Assembly (NCBI GenBank): GCA_965237675.1
Contig: OZ250150.1
Coordinates: 1,888,001-1,952,000, forward strand
Source: Candidatus Latescibacterota bacterium
GTDB lineage: Bacteria; Latescibacterota; UBA2968; GCA-2709665
Direction of reading: 5' to 3'
Length of the DNA: 64,000 nucleotides
Shown here piece by piece: positions 1-64,000 of this stretch. Made by a program: the position numbers and the translations under genes. The first letter of the stretch is position 1. Every line of letters starts with the position of its first letter. The notes below the pieces were generated by a model that saw only the letters and a program-made list of their open reading frames with translations, searched no databases and had not been told where the DNA came from.

Positions 1-1
1 C

Positions 2-859
2 GAGCAGATCTTTATTGAAAACCGGATTTACAAACGCATCGAAGAGGAAACCACCTCGGAGAAGGTCTACAGTGCCGTGTTCGACGGGCTGAAACCCTAC
101 CAGGAGAGCATCGGGGCGGAAGTATCACGGGAGGACGTGGAGAACCTGCTCAAGATCCCGATCCGGCGCATCTCGCTCTACGATATCAACAAGGCCGAGG
201 CGGAAATGCAGGATATCCACGGGCGCCTCAGGGAGGTCCGCGCCGACCTGCGCGGCATCCATGCGTTCGCGGTTGCGTTTCTCGAGGGCATCATCAAGAA
301 ATATCGCAACGATCACCCCCGAAAAACCGAGATCGCAAGCATCCAGAAGGCCGATGTTCGGGAGGCCGCCCAGCGCATTCTCAAGCTGCGCTACGATAAG
401 AATACGGGTTACCTGGGCCACCAGGTCAATGGCGGCGCCCTCTTCGACGTGTCTCCGTACGACCGTGTTCTGGTGATCCGTAAAACCGGCACGTACTCCG
501 TGATGGACGCTCCCGAAAAACTCTTCGTGGACAAGGGCATGCTTTTCTGCGAATTTGTGGACGAAGACCGCGTCTACAATCTTCTCTACAAGGAGAACAA
601 AACCGGATATCTCTACATAAAACGGTGCAGAATCGACAGATTCATCCTGAACCGGGGATATGAATTGGCGCCCGAAGGCTGCCGAATCATGAAACTCACG
701 ACCGACTCCAACCGCACCGTCCAGGCCCGTTTCAAACCCAGGCCTCGTGTGAGAATCACCGAAGAGGAATTCGTCATCGCAGACTATCCCGTTCGCGGCA
801 ACAAAGCCAGGGGAATTCGCCTGGCCAACCGCGAGATCCAGACCGCCAAGTTCACCTGA
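2..859 (+). CDS. parC: DNA topoisomerase IV subunit A (GyrA/ParC family), C-terminal part, 5'-truncated by window edge
   Basis: Frame open from base 2 (EQIFIENRIYKRIEE...LLKIPIRRISLYDI...VRGNKARGIRL), typical of the short-CTD Bacteroidetes/spirochaete-type topo IV A subunit. Confidence 0.8.
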   Translation, partial: EQIFIENRIYKRIEEETTSEKVYSAVFDGLKPYQESIGAEVSREDVENLLKIPIRRISLYDINKAEAEMQDIHGRLREVRADLRGIHAFAVAFLEGIIKKYRNDHPRKTEIASIQKADVREAAQRILKLRYDKNTGYLGHQVNGGALFDVSPYDRVLVIRKTGTYSVMDAPEKLFVDKGMLFCEFVDEDRVYNLLYKENKTGYLYIKRCRIDRFILNRGYELAPEGCRIMKLTTDSNRTVQARFKPRPRVRITEEEFVIADYPVRGNKARGIRLANREIQTAKFT

Positions 860-948
860 ACCCATCCACAGGGCCGGAAGCGGAACGGGAGACACGACCG
901 GACGTGCCTCCTTTTTCATCTCCCCGCGCAACGAAATGAGAGGCCTAT

Positions 949-1713
949 ATGTCACCGAAACCCCTTGCGGATCTCCTCGACCTGTCCGGGCAGGTCGCCA
1001 TCGTCACCGGCGCCAGCCGGGGCATCGGCAAAAGCATCGCCGAGGTCTTTCACCAGGCGGGCGCCAGCCTCACCCTGGTCGCGCGCAATGCCGGCCCGCT
1101 GAAAGCGGTCGCCGATACGCTTTCGGCCCGCGGGGACGTGCTCGCCGCTCCGGCCGACGTTGCGGACGAGTTGCAGATCGACGTCTTTGTTCAAAGGACC
1201 CTGAAGACGTTCGGCCGCGTCGACATACTGGTCAATAACGCGGGCCTGGTGAGCCCGGGTCCCTATACCGGCGTCGACCCGGGCGAGTGGCAGCGGGTGA
1301 TCGGCGTGAATCTCACGGGCGCGTATCTCTGCTGCCTGGCGGCGGCCCCCCACATGGAAAAACGGAAAAGCGGCCGAATCATCAACATTTCGTCCATCAG
1401 CGGCCAGACCGGCGGCGTCTCCGGCGGGGTCCACTACGCCAGTTCCAAGGCCGGTATGCTCGGCATGACCAAAACCCTTTCCCGCGATCTGGCCTCGAGC
1501 AACGTCACGGTCAACGCCATCACGCCGGGCGTCATCGAAACCAGCGTTGAGATCTCTCCGGAAAACCGTATCAGAATCAATGAACTTATACCCCTGGGTT
1601 ATATCGGGAAACCCGAGGAAATCGCCTATTCGGCCCTCTTCCTGGCCTCGCGGATGGGCGCGTATATCACCGGCGCCACGATCGACGTGAACGGCGGGAT
1701 TCTGAAGCGATAA
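949..1713 (+). CDS. Short-chain dehydrogenase/reductase (FabG-like)
   Basis: TGASRGIG, NNAG and YASSK motifs. Confidence 0.93.
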   Translation: MSPKPLADLLDLSGQVAIVTGASRGIGKSIAEVFHQAGASLTLVARNAGPLKAVADTLSARGDVLAAPADVADELQIDVFVQRTLKTFGRVDILVNNAGLVSPGPYTGVDPGEWQRVIGVNLTGAYLCCLAAAPHMEKRKSGRIINISSISGQTGGVSGGVHYASSKAGMLGMTKTLSRDLASSNVTVNAITPGVIETSVEISPENRIRINELIPLGYIGKPEEIAYSALFLASRMGAYITGATIDVNGGILKR

Positions 1714-1717
1714 AAGA

Positions 1718-1749
1718 AGCTATCAGCTATCAGCGGTTAGCTGTCAGCT
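1718..1749 (+). repeat. Heptad tandem repeat (AGCTATC-type)
   Basis: AGCTATC AGCTATC AGCGGTT AGCTGTC AGCT; related copies at 5652-5683, 9077-9093 and (reverse) 21088-21120. Confidence 0.85.
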
Positions 1750-1887
1750 AAAAACGAAAGGCAAAAGGCGGATTGCCATACGGACTGGCGATGCCAATGC
1801 ACGACGACCGCGGGCGGGGGGACCTCTCCCCCCGGCCCCGCGCCGAGCGGCGCCCGTCGCGAGAAACCCCTGAAATTGGAGATTGAT

Positions 1888-3078
1888 ATGACAACTCAAC
1901 AAGCGGAGTGGACGCCTGGTATCGAAACGTTCGACTCACTACTGTCGCGGATCAAGTCAAAACCCGAGGAGGTGCGGTGGACAGACATCGCCTGGGAAAC
2001 TGACCTCTGGAAAGCCCGACGGCGCGCGGCTGCCGTGCGCAGACCGCTGTTTATCTGGTCGATGAACGGCAACCCGCTCGGCTGCGTCTGAAACAACGGT
2101 ATCGCGGGCCGTGAGTCCGTCTTCTCCCATCCGGAGGTGATCCGGATCCTCAACGAATCTTTCGTATCCGTTGCGGACAATTGCAGTTATACCCAGACCC
2201 AGAAAGACGCCAAGGGCGAGTTCTTCCGCCTCGTGGCCGAACAGGGCCATTACGGAGGCCGCACCCAACCCACGGCAACCCGGCAGGGCCTGTACGCCTG
2301 CACGTCGGACGGCGAGTTGCTGGGGTCCATAAACACGCGGGATGCCGGCCCGTTCCTGGAGCTGCTTGAGCGGAGCCTGGTAAGGTGGCGAGAACGCCCG
2401 GACAACGGCGCAGCGGGTGAAATCCCTGAAACCTATCCCATCGATCCCAGACTCGGATGGTCCTATCCGGAAAACGGCCTGGCGCTCAAAGTCACGGTTC
2501 GGGACCTGCCGCGGAATTCCGAAGACCTCGACACACGGCACAACATCGACTTCGCGTGGTTTACCGAAGAGGAGGTCCGGTCTCTGGTGCCTGAGAATGC
2601 CCGGCCCGGCCAGACGCATCGCGCACCGGGCTGGTTTACCAGGCGTCTCGCCCTGCGCCACTTCATCGACACGGTTCGCGGGCAATCGCCCGGATGGCGG
2701 GAAGAAAACCTGAAAGAAGGCGAGATAAGCCTGACCGTCGAATCCACCGAATCCGACCGCATTCGTCTCCGCCTGGAGGGTCGCATCCACCTGGAAGCGG
2801 AACCCACGCTCGAGAGCAATCCCTTCAGCGGCCTGACCGTGGACAAGCCCCGGGGGCTGAAGCTGAGCCTGTTCGGCCACCTGACATACAATCCCGGGCG
2901 GCAGCACATAGAGGCCTTCGATGCGGTCGCCGCCGGGCCCCGCTGGGGCTGTACGACCTACAATGTCCGGTTCGACGACCCCGGCCCCGCGCCCATCGGT
3001 TTCGCCTTCGAACGCGGGTCGGGCGATCCCATCGAACGGACCCCTCCCGCTGCGATGGGGCCGAGGTACTTTGCTTAA
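1888..3078 (+). CDS. Putative selenoprotein with thioredoxin-like N-terminal domain (C-V-U), in-frame UGA at 2089-2091
   Basis: ORFs 1876..2091 and 2137..3078 share a frame and are separated only by TGA; read-through gives WETDLWKARRRAAAVRRPLFIW..GNPLGCV(U)NNGIAGRESVFSHPEVIRILNESFVSV, a continuous Trx-like pattern; GGAGA RBS before ATG 1888. Confidence 0.8.
2104..2120 (+). promoter_or_regulatory. Candidate bacterial SECIS hairpin
   Basis: GCGGGC-CGTGA-GTCCGT stem-loop starting 12 nt after the UGA, with G at loop position 2. Confidence 0.6.
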
Positions 3079-3142
3079 CGACTCTTTTTGAGATGCAGGA
3101 TAAGGATCGGATGGTCCCTGCGACCGGTAGTGCAGGGATATG

Positions 3143-3179
3143 CCAAAAGCGCCTCGGTGAAGAGCCGAGGCGCTTTTGG
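3143..3179. terminator. Bidirectional intrinsic terminator-like hairpin
   Basis: CCAAAAGCGCCTCGG-TGAAGAG-CCGAGGCGCTTTTGG perfect 15-bp stem downstream of the selenoprotein gene; degenerate copy at 3601-3639. Confidence 0.7.
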
Positions 3180-3263
3180 TGGCAACTATACTGCTTTATT
3201 CGCGAATCATTCATCTCAGCCTCCACAATGACTTGCCGAGGCGTTGAGGAAGTGGGTTTGAAG

Positions 3264-3387
3264 GTGGGGCAGACATTCCTGTCTGCCCTTCTAACGGTCC
3301 TTCCGCCGGGCTGCGGACAGAATAACCCATGTCGCACCGCAGCCGCGGACAATGGGGAGTAGGGGCAGGTTTCAAACCTGCCCCTAC
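3264..3387. repeat. Two REP-like palindromes
   Basis: GTGGGGCAGACATTCCTGTCTGCCC and GTAGGGGCAGGTTTCAAACCTGCCCCTAC (3359-3387), GTAG/GTGG-type REP hairpins. Confidence 0.75.
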
Positions 3388-3774
3388 GGTTGGAGTATCG
3401 GGACGCACCTCATGCTGGCATCGAGCCAGATTGTTCCGGCCTGCGAGGCAGCACAACGGTACCCACCTCAGGTGCGGTATCCATGGATAGGCGCGAGCTT
3501 CCAGGCCGCTCCCTGAAATTGTCGATGCGCTCGCGTTTCGCTGCACTTCGACAGTCTGGCCTCAATCGGATGGTCTCTGCGGCCAATATTGCGGCTATAT
3601 ACTAAAAGCGCCACGATGAAGAGCTGAGGCGCCTTTAGTATATATCGGTGCATTTCTTCTCGGACCGCAAGTCCAAGAATCATAGGGTCAATATATAGTC
3701 ATTGTGGATTTTTAAGTCTCGTGAAATTCTTGATTTTTGGAATATCGCCAGGTAAACTCGCAATCCCTCTGTGT

Positions 3775-3896
3775 GGGGGTACCCATCCATTGATGCCCCT
3801 TAAACGGTTGGCCCCCGCATTACGTGCATGTCTACCGTTTAGATGCGTCCATCTAAGGTCGACATGTCTTTGGATGGGTGACGTAACGCGGGGGCC
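3775..3896. ncRNA. Unassigned highly structured RNA-like element with possible pseudoknot
   Basis: Nested stems 3810-3825/3881-3896, 3826-3836/3857-3867 and 3839-3845/3850-3856; bulge TGGATGGGT (3871-3879) is complementary to ACCCATCCA (3781-3789). Confidence 0.45.
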
Positions 3897-4492
3897 TAGA
3901 TTTCTGTACTAACTCCAAGGTGATATTATATATACCCAACATTACTTTGCTGTCAAGTGTTTTTTGTCGGAACAACCCCATTCTCAAGAGGAAAAGCGGT
4001 AAGTCTCTTGATTTCAAAAGCATTCTCTGAAGTAGAATATGGCGAATTTCAACGCTGTCTCGAATCGCTTGCTCGACATCTTCCTTGGGATATTGATCGT
4101 AAACTTATACATCGACGGAACAGGACATGGTACGCCTCCCAACGATGTAAATTGCCGACTGGTTTTCGGGCAACGTAATTCAGCCTGGCCCTACGGTTGT
4201 CTACGGTCCCTCTATTCTGAACCTCGATTTCCCCGGGTCTGCCCTCAGCATGGGTGGCAGGTGACCGTTCAATCCCATCCGTCGAAGCACTTCACCGCAG
4301 ATTCGACTGTTCAGGGCGAAGCTGCCCAGGCCGAGGAGACTCGCCGGAGCTCCGCGGACGATCCGTCAAACTCGAGAAGGAAGTCACGATCCGAGAATTG
4401 GGTGAGACTGCGCGGAAGTTCAGTCATGACGCTCCGATCGGGGCCGTCGTCGCCTGGGGGCCGGCACGGCCTCCTCGATACGTTGTACACGG

Positions 4493-5512
4493 TCAGCCTT
4501 TCCGGTCTCCGCCGTTTCTGTACCTCGCCTGCCGGTCCGCCGCCTCCAGCCTTTTACCGTAGTTGTCGCTCGCCGCGTCGAGCTTCCCGCGCACGTCTGC
4601 ATGCAGCTTCAGTGCCGCACCGGCCAGTATTTCGTCCACGTGGTCCGTACTCTCGGGGCCGGCCAGCACCGACGTCACCTCCGGGCGGTCCAGCACCCAT
4701 GCGACGCATATCTGTGCCCGGCTGACGTCCAGCTTTCCGGCGGCCTCGTCCAGCGCGGCATGCATCCCCGCCAGCGGGGAACCCGGATCTGCTTCGTACC
4801 GGGGCGACAGCCGGCCGGCGTCCATCGGGCTGAACGCGATCAGCCCGAGTCCCAGGGCGCGTACGACCGGAAACATCTCGCGCTCCAGCTTTCGGACCCT
4901 CGACTTGCCATCAGGTGTGAGGGAATATCCCGACACCGTGTAATAGTCCTCGATAACGGACGGCGGACTGCCGCCGGCCTCCCGGCCCAGAGCACAGCAT
5001 TCCGCCACACTTGCCGCCTCGTGGTTGGACACGCCCCAGAAGCGCGCTTTCCCCGATCGGACGAGATGATCCATAGATTCACAGATCTCCTCCGCCGGGG
5101 TCTTCCCGTCCGGCTGATGGAGCAGGTAGAGATCGACGAAATCGGTGCGCAGACGCTTCAGCGATCCCTCGAGCTGGCGCGTCAGATACTCCCGCGTGAA
5201 GTTCGGTGGTTCACCCACCGCTCCTCCACTCTCCGGAGGACCCCTTGCCGGTACCTTTGTGCATATGACGGCCTCGTCCCGCCGGCCCTCCAGCACTTTT
5301 CCGAGCAACTCCTCCGAGCCGCCCCATCCGTACGCGTAAGCCGAGTCGAAGAAGTTCACGCCCACGTCCAGGCAATGGCGTAGCACCCGCTCCGCCTCCG
5401 GATCGCGCGCGCACCGCTCCAGGTGACGGAAGGCGGTGCCCTGGCAGTACCGCGTCACCAGGAGATCGGTTAGCCCCAACCGTACGGGCGTCTGTCGCGA
5501 AGAACGTCCCAT
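4493..5512 (-). CDS. Aldo/keto reductase
   Basis: FFDSAYAYG, ICTK and SLKRLRTDFVDLYLLHQPD motifs. Confidence 0.9.
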   Translation of the reverse strand: MGRSSRQTPVRLGLTDLLVTRYCQGTAFRHLERCARDPEAERVLRHCLDVGVNFFDSAYAYGWGGSEELLGKVLEGRRDEAVICTKVPARGPPESGGAVGEPPNFTREYLTRQLEGSLKRLRTDFVDLYLLHQPDGKTPAEEICESMDHLVRSGKARFWGVSNHEAASVAECCALGREAGGSPPSVIEDYYTVSGYSLTPDGKSRVRKLEREMFPVVRALGLGLIAFSPMDAGRLSPRYEADPGSPLAGMHAALDEAAGKLDVSRAQICVAWVLDRPEVTSVLAGPESTDHVDEILAGAALKLHADVRGKLDAASDNYGKRLEAADRQARYRNGGDRKG

Positions 5513-5690
5513 ATTCAAAGAAGCCCTATCGTCCGAACACGGCGGTCCAGCTGTTCATCGAGCGTTCGGGGTTCCCCCGTACTTTCAGGAAGAGGATAAG
5601 GGGGTAGATCTCGTCTGAGCCGGGACCTCTCCCCCCGGCTCCCTCGGATAAAGCTATCAGCTATCAGCCGTAAGCTGTCAGCTAAAGGCG

Positions 5691-5872
5691 GGACCTCTCC
5701 CCCCAGCCCCCTCTCCTAAAGGAAAGGGGGAGGTAAGCTGAGCGTTGCCTTACCGGTGTCTTGAATACGCTCTGATTGATAGGAAAACGCCATCTCGGCA
5801 CGTTCGCAGGCCCAGTACGTCGACCCATCACCGTTCCCCCTTCCTTCAGGAAGGGGGTTAGGGGGTAGGTCA
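5691..5872. repeat. Non-coding repeat bounded by DUF559-associated-type palindromes
   Basis: GGACCTCTCCCCCAGCCCCCTCTCCTAAAGGAAAGGGGG ... CCCCTTCCTTCAGGAAGGGGGTTAGGGGGTAGGTC; shares ends and an internal segment with 27924-28177. Confidence 0.7.
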
Positions 5873-5966
5873 CGTCGCTACGTCCTTGACACCGCGCGTC
5901 GTCTGTGGCTTTATATGTTCCGTCATCCGGTCCGACCGACGTCGTCACCAATCAAGGAGCCTCTCC

Positions 5967-6947
5967 GTGAACGTCCCACCCAAAGACGGCATACGCGTTC
6001 CCGTCGAAGACCTGCGGCGTCTCGTATCCGGGATCTACGAGGCCGTCCCCGTGCCTTCCGAGCATGCCGGCCTGATCGCCGATCTGTTGGTCGACACCGA
6101 ACTTCGCGGCGTGGTCAGCCACGGCGTGGCCCAGGTGGAGCGATACGTCCGCTCGTTCCAGGAAGGCCGCGCCAATCCCGATCCGTCCATCCAGGTCCTT
6201 CACGAGGGCCCGACGACCGCCGCACTCAACGGGGACGGCGGTCTCGGAATGATCGTCGCCACCCGGGCGATGCAAATGGCCATTGCCAAAGCCAAAGAAC
6301 TCGGCATCGGCGTGGTCACCACCATCTATCACGACCATCTGGGAAGTTCGGGGAAGTACGTGCGGATGGCCCTGAAGGAGGACCTCATCGGCATCAGCCT
6401 CTCCGGTCGGAGCGCCGCCCCGTCCTACGACCACGCCAACAGCATCCGCGGCTCGATCCAGGGCAGTCCGCCGCTGGCCTTCGGGATGCCCGCGGGCCGG
6501 GGGCATCCGAATTTCCTGCTCGACTACGCGAGCCATTTCGCGGCGGATGACGAAGAGGTTCGCAAGAATCCGGCGGTTTTCGTGAAGGCCTTGGGCATGT
6601 CTCACGTGGCCAACATCCTCTCAGGGACCCTGGGGGGACAGATGCTGCCCGAATTCGACCGCCGATCCGTGAAGTTCCAGGGCGCCGACCAGTCCGGATT
6701 CCACATGGCGCTGGACGTGAACTGCTTCACCTCTCTTGACGCCTTCAAGGCGGACATGGACTACCTGATGGACGAGACGGCGAAGATGCAGCCTCTGCCC
6801 GGACTCAAGGACGCGGGTCTGCCGGGAACGAGGGCCTGGCGAAAAGAGGCCGACTATCGGGAGAACGGCGTTCCCATTGCCGCAAAGGCCGTAACGTCAC
6901 TCGAGGGCCTGGCCCGCGAGTTCTCTCTCCCGGTCCCCTGGAAGTAG
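5967..6947 (+). CDS. Ldh_2 family (malate/L-lactate/sulfolactate dehydrogenase-like) oxidoreductase
   Basis: LRGVVSHGV and NGDGGLG motifs; GTG start after AAGGAG. Confidence 0.88.
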   Translation: MNVPPKDGIRVPVEDLRRLVSGIYEAVPVPSEHAGLIADLLVDTELRGVVSHGVAQVERYVRSFQEGRANPDPSIQVLHEGPTTAALNGDGGLGMIVATRAMQMAIAKAKELGIGVVTTIYHDHLGSSGKYVRMALKEDLIGISLSGRSAAPSYDHANSIRGSIQGSPPLAFGMPAGRGHPNFLLDYASHFAADDEEVRKNPAVFVKALGMSHVANILSGTLGGQMLPEFDRRSVKFQGADQSGFHMALDVNCFTSLDAFKADMDYLMDETAKMQPLPGLKDAGLPGTRAWRKEADYRENGVPIAAKAVTSLEGLAREFSLPVPWK

Positions 6948-6967
6948 GGTCCAGGCTCAGCAGGTCT

Positions 6968-7762
6968 TCAGAATTCCGCCGTCTCATCCGGCTCCAGCAC
7001 GATCGCCTCGACGTCCGGCGCGTGGACCTTCAACGCCTCGAGAAAATTGTCCGGCGTCTGGTCCATCACCTCGAAAACGCCGTAGTGGGCCGGAATCACA
7101 TACTTCGGGTCGATCATCTTCACCGCGTAGCCGGCGCTGTCCCCTCCAACCGTGAACCCACCCCCGCAGATATTCAGGATCGCCAGGTCGGGCTTGTAGT
7201 AGTCGCCGATCACGAGCTTCAGGTCCGAGCACAGCCCCGTGTCCGACGAGATGTAGACCTTGAACCCGTTCTCGAACTCCACCACGAAGCCGATCGGATC
7301 CCCGATGTCCCGGCCCTTCAACCTGCCGTTATCGAGCAGTTCGATCTCCGAGGAGGTATGCTCGCAGTGCACGCCCGACACTGCGATCCCGTCGATCGGG
7401 GGCAACGTGCCGCGGTTCATCCCGAATCCTCCGTTGCAGAAATTCTGGAGGTCCGTGTGCTCCCGGATGTAGACCGCGGTCTCCACGGGAGTGAGGATGA
7501 TCGGATCAAACCGTTCCGCGATCGCGACCAGGTCATTCAGGTTCAAATGGTCGAAATGCGCGTGCGTCTGCAGGACGATATCCACGTTGCCGAACGCACC
7601 CACGTCCTCCCTGTACTTCTCGGGAACCGCCGGATTCCCATCCGGGAAGAAGTCGTTTCCCGAGAGCCAGGGGTCCACCAGAAGCACCTTCCCGTTCGGC
7701 GACGTCAGCTTCAGTGTCGCGAACCCGATCATCTGCACCTGCACCTTACCGTTGCCAGCCAT
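6968..7762 (-). CDS. Metallo-beta-lactamase-fold metal-dependent hydrolase (UPF0173-like)
   Basis: VDPWL, THAHFDH, SSDTG and IPAHY motifs. Confidence 0.9.
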   Translation of the reverse strand: MAGNGKVQVQMIGFATLKLTSPNGKVLLVDPWLSGNDFFPDGNPAVPEKYREDVGAFGNVDIVLQTHAHFDHLNLNDLVAIAERFDPIILTPVETAVYIREHTDLQNFCNGGFGMNRGTLPPIDGIAVSGVHCEHTSSEIELLDNGRLKGRDIGDPIGFVVEFENGFKVYISSDTGLCSDLKLVIGDYYKPDLAILNICGGGFTVGGDSAGYAVKMIDPKYVIPAHYGVFEVMDQTPDNFLEALKVHAPDVEAIVLEPDETAEF

Positions 7763-7924
7763 TTTTGTGTCTCCTTTCATATCGAAGCGCCAGGTCCGCG
7801 TGTCCGTCGGAGATGAGTCTGAAAACGTCCGTATCCTCACTGTTCAGGACGCGACCGACGCGTCAGGCGGCGCTTCACCCCGTGGCTGCGAGCCTTTCTG
7901 ATTCCGCTTCCCGCTTCACTTTCT

Positions 7925-9046
7925 TTACCGGAACCAGTCATAGTGCAGCCCGAGAGACCGGTCTTCGAGAGGCAGTTCGACGCGCTCTCCTCCACGCGCC
8001 GAAGACTGCTTCAACGCGACCTCGACCTCCAGGGCGACGGCGATCCGACGCCCCGAGTTTTTCGGCTCGTCGAGACGGCCTTCCATGCAGTCGATCACGT
8101 CGTTCAGCGAGTAGACCGCGCCGTACGGAAACACGATCTGGGGTTCCGGCCACGGCATCTCGACGCGATCGTTACCGGTCGTCTCAAGCTGCTGTCTAAG
8201 GTGCCATCGACGGTCTGCCCCGAACTCGATCTCTCCCGTGCTCCCTTCCAGGCGGACCCCCGGAGCGCCCGTGCGAAAATGCACTACCGTCTGATCCGCC
8301 GTGACCATGATTCCCTGGCCGGTGAATTCGTCGCTTCCTCCGGGACCGCCGAACTCGTCGGTGCCCTCTCCCCGACGGGGGAGGTCTCCGATTCCCGAGA
8401 CCCAGGCCGGCGCGCTGTCCAGGAAATACGACCAGTTCTGATGTTGAGCGAATGGTCCGGGCGCCTCGATCGACTGGATCTCCCCGATGGCCCCGCTCTG
8501 AACCCGTTCTCTGGCTTTAGCGAAAGAGGGGTGGGTCGTCGTGATCGCGCCACAGCTGAGGGGGACGCCCGCATCTGCGCACGTGGCTACCATGCGGTCC
8601 GCTTCCTCGAGCGTGTGACACATCGGCTTGTCCGTAACGATGCCCTGTGCACCGCACGCCACGGCCAGGCACGTCAGATCGGCGCGTCCCTTCGTATTCG
8701 TGGCGACGGCCACGATGTCCGGACGCTCGGCGCGCAGCATCTCTTCGGCATCCGTGTAGGTCGCCTCGATCCCGTAGCGCTCGCTGAACGCCGCGAGCCG
8801 TTTCGGGTCCCGGTCGGCTGCCGCCGCCAGTTCCACCTCGGGCCGGTCGTGCAGCGCCTCCGCATAGGAGGTTGGATTTCCCTCGGTGCCCGGATGTTCG
8901 TGGTGGTAGAATCGGCGATGGACGTCCAGTCGGGGCGTCGGACGGTCCACGTCTTCGATGTCGAACCGGTTCGGGATGCGGGTCGCCAGATCGTAGAGCA
9001 TGCCCATCCAACCCAGACCGATCACTCCCGCTCTATATTTCGCCAT
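7925..9046 (-). CDS. Gfo/Idh/MocA family oxidoreductase
   Basis: GVIGLGWMG Rossmann motif and DKPM (EKP variant). Confidence 0.88.
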   Translation of the reverse strand: MAKYRAGVIGLGWMGMLYDLATRIPNRFDIEDVDRPTPRLDVHRRFYHHEHPGTEGNPTSYAEALHDRPEVELAAAADRDPKRLAAFSERYGIEATYTDAEEMLRAERPDIVAVATNTKGRADLTCLAVACGAQGIVTDKPMCHTLEEADRMVATCADAGVPLSCGAITTTHPSFAKARERVQSGAIGEIQSIEAPGPFAQHQNWSYFLDSAPAWVSGIGDLPRRGEGTDEFGGPGGSDEFTGQGIMVTADQTVVHFRTGAPGVRLEGSTGEIEFGADRRWHLRQQLETTGNDRVEMPWPEPQIVFPYGAVYSLNDVIDCMEGRLDEPKNSGRRIAVALEVEVALKQSSARGGERVELPLEDRSLGLHYDWFR

Positions 9047-9076
9047 AGTTTCTCCTATCGTTATGCTTCAAAAACA

Positions 9077-9186
9077 AGCTATCAGCGGTCAGCAAAAACA
9101 GCAAGAGGCAAGACGCGAGACAAAGCGAAAACCAAAGGCGGGGGCGGCGGGGCCCTCTTACCTCTTACGTCTACCCTCTCACCGAT
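9077..9186 (+). repeat. Composite heptad-repeat element
   Basis: AGCTATC heptads, GCAAGAG/GCAAGAC heptads and CCTCTTA heptads ending CTCTCACCGAT; inverted relative at 20882-21120. Confidence 0.7.
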
Positions 9187-9356
9187 CAAAGCGAATCCGG
9201 TTATCCACGTCAAAACATGCTGGTGTTCCTGCCGTGCATCCTGTATGGTATACATTTCTGCTATGCACATCACAGGCCTTTTCCCGGGCCCTTTCGAAGA
9301 CGGTCCGAATCCGCGGGTTCCGGAAGGCGTCAATCCTCACGCCAGGAGTTACAATC

Positions 9357-10133
9357 ATGCGAAACAGCAAATTGCTCGCGAAGCTGCGCGATGGCAAGCC
9401 GCCTCGGATCTGCGGACTCGGCCACTTTATTCCGGCGTACATCCGCATGGCCGCCAACGCCGGTTTCGACTGTATCTGGCTGGATGGGGAACATCGCTGT
9501 TTCTCCGACCGGGAAATCCAGTCGATGCTCGCCACCTTCCACCTGTTCGACATCGACTGCATGTTCCGCCCGCCGACCACGGAGAGGACCAGGCTGTATC
9601 GATATCTGGAGGATGGCGCGACCGGCCTGATGATACCCCACGTCTCGACGCCGGAGAAGGCGCGGATGCTGGTCGACGCCGTCAAGTTTCCGCCCGTTGG
9701 CGACCGCGGTATGGACGGGGCCGGGCTCGACGCCGACTTTTTTATGTCCGGCGGGGCATCCTACGTCGAGGATGCCAACCGCGAGGCATTCCTCGTCGTA
9801 CAAATCGAGACGCCGCAGGCCCTGGAAAACCTCGACGCGATCGCATCCGTCGAGGGTGTCGACGGGCTGTTCGTCGGCCCGGGCGACCTCGCTTTAAGGA
9901 TCGAACGACTGAACGCGGGTTTCACGCTTGACGAAGCCATTCGGAAGGTCGCGAACGTCGCGGGCGAACGGGGCGTGGCGTGGGGCTGTCCGGCGGCTTC
10001 CGCGGACCACGTTCAGGAACTCCACGACATGGGTGCGAGGCTGATCGCCTACGGCAGCGAGTTCTTCGCGCTCATGCAGATGCTCGAAGCGTCTTCGCGC
10101 GACCTCGACCGGGTCTATGGCGACGGAAACTGA
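9357..10133 (+). CDS. HpcH/HpaI aldolase family protein
   Basis: WLDGEH, KFPPVGDRG, VQIET and FVGPGDL motifs. Confidence 0.92.
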   Translation: MRNSKLLAKLRDGKPPRICGLGHFIPAYIRMAANAGFDCIWLDGEHRCFSDREIQSMLATFHLFDIDCMFRPPTTERTRLYRYLEDGATGLMIPHVSTPEKARMLVDAVKFPPVGDRGMDGAGLDADFFMSGGASYVEDANREAFLVVQIETPQALENLDAIASVEGVDGLFVGPGDLALRIERLNAGFTLDEAIRKVANVAGERGVAWGCPAASADHVQELHDMGARLIAYGSEFFALMQMLEASSRDLDRVYGDGN

Positions 10134-10275
10134 CGTTTGCGGCCTTTCAGTCCGATTTCCCTTCGGGACCAGGCAGCAGTCATCGATCGGCTTTCAGCCG
10201 ACAAGTGAAGATCGCAGACTCTCTTGAATCCCTTCTGCTCGATTGCCGCGGAGTTTCATCGAGCAGCCAGGGCGT

Positions 10276-11289
10276 TCAGGTCCCATTGAACCGGGCCAGC
10301 AACTCGGCCGCCCTTTCCCGCATGGCCGGGTCATTGTGCCGCGCGATGATGCGCTGGAGCGCGGAGACGGCCTTCTCGTCTCCCTGCTCGGCCATGTCGA
10401 AGGCCATGCGGTCTCGCCTGTCGTGGTAACTGTTGTCGTACTCCGCGATCTCCAGTTCGTAGTTCTCCCAGTAGTACTTCAGCGATTCGTTTTTCCAGCC
10501 TCGATAGATGTTCTCCCAGGTGTTCGGCTGGCTGTGGGGAAGAATGCTCCCCGGCGCGATGGGATCACTGACTTTTTGATATCGCCCGTCGATGGACATG
10601 CGGAGACGGTCGGACCGGTTCGGAAGGCCCTTGTGGACGAGCATACTGTGGAAAAAGAGGATGTCGCCCTGCTCGAACGGACCGCTGACCCAGGCTCCTT
10701 CGAGCGGATCGGTGATCTCGATTCCGCCCGCTCCCAGAGACGGCTTGAAGTCGTACACGCCCTGGCGGTGAGAACCGGCGGCGACCTGCAGGCCGCCCAT
10801 CTCGGACGGCAGATCGCTGAGCGGCATCCACGCGGTGTACGTTTCGGGTGTCCCCTGGATGGGAATGAAATCCTGGTGGGCCGGGGTCGTATACGCCTCG
10901 CGTTGAGGAAAGATGGTCCTCGCGATAATGCGCGCATGAGGCAGAATCGGTTCGCCGGCCATTCGCTCGAGAAGGGTAACGATGTTCGGGTGATGCTGGA
11001 GCGCGTGAAACGCCTCTAACCCATACATGGCGGCATAGACATCCATGTAGGCCGGCTCGGGCTCGACGCAGAAGCCGTCGAGGTCCGCGATCCCGTCCTC
11101 CAGCGGCGTGTCCTTCCGTACCCATCCGGCTTCCCGGGCGACCTCGAGGAACGCCTTTCGTAGTTCTTCCAGGATCTCCTTGGATAACAGGCTTCGGACG
11201 AAGAGGTATCCGTCCTGATGCATGCGCTCTTTCAGTCGAGGTCCGTTTCCCGCTATGTCGGTCGAATCTTCGAATGGCTTCAAAATCAA
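10276..11289 (-). CDS. Phytanoyl-CoA dioxygenase (PhyH) family Fe(II)/2OG dioxygenase
   Basis: QDGYLFVR, PAHQD, AGSH and FFHSMLVH motifs. Confidence 0.92.
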   Translation of the reverse strand: MILKPFEDSTDIAGNGPRLKERMHQDGYLFVRSLLSKEILEELRKAFLEVAREAGWVRKDTPLEDGIADLDGFCVEPEPAYMDVYAAMYGLEAFHALQHHPNIVTLLERMAGEPILPHARIIARTIFPQREAYTTPAHQDFIPIQGTPETYTAWMPLSDLPSEMGGLQVAAGSHRQGVYDFKPSLGAGGIEITDPLEGAWVSGPFEQGDILFFHSMLVHKGLPNRSDRLRMSIDGRYQKVSDPIAPGSILPHSQPNTWENIYRGWKNESLKYYWENYELEIAEYDNSYHDRRDRMAFDMAEQGDEKAVSALQRIIARHNDPAMRERAAELLARFNGT

Positions 11290-11405
11290 CCCTCCCGATT
11301 AATGTCCTGTCCCAGGAAATTATCTCCATTTTTCCCTGTCTGCGTGCGTGAGGCAACACACAAAGGCAGGCGCCGGTTCATCCCGTCTCGCTGCGTTGCC
11401 ATCGT

Positions 11406-12833
11406 TCATCCCCCGGTTGTCCGGATGCCGGTCCCTTCCCTCTCCAGTTCGTCGTACCACCGAAGAAGCGTCGCCGGCTCGAGCAGTTTGGCCCGATTGT
11501 CCCGCTCTTCGTGGGACATACCCTTGAGGTCCTCTACGTGGGAAACCTGTACACGACACATCCCGTCGAAGAAACGCCGATCGAAGTTCAGCTCGCGCCA
11601 TGCAAGGTACAGTGCATACGGAAACGGCTCTGAGGAGACCCGACCCACCGGGCGGCTGTGTTCGTCAATTGTGAATTCCGGGTTGTACTCCCATCCGCCG
11701 TAGACCGCGCCGGAGTCGGACTGCTTATAGATGACGTTGTTCGTCGCCAGGATCAATCGCCGGCGGAGCGCGGGTGCGAACGGATGATCCCGCGGCAGCG
11801 CTTTGTGCAGCGATGCCAGGCCTTTAAGGATGATGAGCTGATACCCAACGTAAGAGTTGTGACCCGGATATCCGCCGTGGGGACACTGCGCAACAAAGAT
11901 CGCTTCCTCGGTCCGCCGCACGGCGGATTCGAGGTAGGCCTCCTCACCTGTGATCTCGAAGAGCGGACCCAGGAACCAGAGCGCGAATGCGTCGTAGTTG
12001 TTGTTGCCGGTGGCGGGGCAACGGACCGTCCAATCCGCAACCCGTCGAACCGCGCTCAGGCAACGTTCGTCCCCCAGCATTCGGTAGCCCTCGACAAGCG
12101 CCAAGGCAGCCCATCCCGAGCTGTAGAAACAGTCGCGGTCGTTCAGGACTCCCTCCCGGGTGTACCACCACCGGTAGGCGCCGTTCGGCTCCTGTTCGTC
12201 GAGCAGGTAGTGCAATCCGCCAACGGCCCGTTCTCGGTACGTCTCCTCGCCGAACAACCGATACCCGATGAGGTAGCCCAGGATGATGTTCGCCACGGAC
12301 CGGTAGAGGGGATGGAAACTGAGCTCCTGCGAATTGTAGCCCTTGCCCCACGACCCGTCTGGGTTCCGGTCCTGTTCGCATATCTCGTGGCAGACCTGGA
12401 AGTAGTCCACCAGCTGTTTCCTGCGGACGGGCTCGAAGTCGTAGAGACAGGAGATCGTCCTGTCCCTGGGCAGAGCCGGAAAGCGACCTGGAGACGTGAC
12501 CTCCACCGCCAAGACTTCGAAGTCGTCCGATACAACGCTACGGATGTTTTCCGTGCCACCGAAGAGTGTCGCCGTTACCGAGTACCTTCCGGCCGGCGCA
12601 TCATCCGGGATCTCCCACACGAATTCGAAATCCGCGGGGCCGGCCTCAATCGAAACGTCGTCCCTGCTTTCCAGGAAGTGCCTTGCCCCGACGGCGTCGT
12701 TCACTTCCAACCGGGCCGACCCGCGCTGCGGCTGCCACCCTGAGGCGTGTACCCGGAGGGTCGCTCGTTGGCCCGCGAGAAGTCCGATGCTCTTGTCTAC
12801 GATCTCCAGGAACAGAGGCTTTCCAGAACGCAT
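11406..12833 (-). CDS. Hypothetical protein, Ig-like N-terminus plus (alpha/alpha) toroid-like domain
   Basis: 475 aa with RBS; repeated QxxxGx(W/Y) helix-turn motifs (RNPDGSW, EQEPNGAY, QCPHGGY, QSDSGAV). Confidence 0.7.
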   Translation of the reverse strand: MRSGKPLFLEIVDKSIGLLAGQRATLRVHASGWQPQRGSARLEVNDAVGARHFLESRDDVSIEAGPADFEFVWEIPDDAPAGRYSVTATLFGGTENIRSVVSDDFEVLAVEVTSPGRFPALPRDRTISCLYDFEPVRRKQLVDYFQVCHEICEQDRNPDGSWGKGYNSQELSFHPLYRSVANIILGYLIGYRLFGEETYRERAVGGLHYLLDEQEPNGAYRWWYTREGVLNDRDCFYSSGWAALALVEGYRMLGDERCLSAVRRVADWTVRCPATGNNNYDAFALWFLGPLFEITGEEAYLESAVRRTEEAIFVAQCPHGGYPGHNSYVGYQLIILKGLASLHKALPRDHPFAPALRRRLILATNNVIYKQSDSGAVYGGWEYNPEFTIDEHSRPVGRVSSEPFPYALYLAWRELNFDRRFFDGMCRVQVSHVEDLKGMSHEERDNRAKLLEPATLLRWYDELEREGTGIRTTGG

Positions 12834-12911
12834 AGAGGTTCCTCCTTACGAAATGGCGACCCAACGCCGAATGCAATCATGAGAACGCCCGCACGCTCAC
12901 CCGGGATCGGA

Positions 12912-13772
12912 TCAGCCATTGAGATTGCGGAAAAAGAAGCGCTGCGCCGTACCCCAGAGAATGGCGCCTTTCTCGGCGGGGCTGAGAAAATTCGCGTGGT
13001 CGCGGATCAGATCCACGGCAGCCGGATTGTCGGTCATCGGGTCCTCCATCTCGATTGGCCCGCCGCTGTCGGATTCCCACATGCAGCGATGGGCGCCGTA
13101 CGCTTCGACCACCCGCTGGATCAGCGGCAGGACATCGAGGTAGGGGGCGCGGCGCGAGCACAGCGCCTGGAGCGGACCGATTTTGAGCATCACGTTCTCG
13201 TGCCGGGCAAACCGGAGCAGCGCTTCCAGGTCTTCTTCGCAGTAGTCGGTTTCCCGGATACCGACGTGGCACACGTGGTCGAGAATGACCGGCGTTTCCG
13301 GGAAGCGCGTGCATAGCCGGTCCAGGTCGGGCAGCAGATCGACCTGCATGTTGAAGCTCAGGGCGAGTTCGTGTTCCGCTCCGGCGGCGAACATCTTCTC
13401 GAATGCCGGGTGATCCAATTCGGAGGACGGTTCGCGAAAGGCGAAACAGCCTTGCCGGGAGAGTTCGAGCATGGTCCTGTCCGGCTCGGGATCGTCCAGA
13501 TTGATCATGCCCGTGCCTGCAAACGTTTCGGGGTCGCCGGCGATGAGGTCGAGGATGTAGCTGTGATCGTACCAGTACCAGATCATCTGGACCAGGTTGA
13601 TGCGCACGTTGCCGACCGTCCGGCTGTAGCTGAAGTACTCTTCCGGAGTGAACGTGGGATGCCAGAGGTCTTCTGCTCTGACCCTGGGCGCCAGGGGGTA
13701 GCGCGCGAAATCGTCGGTCCAGACGTGGATGTGGGCGTCGACGATCCGGTGCGAGGATGCCTGCTCTACCAT
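12912..13772 (-). CDS. Amidohydrolase_2 family protein
   Basis: VDAHIHVW, ILDH and CMWESD motifs. Confidence 0.92.
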   Translation of the reverse strand: MVEQASSHRIVDAHIHVWTDDFARYPLAPRVRAEDLWHPTFTPEEYFSYSRTVGNVRINLVQMIWYWYDHSYILDLIAGDPETFAGTGMINLDDPEPDRTMLELSRQGCFAFREPSSELDHPAFEKMFAAGAEHELALSFNMQVDLLPDLDRLCTRFPETPVILDHVCHVGIRETDYCEEDLEALLRFARHENVMLKIGPLQALCSRRAPYLDVLPLIQRVVEAYGAHRCMWESDSGGPIEMEDPMTDNPAAVDLIRDHANFLSPAEKGAILWGTAQRFFFRNLNG

Positions 13773-13920
13773 GTTACTCTCCGCTTCAGAGCGGTTGTGG
13801 AGGCGGGCTTTCGGATGGTTTTCCCGGGGGCTGCCTTTCCGCCTGTTTTGCGTCTTCCGGCGGGATTGGCTATATTAATTCGAGCCTGTAGATCCTCAAT
13901 CCTGTCGCCCGGAATCCGAT

Positions 13921-14679
13921 ATGGCCAAAGAAAAATACGACGGCGTCTGGCAACCCCATATGCTCAAACAGTATTCGATGAATCCCAACGTGATGGTAAG
14001 CGATCTGGACCGGGAACGACTGGAGCTTATTCTTGCGTACGTGGCGGAAACCGGCCACAGCGAAGCCCTTTCCGACTGTGTCGCGCAGATCGTGGAACGT
14101 CACCCGAGATATCTGCGTGTGAAAGAACTGTTTGAAACCTTCGAAGCATACAAACGCATCGGCCAGGCCATCTACGAACAGTGGCGCGCGGGCAACGTCG
14201 AGACGATTTTCGACCTCGCCTGCGGCCACGGTCTGCTGGGCATTCTGCTGGCCTGGCGGTTTCGCGGACTCCAGGTGGTCTGCGTGGACCTGGAACGCCG
14301 TCCGGCCTTCGGTCACTACCTGGAAATCGTGCGCGAACAGGCCGTGCCTATGGAGAACATCGCGTACATTGAGAGCGACTTCAAGAATGTGGAACTGAGC
14401 CCGCATTCCTACGTCATCTGCATTCACGCATGCAACGAAGGCACCCGGGATGCCCTGGAGATGGCTGGCGCGGCGAACGCGTGTTTCGCCGCCATGCCCT
14501 GCTGCATCCGCGACCGTCTCTACCTGCGCCGCATCAACCATCTTGACGACTACGCGCGATACACGGCTGCGGTGGGTGTCATTGCCGGCCGGTACGGGGC
14601 CTACAAGATCACGGCGATCGACCAGCGTATCACCAACCGCAATCTCATTGTCCTTGGCGCGCCCGTGACAGCATCCTGA
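13921..14679 (+). CDS. SAM-dependent methyltransferase (Methyltransf_32-like)
   Basis: DLACGHG, IHAC and MPCC motifs. Confidence 0.85.
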   Translation: MAKEKYDGVWQPHMLKQYSMNPNVMVSDLDRERLELILAYVAETGHSEALSDCVAQIVERHPRYLRVKELFETFEAYKRIGQAIYEQWRAGNVETIFDLACGHGLLGILLAWRFRGLQVVCVDLERRPAFGHYLEIVREQAVPMENIAYIESDFKNVELSPHSYVICIHACNEGTRDALEMAGAANACFAAMPCCIRDRLYLRRINHLDDYARYTAAVGVIAGRYGAYKITAIDQRITNRNLIVLGAPVTAS

Positions 14680-14745
14680 TTCCCCAACCTGGAAGTCGCC
14701 CCACGGGCCCGCGGCGGCGTATCGATTTTACGCGAACGCGATCCG

Positions 14746-15750
14746 TTACCAACGATAGTCGGACTCCCCGGCTTCAAAGGCCGCCGCCGACGCCATCATC
14801 GTCTTCAGGTCTCCCTTTGGCCGGTATCCGATCAGCGTCTTTGCTTTCGTGATGTCGTGATCGTACATCCAGCGCACCGGTACCGTCACCGCCAGCGGTT
14901 TCCGTCCCACGATCTCACCGAGGATCCGGGCGCCCTCCGGGAACGTAAAGGGGGCGGGGGCTCCGCCGTTGAACGATTCTCCAACGGCATTCGGAGACCG
15001 CAGAGCGCACACCATGCAATGCGCGATATCCCGCGCGTCGTTGGGCTGGTAGTACCACGGGCGCCCGGATTCGTCCCGGACGGCACAGGGCTGGTCAGGA
15101 CTGTCCGCGCGCGCCTCGATGTCGTGCCATAGTTCGGTTCCGTCGGCCATATACAGTTCCGTACCGGGCCCGACCTGTCCCGCCTTCAATATCGTGCATA
15201 CCCGTCCAACCGTAAATTGATCGAAAATCGTCCGGCCCGAAAGCACGTGGCTGGGCCGGACGATGGAAATTCGAAGCCCGGTCTCGCGGGAGACGCGCTC
15301 GGCCATCAGTTCCCCGATATACTTGGAAAGGGAATACTCGTTATCGGGCCGCTTGGGATGCAATTCGTCAACGGGATGGTATGCGCAGGCGATGTTCTCT
15401 CCGTTGTTCGGGAAAACGCCCGACGAACTCACGTAGACGTACCGCTCCAGACTGTCCGCGAACAGTCCGCACGCACGCGACACCTCCAGGTTCGTCTGCG
15501 TGTTGTTTTCGAAATAGGGCCCTACCAGGTTGGCCGTGTGGATGACGGCATCCGTCCCCGATACCGCGCGCTTCACAAAATCCCCGTCCGTCAAGTCCCC
15601 GTCCACAAGTTCCATGTCCAGGCCTTCCAGCCGGCTCAGGCATGGATCGTCCGGCAATACGGAGCCCCTAACTTCAAGGTTCAGATCCAGAAGTTGCCGG
15701 ACCAGCCGGCACCCGACCTGCCCGGCCGCGCCAGTAACCAGAACTTTCAT
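14746..15750 (-). CDS. NAD-dependent epimerase/dehydratase
   Basis: VTGAAGQVG and YSLSK motifs. Confidence 0.92.
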   Translation of the reverse strand: MKVLVTGAAGQVGCRLVRQLLDLNLEVRGSVLPDDPCLSRLEGLDMELVDGDLTDGDFVKRAVSGTDAVIHTANLVGPYFENNTQTNLEVSRACGLFADSLERYVYVSSSGVFPNNGENIACAYHPVDELHPKRPDNEYSLSKYIGELMAERVSRETGLRISIVRPSHVLSGRTIFDQFTVGRVCTILKAGQVGPGTELYMADGTELWHDIEARADSPDQPCAVRDESGRPWYYQPNDARDIAHCMVCALRSPNAVGESFNGGAPAPFTFPEGARILGEIVGRKPLAVTVPVRWMYDHDITKAKTLIGYRPKGDLKTMMASAAAFEAGESDYRW

Positions 15751-16140
15751 GGAAAATCTCCTGATCGTGCAAAGACGTTTACTCGTTTATCCGGACGGTG
15801 GCCGAGCTCAATATATCCACCGCGGCTCGGCATTGCAACACCGACACCGACCCTCAGGAATTCTACTACGACCTATATAACAAGGTCTATAGAGACATCA
15901 CCAACAAAAAGGAGCGCGCCGCTCGGCGCGCGGCCGGGCGACGCTTCGTTGAGCTCACGGGTGATTGATACCTTCCATTCCATCGGGGGCCTTACGTTCT
16001 ATATGGAAACCGACCGGACAATTTACTAAATTACCTGCACGTCACACACCCGTTCTACGCTGGTTCAGGCCGGGTGCGCGACGCCAATATACCCCCCGTC
16101 GTTCGGCATCGCAACCTCATCCCCTCCCGGAGCACAGCCC

Positions 16141-17208
16141 ATGACGACCGCACACCGTTTTCGCCCCGCACACGCGCACGCCATCTCCCGCAGCCTGCTC
16201 ATGGCTTCCGGTGCTCCGCGCCACGTTGCGGATACCGTTTCCGAAATCCTGGTCAATTCCAACCTTTCAGGGCACGACTCCCACGGTGTCCTCCGCATCC
16301 CGACCTATCTGGACGGGATCGCGAGCGGCGCGATTGTTCCAGCCGCCGAACCCGAGGTCGTCCGGCAGCACACGAATACACTCACTATCGACGGCCACCA
16401 GGGGATGGGCATCTACACCGCCCGAAAAGCCATTGACCTGGCTATAGAAAACGCCGCCAATTCAGGGGTCTGCTGCATCAGTTTCAGACGCGTCGGCCAC
16501 TTCGGCCGGCTCGGCGAGTACGCGGAGATCGCCGCACGCGCCGGATGTATCGGCATCATCACCATCGGCGTGGGGACCGTGGACGCCGTCGCGCCCTACG
16601 GCGCCGCCAGCGGTCCTCTGGGCACCAACCCCATCGCCGTGGGCGTACCCACCGGCGACGCCGCCCCGTTTATTCTGGATATCGCCACAAGCATCGTGGC
16701 GGAAGGCAAACTGCAGGTTGCGCGTGCCGAAAATGCCGACCTGCCGGAAGGATATATCCTGGACCGGGAGGGCAACCCCAGCACCAACCCGCTGGACTTC
16801 TACGACGGCGGATATCTGCTGCCTTTCGGCGCGCACAAGGGCTCCGGTCTCGCGCTGCTGACCTGCCTCTTGAGCGGTCTGTCGGGCGTTCCTGAAGTGG
16901 AACAGGGGACCCTCGCCGGCGCGTTCATGCAGGTCATTCGCGTCAGCGCTTTCACCGCTCTGGCGTCCTACCAGCGCGGGATGCGCACCTTCCTGGACAA
17001 CATCAAATCCATCCCCCCGGCCCCGGGTTTCGACGAAGTCCTCGTGCCCGGTGACTTCGAACACCGCAGCCGCGTGAGACGCCTCGCCGAAGGATTCGAT
17101 ATTCCGGACACCATCCTGGATGGGATACGCGAATGGGCAACCAGGCTGAACGTGTCCCTGTCGGAAGACGCCGTCGAACCGGCCGACGAGGAATGGTATC
17201 GCGTGTAG
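16141..17208 (+). CDS. Ldh_2 family oxidoreductase
   Basis: GHDSHGV, HFGRLGEY, GTNPIA, DIATS and HKGSGL motifs. Confidence 0.93.
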   Translation: MTTAHRFRPAHAHAISRSLLMASGAPRHVADTVSEILVNSNLSGHDSHGVLRIPTYLDGIASGAIVPAAEPEVVRQHTNTLTIDGHQGMGIYTARKAIDLAIENAANSGVCCISFRRVGHFGRLGEYAEIAARAGCIGIITIGVGTVDAVAPYGAASGPLGTNPIAVGVPTGDAAPFILDIATSIVAEGKLQVARAENADLPEGYILDREGNPSTNPLDFYDGGYLLPFGAHKGSGLALLTCLLSGLSGVPEVEQGTLAGAFMQVIRVSAFTALASYQRGMRTFLDNIKSIPPAPGFDEVLVPGDFEHRSRVRRLAEGFDIPDTILDGIREWATRLNVSLSEDAVEPADEEWYRV

Positions 17209-17276
17209 GGTCGAGCGCAGGGGTCGCCCCCTGCGCTCGCGCCCACACAAAACGGGGGCGATAAACTCGCCCCCGT
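17205..17276. repeat. REP-like palindrome plus terminator-like hairpin between convergent genes
   Basis: GTAGGGTCGAGCGCAGGGG..CCCCTGCGCTCG and ACGGGGGCGA-TAAAC-TCGCCCCCGT. Confidence 0.6.
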
Positions 17277-17300
17277 CTTATGTGTTCTTCTGCGGCGTTC

Positions 17301-17894
17301 CTAAACGTGCGGGCCGCGTTCCCTGATAATCCGCAACGCCAGATCCGGATCGATCTGCACAATCATCTCCGGTTCAATCTTGCAATGGCCCGGCAGGTCG
17401 AATCCAGCGACCGCACTCCGGGCGTGCCATCCCGATAGCGACGCGTCCATCCCGCTTTCCGCAAACTGCGATCCCGGCCCTCCGAACACGTCGTGAAAAA
17501 CCGTGCTATACCCGTCCACGACCTGGGGCGACTTGGAGAATGATCCGCCGCCTGCGGAATTCACCATCCCGATGCATTTCACGCAATACCAGACGTCGTT
17601 GAGCGTTCCGAACGGGTCCAGCGCCCAATGCAGCGTCACGACGTGGGAGATGCCCGCCTCCCTCCCCGCCTCGTAACCGGCTTCCACGTCCGCGTCGTCG
17701 TTGGTGACCGCCCCGACGCCGCCGCCCGTGCCCGATGTAAACACCAGCCCGGACGGTGTAAACGTGGCCATGCAAATCCGCCTTCCCTGAGGCGCCGGAC
17801 ACGCGTCCTCCCTGGAACCCAGATCGATCCCCAGCGTCTCCAACCGGTCGTACACGTCGAAATCCCGTTGCCATGAATTGTGCAGTTCCGCCAT
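17301..17894 (-). CDS. RidA/YjgF-like protein
   Basis: LVFTSG, VKCIGMVNS, VVDGYS and HARSAV motifs. Confidence 0.8.
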   Translation of the reverse strand: MAELHNSWQRDFDVYDRLETLGIDLGSREDACPAPQGRRICMATFTPSGLVFTSGTGGGVGAVTNDDADVEAGYEAGREAGISHVVTLHWALDPFGTLNDVWYCVKCIGMVNSAGGGSFSKSPQVVDGYSTVFHDVFGGPGSQFAESGMDASLSGWHARSAVAGFDLPGHCKIEPEMIVQIDPDLALRIIRERGPHV

Positions 17895-18043
17895 TTGGTC
17901 TCCTCTGTCTGGGTTAGCGTTTCTCAAGAATGTCCATTCAAAATAAAGCCTTCACCCACAATGTCAAGCCCCGATGACGACACGGCCTCACGGAACCCTC
18001 GAAGAAGGAAAGTCGCCGAATCCGGCTTGTCTCCGGGATCGCC

Positions 18044-19120
18044 TTACCGGATCGTAGCGGCGATATACCGCTCGCCGTCGGGCTCGTCGTCGTAATAATA
18101 TGCCGAAACGACGCTGCCGTCCGGCCGCTGCACCGCCCTTGGATATCCGACGTCGTGGTCTCCGCCGTCGTCCCGCAGGATCACGGGGTTACCCCACGTC
18201 GCGCCCTTGTCTTCGCTCAACACCGCGCGCAGCCCCGAGGGTGCATCCCGGTATCCGTATATCAGACACAAACCCCCGCCGGCAAGCTGGACCATCGCGG
18301 GCGGGTTGCCGCCGGTCCCGGTTTTTGCCACCGGCCGGTTCAGATAGCGCCAGTTCACGCCGTTGTCGTCCGAGCAGTACAGGTCGATCCAGTTGCCGCC
18401 CTTGTCCGGCCCATGGCTGCCTCCCCGGCATCGCACGGCCACCAGGATGCGGCCGCCTGGAAGCCGCACGCTGGCCGGCATGATGGCGAAACCCTCCGGT
18501 TCGTCCCCGATCCACGAAACGAACTCGAACGTCCTGCCGCCGTCCGCGGTTCGGGCGCAAAACACCCTTCCCTCGCGTCCGTTGGACTTGGCCGACGTCA
18601 GGAAAAACGTGCAGGTGTCCTTTCCGTCCACGAGGTAATCCGTCCGCGCCGCGATGCCCGGCAGTCCGAACATGGGCAGACCGAACGGTCCGTCCCAGGA
18701 TCGGCACCGGTCCGTCGAGGTGTAGAACCAGGACCGTGCGCCCGCCGCGAGTCCCGTCCGTGCGCACATCAGCGCAAAATCCGGATGGGTGAAATCGATC
18801 CCTTGGGGGCACCCCTGAGGCAACGCGACCGCCGCCTCGATTTCCAGGGAACGGTTCATATGCTCGTTCGCCGAAACACCCTTGTTTCCGGGCGCCGCGA
18901 TCGGCATCGGTTCAACCGACCAGGTCTGGCCTCCGTCGAGACTCCGGGCCTGCATCGTTTCGAAAGGCCGGTCCCGGTCCCGACGGTGAAATCCACCGTC
19001 CGACTTGTGATAGCCCAACGTGAACCCCACCACGATCTCGTCTCCCCAGGACCAGATCCCGTAGTTCGCAGGCCACCCGGCGTATCGCCCCTTCTCCCTG
19101 TATACGACCACGTGCTCCAT
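18044..19120 (-). CDS. BNR/Asp-box sialidase-like beta-propeller protein
   Basis: Asp boxes SLDGGQTW, TADGGRTF, SDDNGVNW and SEDKGATW; DVGYP motif. Confidence 0.9.
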   Translation of the reverse strand: MEHVVVYREKGRYAGWPANYGIWSWGDEIVVGFTLGYHKSDGGFHRRDRDRPFETMQARSLDGGQTWSVEPMPIAAPGNKGVSANEHMNRSLEIEAAVALPQGCPQGIDFTHPDFALMCARTGLAAGARSWFYTSTDRCRSWDGPFGLPMFGLPGIAARTDYLVDGKDTCTFFLTSAKSNGREGRVFCARTADGGRTFEFVSWIGDEPEGFAIMPASVRLPGGRILVAVRCRGGSHGPDKGGNWIDLYCSDDNGVNWRYLNRPVAKTGTGGNPPAMVQLAGGGLCLIYGYRDAPSGLRAVLSEDKGATWGNPVILRDDGGDHDVGYPRAVQRPDGSVVSAYYYDDEPDGERYIAATIR

Positions 19121-19363
19121 ACCTCGTCCTCCAGGTCTTGTCCTGTTGTCAACGGGTGTCACTTTGGATCATGGATCGGGCCATCAGCGAATTGAAGACG
19201 GGTCGAAGGCCTACCCCCGGTCTTTTCGTTGCTTCATTGGGGAGTTGAAGGAAGTTCCAATACGAACCCGGCCAAAACCGGCTTGTGCACAGTCCCCGGC
19301 GGTATTATTCTATACTGGTCGCGTCATTCAGATTCCGGCGCTCGCCGCGTCCGGACCCGACTT

Positions 19364-19527
19364 GGAAGCCGTTTTAAAATCCCCGGTGTGTTCCCGAGCG
19401 CGAGCGAAAACGTGTCGGCCCAGGCGGACGAAGCCGCCCGCATCTATCGATACAGGTGGGTTTGGCCAACGCAGACCGACGCTTTTGCAGCCGCGCGAAG
19501 ACCACCGAGGGTTTTAAGACAGCTTCT
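19364..19527. mobile_element. MITE-like element, 164 bp
   Basis: Imperfect 23-bp terminal inverted repeats GGAAGCCGTTTTAAAATCCCCGG / CCGAGGGTTTTAAGACAGCTTCT; related right end at 28650-28691. Confidence 0.7.
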
Positions 19528-19546
19528 CAAGAGAAAGGACTCCTTG

Positions 19547-20191
19547 ATGAACACATTGCAACTCGCGGCGCCTTCCAATGCCTTTGTCCTGTTCAACGGC
19601 AAGGACCTGAGTAACTGGACCGCACTGGACGGCGGCGAACCCGGCTGGACCGTGGAAGACGGCATCCTCCAGGTCGTGTCCCGGTCCGGGGATATCGTAC
19701 ATACCGAATCCCTTACTGATTTCTGCCTTCACCTGGAATTCCGATGCCCGGACATGCCCGACGCCACGGGACAGGCCAAAGGCAACAGCGGGGTTTTCCT
19801 CCAGGGCCTCTATGAGATCCAGGTTCTGGATTCCTCGGGCGTCAACATTCCCGGTACCGGCGATTGCGGCGCCTTCTACGATCAGTCGGCCCCCCTCGTG
19901 AACGCCTGCAAACCGGCAATGGAATGGCAGTCGTACGACATCTGCTTCCGTGCGCCCCGCCTGGACGGCGCAGGGGAAGTCAGCGAACAGGCCCGCGCCA
20001 CCGTACTTCAAAACGGCATCGTCATCCACAACAACGTACAGGTTTCAGGCCCCACCGGTTCCGCTTCCAGTATGGCGGTTGAAACCTCCGGCCCGCTGCG
20101 CCTGCAGGACCACAAGGATCGGGTGGCCTATCGAAATATCTGGGCCGTGCCGCTTCCGCTCAAAGGATCGGATACCTACGAACCGAGTTAG
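19547..20191 (+). CDS. DUF1080 (3-keto-disaccharide hydrolase) domain protein
   Basis: LFNGKDLSNW, GNSGVF, YEIQVLDS, LQDH and YRNIW motifs. Confidence 0.93.
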   Translation: MNTLQLAAPSNAFVLFNGKDLSNWTALDGGEPGWTVEDGILQVVSRSGDIVHTESLTDFCLHLEFRCPDMPDATGQAKGNSGVFLQGLYEIQVLDSSGVNIPGTGDCGAFYDQSAPLVNACKPAMEWQSYDICFRAPRLDGAGEVSEQARATVLQNGIVIHNNVQVSGPTGSASSMAVETSGPLRLQDHKDRVAYRNIWAVPLPLKGSDTYEPS

Positions 20192-20279
20192 CCTGGAATC
20201 GTCGGGACGGAGAACAAAGGGCCGGGTGACACGTCCAGTACCGGACAACGAAACCGCCCGCACATAGAGACGGTCCAGT

Positions 20280-20876
20280 ATGAATGACACCATCGACCTG
20301 AGCAGCCTGGAGAAAGACCCCCGCCTGCTCAGGTTCGCCCTGAACGGAAGCTGCGTCGAGGGCCCCACGTTTGAAACCTGGAGGCGGGCCCGGTCCTTCA
20401 TTGCTTCAGCGATCCACCGCCCTGGAACGCTGCTGGATATCGGCTGTGCCAACGGTTTCCTGCTGCGGTGTCTCACGGAATGGTCCAACCACGAACTCAC
20501 CCCGTTCGGCATCGACGCCAGCGCCGGCAGGGCCGGGGATACCGAACGTTTCTTCCCCTCACAGCGCGACCATTTCGCCCGTCTTCCGGTCGAACGCCTG
20601 GGCGAAATCGGTTCTCGCGGCCTCCCGCAAGAGTACGACTTCATTTACTGGGCGATCTGGGACAATTACCGGTTCGACCGTCCGGACCGAATCGATCTCC
20701 TCAAATGCGCCCTCGAAAACGTGAAAGACGACGGACGGCTGATTCTGGGCTTTTACGACCGCGAGCCGGTCACTATCGAAAACAAAATCGCCCAGATCCA
20801 AGACCTCAACCTGGGGCATGCCGTCCGCGCGGCGAATCCGAACGGCCCGCAGGTACTGCTTCGTTTATCAAAATAG
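20280..20876 (+). CDS. Class I SAM-dependent methyltransferase
   Basis: LLDIGCANG motif I and FGID. Confidence 0.82.
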   Translation: MNDTIDLSSLEKDPRLLRFALNGSCVEGPTFETWRRARSFIASAIHRPGTLLDIGCANGFLLRCLTEWSNHELTPFGIDASAGRAGDTERFFPSQRDHFARLPVERLGEIGSRGLPQEYDFIYWAIWDNYRFDRPDRIDLLKCALENVKDDGRLILGFYDREPVTIENKIAQIQDLNLGHAVRAANPNGPQVLLRLSK

Positions 20877-20881
20877 CTTAC

Positions 20882-21120
20882 ATCGGTGAGAGGGGAGACG
20901 GTAGACGTGAGACGGAAGAGGTCCGCCCCTCCCGCCGCACCGGTTACGCATTGTTTTGTTATAGACGGTTTTTTGCGGACCTTACGCCGAGACGTGGGCG
21001 ATTCGCGAATCGCCCCTACAAATACAACAACGGCGCCGACAGTTTGGGTGTTCATGTTTCGCAGTGTGGTTTTCGGCCTTTGCCTTTAGCTGACCGCTGA
21101 CGACTGACTGCTGAAAGCTG
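20882..21120 (-). repeat. Composite heptad-repeat element containing a REP palindrome
   Basis: ATCGGTGAGAGG-GGAGACG-GTAGACG-TGAGACG heptads, REP GTGGGCGATTCGCGAATCGCCCCTAC (20994-21019) and AGCTGAC heptads at the far end. Confidence 0.7.
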
Positions 21121-21128
21121 CTTCCCAT

Positions 21129-21593
21129 TCACCCTTTGATCACGTCCTCGTATTCCTGGAACATCTCGATGCTGATCCCGTCAGGATCCAGCGCATACAT
21201 GGCGCGGGCAACGACCACCCCGTCGCGGTCCACGTCCGCGGGCGGATTGATGGAACCGAACCCCGCGTCCTTCAGCCGCGCATGCATCGCATCCACGTCG
21301 TCCACCTCGAACGCCACGTGCGACGCGCCCAGAAATCGGTTCTCCTGGGGCCGCGCTTCGACTTGTGGATGAACGTATTGCACGAGTTCCAGAATAAACT
21401 CGTTTACGGGATGACGCAGAATCGCAATCATCAGATGCACCCGGTCGTACCCCAGAATCGTATCGTACGAGGGCAGATCCTTACGTTCCGATATCCGCAC
21501 GAGTTCCATCCCGAGCAGATACCGGTAGAACGAGACCGAACGCTCCAGGTCCGATACCGTAAATCCGTGATGGTGCCCCATTACAATGCCCAT
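21129..21593 (-). CDS. VOC/glyoxalase family protein
   Basis: HHGFTVSDLERSVSFY, HVAFEVDD and DPDGISIE motifs. Confidence 0.92.
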   Translation of the reverse strand: MGIVMGHHHGFTVSDLERSVSFYRYLLGMELVRISERKDLPSYDTILGYDRVHLMIAILRHPVNEFILELVQYVHPQVEARPQENRFLGASHVAFEVDDVDAMHARLKDAGFGSINPPADVDRDGVVVARAMYALDPDGISIEMFQEYEDVIKG

Positions 21594-21789
21594 GTCTCTT
21601 CGCTCCCTGAAGGTCGACGACCGCTCCGGCGCCGGGTACCGGCTCCCGCGAGTGCGGCGCAAACGGTAACAATGCCAGGTTCATTTCGTCAAGCCGTCCG
21701 GCAAGTGCACGTCCGATTTGATAAATATAACATCGGGCGTTATAATTACAACACCCGTTGGACTCGGAGTGTTGTTCGTGTCGATTCAG

Positions 21790-21817
21790 GGAACTCGCGG
21801 ACCACGACGGTCGTCTA
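21790..21817 (+). promoter_or_regulatory. Candidate ECF sigma factor promoter
   Basis: GGAACT-N16-CGTCTA about 110 bp upstream of the exported thioredoxin-like gene. Confidence 0.45.
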
Positions 21818-21928
21818 TACTGAGCCAGTCACGGTGATCCGTCGACTGTTCGGAATCCAACCGATCCGCCCTATCGTCGGGCCGCCGCCGGCCCGGTCCG
21901 TTCTCACACCGTTTCAAGGAGTCAGTCT

Positions 21929-22366
21929 ATGCGCACCCGATGCACGCTCGCCGTTGCAGCCCTTACCCTTTTACTCACCGCCGGGCCCGGTCACGCAGGT
22001 ACCGTAGCGGTGGATGGCCAGGGCGACCCGGCTCTTTACGTCGTGAAGGTACACGCCGACTGGTGCGGCACCTGTACGGCCCTGGTACCCGTCCTCGAGG
22101 AGGTCCGGACGTCTCTTGCGGACAAGCCCGTCCTCTTTCTTGAACTGGACGTGACCGACGCGAAACGCACCGCCCAATCCCGCCTGCTGGCCGCCGCCCT
22201 GGGCATCGAGGAGCACTTCAAGGCCAACAACAGGACGGGCCTCATCCTGCTCATCGATCCCGCCAGGAAGGCCGTCGTGGAAACTCTGACCCGCAAGAAT
22301 CCCGCAGAGGAGATGACCGGCAAAATCATGGGCCACATCGCCGCAAGCGGAAAGACGTGCGAGTGA
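21929..22366 (+). CDS. Exported thioredoxin-domain protein
   Basis: Sec signal peptide (..GHA) and HADWCGTC. Confidence 0.88.
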   Translation: MRTRCTLAVAALTLLLTAGPGHAGTVAVDGQGDPALYVVKVHADWCGTCTALVPVLEEVRTSLADKPVLFLELDVTDAKRTAQSRLLAAALGIEEHFKANNRTGLILLIDPARKAVVETLTRKNPAEEMTGKIMGHIAASGKTCE

Positions 22367-22400
22367 GGAACCAGCGTCTCCTTCGAATAGGAATTCCAGA

Positions 22401-23468
22401 ATGATTATCAAGAAAATCACTTCGACGACCGTCAGTATCCCCTATGCCGCGCCCGTCGGCCCGTACGTGGGTCGAGGCGCGGGCGGCGGCACGCTGGGTG
22501 GGACCGGCCTTATTGTCAGAATCGAAGCCGACACGGGACTTGTAGGCTGGGGCGAGGGCACCGGCGGTTTCGAATCGGACCCCAACGCGATCCTCGCGGG
22601 CAGCCACGTCGCCGACATCGAAAAGGCGATCGGCCTGATGGAAGACGCGGGTATCCCCCGAGGTCCGATGTCGGGCGTTGAAATGGCGCTCTGGGACCTC
22701 CTGGGCAAACACGCGGGCCTGCCGCTGTGCCGCCTGATGGGCGGCGTTGTCCGAACCGAGGTCGACTTCACCGCCTGCATGGGCCTGAAAGAGCCCGAAC
22801 AGTCCGCCGCCACCGCGCGCGAATACATCGACCGATGGGGGTTCCGCTTCATCAAGACAAAGGCTGGCAACGACCCCGCGCAGGATCTGTCCATTGCCGA
22901 AGCGGCGCAGAAGGAGATCGGGGACGAAGCCGTATTCCGTCCGGATGCGAACGGTGGATACCCCCCGGAAGAGACACTGGACATTATGAAAAAAATGGCG
23001 GATCTGGGCGTCCGCCACTTTGAAGACCCGTGCCACACCGAGCACGTGGAAACGCTGGCGCGTGTGCGGGCCGAAGTCGGCACTCACGTCCTGGTGAACG
23101 GCGGGGTGACCCTGCCCGATAGCATCCGGCCTTTTCTGGAAGCCGGCTGCGCCGACTCCCTTATGCCGGATACGCCGGCCGCCGGCGCACTGTTGCGCGT
23201 GAGAAAAATCGCCGATGCGGCCGAACCATGGGCTGTCCCGTGCCTGATGCACTGCTCGCACGACCTGGGCCTCAAGACCGCCGCGATCACCCATATTGCG
23301 GCTTCAACACCCAACTTCTCCGGTCCCAACGACACGTGCTACCACGGTCTCGTCGACGATATTCTGACCGAGCCCTTGAGGTTTGAAAACGGCCGGCTGA
23401 AAGTCCCCCTCGGCCCCGGCCTGGGCGTGGAAGTCGACGAATCCAGGATCGAAAGGTACCGCGTCTGA
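22401..23468 (+). CDS. Mandelate racemase/muconate lactonizing (enolase superfamily) enzyme
   Basis: EMALWDLLGK, KTKAG, PDANGG, FEDP and GPGLGVE motifs. Confidence 0.93.
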   Translation: MIIKKITSTTVSIPYAAPVGPYVGRGAGGGTLGGTGLIVRIEADTGLVGWGEGTGGFESDPNAILAGSHVADIEKAIGLMEDAGIPRGPMSGVEMALWDLLGKHAGLPLCRLMGGVVRTEVDFTACMGLKEPEQSAATAREYIDRWGFRFIKTKAGNDPAQDLSIAEAAQKEIGDEAVFRPDANGGYPPEETLDIMKKMADLGVRHFEDPCHTEHVETLARVRAEVGTHVLVNGGVTLPDSIRPFLEAGCADSLMPDTPAAGALLRVRKIADAAEPWAVPCLMHCSHDLGLKTAAITHIAASTPNFSGPNDTCYHGLVDDILTEPLRFENGRLKVPLGPGLGVEVDESRIERYRV

Positions 23469-23550
23469 TACCCCTTCGACCTCCGGTGTGGATCGTATCC
23501 GGGACGGCATCGGTCCCGTTGTCTCTTCATATCATGTGGAAAGGCGTGGC

Positions 23551-24390
23551 ATGGGCACCTTACGGGTCGACGACCGCGACTGGTCCGCACTGACCCTGGG
23601 CGAACGCATCCGCCAGATCGAACTCGACGGATACGTCGTCCTGCCGAATCTGCTCACCCCGGAGCATGTCGCCGCGGTCAAGTCGGAGACTGCAAAATTG
23701 GAAACCCGCGCGGTGGACTACAGCGTCCACCAGCAGGTCTGTCCGAATATACAGTTCACCGGCGGCCCGATCACCGAACTCATCGCACATCCACCCACCC
23801 TCGCCTTCCTCAACGACCTCTTCGGCGGCGAAACCATCGTCATGTCCTACACCTACGCCCGCTCCGAGCCCGGTCACCCCGGTATCAGCCTCCATACCGA
23901 CGGCCAGCCCTACGGCTCCCGGATTTTCGGGTACGGCGGCAGCGTACCGTTTATGGTCCGGGTGCTCTATTACCTGGACGATCTCACGCGGGACGTCTCG
24001 CCCTTCCGGGTTATCCCTCGCTCCCATCTGTCGATGCATACCGACGCCAACCCGTACAAACGCTACGGGGACCATCCCGAACAGGTCATGGTCCCCGTAA
24101 ATACAGGCGGCGCCGTTCTGATCAACCACAAAGTCTTCCACGGGAACTTCCCCAACACCGGCGCCCATGCCCGTGAAATGCTCGCTATTGCCTACCGCCC
24201 CGCGTGGGCCGGCCCCATTGCCGACGTGCCCGCGTGGAACGACGCCGACCTCGCCACCCTGCCCGAATCCGTGCGTCCCCTGTTTGCCGATCCCAACACC
24301 CGCCACTGGGACTTCCACGGCGGCAACAAACCTGCCAACATGGCCCGCGAGGCGCCCGGCCTCAACCCCAGCCGCTGGGATCGCCGGTAG
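23551..24390 (+). CDS. PhyH family dioxygenase
   Basis: LDGYVVL, LHTD, IPRSH and VFHG motifs. Confidence 0.88.
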   Translation: MGTLRVDDRDWSALTLGERIRQIELDGYVVLPNLLTPEHVAAVKSETAKLETRAVDYSVHQQVCPNIQFTGGPITELIAHPPTLAFLNDLFGGETIVMSYTYARSEPGHPGISLHTDGQPYGSRIFGYGGSVPFMVRVLYYLDDLTRDVSPFRVIPRSHLSMHTDANPYKRYGDHPEQVMVPVNTGGAVLINHKVFHGNFPNTGAHAREMLAIAYRPAWAGPIADVPAWNDADLATLPESVRPLFADPNTRHWDFHGGNKPANMAREAPGLNPSRWDRR

Positions 24391-24551
24391 GGGTAATCCG
24401 AAGTCGAAAACCGACGACCCGTCAACCGGTTTCGCATCCCCGCGTCGAACGGGAATCCGTGCGGGTCTCCGATCGGACTCACCTTCCCCTTACGAGACGT
24501 TTGTCGCGGCTCTATGCATCTCAAGTGACCGAACTCGTGTTTCCCCCGCAT

Positions 24552-25439
24552 TCATGTCTGCGGGTTCCAGTCCGCCCCCAAGGCATCGAACTGGCTGTAA
24601 AAAGAATCCAACACGGCGTCGGCGAGAGGTCCCTTTGCCGTCAGTTCCAGGTTATCCCGGGCATGATCCGGATTCGTCGTTCCCACAATCGCCGTATCGA
24701 TGGCATCCTGTGAAAGCGTGAAACGCAGCGAAAGCTCGATGGGATCCTCGGGGGCTCCCTCAGGAATTTCGAGCTGCCGCGCCCGCTCCCAGTAGGCATC
24801 GGCGTAACCGTACGGCGACGCCGCCTGCCCGATCGCTCCGTTGGCTATCGGCCTCTTGGCGATCACGCCCATCTCCGCATCCCGTGCCTCCGGAAGCACC
24901 TCGGCGCGGGCGTGCTGATCCACCACATTGAACGACGTCTGCAGCGTGCTGAACACCCCCATCCGTATGGCCACCAGAGCGTCCTCCCCGTCGCCGCTAT
25001 ACCCCACGTACCGCGTCTTTCCCGCTTCCTTCGCCCGCATCACAGCGTCTACGGCCTCTCCCGCCCTGAGCACGTCCGCCGAACAGGTGTGGAGTTGGAC
25101 CAGGTCGACGTGGTCCGTCCTCAGCCGCTGCAACGACCGGTCGATGCTCTCCTCGATCACGGCGCGCGACCAGGGCTCGCCAGTTGCGTCTCCGGTCACG
25201 TGGCCGCACTTCGTGGCCAGCACGTATTCGTGCCGCCGCCCACCGATGTACCGGCCGATCAGTTCCTCGCTGTCGTGATAGCACGCCGCGGTGTCGATCA
25301 ACGTGATCCCGTCGTCCAGCAGCCGGTTCAGCACCCTTCCCACCCGATCGGGTTTTACGTCTTCAAGTCCGATCCTGGCGCCTCCGAAACCCAGGCGTGT
25401 GACTTCCATGTCCGTCCTGCCAAGCGTACGTTTCTCCAT
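24552..25439 (-). CDS. Aldo/keto reductase
   Basis: MEKRTLGRT, IDTAACY, LATKCG and SLQRLRTDHVDLVQLH motifs. Confidence 0.93.
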   Translation of the reverse strand: MEKRTLGRTDMEVTRLGFGGARIGLEDVKPDRVGRVLNRLLDDGITLIDTAACYHDSEELIGRYIGGRRHEYVLATKCGHVTGDATGEPWSRAVIEESIDRSLQRLRTDHVDLVQLHTCSADVLRAGEAVDAVMRAKEAGKTRYVGYSGDGEDALVAIRMGVFSTLQTSFNVVDQHARAEVLPEARDAEMGVIAKRPIANGAIGQAASPYGYADAYWERARQLEIPEGAPEDPIELSLRFTLSQDAIDTAIVGTTNPDHARDNLELTAKGPLADAVLDSFYSQFDALGADWNPQT

Positions 25440-25697
25440 CGCGAACCCTCCATTAAGAGCGTGAGACGTAAGAAGGAAGACGTAAGAGGACCACCCCGGC
25501 ACCCGGCGGTCTTTCGCGCTTTGCCTTGCCTGACGTCTCCCGTCTTCCCTCTTGCTTCTCACCGAATTAAATGCGGATCTGATGCGAAGTCTTGTGTCCC
25601 TTCTCCACCCGAAATCCGGCCCGACCGCACTGCGAAACGGAAAGATAAGGTCAACGTAAGGGAAATGCAAGAGGTTACCCGTTAATCCCGTTTTGGG

Positions 25698-25726
25698 TTG
25701 ACAGCAAAGCCCACTTGCGTTAGGTT
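25698..25726 (+). promoter_or_regulatory. Candidate sigma70 promoter
   Basis: TTGACA-N17-TAGGTT upstream of the PhyH gene at 25843. Confidence 0.55.
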
Positions 25727-25842
25727 TGGATATCGCGTTATACGCAGGCTGAAAACCGCGGGAACAAAGGGCTCATCCCCTCGTTGCGCCCGCCCCCGAG
25801 CCCGGGGGTCCGGAAACCCGCACCTGCCCGGAGGAGACACCG

Positions 25843-26709
25843 ATGGAACAGACCCGTGAACGGGCCGCCTTCGACAATTACGTCAACGACGGCGGCTATA
25901 CCGAGGACCTTTACGAATTTCACGAAATCGACGAGGGTGTCGAGAGCCTCGACGCCGCGACCGGTGCGGACGTGGAACATTTCCATCAGAATGGCTATCT
26001 GGCCATCAGGAACGCGTTTACGAGCGCCGAAGTCGACGACATGCTCAGCGGCCTCATGGATCTCATCAAGGGGAAAAACCCGGAATTCAAAGGCGTGCAG
26101 TTCGAAGCCAGCTACAAGGACAGGCTGCACGCGCTTTCAGACGACGAGCGGTGGGACGCCGTGCGAAAGCTCCAGTATTTCATGGGCTACGACCACCGCC
26201 TGACCGCTCTGGCCGAACACCCGAAAATCCTGGACATCATGGCCCGGATCATCGGCGAAGAACCGGCGCTCTATTCGCACCAGGCCATTCTCAAACCACC
26301 CAGGGTGGGGCGCGAAAAACCCTGGCACCAGGACCACGCCTATTTCAATCTGCCCATGGGCACCCCCATCGTGAGCATGTGGATTTCCCTGGACAGGGCC
26401 ACGCCCGAAAACGGCTGCATGCGGGTGATCCCCGGCACCCACCTACAGGGTCCCAGAGTTCATTTCAAGCGCCGCGACTGGCAGATCTGCGATACGCACC
26501 TGGTCCGGGACCACGTCGTGGCGGTCCCGCTCGAACCGGGCGGCTGCCTCATCTGGTCCGGTATGATTCATCACGGCACCCCGGCCAACACCACGTCCTA
26601 CAGGCGCCGGGCCATCCAACTCCACTATTGTCCCGCGCGTGTGAAAGCAACCACGTCACAGGAACGCCTGGCCGTATTCGGCAGCGAGGGAAAAGACGTC
26701 ACCTGCTGA
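25843..26709 (+). CDS. PhyH family dioxygenase
   Basis: QNGYL, KPWHQDH, ENGCMRVIPGTH and HHGT motifs. Confidence 0.94.
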   Translation: MEQTRERAAFDNYVNDGGYTEDLYEFHEIDEGVESLDAATGADVEHFHQNGYLAIRNAFTSAEVDDMLSGLMDLIKGKNPEFKGVQFEASYKDRLHALSDDERWDAVRKLQYFMGYDHRLTALAEHPKILDIMARIIGEEPALYSHQAILKPPRVGREKPWHQDHAYFNLPMGTPIVSMWISLDRATPENGCMRVIPGTHLQGPRVHFKRRDWQICDTHLVRDHVVAVPLEPGGCLIWSGMIHHGTPANTTSYRRRAIQLHYCPARVKATTSQERLAVFGSEGKDVTC

Positions 26710-26737
26710 AGCTCGATCAGCTCCGCACGTACCATCG

Positions 26738-26774
26738 AAAAAGCCCCGGTGAAGATGTCTCCCGGGGCCTTTTT
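26738..26774 (+). terminator. Intrinsic terminator
   Basis: GCCCCGG/CCGGGGC stem followed by a T-run after the PhyH gene. Confidence 0.6.
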
Positions 26775-26827
26775 CGCCTTTGTCGCATCGTGCCCGTCGC
26801 AACGTGGTCATTGCCTGCGTTGCCTGC

Positions 26828-26925
26828 GCTGAGCTTGTCGAAGCGAGCTTGTCGAAATGTCCACGTTGCGCTACCTGTTCGGTGCCTTTGGGCAGCCCTT
26901 CGCCGACCCTTCGACAGGCTCAGGG
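26828..26925. repeat. REP-like inverted pair (CTGAGCTTGTCGAAG type)
   Basis: GCTGAGCTTGTCGAAG ... CTTCGACAGGCTCAG. Confidence 0.65.
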
Positions 26926-27022
26926 CACCGGCTCGGGGCAGGGCTTACGGACCACCGACTCGGCGGCCGTATTTCGGCAATCTATCTCCGGGAATGAACA
27001 CCAGCGCGCTTCGTCCCATCAC

Positions 27023-27853
27023 ATGGACACCAAACTCCACATCCTGCTCCGAATCCTGTTAGGCGGCGTGGCCCTCTACCTCGTCTATGCCGCCATCCTC
27101 TTCTTCACGCAGCGCCGTATCGTCTTTCCCCGCAAACTGATCGGGCCGTCCCCGCCCGACCTGTCAGATGCGTCCGAAATGGAACGCATCTGGTTGGATA
27201 CTCGAGCCGGCAGAACCGAGTCGTGGCTGCTCCCGTCGAAAGCGGACGCGCGGCCCGGGCCCGCGGTCATCTTCGCCCACGGCAACGCGGAACTCATCGA
27301 CCACTGGGCCGGCGAAATGACGGCCTTCACCCGTCTCGGATTCGCGGTCCTGCTTGTCGAATATCCCGGTTACGGGCGCTCCGATGGGTCGCCCACCCAG
27401 GCCAGCGTCACGGAAACCTTAGTCACCGCCTACGACATGCTGGCCGCCCGCGAGGATGTGGACACAAACCGCATCGTTTTCATGGGCCGCTCGCTCGGAG
27501 GGGGCGCCGTGTGCGCGCTTGCGGCCGAACGCTCTCCGGCGGCGCTCATCCTGCTGTCCACGTTCAAGAGCATCAGCGCCGTGGCCGTGGAGAAATACTA
27601 CGTGCCCGGATTCTTCGCTCGCGATTCGTTCGACAATCTGACAATGCTGGGCGGCTATGCCGGCCCCGTTCTCATCGCCCACGGCACGCGGGACAACGTA
27701 ATTCCGTACAGCCATGGCGTCGCCCTGCACCGCGCGGCCAGACGTAGCCGCCTCATCACGTATGAAGCCGGGCATAACAACTGCCCGCCCGATTGGCCGG
27801 CCTTCTGGCGCGAGGTCGAACGCTTTTTGCGCGATGAAGGAATTGTCCCGTAA
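27023..27853 (+). CDS. Membrane-anchored alpha/beta hydrolase
   Basis: N-terminal TM helix; HGNAE, GRSLGG, HGTRD and GHN motifs. Confidence 0.92.
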   Translation: MDTKLHILLRILLGGVALYLVYAAILFFTQRRIVFPRKLIGPSPPDLSDASEMERIWLDTRAGRTESWLLPSKADARPGPAVIFAHGNAELIDHWAGEMTAFTRLGFAVLLVEYPGYGRSDGSPTQASVTETLVTAYDMLAAREDVDTNRIVFMGRSLGGGAVCALAAERSPAALILLSTFKSISAVAVEKYYVPGFFARDSFDNLTMLGGYAGPVLIAHGTRDNVIPYSHGVALHRAARRSRLITYEAGHNNCPPDWPAFWREVERFLRDEGIVP

Positions 27854-27923
27854 GTGCGGCTCTGGTCGTGCATGGACGGTTCGGGTTCCTATGGCAGACT
27901 TCGCCTGACTAATTCACAAAAAA

Positions 27924-28177
27924 GGACCTCTCCCCCCGGCCCCCTCTCCTGCGAGGAGAGGGGGAGTCGAACGAAGTGGCGCGTAAACAATGTTTTATAC
28001 AACCTCTGATTGATTGGAGAACGCCATCTCGTCACTTTTCCAAGCGCAACTCGCCGACCAATCACGATATTTCGCACGGATTTTTTCGTCAATCGAAACG
28101 TCTTCATCCAATCCAACCGTTCATCAGCCGATCACAGTTCCCCCTTCCTCTCAGGAAGGGGGTTAGGGGGTAGGTCT
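27924..28177. repeat. DUF559-cassette-derived repeat with gene remnant
   Basis: Same terminal palindromes as 5691-5872; minus-strand remnant RNIVIGRRV resembles a DUF559 endonuclease N-terminus. Confidence 0.6.
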
Positions 28178-28344
28178 CGTCTGTTTCAGACTATCCAAAT
28201 CCAGAATGTATCACACATTGGGATTCGCTTTCTCTATTCACTTGGAAGCTGTTTCTGCTTCGTGAAACTGCAGTCCGTGACAATTCATGAAATTATTCAG
28301 GTTAGGGGGAGTTGACAAGCACGCTACAGCAGAAAGGACTGACC

Positions 28345-29085
28345 GTGCCATTGGATTACACCAGGTACGCGCGTGACGAGGACGTGGCGTTTTTCCAGCG
28401 CGAACTGGCATCGTTCGTGCCCGATACAGGGTTTACGACGCCCACTGCCATCTGGACGTGCCGGGCAGCGGGCAGCCGCTGGTGAAAGATTTCGAAGAGG
28501 GTGTCGATCACGCCGGGTATGTGCGTCTGATGGACTGCATGATGCCGGGGAGGGATATCGCGGCGAATTTCATTTCGTTCCATACGAGCCCGGAGTGGCA
28601 TGCCAGTTCCAACGAATGGACGGCCAGACAGGCGGCGCTCGATTCCCGCTGCAGCCGCGCGCAGACCGCTGGGGATTTTAAGACAGCTTCTTAAGCCCGA
28701 CGACGATCCGGAATGGGTGCGGCAGGTGGCGAAGCGGCTGGGCCTGAGCGGGCTGAAGTGCTATCATCTCCAGGCGCCGAGACACCCGTCGTGGGAGGAG
28801 GGCCGGCCCACGTGGGATGCGGATATCTGCGATTATCTGCCGGAGTCTCTGGTGAGGGTGGCCGACGACGAGGGCTGGGTGATCACCCTGCATCCGGTCA
28901 AGCGGCGGGCGGCGGCGGATCCGGCGAATATCCACTGGATACGCCGCTACTGCGAGACGTTTCCAAATATGAAACTGATCCTGGCGCACTCCGCGCGAGG
29001 GTTTCAGCCGGCGCACAATCTCGAGGGTCTGTCGCGGTTGGAGGGACTGGAGAATCTGTATTTCGATTGCAGTGTCAACTGTTTT
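28345..29085 (+). pseudogene. Amidohydrolase pseudogene
   Basis: Three frames: MPLDYTRYARDEDVAFFQRELASFVPD / YDAHCHL... / KPDDDPEWVR..GLKCYH..ILAHSARGF..LYFDCS; frameshift near 28428, MITE-end scar 28650-28691, 3' truncation. Confidence 0.8.
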
Positions 29086-29220
29086 CTCGTGGTCCGGGCG
29101 GTGATTGTGGCCTGGGTGGTGGCTGTGGAGTTGTTTGCGGTCTTGGAGGCGGTGCCGGTCTCGGGCTTGCGGGATTGCGCGGCGGCCTTATGGCTCTTCC
29201 CTCTCCGCCCCTTTCTCCCA

Positions 29221-29736
29221 TCATGCCTCCCTGATTGAATATTGATCGACCAGCGAATCATCTGCTTCTCTTTGGCTTTTGATGTTGAATTTGTCATTTA
29301 CCGAGATATCTGCCCAACCAGGAATGCTTGTTGCCCTCTCGCCGGATTCAATAAGATCCATCAGTATGTCGTAGGCTTCATTATTGTCTATCGCGTTGTT
29401 TTCTATCTTCGACCACAACGCTTTGTGTTTGTCCTGCAAATCAAAACACATGACGCTAACCGCATGAAGACTGGCGGATTTTCTTGCATGATTCCCAAGT
29501 AGGCCAAGCACACTAACTGCAACAATGCCCAGATCTACTATGACTTCAGCCAGCCTACCTATGTAGTCCGAAAACATAAAGCGACCAGCCCCGGCTATTG
29601 CGCAGAGCGCAAGTCCTATCATGATGGCATTGTGTCGCCTGCGATAATAACGAGAAAGTTCATCGTAGTATCTGGCCGCCCTCTCTACATCCAGATACTC
29701 ATTCCAGGCCATCCTTCGAGTAGCGTCACTGACCAT
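29221..29736 (-). CDS. Two-TM hypothetical protein, SLATT-like
   Basis: Low-GC ORF with GGAGG RBS; helix (RYYDELSRYYRRRH), two TM segments, then a helical C-terminus. Confidence 0.6.
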   Translation of the reverse strand: MVSDATRRMAWNEYLDVERAARYYDELSRYYRRRHNAIMIGLALCAIAGAGRFMFSDYIGRLAEVIVDLGIVAVSVLGLLGNHARKSASLHAVSVMCFDLQDKHKALWSKIENNAIDNNEAYDILMDLIESGERATSIPGWADISVNDKFNIKSQREADDSLVDQYSIREA

Positions 29737-29892
29737 GGCGGACCTCCGAAGTCAACTACATCCCTTCGCAACGACAAAACGCGGGCTTCATCCTCTTGAC
29801 TACAGAAACAAGGTACCGGATCGCACCTGGCGAGTCAAATGAATATCGAAGGTCCGGGCTCGGTACTTGAAGCCATTTCACCCGATTGCTCG

Positions 29893-29941
29893 TCCTCTCC
29901 ACCCGATATACTATATTAAACTCGGAGGGAAAGTCGTCTCA
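29893..29941. repeat. 49-bp direct repeat, copy 1 (copy 2 at 32147-32195)
   Basis: 40 of 49 positions identical by manual alignment, no gaps. Confidence 0.8.
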
Positions 29942-30030
29942 CGATATATTGTCACTTAGGGACCTCGTAATGGGACTCCCGACACGTCCGGTTCACGTTG
30001 TAATTAAACATCGAAGATTTGGTGAACGAA

Positions 30031-30957
30031 ATGGCCGAAAACGAAAGTCCCACGTTAGAAAGTACGTTACTAAAGGTTTTCGAATCGATACGCGAAAAAC
30101 TGGAGTTTCGGGCGCCGGCACTTCAGCATCCAGAAGAATCCGTATTGGAGCACCTCATTCAAGCTGCAACGTCGAAATGCCTCGAGTTCAATCTTGCAGC
30201 AAATTCAGATGAGAATCACGCTCCATCGTTTTTATTTATAAGTAATCTCAGGGGAATCTGCGAGGACCTGATATGTTTGGCCTACTTGACGCGATTGGAA
30301 CAGAAGAGAGCAAATAAATTGATCTGGCTCAAGATTCGCCACGATTACATGAGGGGCTTGCAGGCCCAACGGCGATTTTTCCGTGCAAATAATCCTGCAC
30401 AGCATGTCCTGGCTAGTAGCCCAGAGCCAAGCGAGGAGGAACGAGAGGTTAAGGAATCGAAGAGAGAAGTTCGTGAGAATTGGCCATCCATTAGAAAACT
30501 CACGGAGAAGCTAAAGCTCGAATTCACTTACGACTTCATATATTTCGCTACATCGAATTTCGTTCACTTCAATCCAAATTCACTATTTCGTACAGGCTGG
30601 GGATCTGAATCTGGTCCATTTTCCTTTTCGATCCGAAACATGGATCCGTACTACCGACGATTCGGTAGTCTGTACGGAGCCATTTTGTTCATTGGCTTTC
30701 ATGCGGCATTCGAAGTCGATTACTTTAGCTGCTCCGTCGAATCGGACATCGATCGGCTAATTGAAATTATCGGAGCGGTCCCTCGATGGCCGGAGATAAT
30801 CACACTTGAAGAAATGAACAAACCATACAAATTCAATCCGCTCGTCTACGCTGTAGTGAAAAGAATGCGTGAACGGAGTCAAGGTCCTGCGAATGAAGGA
30901 ATACTGAAAGAGATTCTAAGTTTGAAGGCCGCAATAAGACCTGTGGCCACGCGCTGA
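30031..30957 (+). CDS. DUF5677-like (HEPN-like helical) protein
   Basis: LRGICEDL and YDFIYFATSNFVH motifs; low GC. Confidence 0.65.
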   Translation: MAENESPTLESTLLKVFESIREKLEFRAPALQHPEESVLEHLIQAATSKCLEFNLAANSDENHAPSFLFISNLRGICEDLICLAYLTRLEQKRANKLIWLKIRHDYMRGLQAQRRFFRANNPAQHVLASSPEPSEEEREVKESKREVRENWPSIRKLTEKLKLEFTYDFIYFATSNFVHFNPNSLFRTGWGSESGPFSFSIRNMDPYYRRFGSLYGAILFIGFHAAFEVDYFSCSVESDIDRLIEIIGAVPRWPEIITLEEMNKPYKFNPLVYAVVKRMRERSQGPANEGILKEILSLKAAIRPVATR

Positions 30958-31142
30958 CATTTCTTTTGTGCCCCGTTGCGAGGACCGGATGCAGGAGTAT
31001 CGAATAACGTGAGATTTGATGCAGGAGGGTGTTAGGACGAGGGAGGCGGGCAAAGCCCGAGGGAGCGTTATCGAGGCAGAGTGTATCGCTATCAGATTTG
31101 GTGTGGAATCCCTAGCTCAAACCGTGTCCACCGGCGTTCGAT

Positions 31143-31721
31143 TCACCCACCCGGTTGAGCATTCGATAGTCGGATTCGCTTCACAATGTCATCTATACCG
31201 GGCGAGTATTGTCCCCCGGTTGAGACATGGATGGCGGGCACGTCGAAATCCGGAGCGGTATAGTTGCCGGGAGGCGCGATTTCACCAGTGCGCCTGTAGA
31301 CTTCGACGCGTTTGTCGCCGTGGTAGTACTCCCGATTTGGATCCTCCAGACCGCGCCGGAGATGGCGCGTTGCCGCCACCATCGCGTCGACGATGCATAC
31401 GACGATGAACGGATCTGACAATTCAAGGATCCGGGGAATTCTCGGTTCCCAAACCCGATGCTGAAACCCCGCCTCTATAACGACAGAGATCTTTGCGGCG
31501 AGATACTGATTTACAATCGTAAAGAAGAGGTCAGAGATCACGCTATTGGTGTCCGGCGGAAGCTGATCGTGCTTCACGCCATGCGTGTTGACGTAGCCTT
31601 CCTTGATCTCGTCGCGGCTGATGACCGGCATCCACAGCCTGTCGGCGAGCTTCCTGGATAAAGTCGTTTTTCCTGAACCCGGCCGGCCGGTGACAATAAT
31701 GCAAGTGGGTTTGCGGCTCAC
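31143..31721 (-). CDS. P-loop kinase/AAA_33 family protein
   Basis: TGRPGSGKTT and SRDEIKE motifs. Confidence 0.88.
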   Translation of the reverse strand: MSRKPTCIIVTGRPGSGKTTLSRKLADRLWMPVISRDEIKEGYVNTHGVKHDQLPPDTNSVISDLFFTIVNQYLAAKISVVIEAGFQHRVWEPRIPRILELSDPFIVVCIVDAMVAATRHLRRGLEDPNREYYHGDKRVEVYRRTGEIAPPGNYTAPDFDVPAIHVSTGGQYSPGIDDIVKRIRLSNAQPGG

Positions 31722-31724
31722 GTG

Positions 31725-31814
31725 TTCGTCTGCCCGAACTCGTCCTTAACCAGGCTGTAGATTTCGTAGTAGACGAATACGCTCTGGCCCTTTTGGCAGG
31801 TTCGGGACGGCATC
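31725..31814 (-). pseudogene. 90-bp remnant of a GWxTD-protein C-terminal domain
   Basis: Encodes MPSRTCQKGQSVFVYYEIYSLVKDEFGQTN; DNA closely matches 61928-62018. Confidence 0.85.
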
Positions 31815-31976
31815 CGTATTCAACTTGACTTCACGGGCGTTCTGTGATACTTTTATCATCATAGGCTCCTTTCGTATGAGGGTACAGTCTTCTTCCACGA
31901 GACTGCTGTATCCAATTTACATCGGAGCCTTTTCCATTTCAACCAGGATAGGCACAATCCCCTTCCTCCTGAGCCG

Positions 31977-32097
31977 CACGAAACAGCCCATGCGTTTGCC
32001 TATCCTGCAGGCAAAGCGACATTTCGCTCACATTCTTCAGAACTTCCGGATTCGCCGATTCCGACCGTGTCAACATCGGGCAGCGCCGATGCGTGTC
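31977..32097 (-). repeat. About 120-bp copy of the leader region of the GWxTD gene at 47990
   Basis: Aligns with 48014-48133 (ATGCGTTTGCCTATCCTG..CCGGATTCGCCGATTCCGACCG..ATCGGGCAG). Confidence 0.85.
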
Positions 32098-32200
32098 GCT
32101 GTCTGCCATCTTCTGCGATATGGGTGCTGGACCTAATCTCATGTTCTCCTCTCCGCCCATTATACTACACTAAAATCGGAGGGGAAATTGTCTCATTCAT

Positions 32201-32404
32201 TTAGGCACAGAGGGGGAATACAACCAGACGACGTGTGCTTTGTGTGGTCTCGAACCACACTTCGGTTAAACTCACCGGTCCCTCAGACCAGAAAATCGTC
32301 CACGCTTTCTTCTCTTTTGTGGAATCGACCACAGGGGTCTGTTGCGAGAATGCATCGGAAATACCGAGCGTCACAATCGCCCAAATCCAGATCATACGGA
32401 GCAT
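32201..32404 (-). pseudogene. Truncated N-terminal remnant of a paralogue of the 1140-aa GWxTD protein
   Basis: Signal peptide, then KAWTIFWSEGPVSLTEVWFETTQSTRRLVVFP versus TAWALGLETGPVAITEIWVETEGGARRRLGVFP in 33746..37168. Confidence 0.75.
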
Positions 32405-32568
32405 CGCGAGCAGGATACCGTCGCAGTAGTGGATTATATATGCATCTGGTGGATTGAGTCGTTGCATTTGGTCCCCGGACCTTCGGCGAATTCTTCTCGC
32501 GACGTAGGAAGTTTGTTTTAATCAATCTCGGGATCACGGCCCAGCGATGACCGCACGGAGTCGCGAGT

Positions 32569-33651
32569 TCAGCGATTGTAAATCAAGACGTGATCCGAAG
32601 CCTCGCCGTCTTTCATTCCACCCGCAACCAGCACGCGACCGTCACGAAGGACGGTTGTTGTATAAAACTGTCGATTCTGCCCAATGCTGTCTCCCGTGGG
32701 ACCGAACGCCCCCGAGGCCGGATCGTAAAGAACGACGTTTCCATCTTCGCCGCCGATGAGAAAGACTTCCCCCGTGCGAAGTACGGCGGCGGCCCAAATC
32801 GGCGTGATACCTGGAGTTCCCGCCAGCGAGAACGATCCGGTAGCCGGGTCATATATCTCGGCGGTCGTTACCGGCTCAGGAGGAGAGTCCAGAACACCTT
32901 TACTACCGCCAATAACCAATACCGTCCCGTCTCGAAGTAGCACGGCCTTGTGTCCCCGCCGTTCGTTGTGCAATTCGCCAACTTCCGTAAAGGCGTTGGA
33001 CGTCGAGTCATAGACTTCCGCTGCTTTGCCCAGGGCCGCAGGATAGCCGCCGCCAACGATGAGTATGCGCCCATCCCGCAGCAAAGTAGCCGTATGGCCT
33101 CCTCGACTGGCATCCAACCCGGAAATTGACGTGAAGTTGCCCGTGTCCGGGTCGAAAATGGCCACGCCCAATGCGCAATATGTGAGGATGCTGCCATTGG
33201 GAAGTAACGCTGCCGTGCCGATGTCTCCCAACGTTGCGTTGTATGCGGAGAATCTTCCAGATTGCGGATCGTAAATCTCCACCGGAGCGAGGTGCGCACC
33301 CAATATTACGACCCGACCATCCTGTAGCAATATTCCCATGTCGCGAGTTCGAGCCACCGACATGCTACGAGCCGCCGATGAGGTTTGGGTCTCAGGATCG
33401 AATAGCTCCGTGCTGTCGTGAAACATGGACATAGGCACGTACCCCGGGCTCTCCGTTGCGGCGCCGCCCGCGATGAGAACGTGGCCGTTTTTCAATAAGG
33501 TCGAAGTATGCCAGAACCGCTTTTGGGTCAGATTTCCGGCGAATTCAAAACCCTTCAGGTCGGTCGGTGGTTCCGACGGTGTCGGTACACTTCCGCCACA
33601 TGAAAGAATACTTGAACAAATAACGAGCACCGACACGAATCTCGTGGACAT
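32569..33651 (-). CDS. Kelch-repeat beta-propeller lipoprotein
   Basis: Lipobox ILSC; repeated HTATLLRDGRILIVGG-type Kelch units. Confidence 0.9.
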   Translation of the reverse strand: MSTRFVSVLVICSSILSCGGSVPTPSEPPTDLKGFEFAGNLTQKRFWHTSTLLKNGHVLIAGGAATESPGYVPMSMFHDSTELFDPETQTSSAARSMSVARTRDMGILLQDGRVVILGAHLAPVEIYDPQSGRFSAYNATLGDIGTAALLPNGSILTYCALGVAIFDPDTGNFTSISGLDASRGGHTATLLRDGRILIVGGGYPAALGKAAEVYDSTSNAFTEVGELHNERRGHKAVLLRDGTVLVIGGSKGVLDSPPEPVTTAEIYDPATGSFSLAGTPGITPIWAAAVLRTGEVFLIGGEDGNVVLYDPASGAFGPTGDSIGQNRQFYTTTVLRDGRVLVAGGMKDGEASDHVLIYNR

Positions 33652-33745
33652 TTCGTGTCCTTCCTTGTACGTAGCCGCATGGGTACGCAGTAATGGCAAA
33701 TCAAAGGCGGTTATTTGATCCGACCTTCGGTTGTCCCCGACAATT

Positions 33746-36700
33746 CTATTGCGCGATGACAAACCCGGCGTCCTTCTCGGCGGTTTCGCCGCTGTTAACG
33801 TCCCTGACCATTACTTTCAACAGGTATTTGCCCGTCGGCTGGTTTTCTAACTCGAGTTCCACGTATTCCACTTCCTCGGCCGCCGCGCCCTGTTGATCGT
33901 ACGTGACAGACAATTCTTCGCGTTTGCCTTCCCGCCACCGCATCAGACTGGAGATGATTCCCGCGGCGCCGGGCGTGTCATTTGACGTGACCGTATAGGA
34001 TACCTCGTAGTTCGTCTGCCCGAATTCGTCCCGGGTCAAGTTGTAGATTTCGTAATAGACAAAGACACTCTTTCCTGTTCCGTAGCTCCTTGTAGGCATT
34101 GGGATCACACGCAGGTCGCCCTTGCTGAATACGGTCTTTTCGTGGTCCTTATCGATCTGCCAAGCGAGTTGCAGATCGCTGATCTGTAAGCCTTGTCCGC
34201 CATAAGCTTCTACGATAACATCCTGCCGATACCTGCCCTGCTTCCGGGACAAAAGGTCCTTGACTCCTATCTCCATGAGATAGCTCCCCGCGGGAAGGCC
34301 GACTCGAACCACATCAGGTACGAAGCCGTCACGCCTCCCGGTAAGGTCGCCCTCGTTCTTAAAAATGACCTGCCCCTTTCTTCGGTAGATTGCACCGGAT
34401 TCCTTATTGTGCAGCGCGACAGTCCGTTCAACCTCAATTCGGGTCTCCTTTTTCTCTTCGTGGAAGTGTCCCGACACGTGCGGAACGCCAAAATAGACTT
34501 CCAGGGCTGTTCCATCTTCCTGTCGAAAATCGGCCAGATCGTAGTAAAACGTGAGCGGATCGGTGTTGGATTGAACTCTGAAATAGTTGGGCGTAGCGCT
34601 GGTGGCCTGGGCGGTCACGGTTCGGGGATTGTAACGATTCAAACTTGCCTGCTGTCGAACCGGAATCCGCGCGTCGGAGGGTGACGGCGCAAAGTCGTAG
34701 ATCCCGTTTTGAAATTCATCGGTAAACGTGATTTCGATTCCCCCGCCAACGTCTACGTAGACCCAGGTCTCCCAGGCGACCATTGAGGCATCCTCCTGGC
34801 TGGAAACGGGCCTGTAATTTGTAGGTGGAAGGGCATCGCTGGCGTGGGTGTTACTTTCCGGTGAGTCTGCGAGCTTCGCGCTGAATTCGGGTCCTTCGCC
34901 CAATGATTGGCGAAGACTTTGAACGGGATAGACCGGGCCGGGATAAATGGACTCGAAAGGAGATGCCTCTAGAGCATAATCTCCGCTTTCGTGTCGAACG
35001 CCAACCGCATTCTCATTTGATTTGAGGAAGTATTTTGCAGGCACGGAGGTACCGTAGATTGCGCGCGCAAGACGTTCCTTTACCCGTTGGACGGCCAGGC
35101 TCTGTTCCACGTTCATCATATCTGAACGCGACCGATGGTCCGGCTCTCCAAAGCGGACGTACACATCGCCCCGGCGGTCCCAGGGCTGGCGCCCGCCTGA
35201 AAAATTGCGTCGGGCATACCACACGCGGCGATAGTGTTCCAGTAGCCGTTCGTTGGCTGCCGTCGTTAAATCCGGTTCCTTTTCCGTCCAGAACCTCTGC
35301 AAGAACTCTCCCTTGAACGCTTCGGGTGACTCTTCAAAGGCTGCCATCTCAGCTTCCGACGCCACGAGGCTGATGTCTCTGAAAAGTGCTCGCTCCTCAA
35401 CGTTTATGCTCTCCAGGTACCGTTTGAAATATGTATCGGCCTGATCGAGGGCATCCAGTTTCAGACAAGCCTGAGCCAATATGGGGAGGATTTCCGTGTC
35501 CCCGGGGTGCTGGCGGGCGTACCCTTCCAGGAGTTCGACAATCCTGGCATATTCTCGGGATTTCAGGTAGACGGCAGCCAATCGATTCCGTCCCTGAGGG
35601 TCATCCGGGCGCAGAGACATGTACTGCGCATAGTGGAGAGCCGCTCTTTCGTAATCCTTGTGAAATGTCTCGTACCATTCTCCAAGAAGCAGATAGGCAG
35701 GTCCGAACGTCGGATCCATGTCCAGAAGCTTCTCGCAGTCGCTCTTTACGTCATACTCCTTTAACGCATACCTGATCTTTGCAATGTTGAAACGCGCTTC
35801 AACATAGTCCCGGTCGTACTGAAGTGCTTTCTGGAAATATCGAATGGCGTCGTGCCGTGCTTTCGGCCGCTCCTGAAACACGAGCCCGAGACCGTTGTAC
35901 GCTTCGGCCAGTCTGTGGTCCAGTCGGGTCGCCCGTTCGAACGATGCCAGCGCTTTGTCCATTTGCCCTGATTCAAGATATGCGTAGCCCGCTTTTGCGT
36001 GTCCCAGTGCGAAACGAGGAGCCACCCGCGTTACCATTTCCAGTGCTTGAGGCGCGAGTGGATTCCCGGCTTCCAACAGCGCCATACCAACGGAAAGAAG
36101 TGAATCGACCCGCACGCGGCCAATGGATCTGTCCTGTATCCGGTCCCCATCTGGATCGCGAACCAGTTCCACCAGCCGCCCTTTATAGAAAAAACTGGTC
36201 AATATCGCCTCGCCTCGGGACGCGTCCGGACGATAGAAGTAGCTGAATTCGCGCTCCGATTCAGGGTCTGCCGGAGAGCGAAACAGAGCATTGAGAACTT
36301 CCAGATCTTCCTTTGAGGAAACTTGCGTCGCCGCCCAGGATTTAAGCACCAAAAGGTTCTCCGGACGACTCCCGTCACTGTCCAGAGCATATGCATGCAG
36401 CAGATCCGCGATGATCTGGAGATGGTCTCGACATACCCAACGTGCACCATCTTGTCGAGCTTCTATGGCTCTCTCTTTCATATTGCGCACGTACTCGTCT
36501 ATCGGTTCTCGATACAGTCCAATTTGCTCGAAATCACGCGGTAGAGCCGCGAATCTCGACGCCGCCCGGCGGTAATTTTCCGCGGCGCTATCAAAATCCC
36601 ATTGATGCAGGGCCGTGTAGGCTAAGGCGGCGGCCTGAAAAGCGGCTCCGAGACCTTGCAGTGCGGCTGTTATTTCTTTCGATGCGGGACCGTGCGTGTC

Positions 36701-37168
36701 GTCGGTGTATGTATTCGTCCTGCCTGCACCTGCATCACTGACACTGCTTTCCGGGATGGTTCGTATGTGCCCTCGACCAATGGGGATTTCCCAAATCCGT
36801 GGAGGAAACAGCGGCGTAACCCTTCGTTCCACGAGCGGTATACTGATCATCTTTGTTTCAAGTGGCTGTTCGATGTAATGGAGGCGATCTCCATTTGCGT
36901 TCCACTCCAAGCCGTTCGACTTTCCAGGGAATACGCCCAAGCGACGTCGCGCGCCTCCTTCGGTCTCGACCCATATCTCCGTAATGGCGACCGGGCCGGT
37001 TTCCAGCCCGAGAGCCCATGCAGTACCCCCTTTGTTGGAAACGGATATCAAGGACCGAGGGGTTTCCGCATTGAGTTCCTGAAGAGGGTAGACTGCCGCA
37101 AATGCCGCCACGAAAAACGCCAATCGAAACAGCTGTTTCATGGACATTGAACCACGTTCTGATTCCAT
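33746..37168 (-). CDS. Exported TPR + GWxTD-domain protein with extra N-terminal region
   Basis: Signal peptide, multiple TPRs, FW..KEP..TTAANERLLEHYRRVWYA, PWDRRGDVYVRFGEPD, and C-terminal VFVYYEIYNL beta domain. Confidence 0.88.
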   Translation of the reverse strand: MESERGSMSMKQLFRLAFFVAAFAAVYPLQELNAETPRSLISVSNKGGTAWALGLETGPVAITEIWVETEGGARRRLGVFPGKSNGLEWNANGDRLHYIEQPLETKMISIPLVERRVTPLFPPRIWEIPIGRGHIRTIPESSVSDAGAGRTNTYTDDTHGPASKEITAALQGLGAAFQAAALAYTALHQWDFDSAAENYRRAASRFAALPRDFEQIGLYREPIDEYVRNMKERAIEARQDGARWVCRDHLQIIADLLHAYALDSDGSRPENLLVLKSWAATQVSSKEDLEVLNALFRSPADPESEREFSYFYRPDASRGEAILTSFFYKGRLVELVRDPDGDRIQDRSIGRVRVDSLLSVGMALLEAGNPLAPQALEMVTRVAPRFALGHAKAGYAYLESGQMDKALASFERATRLDHRLAEAYNGLGLVFQERPKARHDAIRYFQKALQYDRDYVEARFNIAKIRYALKEYDVKSDCEKLLDMDPTFGPAYLLLGEWYETFHKDYERAALHYAQYMSLRPDDPQGRNRLAAVYLKSREYARIVELLEGYARQHPGDTEILPILAQACLKLDALDQADTYFKRYLESINVEERALFRDISLVASEAEMAAFEESPEAFKGEFLQRFWTEKEPDLTTAANERLLEHYRRVWYARRNFSGGRQPWDRRGDVYVRFGEPDHRSRSDMMNVEQSLAVQRVKERLARAIYGTSVPAKYFLKSNENAVGVRHESGDYALEASPFESIYPGPVYPVQSLRQSLGEGPEFSAKLADSPESNTHASDALPPTNYRPVSSQEDASMVAWETWVYVDVGGGIEITFTDEFQNGIYDFAPSPSDARIPVRQQASLNRYNPRTVTAQATSATPNYFRVQSNTDPLTFYYDLADFRQEDGTALEVYFGVPHVSGHFHEEKKETRIEVERTVALHNKESGAIYRRKGQVIFKNEGDLTGRRDGFVPDVVRVGLPAGSYLMEIGVKDLLSRKQGRYRQDVIVEAYGGQGLQISDLQLAWQIDKDHEKTVFSKGDLRVIPMPTRSYGTGKSVFVYYEIYNLTRDEFGQTNYEVSYTVTSNDTPGAAGIISSLMRWREGKREELSVTYDQQGAAAEEVEYVELELENQPTGKYLLKVMVRDVNSGETAEKDAGFVIAQ

Positions 37169-37343
37169 GTCATCGCCCTTTCATGGTAATTGGACCACGA
37201 AAGTTAGGTTGCCTTCCTGTTACTAAACTTTGAAGAATTGTGCTCCGTCCACGAGGAATCCGGCAATGTGTTTCCAGGCTTATTACTTGCGACGTACGAA
37301 ACGTCTCAGAAATCCACATCCGGTCTGCGTATGCCCGCAAGTT

Positions 37344-38954
37344 CTATTCGCCGACACCTATCCTGGCTTGAACGGACATCTTTACGGCATCGCTATCCAC
37401 AATGCGAACCTTGCGGCCGTTCGTGGTTTCCGTTGTGATCACAATCAGGTAAGTGAGGCGCGACCTGGAAAACAAAATCGCCTCTGCCGCCGTAAGCGTC
37501 ACCTGTTCCCGGTGAACCGTGGTTTCCTTGACCAATCCTGTGGCGGCATCGATCGGCGCCGCGCCAATGGAAATGTCTCCCTGCCTAGGGATCTTCAGGG
37601 CGGGGGATTCCAGAATCCGTTCGGCGTCTGTGCCCAGAAGAAGCCGGACCCCCACACCTACGGGCAGCCCATTGGCGAGATCAAGTGTGAGCGAGCCTCC
37701 GGTGGCATTCGCAATTTTCGCCCGGGTAAACGTGTCCACATTGATGCGCTTTGGTTCGGAGACAGCGGTGTGTTCTCCGAAGGCGGCATCTATTGACGAA
37801 CGGATTGCCACCTGGATATCGATACCGTCGTTCCGGCTTACCTTGGACGGGTTGGTGCCGCCCAGCAGGATGTGTCCGCTGATTTCGATGGTTTCCGGTT
37901 TCAGGTTTAACAGGTCGACGATGTTGCTGTTCATTTCGTCGAGCCGGAGCGTGGTCACTACCGGATGGTCCGGATTTCCCTCGGCAAGGACACCCAATTC
38001 CTTGGGAAGATCCAGGGTTGCCGACCTCCCGCCTGTCGTGTCCTGTCGAGCAATGACTTTCAGGCTTAATTCCCGTGAAAATATAATCCCATTGGCAAGG
38101 TTGATTTCGAGAGTCGCAGCCTGTACGCCGTCGAAGTCCGTTGGCAAAGCGATGGCCACAGGACCGGTTTCAAACGGGATACGCATATCGACGATACGAC
38201 CCGATAACGTGTTGAATGCGATAGGAGACGGAACGTAGTTCCAATCCACCATCCGTTCGCTAATTAGACGAAGGCCTGAAGTTCCCACATCCAGATTTCC
38301 CTCAATAATGCGAATAAAACCATTTGGACTAACACGAGGTTTTAGGAGAGTTCCACCCAAGGAAAATCGAACGGTTTTTACGTCTTCCGCCGGAATGACG
38401 TCCGACACGATTAATTCCCCGTTCCTCGTGATGTCACCGAAATACAGTTTTATCCGTACGTCTTCCGGCATATTGTTGCGCATATCGAACCGCATTTCCC
38501 CGGACAAGATCTCAGTCTGCATAACTTCGAACCGGGTCGGCTTCAAATTGAGTGTTACCCATGACGTTGTCCACCCGGTACTTGGATGCCTGCCTCCCCA
38601 GCCGGAATCCGGCAAGGGGAAGATCATCAGACTGTCTTCGAGTGTCACACGGATATCCTGCGCAAAATCGACGGAAGGGCGAACCGCCTGCATGTCCTCG
38701 TGTTGAGAGACAATTTCCCGCATCGTGAGGAGGATATCACCGAAGGACAGGTTGATCGACGTGCTGGTATGGGCGGGGCTCTGGGTTGGCGCTGGACCCT
38801 GCGGCGAATTCTTCTCGCTGCAACCCAAAACCGTTAAGGCAAAAACAACGACACAGGCAGAGGAGGTCCATGTCGTGTATATTGAAACCATTCGCGGTTT
38901 TCGACCCATATAACTCACTGTCTTAGCCCTGAAAGACGTGTTGGACATGAACAT
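37344..38954 (-). CDS. Hypothetical beta-rich lipoprotein
   Basis: Lipobox VLGC; 536 aa; start codon uncertain. Confidence 0.75.
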   Translation of the reverse strand: MFMSNTSFRAKTVSYMGRKPRMVSIYTTWTSSACVVVFALTVLGCSEKNSPQGPAPTQSPAHTSTSINLSFGDILLTMREIVSQHEDMQAVRPSVDFAQDIRVTLEDSLMIFPLPDSGWGGRHPSTGWTTSWVTLNLKPTRFEVMQTEILSGEMRFDMRNNMPEDVRIKLYFGDITRNGELIVSDVIPAEDVKTVRFSLGGTLLKPRVSPNGFIRIIEGNLDVGTSGLRLISERMVDWNYVPSPIAFNTLSGRIVDMRIPFETGPVAIALPTDFDGVQAATLEINLANGIIFSRELSLKVIARQDTTGGRSATLDLPKELGVLAEGNPDHPVVTTLRLDEMNSNIVDLLNLKPETIEISGHILLGGTNPSKVSRNDGIDIQVAIRSSIDAAFGEHTAVSEPKRINVDTFTRAKIANATGGSLTLDLANGLPVGVGVRLLLGTDAERILESPALKIPRQGDISIGAAPIDAATGLVKETTVHREQVTLTAAEAILFSRSRLTYLIVITTETTNGRKVRIVDSDAVKMSVQARIGVGE

Positions 38955-39120
38955 GGTTCACTTTCCTAGATGCCGTTTCATGACCTGGTGGATTTTTTCG
39001 ACCCGAGCGATAATGGTCTGGAAGGACCAGGAGTAGACGATGATTGCATTGGGCACGTAAGAGTCCGGTCTGACGTCCACTGCCGCGAATCGAAAGGGAG
39101 CAAGGTTTCCAGGACCGGGT

Positions 39121-40203
39121 TTACGGCGTGTAGATCAGGACCTCATCCGTCGATTCCAGATCATTCCAGCCACCGGAAACCAGAACGCGACCGTCGTTGA
39201 GCACGGTTACAGTATACAAGTCTCGATTCGAACCTATGCTATGCCCCGTCCGTGTGGAAGTACCCGTGGCTGGATCATAAAGCACCACTTCCCGGACGCT
39301 CAAAGTAAAGACTTTGCCGGTCGGCATCAGAAAGGCGGTACGGATTGCTTCTATTGCTGTATTGCCTCCGGGTGAAAACGTCTCCGTAGCAAGGTCGAAA
39401 AACTCGGCGGTCTGTACGTCTTCAGATGCGTTGATATCACCCTTGCGCCCGCCAATGATCAACACCCTGCCGTCGCGGAGAAGCATTGCTTTGTGTCCCC
39501 ACCGTTCGTTGTTCAGATCGCCGACGGCCTTGAACGAATTGGTTTCTGGGTCGTAAATCTCGGAGCCCTTAACCATTTCGCCGGCGCTTATTCCACCTGC
39601 GAGAAGTACACGCCCATCGTGTAATAAAGTCGCCGAATGACCGTCGCGAGGGAAAATCATCCTTTTCACGGAAGAGAATTCTCCCGTATCAGGGTTGTAA
39701 ACTGTGGTGTTACCCTGTTCATCAGATACGAAAACACCTCCGGTCTGAAGTAGAGTTACCGTACGCGGGTGTCCACGCATTGGAAGGTACGCCGTAGCCG
39801 AGAATCTCCTGGTCTGTGGGTCGTATATCTCCACGGGTTTGTCGCGAAAACCGATCAATACGACCCGGCCGTCCCGTAGCAATAAACCTTTGTCGTATTG
39901 TCGAGCTTGGGTCAGATTTCCCGTTGGCGATGAGGTTCCGTTTTCAGGATTGAATATCTCCGCACTGTTGTGCATCATTGCCGGTGAAGAGTGCCCCGGA
40001 CGATCCGTTTCAACGCCACCAGCAAATAGAACCTGCCCGTTCTTCAATTGTACCGCGACATGCCAGAATCGCTTCGTCGTCATTCTTCCGGCAATTTCGA
40101 ATCCCGGTGCATTAACTGACTGCTCCGATTCGGTTGGCACACTTCCACCACAGCCCAGAAAACATAGGACAAAAAAAAGCTTAGTCACAGATTTGGCTGG
40201 CAT
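39121..40203 (-). CDS. Kelch-repeat beta-propeller lipoprotein
   Basis: Lipobox FLGC; HSATLLHDGRVLLAGG repeats; paralogue of 32569..33651. Confidence 0.92.
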   Translation of the reverse strand: MPAKSVTKLFFVLCFLGCGGSVPTESEQSVNAPGFEIAGRMTTKRFWHVAVQLKNGQVLFAGGVETDRPGHSSPAMMHNSAEIFNPENGTSSPTGNLTQARQYDKGLLLRDGRVVLIGFRDKPVEIYDPQTRRFSATAYLPMRGHPRTVTLLQTGGVFVSDEQGNTTVYNPDTGEFSSVKRMIFPRDGHSATLLHDGRVLLAGGISAGEMVKGSEIYDPETNSFKAVGDLNNERWGHKAMLLRDGRVLIIGGRKGDINASEDVQTAEFFDLATETFSPGGNTAIEAIRTAFLMPTGKVFTLSVREVVLYDPATGTSTRTGHSIGSNRDLYTVTVLNDGRVLVSGGWNDLESTDEVLIYTP

Positions 40204-40464
40204 GGTTTGGTGTTTGCCTCCTTTCGAACCGCGAAATCCATCGATGTTCTTTCAACACCGGTGTCCCACGTGTTCCTAATCCACCGTTATAGACTCCCGC
40301 TTTTCCCATTCACCGAGCACCTTACCCAGTCCCGCCAGAATTCGCACAGCTATGGACTTTCGCTCCGCCGACTCGACCTGAGATGGACAACGAGTCACTT
40401 TGCCCTTACGTCCACGTGAATAGCATGTCATCGTACGGTTTGCGTTCCCCAGCCGCCTGAATTT

Positions 40465-42897
40465 TCACTCAATCACCCGGAACAACGCGTCGCGCGCCAC
40501 CACCTGACCGCCGTGCAAATCTTTGACCCGCACCGACAGGCGGTGCACACCCACAGGTACGTGGCTCAGGTCAATCTGCAGATACGTGAAGTCATCCTCG
40601 CGATCCCCCTCATACCGCGCGGTAATCGTCGTCTCCATCCCCTCTTTGCTTCGGCCCAATTTCTTGATCCGGCTGGCAAGTTTTTCCTCATCCGGAAACA
40701 CAAACCTTGCCCGGTACGTCAACTCATCCTTCTTATGCGCGTCGAAATAGTCCTGAACCACTACTGGTGGCGCGACCGGCAAACCCTGATGAGGCTGGTC
40801 TTCTTCGTCCGCCGCTCGTAATGGCCGGCGCATGCCCGACTCACGCGTCTTGGAAACGCGAGTCACCTCCAATTGCTTGCCCCCCTCGGGCAACCGTTGC
40901 GCCACGAACAGGTACGGATCGATCTTCTTCTGCTCCGGCCGGCCGATCCGATACGCGATCTCGTACTCCGTCCGTCCGAATTCGTCCCGCTCCAGATTGT
41001 ACACATCCAGGTAGATGAACGCGGGTTCGGACCGATGGTAGGTCCGCAGCGGATTTGCCACAATGTCCATGTCCGACCGCCCCTCGGGAAAGGGCGTTCG
41101 CGTTTCAATCCGCACCGCCAGCAACAGATCGCTCATGGTCAGCGAAGAATCCCCCGTCTCGAACCTGCGCTGTTCCCGAAACGTCCCGATCGATCCCTGC
41201 TTCCGGTCCCGCACCTCGCCCACCAGATTGTAGGCACCGGGTGCCAGCCGGAATGCCAACTGAAACACCAGATGACTATTCCGCAAGCTGTCCACAGCGG
41301 GATACCCACTGGGCGTTATCTCTGGCCACCTCAATTTGAGATCCGACGTCTTCCGATACGCCTCGTCCCAGTGCTCGTCAAAAAGAAATACGCCGTTCTC
41401 GAGAGCAATGCTCCTGTCCGAATCCGATACGGTCACATTGTATTTGGGCAGCGCATACGCCAGTTCCACGCGGAGGCTGTCCCCGTCCTTGAAGCTTGCA
41501 ACCTGGTAAGGCACGCTGTATTTCTTCCGACCATAGGGATCGACATATCGCGGCCGATCCGGTAAACGAGATGGAGAGAAGCCGTGGAATCCATCCGATA
41601 TCTGAAAATCAACCCGAAAACCCTCATAAAACCATGTCTCCTTCTGCATCGTCAGTTTCCAGGGTATCCTCCTTCCTGGAAGAGATCTGCCGAAGGTGCT
41701 GGGCTTGTCTATCGGGATGGTGGATATTGTCGGCCGTCGCATCCGTCGGTCGAGATATCGTCCCAGTTTGATATAGGCTTTGCCCATATCCGTCCGCCAG
41801 CCCTCAATGCCCTTCGAGGGTCGACTGAACCGCAGATTCGCATAAGCTACCCGGCCGTAGTGCTCCATGCGGCGTTCGTTGAATTCAGTCAGAAACAGAG
41901 GATCCTGACGCCGCCAAAACCGAATTCGCTCGACACTATCTACCCAGGGTTGAGTAACATCTCCGCCTGCCTTTTGCTCAGAACGTAAGTCTACAAGCTT
42001 TGCGCGATCTTCGTCCTGAACAATGTTCTCTACTGATTCCATCACTGCTCGCTCATCCGGCACCATTCTTTGAAGCGCACGGGTATAGAATTCATGCGCC
42101 AATACTTCCTCCCCCATTGCCTGGTATCCGAGCCCACAGAAGAGCAGTGCGTCCTTGTCATCAGGGACGCGCTCCAAAAGCAGGTTTGCCACCCGTATCA
42201 ATTCTATGGGCCGATTCGTTTCAAGGCAGGCAAGCCCAAGTTGAAAATACGCATCTTTGAAATGAGGGTCTGCCTCGATACACGTCTTCAAATACGAGAC
42301 GGCTTCATTCAGTTCCTCAATGCCAAAACCACTCCACGAGTGTCTGTTACGTGCATGTTCTCTCCAGTTGAATCCGGACACCATGTTCATCATGACCATA
42401 TTGTTATATTTCATGAAGTTCTTGATTCCATAGTGGCCGATCATATAGGCTGCCTTTGCGTTTTTGGGATCGAGCTCCAGAACGTTTTTGTACTCGTTTA
42501 CTGCATTGTGCCAGGATCCCTGCGCCCACAAGATATCCCCCGTCGCGAGGCGATAGGTCACATTGTCACGATCCAGACGAACGGCATTTTTAACGGCCTT
42601 CCAGGCGCTATGGCGGTCCATGGGGGTGTCAAGGGACATATACAGTTTTGCGACTTCATAATGCGCCCGTGCATGGTCCCGATCCTCCCTCAATACTTGC
42701 CGGAAGGCCTCCAGACTCTCCTTCGCGGTGACACGACCGACCTGCTCCAACGCCGTCTCGTAGAGCATGTTGGCAACCTGCTTCTTGCCGGCGGCGATCG
42801 GTGTCACGAGGAAGAATCCGACACATAGGAAGGCAGAAGCCATTGAAGTCAACCTTGTGCGGCGTCTCCGCATATGAAGACCTCGGTTGATTGACAT
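40465..42897 (-). CDS. Exported TPR + GWxTD-domain protein (canonical GWRTD motif)
   Basis: FWRRQDP..NERRMEHYGRVAYA and EGWRTDMGKAYIKLG; TPRs; signal peptide. Confidence 0.9.
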   Translation of the reverse strand: MSINRGLHMRRRRTRLTSMASAFLCVGFFLVTPIAAGKKQVANMLYETALEQVGRVTAKESLEAFRQVLREDRDHARAHYEVAKLYMSLDTPMDRHSAWKAVKNAVRLDRDNVTYRLATGDILWAQGSWHNAVNEYKNVLELDPKNAKAAYMIGHYGIKNFMKYNNMVMMNMVSGFNWREHARNRHSWSGFGIEELNEAVSYLKTCIEADPHFKDAYFQLGLACLETNRPIELIRVANLLLERVPDDKDALLFCGLGYQAMGEEVLAHEFYTRALQRMVPDERAVMESVENIVQDEDRAKLVDLRSEQKAGGDVTQPWVDSVERIRFWRRQDPLFLTEFNERRMEHYGRVAYANLRFSRPSKGIEGWRTDMGKAYIKLGRYLDRRMRRPTISTIPIDKPSTFGRSLPGRRIPWKLTMQKETWFYEGFRVDFQISDGFHGFSPSRLPDRPRYVDPYGRKKYSVPYQVASFKDGDSLRVELAYALPKYNVTVSDSDRSIALENGVFLFDEHWDEAYRKTSDLKLRWPEITPSGYPAVDSLRNSHLVFQLAFRLAPGAYNLVGEVRDRKQGSIGTFREQRRFETGDSSLTMSDLLLAVRIETRTPFPEGRSDMDIVANPLRTYHRSEPAFIYLDVYNLERDEFGRTEYEIAYRIGRPEQKKIDPYLFVAQRLPEGGKQLEVTRVSKTRESGMRRPLRAADEEDQPHQGLPVAPPVVVQDYFDAHKKDELTYRARFVFPDEEKLASRIKKLGRSKEGMETTITARYEGDREDDFTYLQIDLSHVPVGVHRLSVRVKDLHGGQVVARDALFRVIE

Positions 42898-43083
42898 TTC
42901 AAGACCCCTCAAGCTCTCGTCGTGGGTATCTGAATACTACTGATGCTTGATTTGGAATGCCCAAAGCCCGCAGCGTTTGTCCCGTCAATACTGATCCGGA
43001 CCTGGAATCTTGCCAGATGCTGCCGCGATGAGCCAACGGGCGCATAAATCCTTCCGATACATCAATATACCTGACACATAGGT

Positions 43084-45469
43084 CTATCGAATCGCAAACG
43101 AAACTGCCGACGTTGCGCGGCTATCTGCAATCTCATCCGAAACCTTGACGATCAACAACTGGTGCCCCGGATCCGTATTCGACATATCCAGTTCCAGGTA
43201 TCCGTACTCGTCGGATCTGTCTCCTTCGTGTGCATATTCCACGGTGACAACCTCCGCCTTATGATCGATGCCGACCAACCTCCCAAGCGCCTTCAACGTC
43301 CTTACCGCGATATTTCCCTTATTTAGCGAATGCAGTTCGTACGATACCCGGTACTTTGTCGCACCGAATTCATCTTTCTTCAGGTTGTATAACTCGTAAT
43401 AGACTAACACCGGCTGCCCCGCCAGATAGAACAGACTCGGATTGGGCACCACCTCGATCTTCCCTTTCGTGAATTTGCTGCCCCGGCTGGGACGGATCAG
43501 TGCCGCCATTTCGATATCGCTCACCCTCAGCGAATCATCGCCAAACGGAGAGAGGACCACCTCGCGGTTGTAGACCTGGGATTTATCCGACGACGTGTCC
43601 AGAATCTGCACCGAAAGACGATAAGTACCGGGCGCCACAGAAAGACGGTCCATCTCCGGCACAAATGCGATCTGCGTGGTATCCACCGGTCCCGACGTGT
43701 ATAGCTCCATTTCCTCACTCGACCGATACACCGGCTTGTTATCCTCGTCGTACAGCGCCACGCCACGCTTTAAATATGCTGTCAGCCTTCCATCCGCTCC
43801 CTCTACGTAGTTGAGGTCTCGCGTCGGAATGCCGTAATAGACCTCCAGATTGACCGAACGGTCGTCTGCCTTGAATCGGGCCGAGTCAAAATAGAAATCA
43901 AGGGGAGCCGTCGCGAAATCCTGCTCGTAAATCTCCGGGGTCTTGCGCGCCACGCGATGCATCACCAAACCGGGGTTCAAATGTTGCCAGGTCAAATTCG
44001 ACCTGAACTGAATAGCAGTCCGGGGCTTGTTTTCCCGGAGCCCGTCATAAGTTGGGTTTTCTGGTTCCTTTATCGGGTTCCGACCTGTGATCTCATCCAC
44101 CCAGACATCGGCGCTCGCATGCGGCATCTCCGCGTACTTGTAAGGGCCCGGCGTGTATTTCTGTACGAACGTCACTTCTATGCCACGCCCTACATTCGTA
44201 TAAATCCAGTACTCCCAAACGCCACGAACGGGGTATACCGGATAACCCAAAATGGTGGATAGACTCCGAAGGTCATCCAGGCCTGGCCCACTGCCACCAT
44301 AAAAATTAATCATACGCCGGCCTAATAGTAAGAGCTGCAAGGCTCCACCCGCCTGGTTCATGAGTCGGTCCTTCACTGCCAGGACCCCTGGATGCGTCTC
44401 AAATCGGATGTCTCCAGAGGAACTGACATGATCCGGCTCTCCATAACGCACATATACCTCTCCACGCCCGTCCCAGGGAAACTCGTACTCGCCAAAATGC
44501 TCTCGGGCATACGCCACACGGCGACAGTGCTCTATCCACCGTTCGTTGGCCGCAGTCGCTAGCGCAGGGTCCCGGCCCGCCCAGAAGCCCTCAGACAGCA
44601 CCTTGCGTTCCTCTTCAGGAGCCCCTTGAAATCGGCTCAATTCGTCCCCAATCGCCACCAGGCTTAAATCATAGTAGACCGCCCGTTCCTCAGGTTCCAA
44701 GCCGTCAATGAAAGCTTCGAGCAGAGGGTCCGCGAGATCGTGGTCCCTGGCTGTCTGGTGCACCTCCACAAGTTCCAGCAGCGCGCGCCGCTGATGGGCA
44801 TTCGGCGTATCCACAACGGCTTTGAGCATTGCCAACGCTTCATCCGTCCGCCCGGATTCTTTCATTATCTGGCCGAGATACGTCCGTGCACCGAAATGTT
44901 GTGGATTCACCTCAATCTGCCGCCGGTACGCATCCTGCGCCTTTCGAGCATTTCGAGATCGTCCCGCCTCGCCATACGTATAGATCCTCCCAATCTGGAA
45001 CCAGGCGTCTGAATGTTCGGGGTCGACCTTTACCAATCTCTCGTAGGTATCCAACTCCTTGGTATCGCCGATCTCTCGGTACACCTGCGCAAGGTTTATA
45101 TACGCCTCGATATACCCGCGGTCCGCCTGGTACGCACTTCGAAAATACTTGATTGCCCAATCCCGCATCTTGTCCGTATCCCGAAACACCAACCCCAGGC
45201 CATTCAGCGCGGGCGCGTAGTTCTTCCGCTTTCAGGTGTACATGACCCAACCCCACATAAGACGGGGCATGTTTCGTGTTGATCACCAGCACCGCGTGAA
45301 ACCGCGCGGCGGCGGCCAGTGAATCTCGTTCTGCCAGTTGTGTTCCCTTTTGGTACAGTAGATCAACTCTGTCAGCGTCCTCCTGGGACAAAGCGCCCAC
45401 CGGTGCTTTGGTGGTCGCCAGGACAATGACGGTCAGGATAACGGGCAGCTTCATCGTTACTGGATTCAT
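43084..45469 (-). pseudogene. TPR + GWxTD-domain gene frameshifted by an about 50-nt deletion near 45230
   Basis: N-terminus (44912..45469 ORF) and body (43084..45192 ORF) both align to neighbour 45513..47990; 50 nt are missing between GHVHLK and RKNYAPAL. Confidence 0.85.
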
Positions 45470-45512
45470 TTATCGGCCCCTTCGAACCAGGGAGAAAACC
45501 AGACACAGCATT

Positions 45513-47990
45513 TCATTGGATCGAAAACGACGCAGTAGACGCGGCCTTTTGGCCGCTATTCTCATCCGTCACTTGAACCACCAATGTCTGTTTTCCCGGC
45601 TCGGTGTTAGACATATCCAATTCGAGATATCCAAAGTCATCCACCTGGATACCAACGTGCTCATACTCGATATTGATCACCTCTCCCTCATCGCGCATTC
45701 CCAGAAGTTTCCCTAAAGCCGCAAGTACATCTACCCTGACGAGCCTCTTTTCCACTCCGCGTATTTCATGGGAGACGTTGTACCTGGTTGCTCCGTATTC
45801 ATCCCGCTTCAAATTGTAAATTTCATAATATAGGAACACCGACTGACTCGACAGAAACACCCGACTCGGATTTGGGATCACCTGGATATCGCGCTTGCCA
45901 AACTCGCCGCCGCCCTGCGGCCTGATTGACGCGGCCAGCTGGATATCACTCACCATCAAGGTCTCACCTTCAAACGAATTCATCAGTGTCTGTTGGTTGT
46001 AGACCTGGGATTTTTCCGACGTTTGATCCAGGATCTGCAAGTCCATTCGATATTTTCCCGGCGCCATCGACACCCGATCCATTGCCGGAACAAAGGCAAT
46101 CTGCGTCGTATCCAGGGGCCCCTCGGAATAAAGCTCCATATCTTCAGCGGATCGGTGAACACGACGGCCGTCTTCATCGAACAGCGCAAACCCCCGCTTC
46201 AGGAATGCCGTAGCCTTGCCGTCCTCGCCGGTTCTAAACGAAAGATCTTTAACAGGAATACCATAGTAAATCTCCAACATCACAGCGCCGTCCATTCCTT
46301 TGAATCTGGCCGAATCATAGAAGAAATCCAGTGGAGCCGTGGCGAAATCCGGACGATAGACCGATGGCGTTTTCGCAGCTGCCCAGTTCACCACAACCCT
46401 GGGATTTGTTCGTTGCCACAACTGGGCAATAATGGGGTTGGGTTCACCGATCGACAACGGCGGGTCTGCGTATTTGTAGGGACCCGGGAAATATGGCTGG
46501 GTGAAGGTGACTTCGATCCCTCGTCCTACATCGGTATATATCCAGTATTCCCAGACCTTATCCAGAACCGTATAGATCGGCCAACCCCGGATCGTACCTT
46601 TGCCCATCAATGCTCCGGAACGTGCGTAAGTCTCGTCGACCGAGGTCGTCATGCTCGCACCTTCGGATCGTTCAACGCCGCTCTCGCTCTGAGCACTTCG
46701 GTAGTGGCCGGTTGCCCCAATTTCCCTGAGCGTAGAACTCATCGGGCCAATAGCGTTCTTGGCTGTCTCTGCAGTTGCCCAACCCTCGCGAGCCTGCAAC
46801 AGAGAACCGACCGCATCACGCGCCTGGTTCATCAGCCTCTCTTTCACGGCGACGACCCTCGGTTCCGTCTCAAACAGGATGTTATCCGACCGACTTATGT
46901 GATCCGGCTCCCCAAACCGCACATAGACCTCCCCGCGCGCATCCCACGGAAATCCGAATTTGCCGAAATTCTCGCGCGCATACGCCACCCGGCGGCAATG
47001 CTCAATCCAGCGTTCGTTGGCTGCCGTCACCGGCGCCGGGTCCCGACCCGCCCAGAAGGCTTCAGATAGCGCTATGCGTTCCTCATCGGGCGTCGCCTCG
47101 AAACGCGTCAGTTCGTCTCCGATCGCCACCAGGCTCAAATCATAGTATACAGCCTGCTCGTCGGGTGCCAGACCTTCCAGGAAAGCATCCAGAAGTACTT
47201 CCGACACGTCGTGGTCGCGGGCACGCTGATACACCTCCGCCAGTTCCAGAAAAGCGCGCTGCTGATGGGCATTCGGCGTATCCACAACGGCTTTGAGCAT
47301 TGCCAACGCTTCACCTGTACGTCCGGTTTCATTCAATACTTGGCCGAGATGTAGTTGCGCTCCGAAATGCTGTGGATTCACCTCGAGTTGGCGCCGGTAA
47401 GCCGCCTCCGCTTTTTTGGTATTTCGATACCGACCCGCGACCCCATCCTTGTAAATCCTCCCAATCTGGAACCAGGCGTCGGAATGATCCGGGGCCACCT
47501 TCACCAGTTTCTTATACGTATCCAGTTCCTTCGTATCGCCAATCTCACGATACGTTTGTGCTAGGTTATAGTACGCGTCGACGTACCCGCGATCAGCTTG
47601 GTACGCACTTCGAAAATACTTGATTGCCCAATCCAGCATCTTCTCGGTTTTTCGAAACACCAGCCCCAACCCGTTCAGGGCGGGGGCATAGTTCTTCCGC
47701 TTTCGAAGAGCCTGACGAAAGGCTTTCTCAGCCTCCTTCAGGTCACCTCTTTTAAAGTAGACATGACCCAATCCGACATACGAGGGGGCATGTTTCGGGT
47801 TGATTTCGAGAGCAGCGCGAAACCGACCCGCGGCTTCATCCAGTTGACCCGCCTCAAGAGACGCCATCGCTTTTGCATAAGTCGTGTCGATCCGTGAAAC
47901 GGCGGCGGCGGAAAGCCCGCCCGCCGAAGGCTCGTTCAAAAAGAAGACCATCCCGATCGAAATAATCACACAGTGCATTTGCCAATTCAT
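45513..47990 (-). CDS. Exported TPR + GWxTD-domain protein
   Basis: Signal peptide, TPRs, FWAGRDP..NERWIEHCRRVAYA and PWDARGEVYVRFGEPD. Confidence 0.9.
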   Translation of the reverse strand: MNWQMHCVIISIGMVFFLNEPSAGGLSAAAVSRIDTTYAKAMASLEAGQLDEAAGRFRAALEINPKHAPSYVGLGHVYFKRGDLKEAEKAFRQALRKRKNYAPALNGLGLVFRKTEKMLDWAIKYFRSAYQADRGYVDAYYNLAQTYREIGDTKELDTYKKLVKVAPDHSDAWFQIGRIYKDGVAGRYRNTKKAEAAYRRQLEVNPQHFGAQLHLGQVLNETGRTGEALAMLKAVVDTPNAHQQRAFLELAEVYQRARDHDVSEVLLDAFLEGLAPDEQAVYYDLSLVAIGDELTRFEATPDEERIALSEAFWAGRDPAPVTAANERWIEHCRRVAYARENFGKFGFPWDARGEVYVRFGEPDHISRSDNILFETEPRVVAVKERLMNQARDAVGSLLQAREGWATAETAKNAIGPMSSTLREIGATGHYRSAQSESGVERSEGASMTTSVDETYARSGALMGKGTIRGWPIYTVLDKVWEYWIYTDVGRGIEVTFTQPYFPGPYKYADPPLSIGEPNPIIAQLWQRTNPRVVVNWAAAKTPSVYRPDFATAPLDFFYDSARFKGMDGAVMLEIYYGIPVKDLSFRTGEDGKATAFLKRGFALFDEDGRRVHRSAEDMELYSEGPLDTTQIAFVPAMDRVSMAPGKYRMDLQILDQTSEKSQVYNQQTLMNSFEGETLMVSDIQLAASIRPQGGGEFGKRDIQVIPNPSRVFLSSQSVFLYYEIYNLKRDEYGATRYNVSHEIRGVEKRLVRVDVLAALGKLLGMRDEGEVINIEYEHVGIQVDDFGYLELDMSNTEPGKQTLVVQVTDENSGQKAASTASFSIQ

Positions 47991-48404
47991 ATTGAACGCT
48001 CCCGGGTGAATCACACGAAACGGCCAATGCGTTTGCCTATCCTGTAGGTAAAACGACATCCCGCCCACATCTTCCAGAAGAGCCGGATTCGCCGATTCCG
48101 ACCGCGCCAAGATCGGGCAGTGCTATGCGTCTCCCTGTACAAAGACACAGGCCAGGCCGGGCGGGTTCAATAAATTAAAATTGCGATACCGGATCGGTCT
48201 GCCCTGCTTCCTACAGGCGCTCCGGGGGTCGGGTCCCCTCGGATTCTTATCAGGAGTGTGTGGTCGCTCCCCCGTCTCCCCCCGTTGCAATTTTCGTACC
48301 ACACACCAAAATAAAAAATCGCCCGTGCGTTTACGCACAAGCGAAATAAAAACAACGTCTTAAAACCTGTTTTTCGCGCTCCCACAGAACGCTTAATATT
48401 CAGA

Positions 48405-48544
48405 TGTATATATTGTATACATAGCGATCTTCTCGATGAAGCGATCTTTGGAATTTTCTGTTATAAATTTCGAAAAAATAAACTGTTATGATATACACAA
48501 CATTGTCTACGTAGTCGCGGGCGTTACTGTATACAATGTATACA
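48405..48544. promoter_or_regulatory. AT-rich region with TGT-N10/11-ACA boxes (candidate regulator binding sites)
   Basis: TGTATATATTGTATACA (48405-48421), TGTTATGATATACACA (48484-48499) and TGTATACAATGTATACA (48528-48544). Confidence 0.5.
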
Positions 48545-48551
48545 TATCCCC

Positions 48552-51500
48552 TTATTGGGAATTCATATCGTTCCTCAGGCCGTACCGGCTCATCATCTTT
48601 TGAAGCCCGTTTCTGCTCAGCCCCAGTTGACGGGCGGCGCGGGTGATATTGCCGCCGCACTGGTCGAGCGCTTCGACGATCATTCGCCTCTCAAGGGACG
48701 CTACACGAGCTTTAAAATAACTCCGTTCTCCGTACCCAAGTTGCCGGGGGAGCACGATCTTCTCCGAGAACAAATCGGCGGAGACCTCTTTGCCTTCCTC
48801 CACCAGGGCGACCGCCCGCCTGATCTCGTTCTCGAGTTCCCGTACGTTGCCGGGCCACCCGTGATCCATCAACGCCCGCATGGCAGCCACTGTAAAACCC
48901 GGAACCGCCTTCTTCTGATCCGCACACAGCCGCTTTAGAATGTGTTCACATAACAACGGAATGTCGTCAACGTGGCGGCGCAGCGGAGGCATTTCGATTT
49001 GCAACACCCGCAACCGGTAGTATAGATCCTCGCGAAACAAACCGTTGCGCACGTCCGCTTCCAGGTCGCGATTCGTCGCCGCGATCACACGCACGTCCAC
49101 GTTGCGCACATCCGCCTCGCCCACCCGCTGGATCTCGCCGTCCTGAAGCACGCGCAACAGGCTCGACTGCAAACGCGGCGAGGCATTGCCAACCTCGTCC
49201 AGGAAAACCGTGCCACCGTCAGCGGACAGGAACAAACCCTTTCGGTCGGATGACGCCCCGGTAAACGCGCCCTTCTTGTGGCCGAACAGTTCGCTCTGAA
49301 GCAATTCGTGGGTCATTGCGGCACAGTTGGCGGAAAGAAAGGGTTTCGTGTTGCGTTTGCTCCGAGTGTGGATGGCCCGTGCAGCCAGTTCCTTGCCCGT
49401 TCCCGTTTCACCCTGAATCAGCGCGGTCATGTCGCTTTCCGCCGCGACCTCGACCAGTTTGAACACATCCTGCATAACCCGGCTCTGACCTACCAATTCT
49501 CCCAAACGGTAACCGCCTTCGAATTCGTTCTGCAAAAAAAGCGCACGCTCCCGGACCTGAGAAAACATCCGGGCGTTGACAACCGCAATGGACACCAGGT
49601 TCCCAAATGCCGATAAAAGTGCCCTGTCTCTTTCGGTGAATAGGTCCTCGAGCTTTCTGTGGTCCATATAGAGCGCGCCGATAACGCCTGACTCCCCGTG
49701 CCGCAGAGGAACGCAGAGCACCGAACGGATGCCGTAAGCTGTAACACTCGCCCTTTGCCTGAAACGTTCGTCCACACGGGCGTCCAGGCTCAATACAGGC
49801 TTGTTTCGATCCATAGCCCACTTGATGACACCCTGGCTGATCTTCAGCGTCGCTATATCATCCAGATTGTGCTTGCGCGCCACCTCGACGTTTACGGCCG
49901 CCTCATCTCTGAGAGCAATCAGCACGCGTTCGGCCCGGCTCACCTTCTTCAGGCGATCCAGGATTCGATCCAGAAGCACGTTAAGGTCCAGGACCGACGT
50001 GATATCCTCTGAAACCTCGTAGAGCGTGAGTAGGTGCTCCTCGGAAAGCGCCGGAACCATCTCCTTTGCGGGCAACGTCATTGCAGCTTCCTCGGAAACC
50101 CTTTCCAGAAAACCCGCCGCCTTCTTTGCGTAATAGCGAAGGTTCAACTTTTCGGAGGCCGCCAGGGCGTTCTCAAGGTATAACCGGGCATCGGCAAGAC
50201 GCCCCCACTTCAAATAGTACTCACCCGCACCAACCAACAGATTTACCTGTTCAATACCGTCCGGCGAACCCTGAACTTGCATTGCATGATCGAATAGCGA
50301 ATCGACTTCGTCATACCGGCCCGCCGCAGCGAGCGATTTTGCTCGCGCGGTCCAGGCAATGGCGCGGATGTTCCCGCCGTATTCCACACCCGGCCAGGCC
50401 CGTTCGGCCCAGGCCAGCGCCTCGTCAGCACGGCCTTTCTCCGCCATCGTCTCGGCCAGCAAACCGTACGCCCTGTACATTTCATCCGGGTGCCCTCCAC
50501 CCGCCAGAAGCCGCTCGGCGGCGCGCGCGTGCACCTCCGCCCTGCCGACGTCTGCCTGTTCCAGGGCAATCCTGCCCAAATAGAGATGCGCAGCGGCCTC
50601 CGGACCCTTTGACCCGCACCTGGCCCGGAAGTCGCGAAGTTCCTCGAAGATTTCCTCCGCCCGATCAAATTCACCGAGGCGAATATCGACTCGCGCTAAC
50701 AGGTACAGACAGGAATACCGATAAACCCGGTCATCCTCCCGATCCAGCAGATCCGATGCAGATTCCAGGAGCGATTTCGCTCTGTCATTCCTATGTAAAA
50801 ACTGTGCCGAAAACGCGAGGAAAATCAAGGCGCGCGCCTCGTGGATTCCCCCACCCAATTCGCGGCACTTCTCAGCGGCTGAATGACAGGTTTCTACAGC
50901 CTCCTCTTTTTTTTCCAGGACAAATAAGGTATTCGACAATAATCCCAGAACCATCAATTCGTTCTCGTCGTCACCCAGATTCCGATACAGTTCCAGGGCT
51001 TCCGATAACACGGACTCGGCCTTCTGATAATCCCCTGAATGTGAGTAGTTTATTCCCAACATTCTCAAGGCGTACGCCTTCTGTGCGGGCGTCTCGTCGG
51101 ACACCCATTGCATGGCTCTATCCAACTCCAGCCGGGCTTCTTCATACCGGTCACATCCGGATAGCGCCTCGGCGTAGGCGCAGAGAAAATCCAGGTGCGC
51201 CACCGAACCCTGGGAGATATCCGCAGATGCATGGGGCGAGAACGCGCCTCTTTCAAGAACCGTCTCGAACTGCGCGAGTGCCTGAGAGAAATCGTGCATC
51301 CCCAGTGCCCGGCAACCCGCCGCCATCAGGTATCGCACGGATTTTTCCTGGTCGTTCGATCTTGAAAAATGATAGGCGAGGTCGTCCAGCACCTCCGCGC
51401 CGGTGGACTCGGACCGCGGCTCCAGGGCCCTGCCTGCCTCCAGGTGAAGCAACATACGTTTATTTGTGGAAATACCGTCATAAACCGCCCGTTGGATCAG

Positions 51501-53438
51501 TCCATGTGAAAATCGATACCGTCCCTCTCGGTCTTCCAGGTCTTTCAAAAGGCCCAGGCGGACATGCCCCTCCAGGGTCTCCAACAACTGCAGTTCATCC
51601 TCGCGCCAGACCTCTGAAATCAGGTCGAACGAAAACGCACCGCGAAAGATCGAGGCGTATTCCAGCGCCTGCCTCTGGGCCGACCGCAACCGTCCGAGTC
51701 GCGACTCTATGGCCTGCATAATGCCCGATGGCATCGGCCAATCAGAGGATACCGGCCACCTCCAGATGCCTGCCGAATCCTTCCAGATTGAGCCGTCCGC
51801 GATAGACCCACGGACCAGTTCTACAATAAACAGGGGATTTCCCCCTGTCTCCTCGTAGATCCTGCGGGCTTCGAGCCCGGGCACAGTTTGCTCGCCCAGC
51901 ATGGATGCAGCCAGATTCGTCGTTTCCTCAAAGGCCAGCGCGTCAAGTTGCAGGTGCGTAACGCCTGGTAGTTCTTCCCTGGGAAACACGGCTTCGATCC
52001 GGTCGGGCAGCGAGTCTTCGCCCTCCTTACGGCAGGCAAGGACAAGAACAAGGGGCATTGGATCCGGATCTCTCCTCATAAAGTCCAGGAACCGCAGGCT
52101 CAAGTCGTCGGCCCATTGTAAGTCTTCAATACAGACAAGGGTGGGCGTTTCCCGGCTCAGATCGCCCAGAAATTCCGACAGAATCTCCATGACCGGAAAA
52201 GGATCTGCCTGACCGGCGGCCGCCGGCCGTTCAATTTGCGCAAGAACCCGCACGACGGCTTCTCCAACGTCGGAATCCTGAATGCCCGGCTGTTCTGCCA
52301 TGTCGTGCAAGGCCTCCAGGAACGGACCGTATGCGCGTCCGCCCCCTTCATGGCAGCGCCCCGTCAGGATGCGCGTTCCGTGAACCCGAGCATCGGCCTG
52401 AAACTCATCCAGAACCTGGGATTTTCCGATTCCGGCCTCGCCGCTGACCAGGACCATGCGCCCCCTTCCCTCCTCGGATTCTTTCAATATCTCCCGAAGA
52501 GCCTTCATTTCACGGTCCCGACCCTGAAATTGGGGCTGCAGGATGGGAGCCCGCGGTATCGAAATAGGAGGGTCGCCGGTATCCTGGTCGAACGTCTCTT
52601 CCCCGCCTTCTGATAGATCTCGCAACAGGCTCTCCACCGAGCTATAGCGGTCAATCGGCTCCTTTTCCAGCAGTTTCATAACGACGTTTCCGATTCGGAT
52701 GGAAGTACCGCCGGCGTAAGCGCCCGGCGGCCGGGGCAGGTCTCTCAAATGCTGGAACATCACCGACGCCGGGTTTTCGCCCGTGAACGGCGGTTTCCCG
52801 GTGAGAATCTCGTACAGGATGACCCCCAGCGAATACAGGTCGGATCGCTGGTCCGTCCGCCGTGCGCGGATCTGTTCGGGGGACATGTACTCCACGGTCC
52901 CGGTCGGTCTACCCGGTGGCGTCACGCGTTGCTCCCGCGACTCCCGAAACCGAGCCAGGCCCAGGTCCAGAACCGTAACCTCGGGTTCGCCTTCAACCTC
53001 GGAAATCATAATATTGGAAGGCTTCAGGTCCCGGTGTACCACACCCTTTTCATGGATGTACGCCAGCCCCTCTCCGATCTGCCGGATGAGCGGAAGGAGC
53101 CACGCTGTTCTCAGCCTCTCACGGTCTCCCACGCTTGCGACCAAATCGGATAGTGGTCGACCTGAGATATAATCCATGGAAAAATACGGCTTCCCGGCAT
53201 ACAATCCCCACCTGTGGGAACGGACAATCCGCGGATGCCGGATTCTGGAGAGAATATTGAACTCCCTCAGGAACCGCCGTTGGGCCTCTTCCTCCACGAT
53301 ATTCAACATCTTCAGCGCCACCGTGGAATCATCCTTCACGTCCCTTGCACGGTATACGGTACCCAAACCGCCGGTTCCAACTGCGGCGAGAATCTCGTAA
53401 TACCCGTCGACAACCGTTCCGGCATCAAGTTCGGCCAT
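48552..53438 (-). CDS. Ser/Thr kinase - STAND ATPase - TPR - GAF - sigma54 activator - Fis HTH fusion
   Basis: [11 protein letters not shown] and YMSPE; GEAGIGKS and IEDLQWAD; TPRs; GAF (SVLCVPL..GALYMD); [23 protein letters not shown] and WPGNVREL; [11 protein letters not shown]. Confidence 0.95.
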
Positions 53439-53561
53439 AGCCCACCCGAGGAGATGTTCCAGTCAAATAACCGCTCGTACATTCATGAAAGTATCGAAAA
53501 ACCAATCCTCGGCAAACAGATGTGCGGGGCTGTCGCATCTATCCGATGCCGAAGAAAAGCC

Positions 53562-55415
53562 CTACGGATAACGCCGATCCGCCGGTTTCACCCACCATTC
53601 CAGAAAGTCGGTCCATCCCGAGGGATACCAGTTCACCCCTCGAAACCGCCGGCTGTAGGCCGTCACCGAGCGCCCGACGAAAAGAAACGTATGCGGCTGT
53701 TCTTCATGCAGGATTTCCTGGAGCCTCCGGTAGAGTGAAATCCTTCGTTCCGCGTCAAACGTACGGCGATACCGTTCCAGTATCCGATCCGCTTCTTCGT
53801 TCTCAAAACAGGAAACATTCGCGCCTTCTTTGACTTCCGACGAATGCCAGCTTGAATAGAGATCCAGCGGCAGCGCCGGATGGCTTCCCACGCCGGTGAA
53901 CAACGCCGTGAAGTCACGCTTTCGCAGCCGCTGCAGGAAAATGGAACGATCTATTTCACGCACTCTGCAATCGATTCCCACGTCCGCCAGTTCATTCTGC
54001 AACACCAGGCCGATATCCTTGCTGAGTTGAGAACCGGCCGGCACCAGAAATTCAAACTCAAATGTAGTCTTGACGCTATCCACAACCCGATCCAGAACCC
54101 CGTCGCCGTCGGTATCCCGCCAGCCGGCCGCCTGCAGCAATTCCAACGCCCGATCGCGGTTGTATCGGAGAGGTTCCAGGCCTCCGTGATATTCCGGCCG
54201 GGACATATGCACCGGTCCGTCGATGGTAACGCCAAGTCCGTAGATCAGATTTCGAATGATGCTCCTGCGCGGCGTCAGATGCGTCATGGCCCTGCGGACC
54301 CGTTTATCGCGAAAAATGGGATGGGTATTGTTCCACGCGATAAAATTGATACCGCTTGCGTACCGAATCGCCTTCAGAAAGCGTGACGTGAATTCAGGTG
54401 ACCAGCTTTTCTCTTTAAATGGCAGGGGATACATGTTCAGAACGTCCAGGTTTCCGTTGTTCAGTTCGATAAACGCGGCATCCGGATTAACGACCACTTT
54501 GAAAATCAGTTTGTCCACGTACCCCGAAGGAGGAAGGTCCTTTTTGCCGCTTCCCCAATAGTTCGGATCACGATCCAAGACGGTCTTCCCTGTCGTCGCA
54601 TCGTTTTCAGCATCGGCCAGCACATAGGGGCCGGAACCCAGCACGCGCCGGCTGAAGTCCCGGTTGAACCGCTCCGCGAAAAGGCGCACCCGATCGGCCT
54701 GCGGACCCGCCTCCCACGAACCATTGATGAGATCCTCAACAGCCACGCGATCCATCAACCCGTCCGGGTCGTAGAAGTGTTTCGGCAAAATCCATCGCCG
54801 TCCGAGGTTGATCGCATTATAGAAATAGCGTTCGCCGTATACAAACGTGATTTTATACGGACCCTCCTGTCGGATTGCTTGAAGGTCCTTGAATCCGCTC
54901 CGCGTAAATCCCGATAGCTGAACCTCCGGATTCTTGATGACCTTAAAGGTGAACAATACATCGGCGGCGGTCAACGGCCTGCCGTCCGAAAAATGAATAT
55001 CTTCGCGAAGATCGAACGTATAGGAAAGCTTGTCCCGCGACACTGCCGGATACGCCCTCGCCAATCTTCCCTTGAATCTGTATGGCGGCGTCTTCTCCAT
55101 ATACAGAAGTGACTCGAACATGTTCTCCAGGATTCTGTGAGACGTGTAGTTCATTTTCCTGTAGGGGTTGAGCGATGCCGGTTCCGAAAAGGCATGCAGG
55201 ACCAACCAGTCTCCGAAGGCAGGGCGTTCCTTGCCTGTGTACCGTGCCGAAACCTTTTCGGTCCCGTCCAGAACCATCAGCCCCTGATCGTCTGCAAGGA
55301 TTTTTTCCACCTTTTCCCATATTTCATCGGCCCCGGCCTGTTCAATGCTCATGATCAAGCAAGGGAACAGGGCGAACATAAACACTCGTGCACATCCCGA
55401 TCTGTTACGGCTCAT
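53562..55415 (-). CDS. ABC transporter peptide-binding protein (SBP family 5)
   Basis: EPASLNP, YTFDLREDIHFSDGRPLTAADVLFTF, GSGPY and DKRVRRAM motifs; start uncertain. Confidence 0.92.
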   Translation of the reverse strand: MSRNRSGCARVFMFALFPCLIMSIEQAGADEIWEKVEKILADDQGLMVLDGTEKVSARYTGKERPAFGDWLVLHAFSEPASLNPYRKMNYTSHRILENMFESLLYMEKTPPYRFKGRLARAYPAVSRDKLSYTFDLREDIHFSDGRPLTAADVLFTFKVIKNPEVQLSGFTRSGFKDLQAIRQEGPYKITFVYGERYFYNAINLGRRWILPKHFYDPDGLMDRVAVEDLINGSWEAGPQADRVRLFAERFNRDFSRRVLGSGPYVLADAENDATTGKTVLDRDPNYWGSGKKDLPPSGYVDKLIFKVVVNPDAAFIELNNGNLDVLNMYPLPFKEKSWSPEFTSRFLKAIRYASGINFIAWNNTHPIFRDKRVRRAMTHLTPRRSIIRNLIYGLGVTIDGPVHMSRPEYHGGLEPLRYNRDRALELLQAAGWRDTDGDGVLDRVVDSVKTTFEFEFLVPAGSQLSKDIGLVLQNELADVGIDCRVREIDRSIFLQRLRKRDFTALFTGVGSHPALPLDLYSSWHSSEVKEGANVSCFENEEADRILERYRRTFDAERRISLYRRLQEILHEEQPHTFLFVGRSVTAYSRRFRGVNWYPSGWTDFLEWWVKPADRRYP

Positions 55416-55782
55416 TACTGTCTTCCAATTCCCATCATCGAGAATACGCTGCATTCGCGCGATCTTCATTCTTGATCGCGTCCAACGATCCGTTTATGGA
55501 TCGCTACGACCGTTCACAAAATCCGCAGAATACACATCGAGTGCCGCCTACCACCGAGTCCCTGCAGTTGGGTCATGGAATACCTCCTATTGCCAATTGG
55601 ACCGGGTGTTCCTGCGATCCCGTCCGAAGATGACAATGAACCGCTGAAGACTGAAGGCGGGGTATTACGGGAGGAGTTCCACGGCGTAACGTGGAATAAA
55701 TGTCTCACCAGTGGTTCTGGCGCCCTGGATGCGGTCTACCCGGTAGCTGCCGGCTAGTCGGAAAGTCCGGCAAGAGGGACTA

Positions 55783-57034
55783 GTGGTCGATTTCAGAAAT
55801 AGGTATAATGTTGTCTGGAACCGGGTGTGTGCTTATAATAAGGTTGTCTCCCCGACCGCGTTGGGAGGTAACCGATGCCTGGACCGAAGCCGAAGTATCA
55901 ACCCGAGTTTGAGACGGAGGAGATCGCAGAGGCTCGTAGGATTGCACGACAACGAACGGCACCCAGCTCCCATGTTCACCGGGCCAAGATGGTCGTGATC
56001 TTGTCGGAGCATCCGGACATCTCGCACGAGAGGCTGGCTCAAGCCGTTGGGGTGCACCCGAGAACGGTGATGAAATGGCGAAAGCGCTGGTCGGTTGAGG
56101 GTTTTTCACTGTTGGATCAGCCTCGTAGTGGAAGACCCCCGGTTTTTCCCCCCCGAAAGCGTCGCTGAAATTAAGGCCATCGCCTGCCAATTGCCAGCCG
56201 TGCGGGAGATCCCGCTTTCCCGCTTCAGCCTCGCAGAGATGCTTCGGGAAATCCGTTCGGAGTCCACCGTGTCGATCTCCAGGAGCACGCTGTGGCGTCT
56301 CCTCAAACAGGACGCCATTCGTCCCTGGTTTCACCGATCCTGGATCTCTGTCAAGGATCCGCGCTTTCTGGAAAAAGCGGGCCCCGTTTTGGATCTGTAT
56401 CAAGGTGATTATGAGGGCGTGCCACTGGGGCCCAAAGACTACGTCCTCAGTGCGGACGAGAAATCGCAGCTCCAGATCCTGGAGCGGGAGTTCCCGTGTT
56501 CACCGCCGGGACCGGGCAAACCCATTCACTGTGAGTCGGACTACAAGCGCCACGGGACCGTGGCCTACCTGGCCGCACTCGATATCAGAAGCGGAAAAAT
56601 CTTTGGTCGTGTGGATCAAACCACGGGGATCGAACCCTTTCAGGCTCTGGTCGACCTCGTGATGAAGCAGGAGCCGTATGCTTCGGCCGAACGCGTGTTC
56701 TGGATCCTCGACAATGGGGCTTCCCATCACCCGTCGACCTCCCCTGCGCGACTCCGGAAGGCTTACCCGAACCTGATCGCCATCCATCTTCCCGTCCACG
56801 CAAGCTGGCTCAACCAAATCGAGATCTACTTCTCTATCCTTCAAAGAAAGGCACTTACGCCCAACGACCTCGCAGACAGAAAGCAAATGGAAGACCGAAT
56901 CCTCGGTTTTGAGCGCCGCTACAACCAAACTTCCAGACCCTTCAACTGGCGATTCACCCGCAACGACCTCGAAGAAAGGCTCCGCGAACTCAAAATCGCC
57001 GCCTAACTTGATACTAACTTCTGAAATCGACCAC
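55783..57034 (+). mobile_element. IS630-family insertion sequence
   Basis: Perfect TIR GTGGTCGATTTCAGAA / TTCTGAAATCGACCAC with TA on both sides (55781-82, 57035-36). Confidence 0.95.
55875..57006 (+). CDS. IS630 transposase in two frames (HTH orfA 55875-56168, DDE orfB to 57006) joined at T5C7
   Basis: DQPRSGRP; ADEKSQLQ, ILDNGASH and SWLNQIE; TTTTTCCCCCCC at 56143-56154. Confidence 0.9.
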
Positions 57035-57037
57035 TAG

Positions 57038-58903
57038 CCCTTAAATAAGCGAGTATTGTTGTTTGCTGAACAGAAAGGCCAATTTGTGTTGCGGTTTGGT
57101 TGATAGAAGTATCGGTGCCGCCTAATGGGGTCGACGGGAGGTCGTTCTGCGGTTTGTTGCGTGTTTGTTTGAGTCGTAAAGCGACCCATTATTTGTGGGG
57201 TGGGCGTATTTGTCCGTTGCGTCGCGGTAGGCGTCGTGGGTCTGGTGGTCTATGGTCACGGTCCGTACCGGTGTCAGGTGAAGCCGGTGCGTTCGATGGT
57301 GGCCCAGGCGCTCAAGAGTCTATTCAGTGACGGCTGATAGCCGATGATGCGCACGGTGGTGCTTCGTGCGTGTCTCACGACACGACAGGGAAACAGGATG
57401 ATGTGTGAGAGGAAGGTCCGAAAGTCCATACGGATATAGTGTCGGCGATGGTTTTTTCGATGCATCATCAAGGCAAACCACGACTTGATGTTCCAGGCCA
57501 GCGCGGCGATGACCATGTAGGCCCAGTTGCTGATCAAGTCATACAAGGGCACGCGCAGGGCATTGACGCCGTTCTTGAGCTGTTCGATGACGTTTTCCTG
57601 GTCGCATCGTTTGTTGGCAGCAAAGACGACCTCGGCGGGGGTCAGGTCGTCGCGCGTGGTGATGTAGAAGAAATAGCGGATTTCGTCGAAGAGGGTCTGC
57701 TCACCTTTGGCCTTACTGATGTTTTTTCGCAGCGCCACAACGCGGTAGGACCGTTCGCACTTGCCGGGCTGATAGTCAAACTCAGCCACGTCTTCGAAGT
57801 TCAGCGCCAGCTTGAGGTAGCCCCGCGCCTTGACGATACGCTGCTTCTCATTGTCGCGCCGCCGCTTTTTCTGGGGTGCTACAGGTCGGTGCAGGCGCTG
57901 CCAGTTGGCTTCGTCAAGGGCCTCGGCGCGTGTTCGTAAGGCGTCATTGCAGTCCATCCCGAAGATGAAATCGACGTCCTTCGCCCAGCGATCGAGGTGA
58001 GCCGTAAGCGAAAAGTCCGTGTCGCCGCGTAGGCACACGCGCCCCGCGTGGGGCTTCACCACCCGGATGGACGCATCGATCCAGGGGGCGGCCCCCTGGT
58101 GAGAAGACGCGTTGCCCGGACGGTTGACGATATACAGCACCTCTTTGGTATTGGCCAACGATACGATCAGGGGCGCATACCCCCACACGCCCTTGTAGGA
58201 GATGTCCATGCCGCCCTTCTTCTCCCCATACGTCGGGGCGCTTGTGCCATCCACGTCGATGTACGCCACCGGAGAAAGCAAACTGGCAGCCCGCGTGCGC
58301 CACAACTTAGACCGTACCGCGTTAATGCAGTCCATCAGCCCGATCACGTCCGCTTCCGTGAAGCGACGCGTAAAGTCGCCCGCAGTCGTCGGGTCCGGGA
58401 TCAGCTTCGCGCTCAAGGCATTCATGTAGGCCCCGTCATGCCGCAAACGCTCGATGTCTTCCAGACGCGTGCCGCCGCACATCACGTTGTAGGCAAGGTT
58501 CAACACGTGATCCGACTCATGATACGGCAGATGCACCTTCAGCAACTTCAACGTCGCGTCGATGCCTTCGACCAAGCCCAACTTCGTCACCAGACGATGC
58601 ACGGCCGCTATGCCACCGTAACTCATCCCTTCCGGCTGGGCGCTGACCTCGTAATGCACATAGGTGCTGCCAAACATTGGCTTGCCTTGCGCACAAAAAC
58701 GACCGCCAAGCTGATGCCGAGCACGTACCTTGCGCCCACAATTAACACTGTTCCTGCGGCTTTCTTTTACCGATATTCTTTTCACCGGAAAGGCCTCCTT
58801 CGTTGGAGTAGCAATTTCTCGTCGGATACTGCTATCTTCAACAAAGATAAGTCTTTCCGGTACTTTTGTACATAAAAATCTCAAAAAACCCGCTTAATTA
58901 GAG
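57038..58903 (-). mobile_element. IS1380-family insertion sequence
   Basis: Imperfect TIRs CCCTTAAATAAGCG / CGCTTAATTAGAG; ACTAG target duplication, left copy split by IS630. Confidence 0.85.
57274..58785 (-). CDS. IS1380-family DDE transposase
   Basis: IPDPTTAGDF, YIDVDGT, GYAPL, LRGDTDF and RCDQENVIEQLK motifs; start uncertain. Confidence 0.9.
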   Translation of the reverse strand: MKRISVKESRRNSVNCGRKVRARHQLGGRFCAQGKPMFGSTYVHYEVSAQPEGMSYGGIAAVHRLVTKLGLVEGIDATLKLLKVHLPYHESDHVLNLAYNVMCGGTRLEDIERLRHDGAYMNALSAKLIPDPTTAGDFTRRFTEADVIGLMDCINAVRSKLWRTRAASLLSPVAYIDVDGTSAPTYGEKKGGMDISYKGVWGYAPLIVSLANTKEVLYIVNRPGNASSHQGAAPWIDASIRVVKPHAGRVCLRGDTDFSLTAHLDRWAKDVDFIFGMDCNDALRTRAEALDEANWQRLHRPVAPQKKRRRDNEKQRIVKARGYLKLALNFEDVAEFDYQPGKCERSYRVVALRKNISKAKGEQTLFDEIRYFFYITTRDDLTPAEVVFAANKRCDQENVIEQLKNGVNALRVPLYDLISNWAYMVIAALAWNIKSWFALMMHRKNHRRHYIRMDFRTFLSHIILFPCRVVRHARSTTVRIIGYQPSLNRLLSAWATIERTGFT

Positions 58904-61329
58904 ACTAGACGTGCGCGCCGGACAGGCGGCGGCATCTCCGAGTCTGCACCCTTCACTGCCTTCCAGATGATCTGGCTGAAAAGATCGTCCGGCGCCTCGT
59001 CGACCTCCTCAAGCGGAAGCTCCTCGGAGATCCTGGCGCCGTACGCGTCCTCCTTGTTCATCGTGGTCAGACTGATGCGGGCCGGTTTCGTCTCGTACGG
59101 GCTCGGATCGAACGCCCCGGTGAAGCAGTCGAACATCGGCGTAGCGGCCGCGTCGTACTGACTCATCGGCGGGAGGCCCAGGATCAGCTCCATCGTCCGG
59201 AGGACGCTGGAGGTCGTGTAGAAGGTACTCACGGTTTTTCGCACGCGGGAGTAGGGGCTGACGACGATCGCAACGGAACGATGGGCGTCGACATGATCCG
59301 GACCGTTCTGCGCATCGTCCTCGACGACGAAGATGGCCATCTTCGGCCAGAGGGTGCTCCGGGAGGCCGTTTCTATTATCATCGCCATGCCGAGATCGTT
59401 CCGGGCCATCTGCGCGAACGGGGTGTACCATCCGGGGCGCGTACCCGAGGTGTGGTCGTCCGGCAGGGAGATCATCTGGAAGCGGGGGACCGTGCCCTCT
59501 CTTTCAAATTTTCAGAACTCCTCCATCCAGTCCTGCGCCCGCTCGATGTCCGTGTATTCCGTGCTCCGTCGACGGCTGAACGTGGGATGGACATGTCCCT
59601 TGAGGCTCTCGAACGCAGCCTCGATCTTCCCGTCTTTCTCCACGATCATCTCCCCGTAGCTTCGGAAAGAGATCCCCGCCGCCGCGCAGAGGTCCCAGAT
59701 AAATCCCGCGTCGGGAACGTAAAGGCCCGGGTCGTTGTAACGCATGCGCCCTCGCCCGGAATACCAGGGAGGCCAGGATTTCTCGGTGTGGTCCGTGGCG
59801 TACGCGGCGGTCGACCAGGAATGGCCATCGGCGCTCACTTCGGCGTCCACGTAAAAGTTGTCCAGGAGGCTGAACTCCCGCGCAAGCGCATGGTGATTGG
59901 GAGTAACCTCCTCCCCGAACAGGACGAGGGAGGTGTCCCCGTTCCCTTCCGGCATGTCACCGAAGATCTGGTCATAGGTCCGGTTCTCTTTAATGATGTA
60001 GATGACGTATTCGATCTTGCTCGAGGGCACGCCCACCTGGTCCGGGATAACGTCGGGCACGGGCGACTTCAACTCCGTCTGCTCGAGGAGGCGGTCCTTG
60101 TAGGGCGTGTTCCGATAGACCTGGCGGGTGTAGCGCGCGAGTTCCTGCGGTACAGGGGTCGGGATAATGGAGACCGCTCCGAGGATGATGTACCCGATAT
60201 ACTCGGTCTCCGGACCCCAATGGGTCGGCTGGGGCCCGTAAACGTTGGCAGACGAAACGGTTCCCTTCGCGTTCCCGACCAATATCCGCTTCCCGTCGAG
60301 CGTCATAGCGACGGCCGAAGGGTACCAACCGGTCGGGACGAAGCCACGGATTTCGCTCTTATCGGGCTCCGATATGTCTACGATGGCAACGTTGTTATTG
60401 TCCGCATTCGCCACGATCAGGCTCCTGCCGTCGGGGGAGAGGGCAAGGGCGTTCGGTGTACTGCCCTCGGGCGCTTTGGGATAGAGCGTCGTGACGATCG
60501 TCTCGACAACCTTTTCCTTCGACAGATCGATCGCGGAAACGGAGTTGGAATTGGCGTTGGCGACGAAAAGCCTGAGTCCGTCCGAGGTGATCGCCATGTC
60601 GTTCGGATGGCTTCCCACCGGGATCGTCTTCGACACCTTCCACGCAAGACGGTTGACGACCGCCACCTTCTTTTTGTTCCATAGGCTGACGTAGATGCTG
60701 GACCCGTCTTTCGAGAGCAGGCACTCGTAAGGGACGCCGCCGACGTCGATCTGTCGTACCATCTTCCTGCTGAGCAGGTCGACCTCGATAAGCGTCTCCT
60801 CCAGGATGTTTCCCACGTAGAGCAGGTTCTTCCGTTCATCGATCTCGATTCCCGAGAGGTAAGCATCTTTGACGACGGTCGTGTCCAGCTTGATCGGTGC
60901 CTTGAGCGCGAGGGGGCTCTCCGCATTCTTCGGGTCGAAGGTCAGGACTTCCACGAGCCGGCGTCTGCCTCCTGAAGCGTACAAACGGCTGTGCCCCTGA
61001 TGCAGGTCCAGACCCAGCCACGTTCTTTCCAACGCAATTTCCTGGACGCTGCGGCGGCTGAACAGGTCGACAACCGTAATACCGTGCTTGTTGAGCCCGG
61101 CCGTCAGCGTGAAGACAAAGCGACCTGCCGGGTCCAGGACGAAGTTCATCGGCAGGTCGCCCACTTCGATCTGTCGCCCTGCGGGGGTGAGCATCCAGCC
61201 GTTGGGCAGGAGGTAGCCCTGCGGCCCGGGGATAGGATGGTCGTCCGACCCGGTAGCGAAAGCGGTGCTTCCGAAGCACCCGGCGAGAAGGATCAAGCAC
61301 GTTGCTACTTCCATTGTTCCGTATCTCAT
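58894..61329 (-). pseudogene. YncE beta-propeller / alkaline-phosphatase-superfamily phosphoesterase, interrupted by in-frame TGA (59512-59514) and IS-truncated at the 3' end
   Basis: YVTN-like repeats, IKENRTYD, SADGHSW and EDDAQNGPDHVDAHR; both ORFs share a frame (WMEEF*KFEREG). Confidence 0.85.
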
Positions 61330-61663
61330 GGCGGACTCCCGGAGAATCTTCGTTGCACATTTGTTTGTGGTGTATGAAGGCGGATTTCTGTACGGCGATT
61401 TCGCTTTCCAGATACCGAAGCCATAGAAACGAAAGAGCGTCTGGTAAAGACCCGTGCGGCGATGGCCGAAATAAAAACCGAGACACAGGCTGAGTACGCG
61501 ACCAAACCGGCCGCAAATGAAGAAAAATTGAAGAAGCCCGAGTGCGGCGGGGGAGTGGACGATTAACGCGTCGTTAACGGGCTTGGGATTGGGGTGGGCT
61601 CTGCGACAGGTGGGGACTTCGATGTGAGTTCCGTTCGTCAGTGGCCGGTTGTCGTTGACAATC

Positions 61664-64000
61664 CTATTGCGTGATGACAAAAACTACGTTTTTCTCGGCC
61701 GTTTCGCCGCTGTTCAGGTCTATGATCGATACCTTTAGTGAATAGCGACCCGGTACCTGGTCGCCGAGGTCTAATTCAACATATTCCACTTCCTGAGCCG
61801 CCTCCCCCTGCTGTTCGTAGGTGATGGCCAGTTCTTCTCTCTTGCCGGTGCCCCACCGGAACAGGCGAGAGATGTTTCCCGCCCGCCCGGGCGTATCTCT
61901 CGAAGTAATGGTATAGGAGATCTTATAGTTCGTCTGCCCGAACTCGTCCTTCGCCAGATTGTAGATTTCGTAGTAGACGAATACGCTCTGTCCTTTTTTG
62001 TAAGTTCGGGACGGCATCGGGACGACGTACAGGTTTCCCTTGGTAAACTTCCCGGCCGTTTTTTCTTCGCCAACCTGCCACGCCAATTCCAGGTCGCTGA
62101 TCTGGAGTTGACTTTTTCCATATCGCTCCACGACGACCTGCTGTCGATAGGCGCCCATGCGTCCTCTCAGGCGGTCCTGTGACTTCACCTCCAGCCGATA
62201 GGCGCCCGGCGGAAGGCTTATCTTCAGGACGCCGGGAACCTGGATGCCCTCCCCGGCCTGGTTGCCGGCGGCTTCGTACGTCAACTCATCCGATTGCCGG
62301 TAGACCGTGTCCAATGAGGATGAAATGAGCGCGGCGTGGTGCGTCAGAACCTGCCGAGTCACGTTTTCTTTTGACATGTAGTGACCTGGAAGGATTGGAA
62401 CCCCATAGTAGATCTCCAATAAGCTGCCTTCGTCGTCGCCCTTGAAGTCAGCCAGCGAATAATGGAAATCAAGAGGCGGTGTTTCGTCTTCGGGGGCATA
62501 GAAATCGGGAGTACCCGACGCCGCTCGCCGGTAGACCGATTGTGGAGAGTGGGTGCTTAACGAAGCAGTCTGACGTATCGAAATCCCTCCCTGGTTCGGC
62601 GGCACCGGGGCATAATCATATGTTCCGGAACCGATTTCGTCCGTAAAGGTGATTTCAATGCCGCCTCCCACGTCGGTATAGATCCACGTCTCCCAGGGCA
62701 CCGTACTCGGATCGTCGCCTGCCGTAACCGGGTGATAGTCTCCGAATCCCAGCCGTTCGTCCATTGGCAAAATACCTATACGGACGATATCATCAGGCGC
62801 TGGTGACGGCGTCGTTACGCCTTCATCAACGGACGTGCTTTGTCCGGCAATCTCCGAGCCGTCGACCTCGCCGGCGCCCACATCACCGGCCCCGTCCTCA
62901 CCGGACGATGCCGATGCGTTCTCGATGTTGACCTCTCTCAGTTCATACCACGCGCCATCCAACTGCCCGAAGCCGCGTACGGGGTAAACAGGGCCGACAA
63001 ACGTATGCGCCCCGACGTCGCCCTTGTATATATTGAAAGCGAGGCGCTCCTTAACCCGCTGTACTTTCAGGCTTTGCTTGAAGTTGGGTTCGTCCGATCT
63101 TGATCGATGATCGGGTTCCCCGAACCGAATGTAGACCTCGCCTCGGACGTCCCAAGGCTTTTTGTTCTTGGAGAACTCCGTGAGCGCGTACCAGACCCTT
63201 CGGTAGTGTTCCACTAAACGCTCGTTAACGGGTGTGGATAGATCCGGGTCCTTGGAATTCCAAAAGCGTTTCAAATAGTCTGCGCGGTCTGCGCCCTCGG
63301 CTTCGTCAAGGGCTTTTAACTCTTCGGTAGACGCAATATGCGTTATATCTTCGTACAGTCTTCGTTTATCCGGATCAAGATTGGAAATGTAATCCTCGAA
63401 GAACCCCATTGCCATGTCCGGATTGTTCTGTTTGATGGCAGAAATAGCAACGATGGGCATCAGTTCGATCGTCTCCGGATGCCTTTGGACGAAGTCGAAC
63501 AGGTGGTTCATAATCTTGGAATAATCTCTGACTTTCAAGTATGCAATTCCAAGGCTACGTTGCGCATCCGCATCTTCCGGGCGAAGCGCGAGGTATTTTG
63601 TATACCATACAACGGCCTTTTCGAATTCCCAGGAAAAGTACAAATAATAGTCTGCAATTAACAAATGAGCACCGGCATGTTCGGGGTCCATTTCCAGCAC
63701 TCTTTTTGCCTCCAACTCCGCGTCGCGTTCTTTCATCGCATAACGCACTCTGGCCATCTGATATCGCGCATCCACAAAGTTCCGATCTTTGATCAGGGCC
63801 TCCGTAAAATGGTGGATGGCAAAATGGCGCTGCATCGGCCATGTCTTGTAAAGCATACCCAGACCATGGTGGGCCAGCGCCTTGCTGCCCAGGGTCAGGG
63901 CTCGATGAAACGCGTCCTTCGATTCCTCGAATCGGCTCAATGACAATAAAATGTGACCCAGCCGGATATAGGCATCAGGATCCTTTGGTCTTTGGCGCGC
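61664..64000 (-). CDS. TPR + GWxTD-domain protein, 5' end outside window
   Basis: Frame open to base 64000; FWNSKDP..NERLVEHYRRVWYA, PWDVRGEVYIRFGEPD and VFVYYEIYNL. Confidence 0.9.
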   Translation of the reverse strand, partial: ARQRPKDPDAYIRLGHILLSLSRFEESKDAFHRALTLGSKALAHHGLGMLYKTWPMQRHFAIHHFTEALIKDRNFVDARYQMARVRYAMKERDAELEAKRVLEMDPEHAGAHLLIADYYLYFSWEFEKAVVWYTKYLALRPEDADAQRSLGIAYLKVRDYSKIMNHLFDFVQRHPETIELMPIVAISAIKQNNPDMAMGFFEDYISNLDPDKRRLYEDITHIASTEELKALDEAEGADRADYLKRFWNSKDPDLSTPVNERLVEHYRRVWYALTEFSKNKKPWDVRGEVYIRFGEPDHRSRSDEPNFKQSLKVQRVKERLAFNIYKGDVGAHTFVGPVYPVRGFGQLDGAWYELREVNIENASASSGEDGAGDVGAGEVDGSEIAGQSTSVDEGVTTPSPAPDDIVRIGILPMDERLGFGDYHPVTAGDDPSTVPWETWIYTDVGGGIEITFTDEIGSGTYDYAPVPPNQGGISIRQTASLSTHSPQSVYRRAASGTPDFYAPEDETPPLDFHYSLADFKGDDEGSLLEIYYGVPILPGHYMSKENVTRQVLTHHAALISSSLDTVYRQSDELTYEAAGNQAGEGIQVPGVLKISLPPGAYRLEVKSQDRLRGRMGAYRQQVVVERYGKSQLQISDLELAWQVGEEKTAGKFTKGNLYVVPMPSRTYKKGQSVFVYYEIYNLAKDEFGQTNYKISYTITSRDTPGRAGNISRLFRWGTGKREELAITYEQQGEAAQEVEYVELDLGDQVPGRYSLKVSIIDLNSGETAEKNVVFVITQ

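Follow-up and report, generated by a model that had tools for sequence, protein, structure and literature searches.

Thioredoxin-fold selenoproteins decoded by way of a bacterial SECIS (bSECIS) element are a known kind of protein. Bacterial examples carry a single Sec that lies within a motif containing Cys or beside it, and they were predicted, like the protein discussed here, from a conserved TGA, a bSECIS element and Cys homologues. Among eukaryotes, Sep15 (SELENOF) and SelM are thioredoxin-like selenoproteins, and the motif of Sep15 is CxU. They resemble the present protein in having a thioredoxin-like fold with Cys-x-Sec in the redox loop, and they differ from it in being eukaryotic, ER-resident and small, with a SECIS in the 3'-UTR. 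For bacterial elements, the rules given in one recent survey ask for a loop of 3-9 nt with G at its first or second position, a distance of 16-37 nt from UGA to loop, and a folding energy of <= -7.5 kcal/mol (PMC13188914).

The stretch of DNA analysed here, called the window, comprises 64,000 nt of contig OZ250150.1 from a Candidatus Latescibacterota bacterium. Positions 1888-3078 very probably encode one selenoprotein of 396 residues and two domains, in which a UGA codon would be read by means of a hairpin. The protein is read as belonging to an undescribed, Sec-dominated oxidoreductase family. The support for selenocysteine is wholly comparative and comes from the conservation of the TGA, the hairpin, the Sec machinery of the genome and the Cys forms of the protein, which together strengthen the earlier suggestion, in the initial annotation of this DNA, of a 396-aa CxU selenoprotein.

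A single reading frame interrupted by one TGA

On translation, one frame is open from the ATG at 1888 to the TAA at 3078 on the forward strand, with the TGA at 2089-2091 as its sole interruption. The two ORFs that had been described as sharing a frame and being parted only by this TGA are thus borne out. They appear in the ORF list for the locus as 1876..2091 (71 aa) and 2137..3078 (313 aa, with a GTG start). The read-through product has 396 residues with U at position 68, and the flanking peptides quoted earlier are present (...WTDIAWETDLWKARRRAAAVRRPLFIWSMNGNPLGCV-U-NNGIAGRESVFSHPEVIRILNESFVSV...). The features of the locus are the following.

1878..1881, forward strand: Shine-Dalgarno-like GGAG, about 6-7 nt 5' of the ATG at 1888 (read from the sequence)
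1888..2088, forward strand: coding part 5' of the Sec codon, residues 1-67 (translation)
within 1888..2088, forward strand: predicted N-terminal helices, followed by strand beta1 (LFIWSM, 54-59) and by the Cys66-bearing MNGNPLGCV loop (secondary structure of the model)
2005..2391, forward strand: predicted thioredoxin-fold domain spanning the TGA, residues about 40-168 (AF2 model, Foldseek, VIA)
2089..2091, forward strand: TGA, putative selenocysteine codon (U68) (column conservation, Cys replacements, Sec machinery)
2092..3075, forward strand: coding part 3' of the Sec codon, residues 69-396 (translation, homologues)
2104..2120, forward strand: SECIS-like hairpin inside the coding sequence (covariation, folding energy, bSECIS rules)
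2413..3075, forward strand: predicted C-terminal beta-rich domain, residues 176-396 (AF2 model)
3076..3078, forward strand: TAA stop codon (read from the sequence)
3143..3179, no strand assigned: inverted repeat with perfectly matching arms of 15 bp, at 3143-3157 and 3165-3179 (read from the sequence)

The inverted repeat begins 65 nt 3' of the stop and is possibly a terminator; the terminator scan leaves it unlisted because only 4 T follow the stem. A promoter scan at the locus found none.

The window has a G+C content of 57.8% and contains, over all six frames, 30 pairs of ORFs that share a frame and are parted by one TGA, and the bare TGA-split pattern is not beyond chance expectation. What takes this split beyond chance is the comparison with homologues: all the loci examined have the TGA at one and the same column, and the protein is conserved on both sides of it.

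Conservation of the TGA among homologues

The initial annotation had proposed a comparison of homologues at the TGA, and the codon proves to be retained throughout. It is found at the same column in 30/30 homologous loci and in 80/80 loci from several phyla, these being the best 80 of 460 relatives obtained in a scan for which motifs next to the site served as seeds. Within the phylum, all 47 site-spanning matches (168 genomes) have exactly one TGA, and conservation begins at residue about 13 in all matches that span the site. The 30 and the 80 loci have the site motif WAMNG[NH]PxGC[VT]-TGA-NNG in common, with C-[VT]-U in all 110, and their 60-nt site sequences include 85 distinct ones. The loci are labelled Latescibacterota, Poribacteria, Chloroflexota, Planctomycetota and Armatimonadota, among others. 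Neither Trp, Arg, TAA nor TAG was seen at the Sec column in the 47 matches, the 30 loci or the 80 loci.

If the TGA were a recent nonsense mutation in a pseudogene, or a sequencing mistake in the assembly, nothing apart from the stop itself would speak for it. Such an origin is exceedingly improbable in view of the same-column TGA in every locus examined, which reaches down to about 35% identity, and of contigs from three RNA-library runs of related strains, which bridge the site with 2089-2091 unchanged among the rows listed. In these contigs, 12 of the 15 listed differences within 2001-2220 are at codon position 3, and such differences occur on both sides of the TGA; the contigs cannot prove transcription, and X20 covers parts of the gene only.

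The locus could also be read as two separate genes, in which case the TGA would be a true stop and a protein of 67 residues would be made beside one of 313-328 residues, perhaps to assemble with it. The start positions of the database homologues agree with such a division, as 205 of the 265 retrieved begin just after the TGA column, and the GTG at 2137 opens a 313-aa ORF. The database homologues P0002 and P0003 are likewise 313 aa long, from which it follows that gene callers do cut the gene at the TGA, and the prediction that standard annotation would split it is confirmed by the 205 truncated starts. The 15 codons from the TGA to the GTG at 2137 are nevertheless conserved as protein, and N69, N70, G71 and R75, all of which precede this first possible start, are invariant in the alignment. 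Relatives have no fixed start after the TGA, and their called proteins begin at differing columns. Division at the TGA would also sever the predicted thioredoxin fold between beta1 and alpha1, and it is opposed by 16 uninterrupted homologues and by a covarying hairpin at SECIS distance. One gene is preferred because of the continuous frame, the predicted fold that spans the TGA, the four invariant residues and the codon-position-3 differences, and two genes are highly unlikely.

A SECIS-like hairpin 3' of the TGA

The predicted hairpin starts 12 nt past the TGA, with a stem formed by 2104-2109 and 2115-2120 and the apical loop CGUGA at 2110-2114, so that the UGA-to-loop distance is 18 nt. It satisfies the loop, G-position, spacing and energy rules as laid out in PMC13188914, although its -7.6 kcal/mol is barely inside the -7.5 rule. 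Compared with the bacterial SECIS consensus (bSECISearch model, as given in PMC13188914), it is alike in lying just 3' of the UGA within the coding sequence and in its loop of 5 nt, the second position of which is G and the third U. It is unlike the consensus in that the predicted stem has only 6-7 bp and shows no bulged U.

In an alignment of 69 sequences with this type of hairpin (type A), all seven stem pairs covary (7/7). Pairing is seen in 88.4% of cells, against 30-52% with the partner slid, and 70 cells show changes in both partners, where shuffles give 23.7 +/- 3.6 (0/500 as high). The apical loop is CGUGN in 64/69 and CGGGC in 5/69, and the folding energy is <= -7.5 kcal/mol in 59/69, while 10/69 miss that rule. 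Planctomycetota-type sequences (type B, n = 16) have the hairpin 4 nt further on with the loop GGUCN; 86.7% of their cells are paired and 16/16 fold at <= -10.1 kcal/mol, and in these 16 sequences the hairpin is conserved with no covariation seen. The SECIS of E. coli fdhF has a GGUC-type loop, which the loop of the type-B relatives resembles.

Rfam, run over 1700-3400 at E <= 10, gave some chance rows below threshold and no SECIS family. The minimum free energy of the 91-nt stretch 2080-2170 is no better than that of shuffles (z -0.76, 45/200 as good), and the case for the hairpin therefore rests on covariation.

Selenocysteine machinery and the genetic code

The genome has matches to selD (363 bits), selB (358 bits), selA (561 bits) and tRNA-Sec (selC, 73 bits), all above the curated cut-offs, and a search for these four genes, which the initial annotation had called for, is thereby answered in the affirmative. 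The genes selA, selB and selC adjoin one another, and selD is of the Sec type and itself has one in-frame TGA. Across the phylum, selA is present in 42/44 genomes that have the gene described here, and the two without it are 80% and 81% complete; this co-occurrence is uninformative, as selA is present in 131/168 genomes of the phylum overall. In the mechanism envisaged, SelA, SelB, tRNA-Sec and SelD would decode the UGA at 2089-2091 as selenocysteine, and the hairpin at 2104-2120 would direct this decoding in the bacterial SECIS fashion.

Within the window, TGA terminates 17/35 long ORFs, which indicates that it is an ordinary stop here and that there is no genome-wide reassignment.

Uninterrupted homologues

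Homologues in which the frame is uninterrupted are rare, amounting to 16. Cys at the Sec column, one of the outcomes that the initial annotation had proposed to look for, is found in seven of them, with CVC twice, CTC three times, STC and QAC, and the remaining nine carry A (twice), R, G, S (twice), N and D (twice). These nine residues are non-redox. The Sec/Cys argument rests on seven sequences, and Cys is the commonest replacement at the column. Cys66 is missing from two of the seven Cys forms, an indication that residue 68 is the essential one. A quick tree places two Cys forms within a starred clade that also has 19 Sec forms, that of the window included.

Read-through or recoding that put a standard residue such as Trp, Cys, Gly or Arg at the UGA would suit the G or R found at this column in some uninterrupted homologues, and the case for selenium is, as stated, a comparative one. 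Against this stand the ordinary use of TGA as a stop in the window, the complete Sec system of the genome, a hairpin that meets the bacterial SECIS rules and the prevalence of Cys, the sulfur analogue, among the replacements. Such decoding is very unlikely, and selenocysteine is the preferred reading of the codon.

The predicted thioredoxin-fold domain and its relatives

In the AF2 model, the N-terminal domain has the order beta1-alpha1-beta2-alpha2-beta3-beta4-alpha3, with beta1 before the TGA and alpha1 after it. The model places C66-x-U68 in the beta1-alpha1 loop, where pLDDT is < 50 at residues 67-70 and the predicted active-site geometry is not established. The best Foldseek match is 3f9u (E 3.7e-4, TMt 0.63), and the best VIA match is 3f9u_B (Z 13.1, rmsd 2.4, 110 aligned, residues about 26-175), followed by AGR3 (3ph9) at Z 11.7, 2lst at 11.6, 3ira at 10.7, 7tkv at 9.9 and DsbH (2ju5) at 9.8. 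The predicted fold of the domain is that of a thioredoxin, with the DsbD-C/Thioredoxin_7/DsbH domains nearest to it. A Thioredoxin_7/DUF255-like fold had been suggested previously, and this is upheld by structure prediction, through the matches of Z 13.1-9.8, and finds no counterpart in a Pfam sequence match: Pfam on the full protein gave 0 families at E <= 1, Thioredoxin_7 and Thioredox_DsbH included. NCBIfam release 20.0 on the full protein also gave 0 at E <= 1, and a profile search against PDB sequences gave one chance row only (E 0.35).

The best structural likeness is accordingly to the DsbD-C/Thioredoxin_7/DsbH/DUF255 domains (3f9u, 2ju5, 7tkv, 3ira; AGR2/AGR3, ERp19). The modelled window protein shares with the Thioredoxin_7/DsbH group the order of strands and helices and the presence of helices ahead of beta1. 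It is unlike that group in its longer post-beta1 loop (MNGxPxGCxU), in having C-x-U for CxxC and in the 220-residue beta domain appended to it. The CxxC motif is absent from the window protein, and C66-V-U68 is there instead; the model puts it in the loop where CxxC normally sits, as had been supposed from the sequence.

The Cys-x-Sec of Sep15 and SelM provides a precedent for a selenenylsulfide across one residue. The Pfam library includes a Sep15/SelM model, to which the scan of the window protein gave no match, and there is no sign of common descent with these proteins beyond the fold. From the bacterial thioredoxin-type selenoproteins the window protein differs in partner domain and in length, and it lies outside those families since no NCBIfam or Pfam model matched.

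The C-terminal domain, the gene neighbourhood and the probable location of the protein

The C-terminal 220 residues are predicted with high scores (AF2 on 143 sequences, pLDDT 95.8, pTM 0.90) as a long-stranded beta domain, in which many charged residues are conserved; R205/D206, N219, D221, R253, D261 and R361 are counted among them. A wide VIA comparison of this domain gave a best Z of 6.7, to outer-membrane and other up-and-down barrels, and no fold is assigned because no match reached Z 8. Foldseek of the beta domain against the PDB gave no match at E <= 0.001. For 143 members of the family, covered over the residues that follow the Sec column, Pfam gave three single-member chance matches and no consistent family, and the clusters returned by the ESM Atlas for the homologue P0004 were all unnamed, being labelled 'hypothetical protein'. 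The description of this large domain as uncharacterised still stands, there being no relative in Pfam, Foldseek or VIA (Z >= 8).

The two-domain module is also found, after a hydrophobic segment, as the C-terminal part of the Ser/Thr kinases P0126, P0155, P0170 and P0172, and these kinase-borne copies are often without the redox residues.

Around the family gene in 80 loci, no neighbour cluster is present in > 11 loci, and the largest clusters reflect synteny among close relatives. An Ldh_2 gene is near the family gene in 10 of the 80 loci and is kept as a lead only. The window protein is without a signal peptide and Planctomycetota-type relatives have one, so the former would be cytoplasmic and the latter may act outside the cytoplasm.

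Possible mechanism and function

If the protein is a selenoprotein, U68 would serve as the nucleophile that attacks a disulfide, a sulfenate/peroxide-type oxidant or another electrophile. Cys66 would then resolve U68 through a selenenylsulfide, which a cellular thiol system would reduce, while the beta domain would hold the substrate and set the specificity. Granted selenocysteine, this scheme is reasonably probable.

Another possibility, and a rather doubtful one, is that the protein is a real selenoprotein whose C-x-U does not carry out thiol-disulfide chemistry, and that it instead binds or transforms a metal or metalloid (e.g., Hg, As, Cu or Se) or acts mainly as a ligand sensor. Among the catalogued selenoproteins with CxU or CU, several are linked to metals (PMC13188914), the occurrence of the module on Ser/Thr kinases fits ligand binding, and the beta domain has its numerous conserved charged residues. 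However, the modelled fold and the U68 site match redox-active thioredoxin-fold proteins, no metal-binding family was matched in Pfam or NCBIfam, and no conserved metal-resistance genes lie nearby.

A further-reaching account, less likely than not, can tentatively be offered. The family may be a new one of selenoenzymes in which Sec is near-obligatory, with a beta domain whose specific ligand, a small molecule or a segment of a protein, is probably polar, and with U68 performing chemistry that is poorly done by Cys, which would explain the rarity of Cys forms. The module might then have been reused, with or without the redox residues, as an extracellular sensor of Ser/Thr kinases.

Significance of the family

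Table 1 of PMC13188914, which in May 2026 inventoried 119 families of prokaryotic selenoproteins, has no entry with the architecture of the window protein, and the family seems to be unnamed in Pfam, in NCBIfam and in this inventory. A profile search found 2,966 cluster representatives at E <= 0.001, and nearly every member in the databases is entered as a 'hypothetical protein', truncated so that the first strand and the active site are missing. The NCBI annotation pipeline uses NCBIfam to name selenoproteins. Sec forms far outnumber Cys forms in this family, the opposite of what is seen in most selenoprotein families, and it was probably missed because methods based on Sec/Cys pairs fail where Cys forms are rare. 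The authors of one such tool acknowledge this limit for families without Cys homologues (PMC12013277). The beta domain, which is predicted to fold well and has no clear solved relative, would be a target for structural and functional work. Ultimately, naming the family would allow thousands of gene models to be corrected and would raise the selenoproteome counts of poorly studied phyla.

In-frame TGA and its conservation

The selenoprotein gene is defined by three features:
1888, +: ATG start codon, with GGAG shortly upstream
2089-2091, +: in-frame TGA, read from the sequence
3076-3078, +: TAA stop, up to which the frame is open from the TGA

The initial annotation had described one frame interrupted by this TGA alone, and the sequence bears this out from ATG 1888 to TAA 3076-3078. 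In the ORF listing the gene appears as an upstream piece (1876..2091) and a downstream piece of 313 aa with a GTG start (2137..3078), while translation with read-through gives a product of 396 residues with the site ...RPLFIWSMNGNPLGCV-U-NNGIAGRESVFSHPEVIRILNESFVSV... The split-ORF pattern by itself is unremarkable, and the window (57.8% G+C) holds 30 same-frame ORF pairs with a single TGA between them, counted over all six frames. TGA terminates 17 of the 35 long non-overlapping ORFs in the window and is therefore an ordinary stop in the source organism.

A proposed check was the codon carried by homologues at this site, and it proved to be TGA in three sets of relatives. In a six-frame search, 44 of 168 genomes of the phylum gave matches, and every match spanning residue 68 (47/47) has exactly one TGA; four further rows are partial matches ending short of the site. 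The TGA column is identical in 30/30 loci fetched, where the surrounding motif is KP[LM]F[IL]WAMNG[NH]P[LIV]GC[VT]-TGA-NNG. A further scan took one genome per species and was seeded with an alignment (A1) whose motifs flank the TGA site; it returned 460 relatives. The best 80 of these carry TGA at the site in 80/80 cases, under labels that include Latescibacterota, Gemmatimonadota, Poribacteria, Chloroflexota, Planctomycetota, Armatimonadota, Bacillota and others. The 30-locus and 80-locus sets share genomes and together hold 85 distinct 60-nt site sequences.

Homologues lacking the TGA

With the read-through product as query, a protein search gave 154 homologues at E <= 0.001, and in the 120 listed the coverage of the query stays at or below 82%; many database homologues begin MAGR... 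or VAGR..., a few residues past the TGA. Among 1.84 billion cluster representatives, 2,966 proteins matched in a profile search at E <= 0.001. When the 265 homologues retrieved by protein and profile searches were all re-scored with the A1 profile, 205 matched from within 12 residues of their own N-terminus, just past the Sec column, 33 began matching later, 16 spanned the column uninterrupted and 11 were other cases. With the column register taken from the conserved GHPLG motif, 7 of the 16 uninterrupted homologues have Cys at the Sec column (C-V-C twice, C-T-C three times, S-T-C and Q-A-C), and the remaining nine have A, A, R, G, S, S, N, D and D. Cys66, two residues before U68, is absent from two of the Cys forms, which suggests that position 68 is the essential residue.

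A quick tree was built from 95 rows (79 Sec, 7 Cys, 9 other), excluding duplicates and loci rows with X or with fewer than 290 residues past the site. Both C-V-C proteins fall within a starred 21-row clade beside 19 Sec forms, the window's included, and the Cys label requires at least four changes on starred branches, in an unrooted tree where many non-Sec rows have long branches.

SECIS-like hairpins

Two hairpin forms occur at the site, type A as in the window (loop CGUGA) and a Planctomycetota-type form:
2104-2109 with 2115-2120, +: type-A stem, six pairs in the window (alignment columns 21-27 with 33-39)

Across 69 sequences the type-A form is a 7-pair stem closing a 5-nt loop, with 88.4% of cells paired, a share that drops to 30-52% if the 3' partner is shifted 1-3 columns along. 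Changes on both sides occur in 7/7 pairs, and the 70 double-change cells compare with 23.7 +/- 3.6 in shuffled alignments (0/500 as high). The loop is CGUGN in 64/69 and CGGGC in 5/69, and folding energy is <= -7.5 kcal/mol in 59/69, a bound that the window hairpin (-7.6 kcal/mol) barely reaches. The Planctomycetota-type hairpins (n=16) have an 8-pair stem placed 4 nt further 3' and a GGUCN loop (AGUCU in 2), with 86.7% of cells paired and all energies <= -10.1 kcal/mol; no covariation was found among these 16. Both forms satisfy the bacterial SECIS constraints given in the Fig. 2 legend of PMC13188914.

Window hairpin and the constraints in the Fig. 2 legend of PMC13188914
Apical loop: rule 3-9 nt; window 5 nt
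Upper stem: rule 4-16 bp; window 6 bp
Loop sequence: rule G within the first two positions, mostly then G or U; window G at position 2, then U
UGA-to-loop distance: rule 16-37 nt; window 18 nt

Two results count against a SECIS reading: an Rfam scan returned no SECIS at the site, and the 91 nt around it show no folding advantage over shuffled sequences.

Selenocysteine machinery

The Sec machinery that the initial annotation had proposed looking for is present in the source genome (5.61 Mb, three contigs), where selA (561 bits), selB (358 bits), tRNA-Sec (73 bits) and selD (363 bits) each score above the curated cut-off, and selA, selB and tRNA-Sec adjoin one another. Within the phylum 131/168 genomes have selA, among them 42 of the 44 that carry the selenoprotein gene; completeness is 80% and 81% in the two others, one of which has a gene fragment only. 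This co-occurrence is consistent, if weakly, with Sec decoding.

The selD gene lies outside the window (G000:C1:309559-310482, on a source-genome contig) and has one in-frame TGA inside its 363-bit TIGR00476 match; selenophosphate synthetase is therefore a selenoprotein too in this genome.

Domain architecture

Built on a 17-sequence alignment, the full-length structure model reaches a mean pLDDT of 73.8 and shows the order beta1 (54-59), a loop with C66-V-U68, alpha1 (73-91), beta2, alpha2, beta3, beta4 and alpha3, ending at 168. Residues up to 168 are thus modelled as a thioredoxin fold with three helices before it. Model confidence falls below 50 at residues 67-70, so the position of U68 relative to alpha1 is approximate. 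The top solved Foldseek matches are a DsbD-like C-terminal domain (3f9u, E 3.7e-4), the Thioredox_DsbH protein 7tkv, UAS domains, AGR2/3 and ERp19. The fold group assigned initially holds by structure, with VIA giving Z 13.1, rmsd 2.4 and 110 aligned residues for 3f9u_B, but not by sequence, as no Pfam model matches. Other VIA Z scores are 11.7 (3ph9), 11.6 (2lst), 10.7 (3ira), 9.9 (7tkv) and 9.8 (2ju5).

Residues 176-396, modelled alone on 143 sequences (pLDDT 95.8, pTM 0.90), form a beta domain of seven long antiparallel strands and two short helices. Foldseek found no PDB relative at E <= 0.001, and the highest VIA score (Z 6.7) goes to up-and-down barrels, both membrane and soluble, and lies under the trust level advised for VIA. 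No Pfam family occurs among its members, and the Atlas look-alikes of one stored homologue are all unnamed. The C-terminal domain, called uncharacterised at the outset, remains without a clear PDB match or Pfam family.

By hydropathy and reading, Planctomycetota-type Sec forms have a signal-peptide-like start; a hydrophobic N-terminus is absent in the window's protein and in the Chloroflexota and Poribacteria forms. In four non-TGA homologues (P0126, P0155, P0170, P0172) the whole two-domain module is the C-terminus of Ser/Thr protein kinases, parted from the kinase by a hydrophobic segment in the two linkers read (P0155, P0170). The site in these four fusions reads T-G-D, C-V-A, C-T-C and C-S-S. 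The module is thus also used where no redox residue is left, which suggests that the beta domain has a binding role. Kelch repeats are present in P0126 as well, and the module is joined to a PQQ-like beta-propeller in P0134 and to an EF-hand in P0212.

Neighbourhood and expression

The selenoprotein gene stands alone, with this gene upstream:
949-1713: SDR gene

Downstream, about 1.4 kb (3080-4490) is without a long ORF, and past it lie aldo-keto reductase, Ldh_2, metallo-beta-lactamase-fold and Gfo/Idh/MocA genes. No neighbour is common to more than 11 of 80 loci. An Ldh_2 (PF02615) gene (5886-6947 in the window) is found 0.3-2.8 kb downstream, on either strand, in the window and 10/80 loci (L069, L073, L075 and seven close relatives, including one Poribacteria-labelled and two Chloroflexota-labelled genomes), and is a weak lead to function. 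The 3080-4490 stretch holds several perfect hairpins (3143-3157 with 3165-3179, and a look-alike near 3597-3640), among them two of the form GGGGCAG...CTGCCCC (3266-3289 and 3361-3386). A sub-threshold fluoride riboswitch match in the upstream spacer (1707-1786, minus strand; E 0.053, 18 bits where the gathering score is 34) is probably due to chance.

Two studies supply three metatranscriptome runs whose contigs, with 88-95% similarity to the window, run across the TGA:
1926-2329, 1878-2206 and 1849-3061: bridging spans, three runs

None of the RNA-library contig rows listed differs at 2089-2091 (110 further rows exist), and 12/15 listed differences in 2001-2220 fall on third codon positions when the frame is read through. 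Because DNA can occur in RNA libraries, this is only a hint of transcription. In RNA-library run X21, summed depth reaches 312 and 325 over intergenic 1739-1839 and 3237-3292, versus 12 over the gene, and many contigs there continue into unlike sequence, which suggests either a repeat shared by many places or an abundant small RNA. The window contains a single copy of the 3268-3287 core.

An apparently unnamed selenoprotein family

Table 1 of a May 2026 review (PMC13188914) holds 119 prokaryotic selenoprotein families and subfamilies, none a counterpart to this two-domain architecture. The two entries closest in name are Trx7/PDZ (NF041199) and Thioredoxin-like Sec.1 (PF13192); scans against NCBIfam and Pfam gave no hit, which excludes both. 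No fitting family is named in the portions consulted of the GOS study (PMC2398784), deep-Sep (PMC12013277) or BSepDB (PMC13326102). A full-text literature search found no description of the family, whose sequences could sit in the supplements of these papers.

The conserved Sec codon in this two-domain thioredoxin-fold protein is real, and Sec recoding of the TGA is well supported by comparative evidence. The CxU motif has a precedent in Sep15. In the window's protein, U68 would serve as the nucleophile and Cys66 as the resolving residue, with the beta domain holding the substrate. As far as checked, the family is large and unnamed in the resources consulted.
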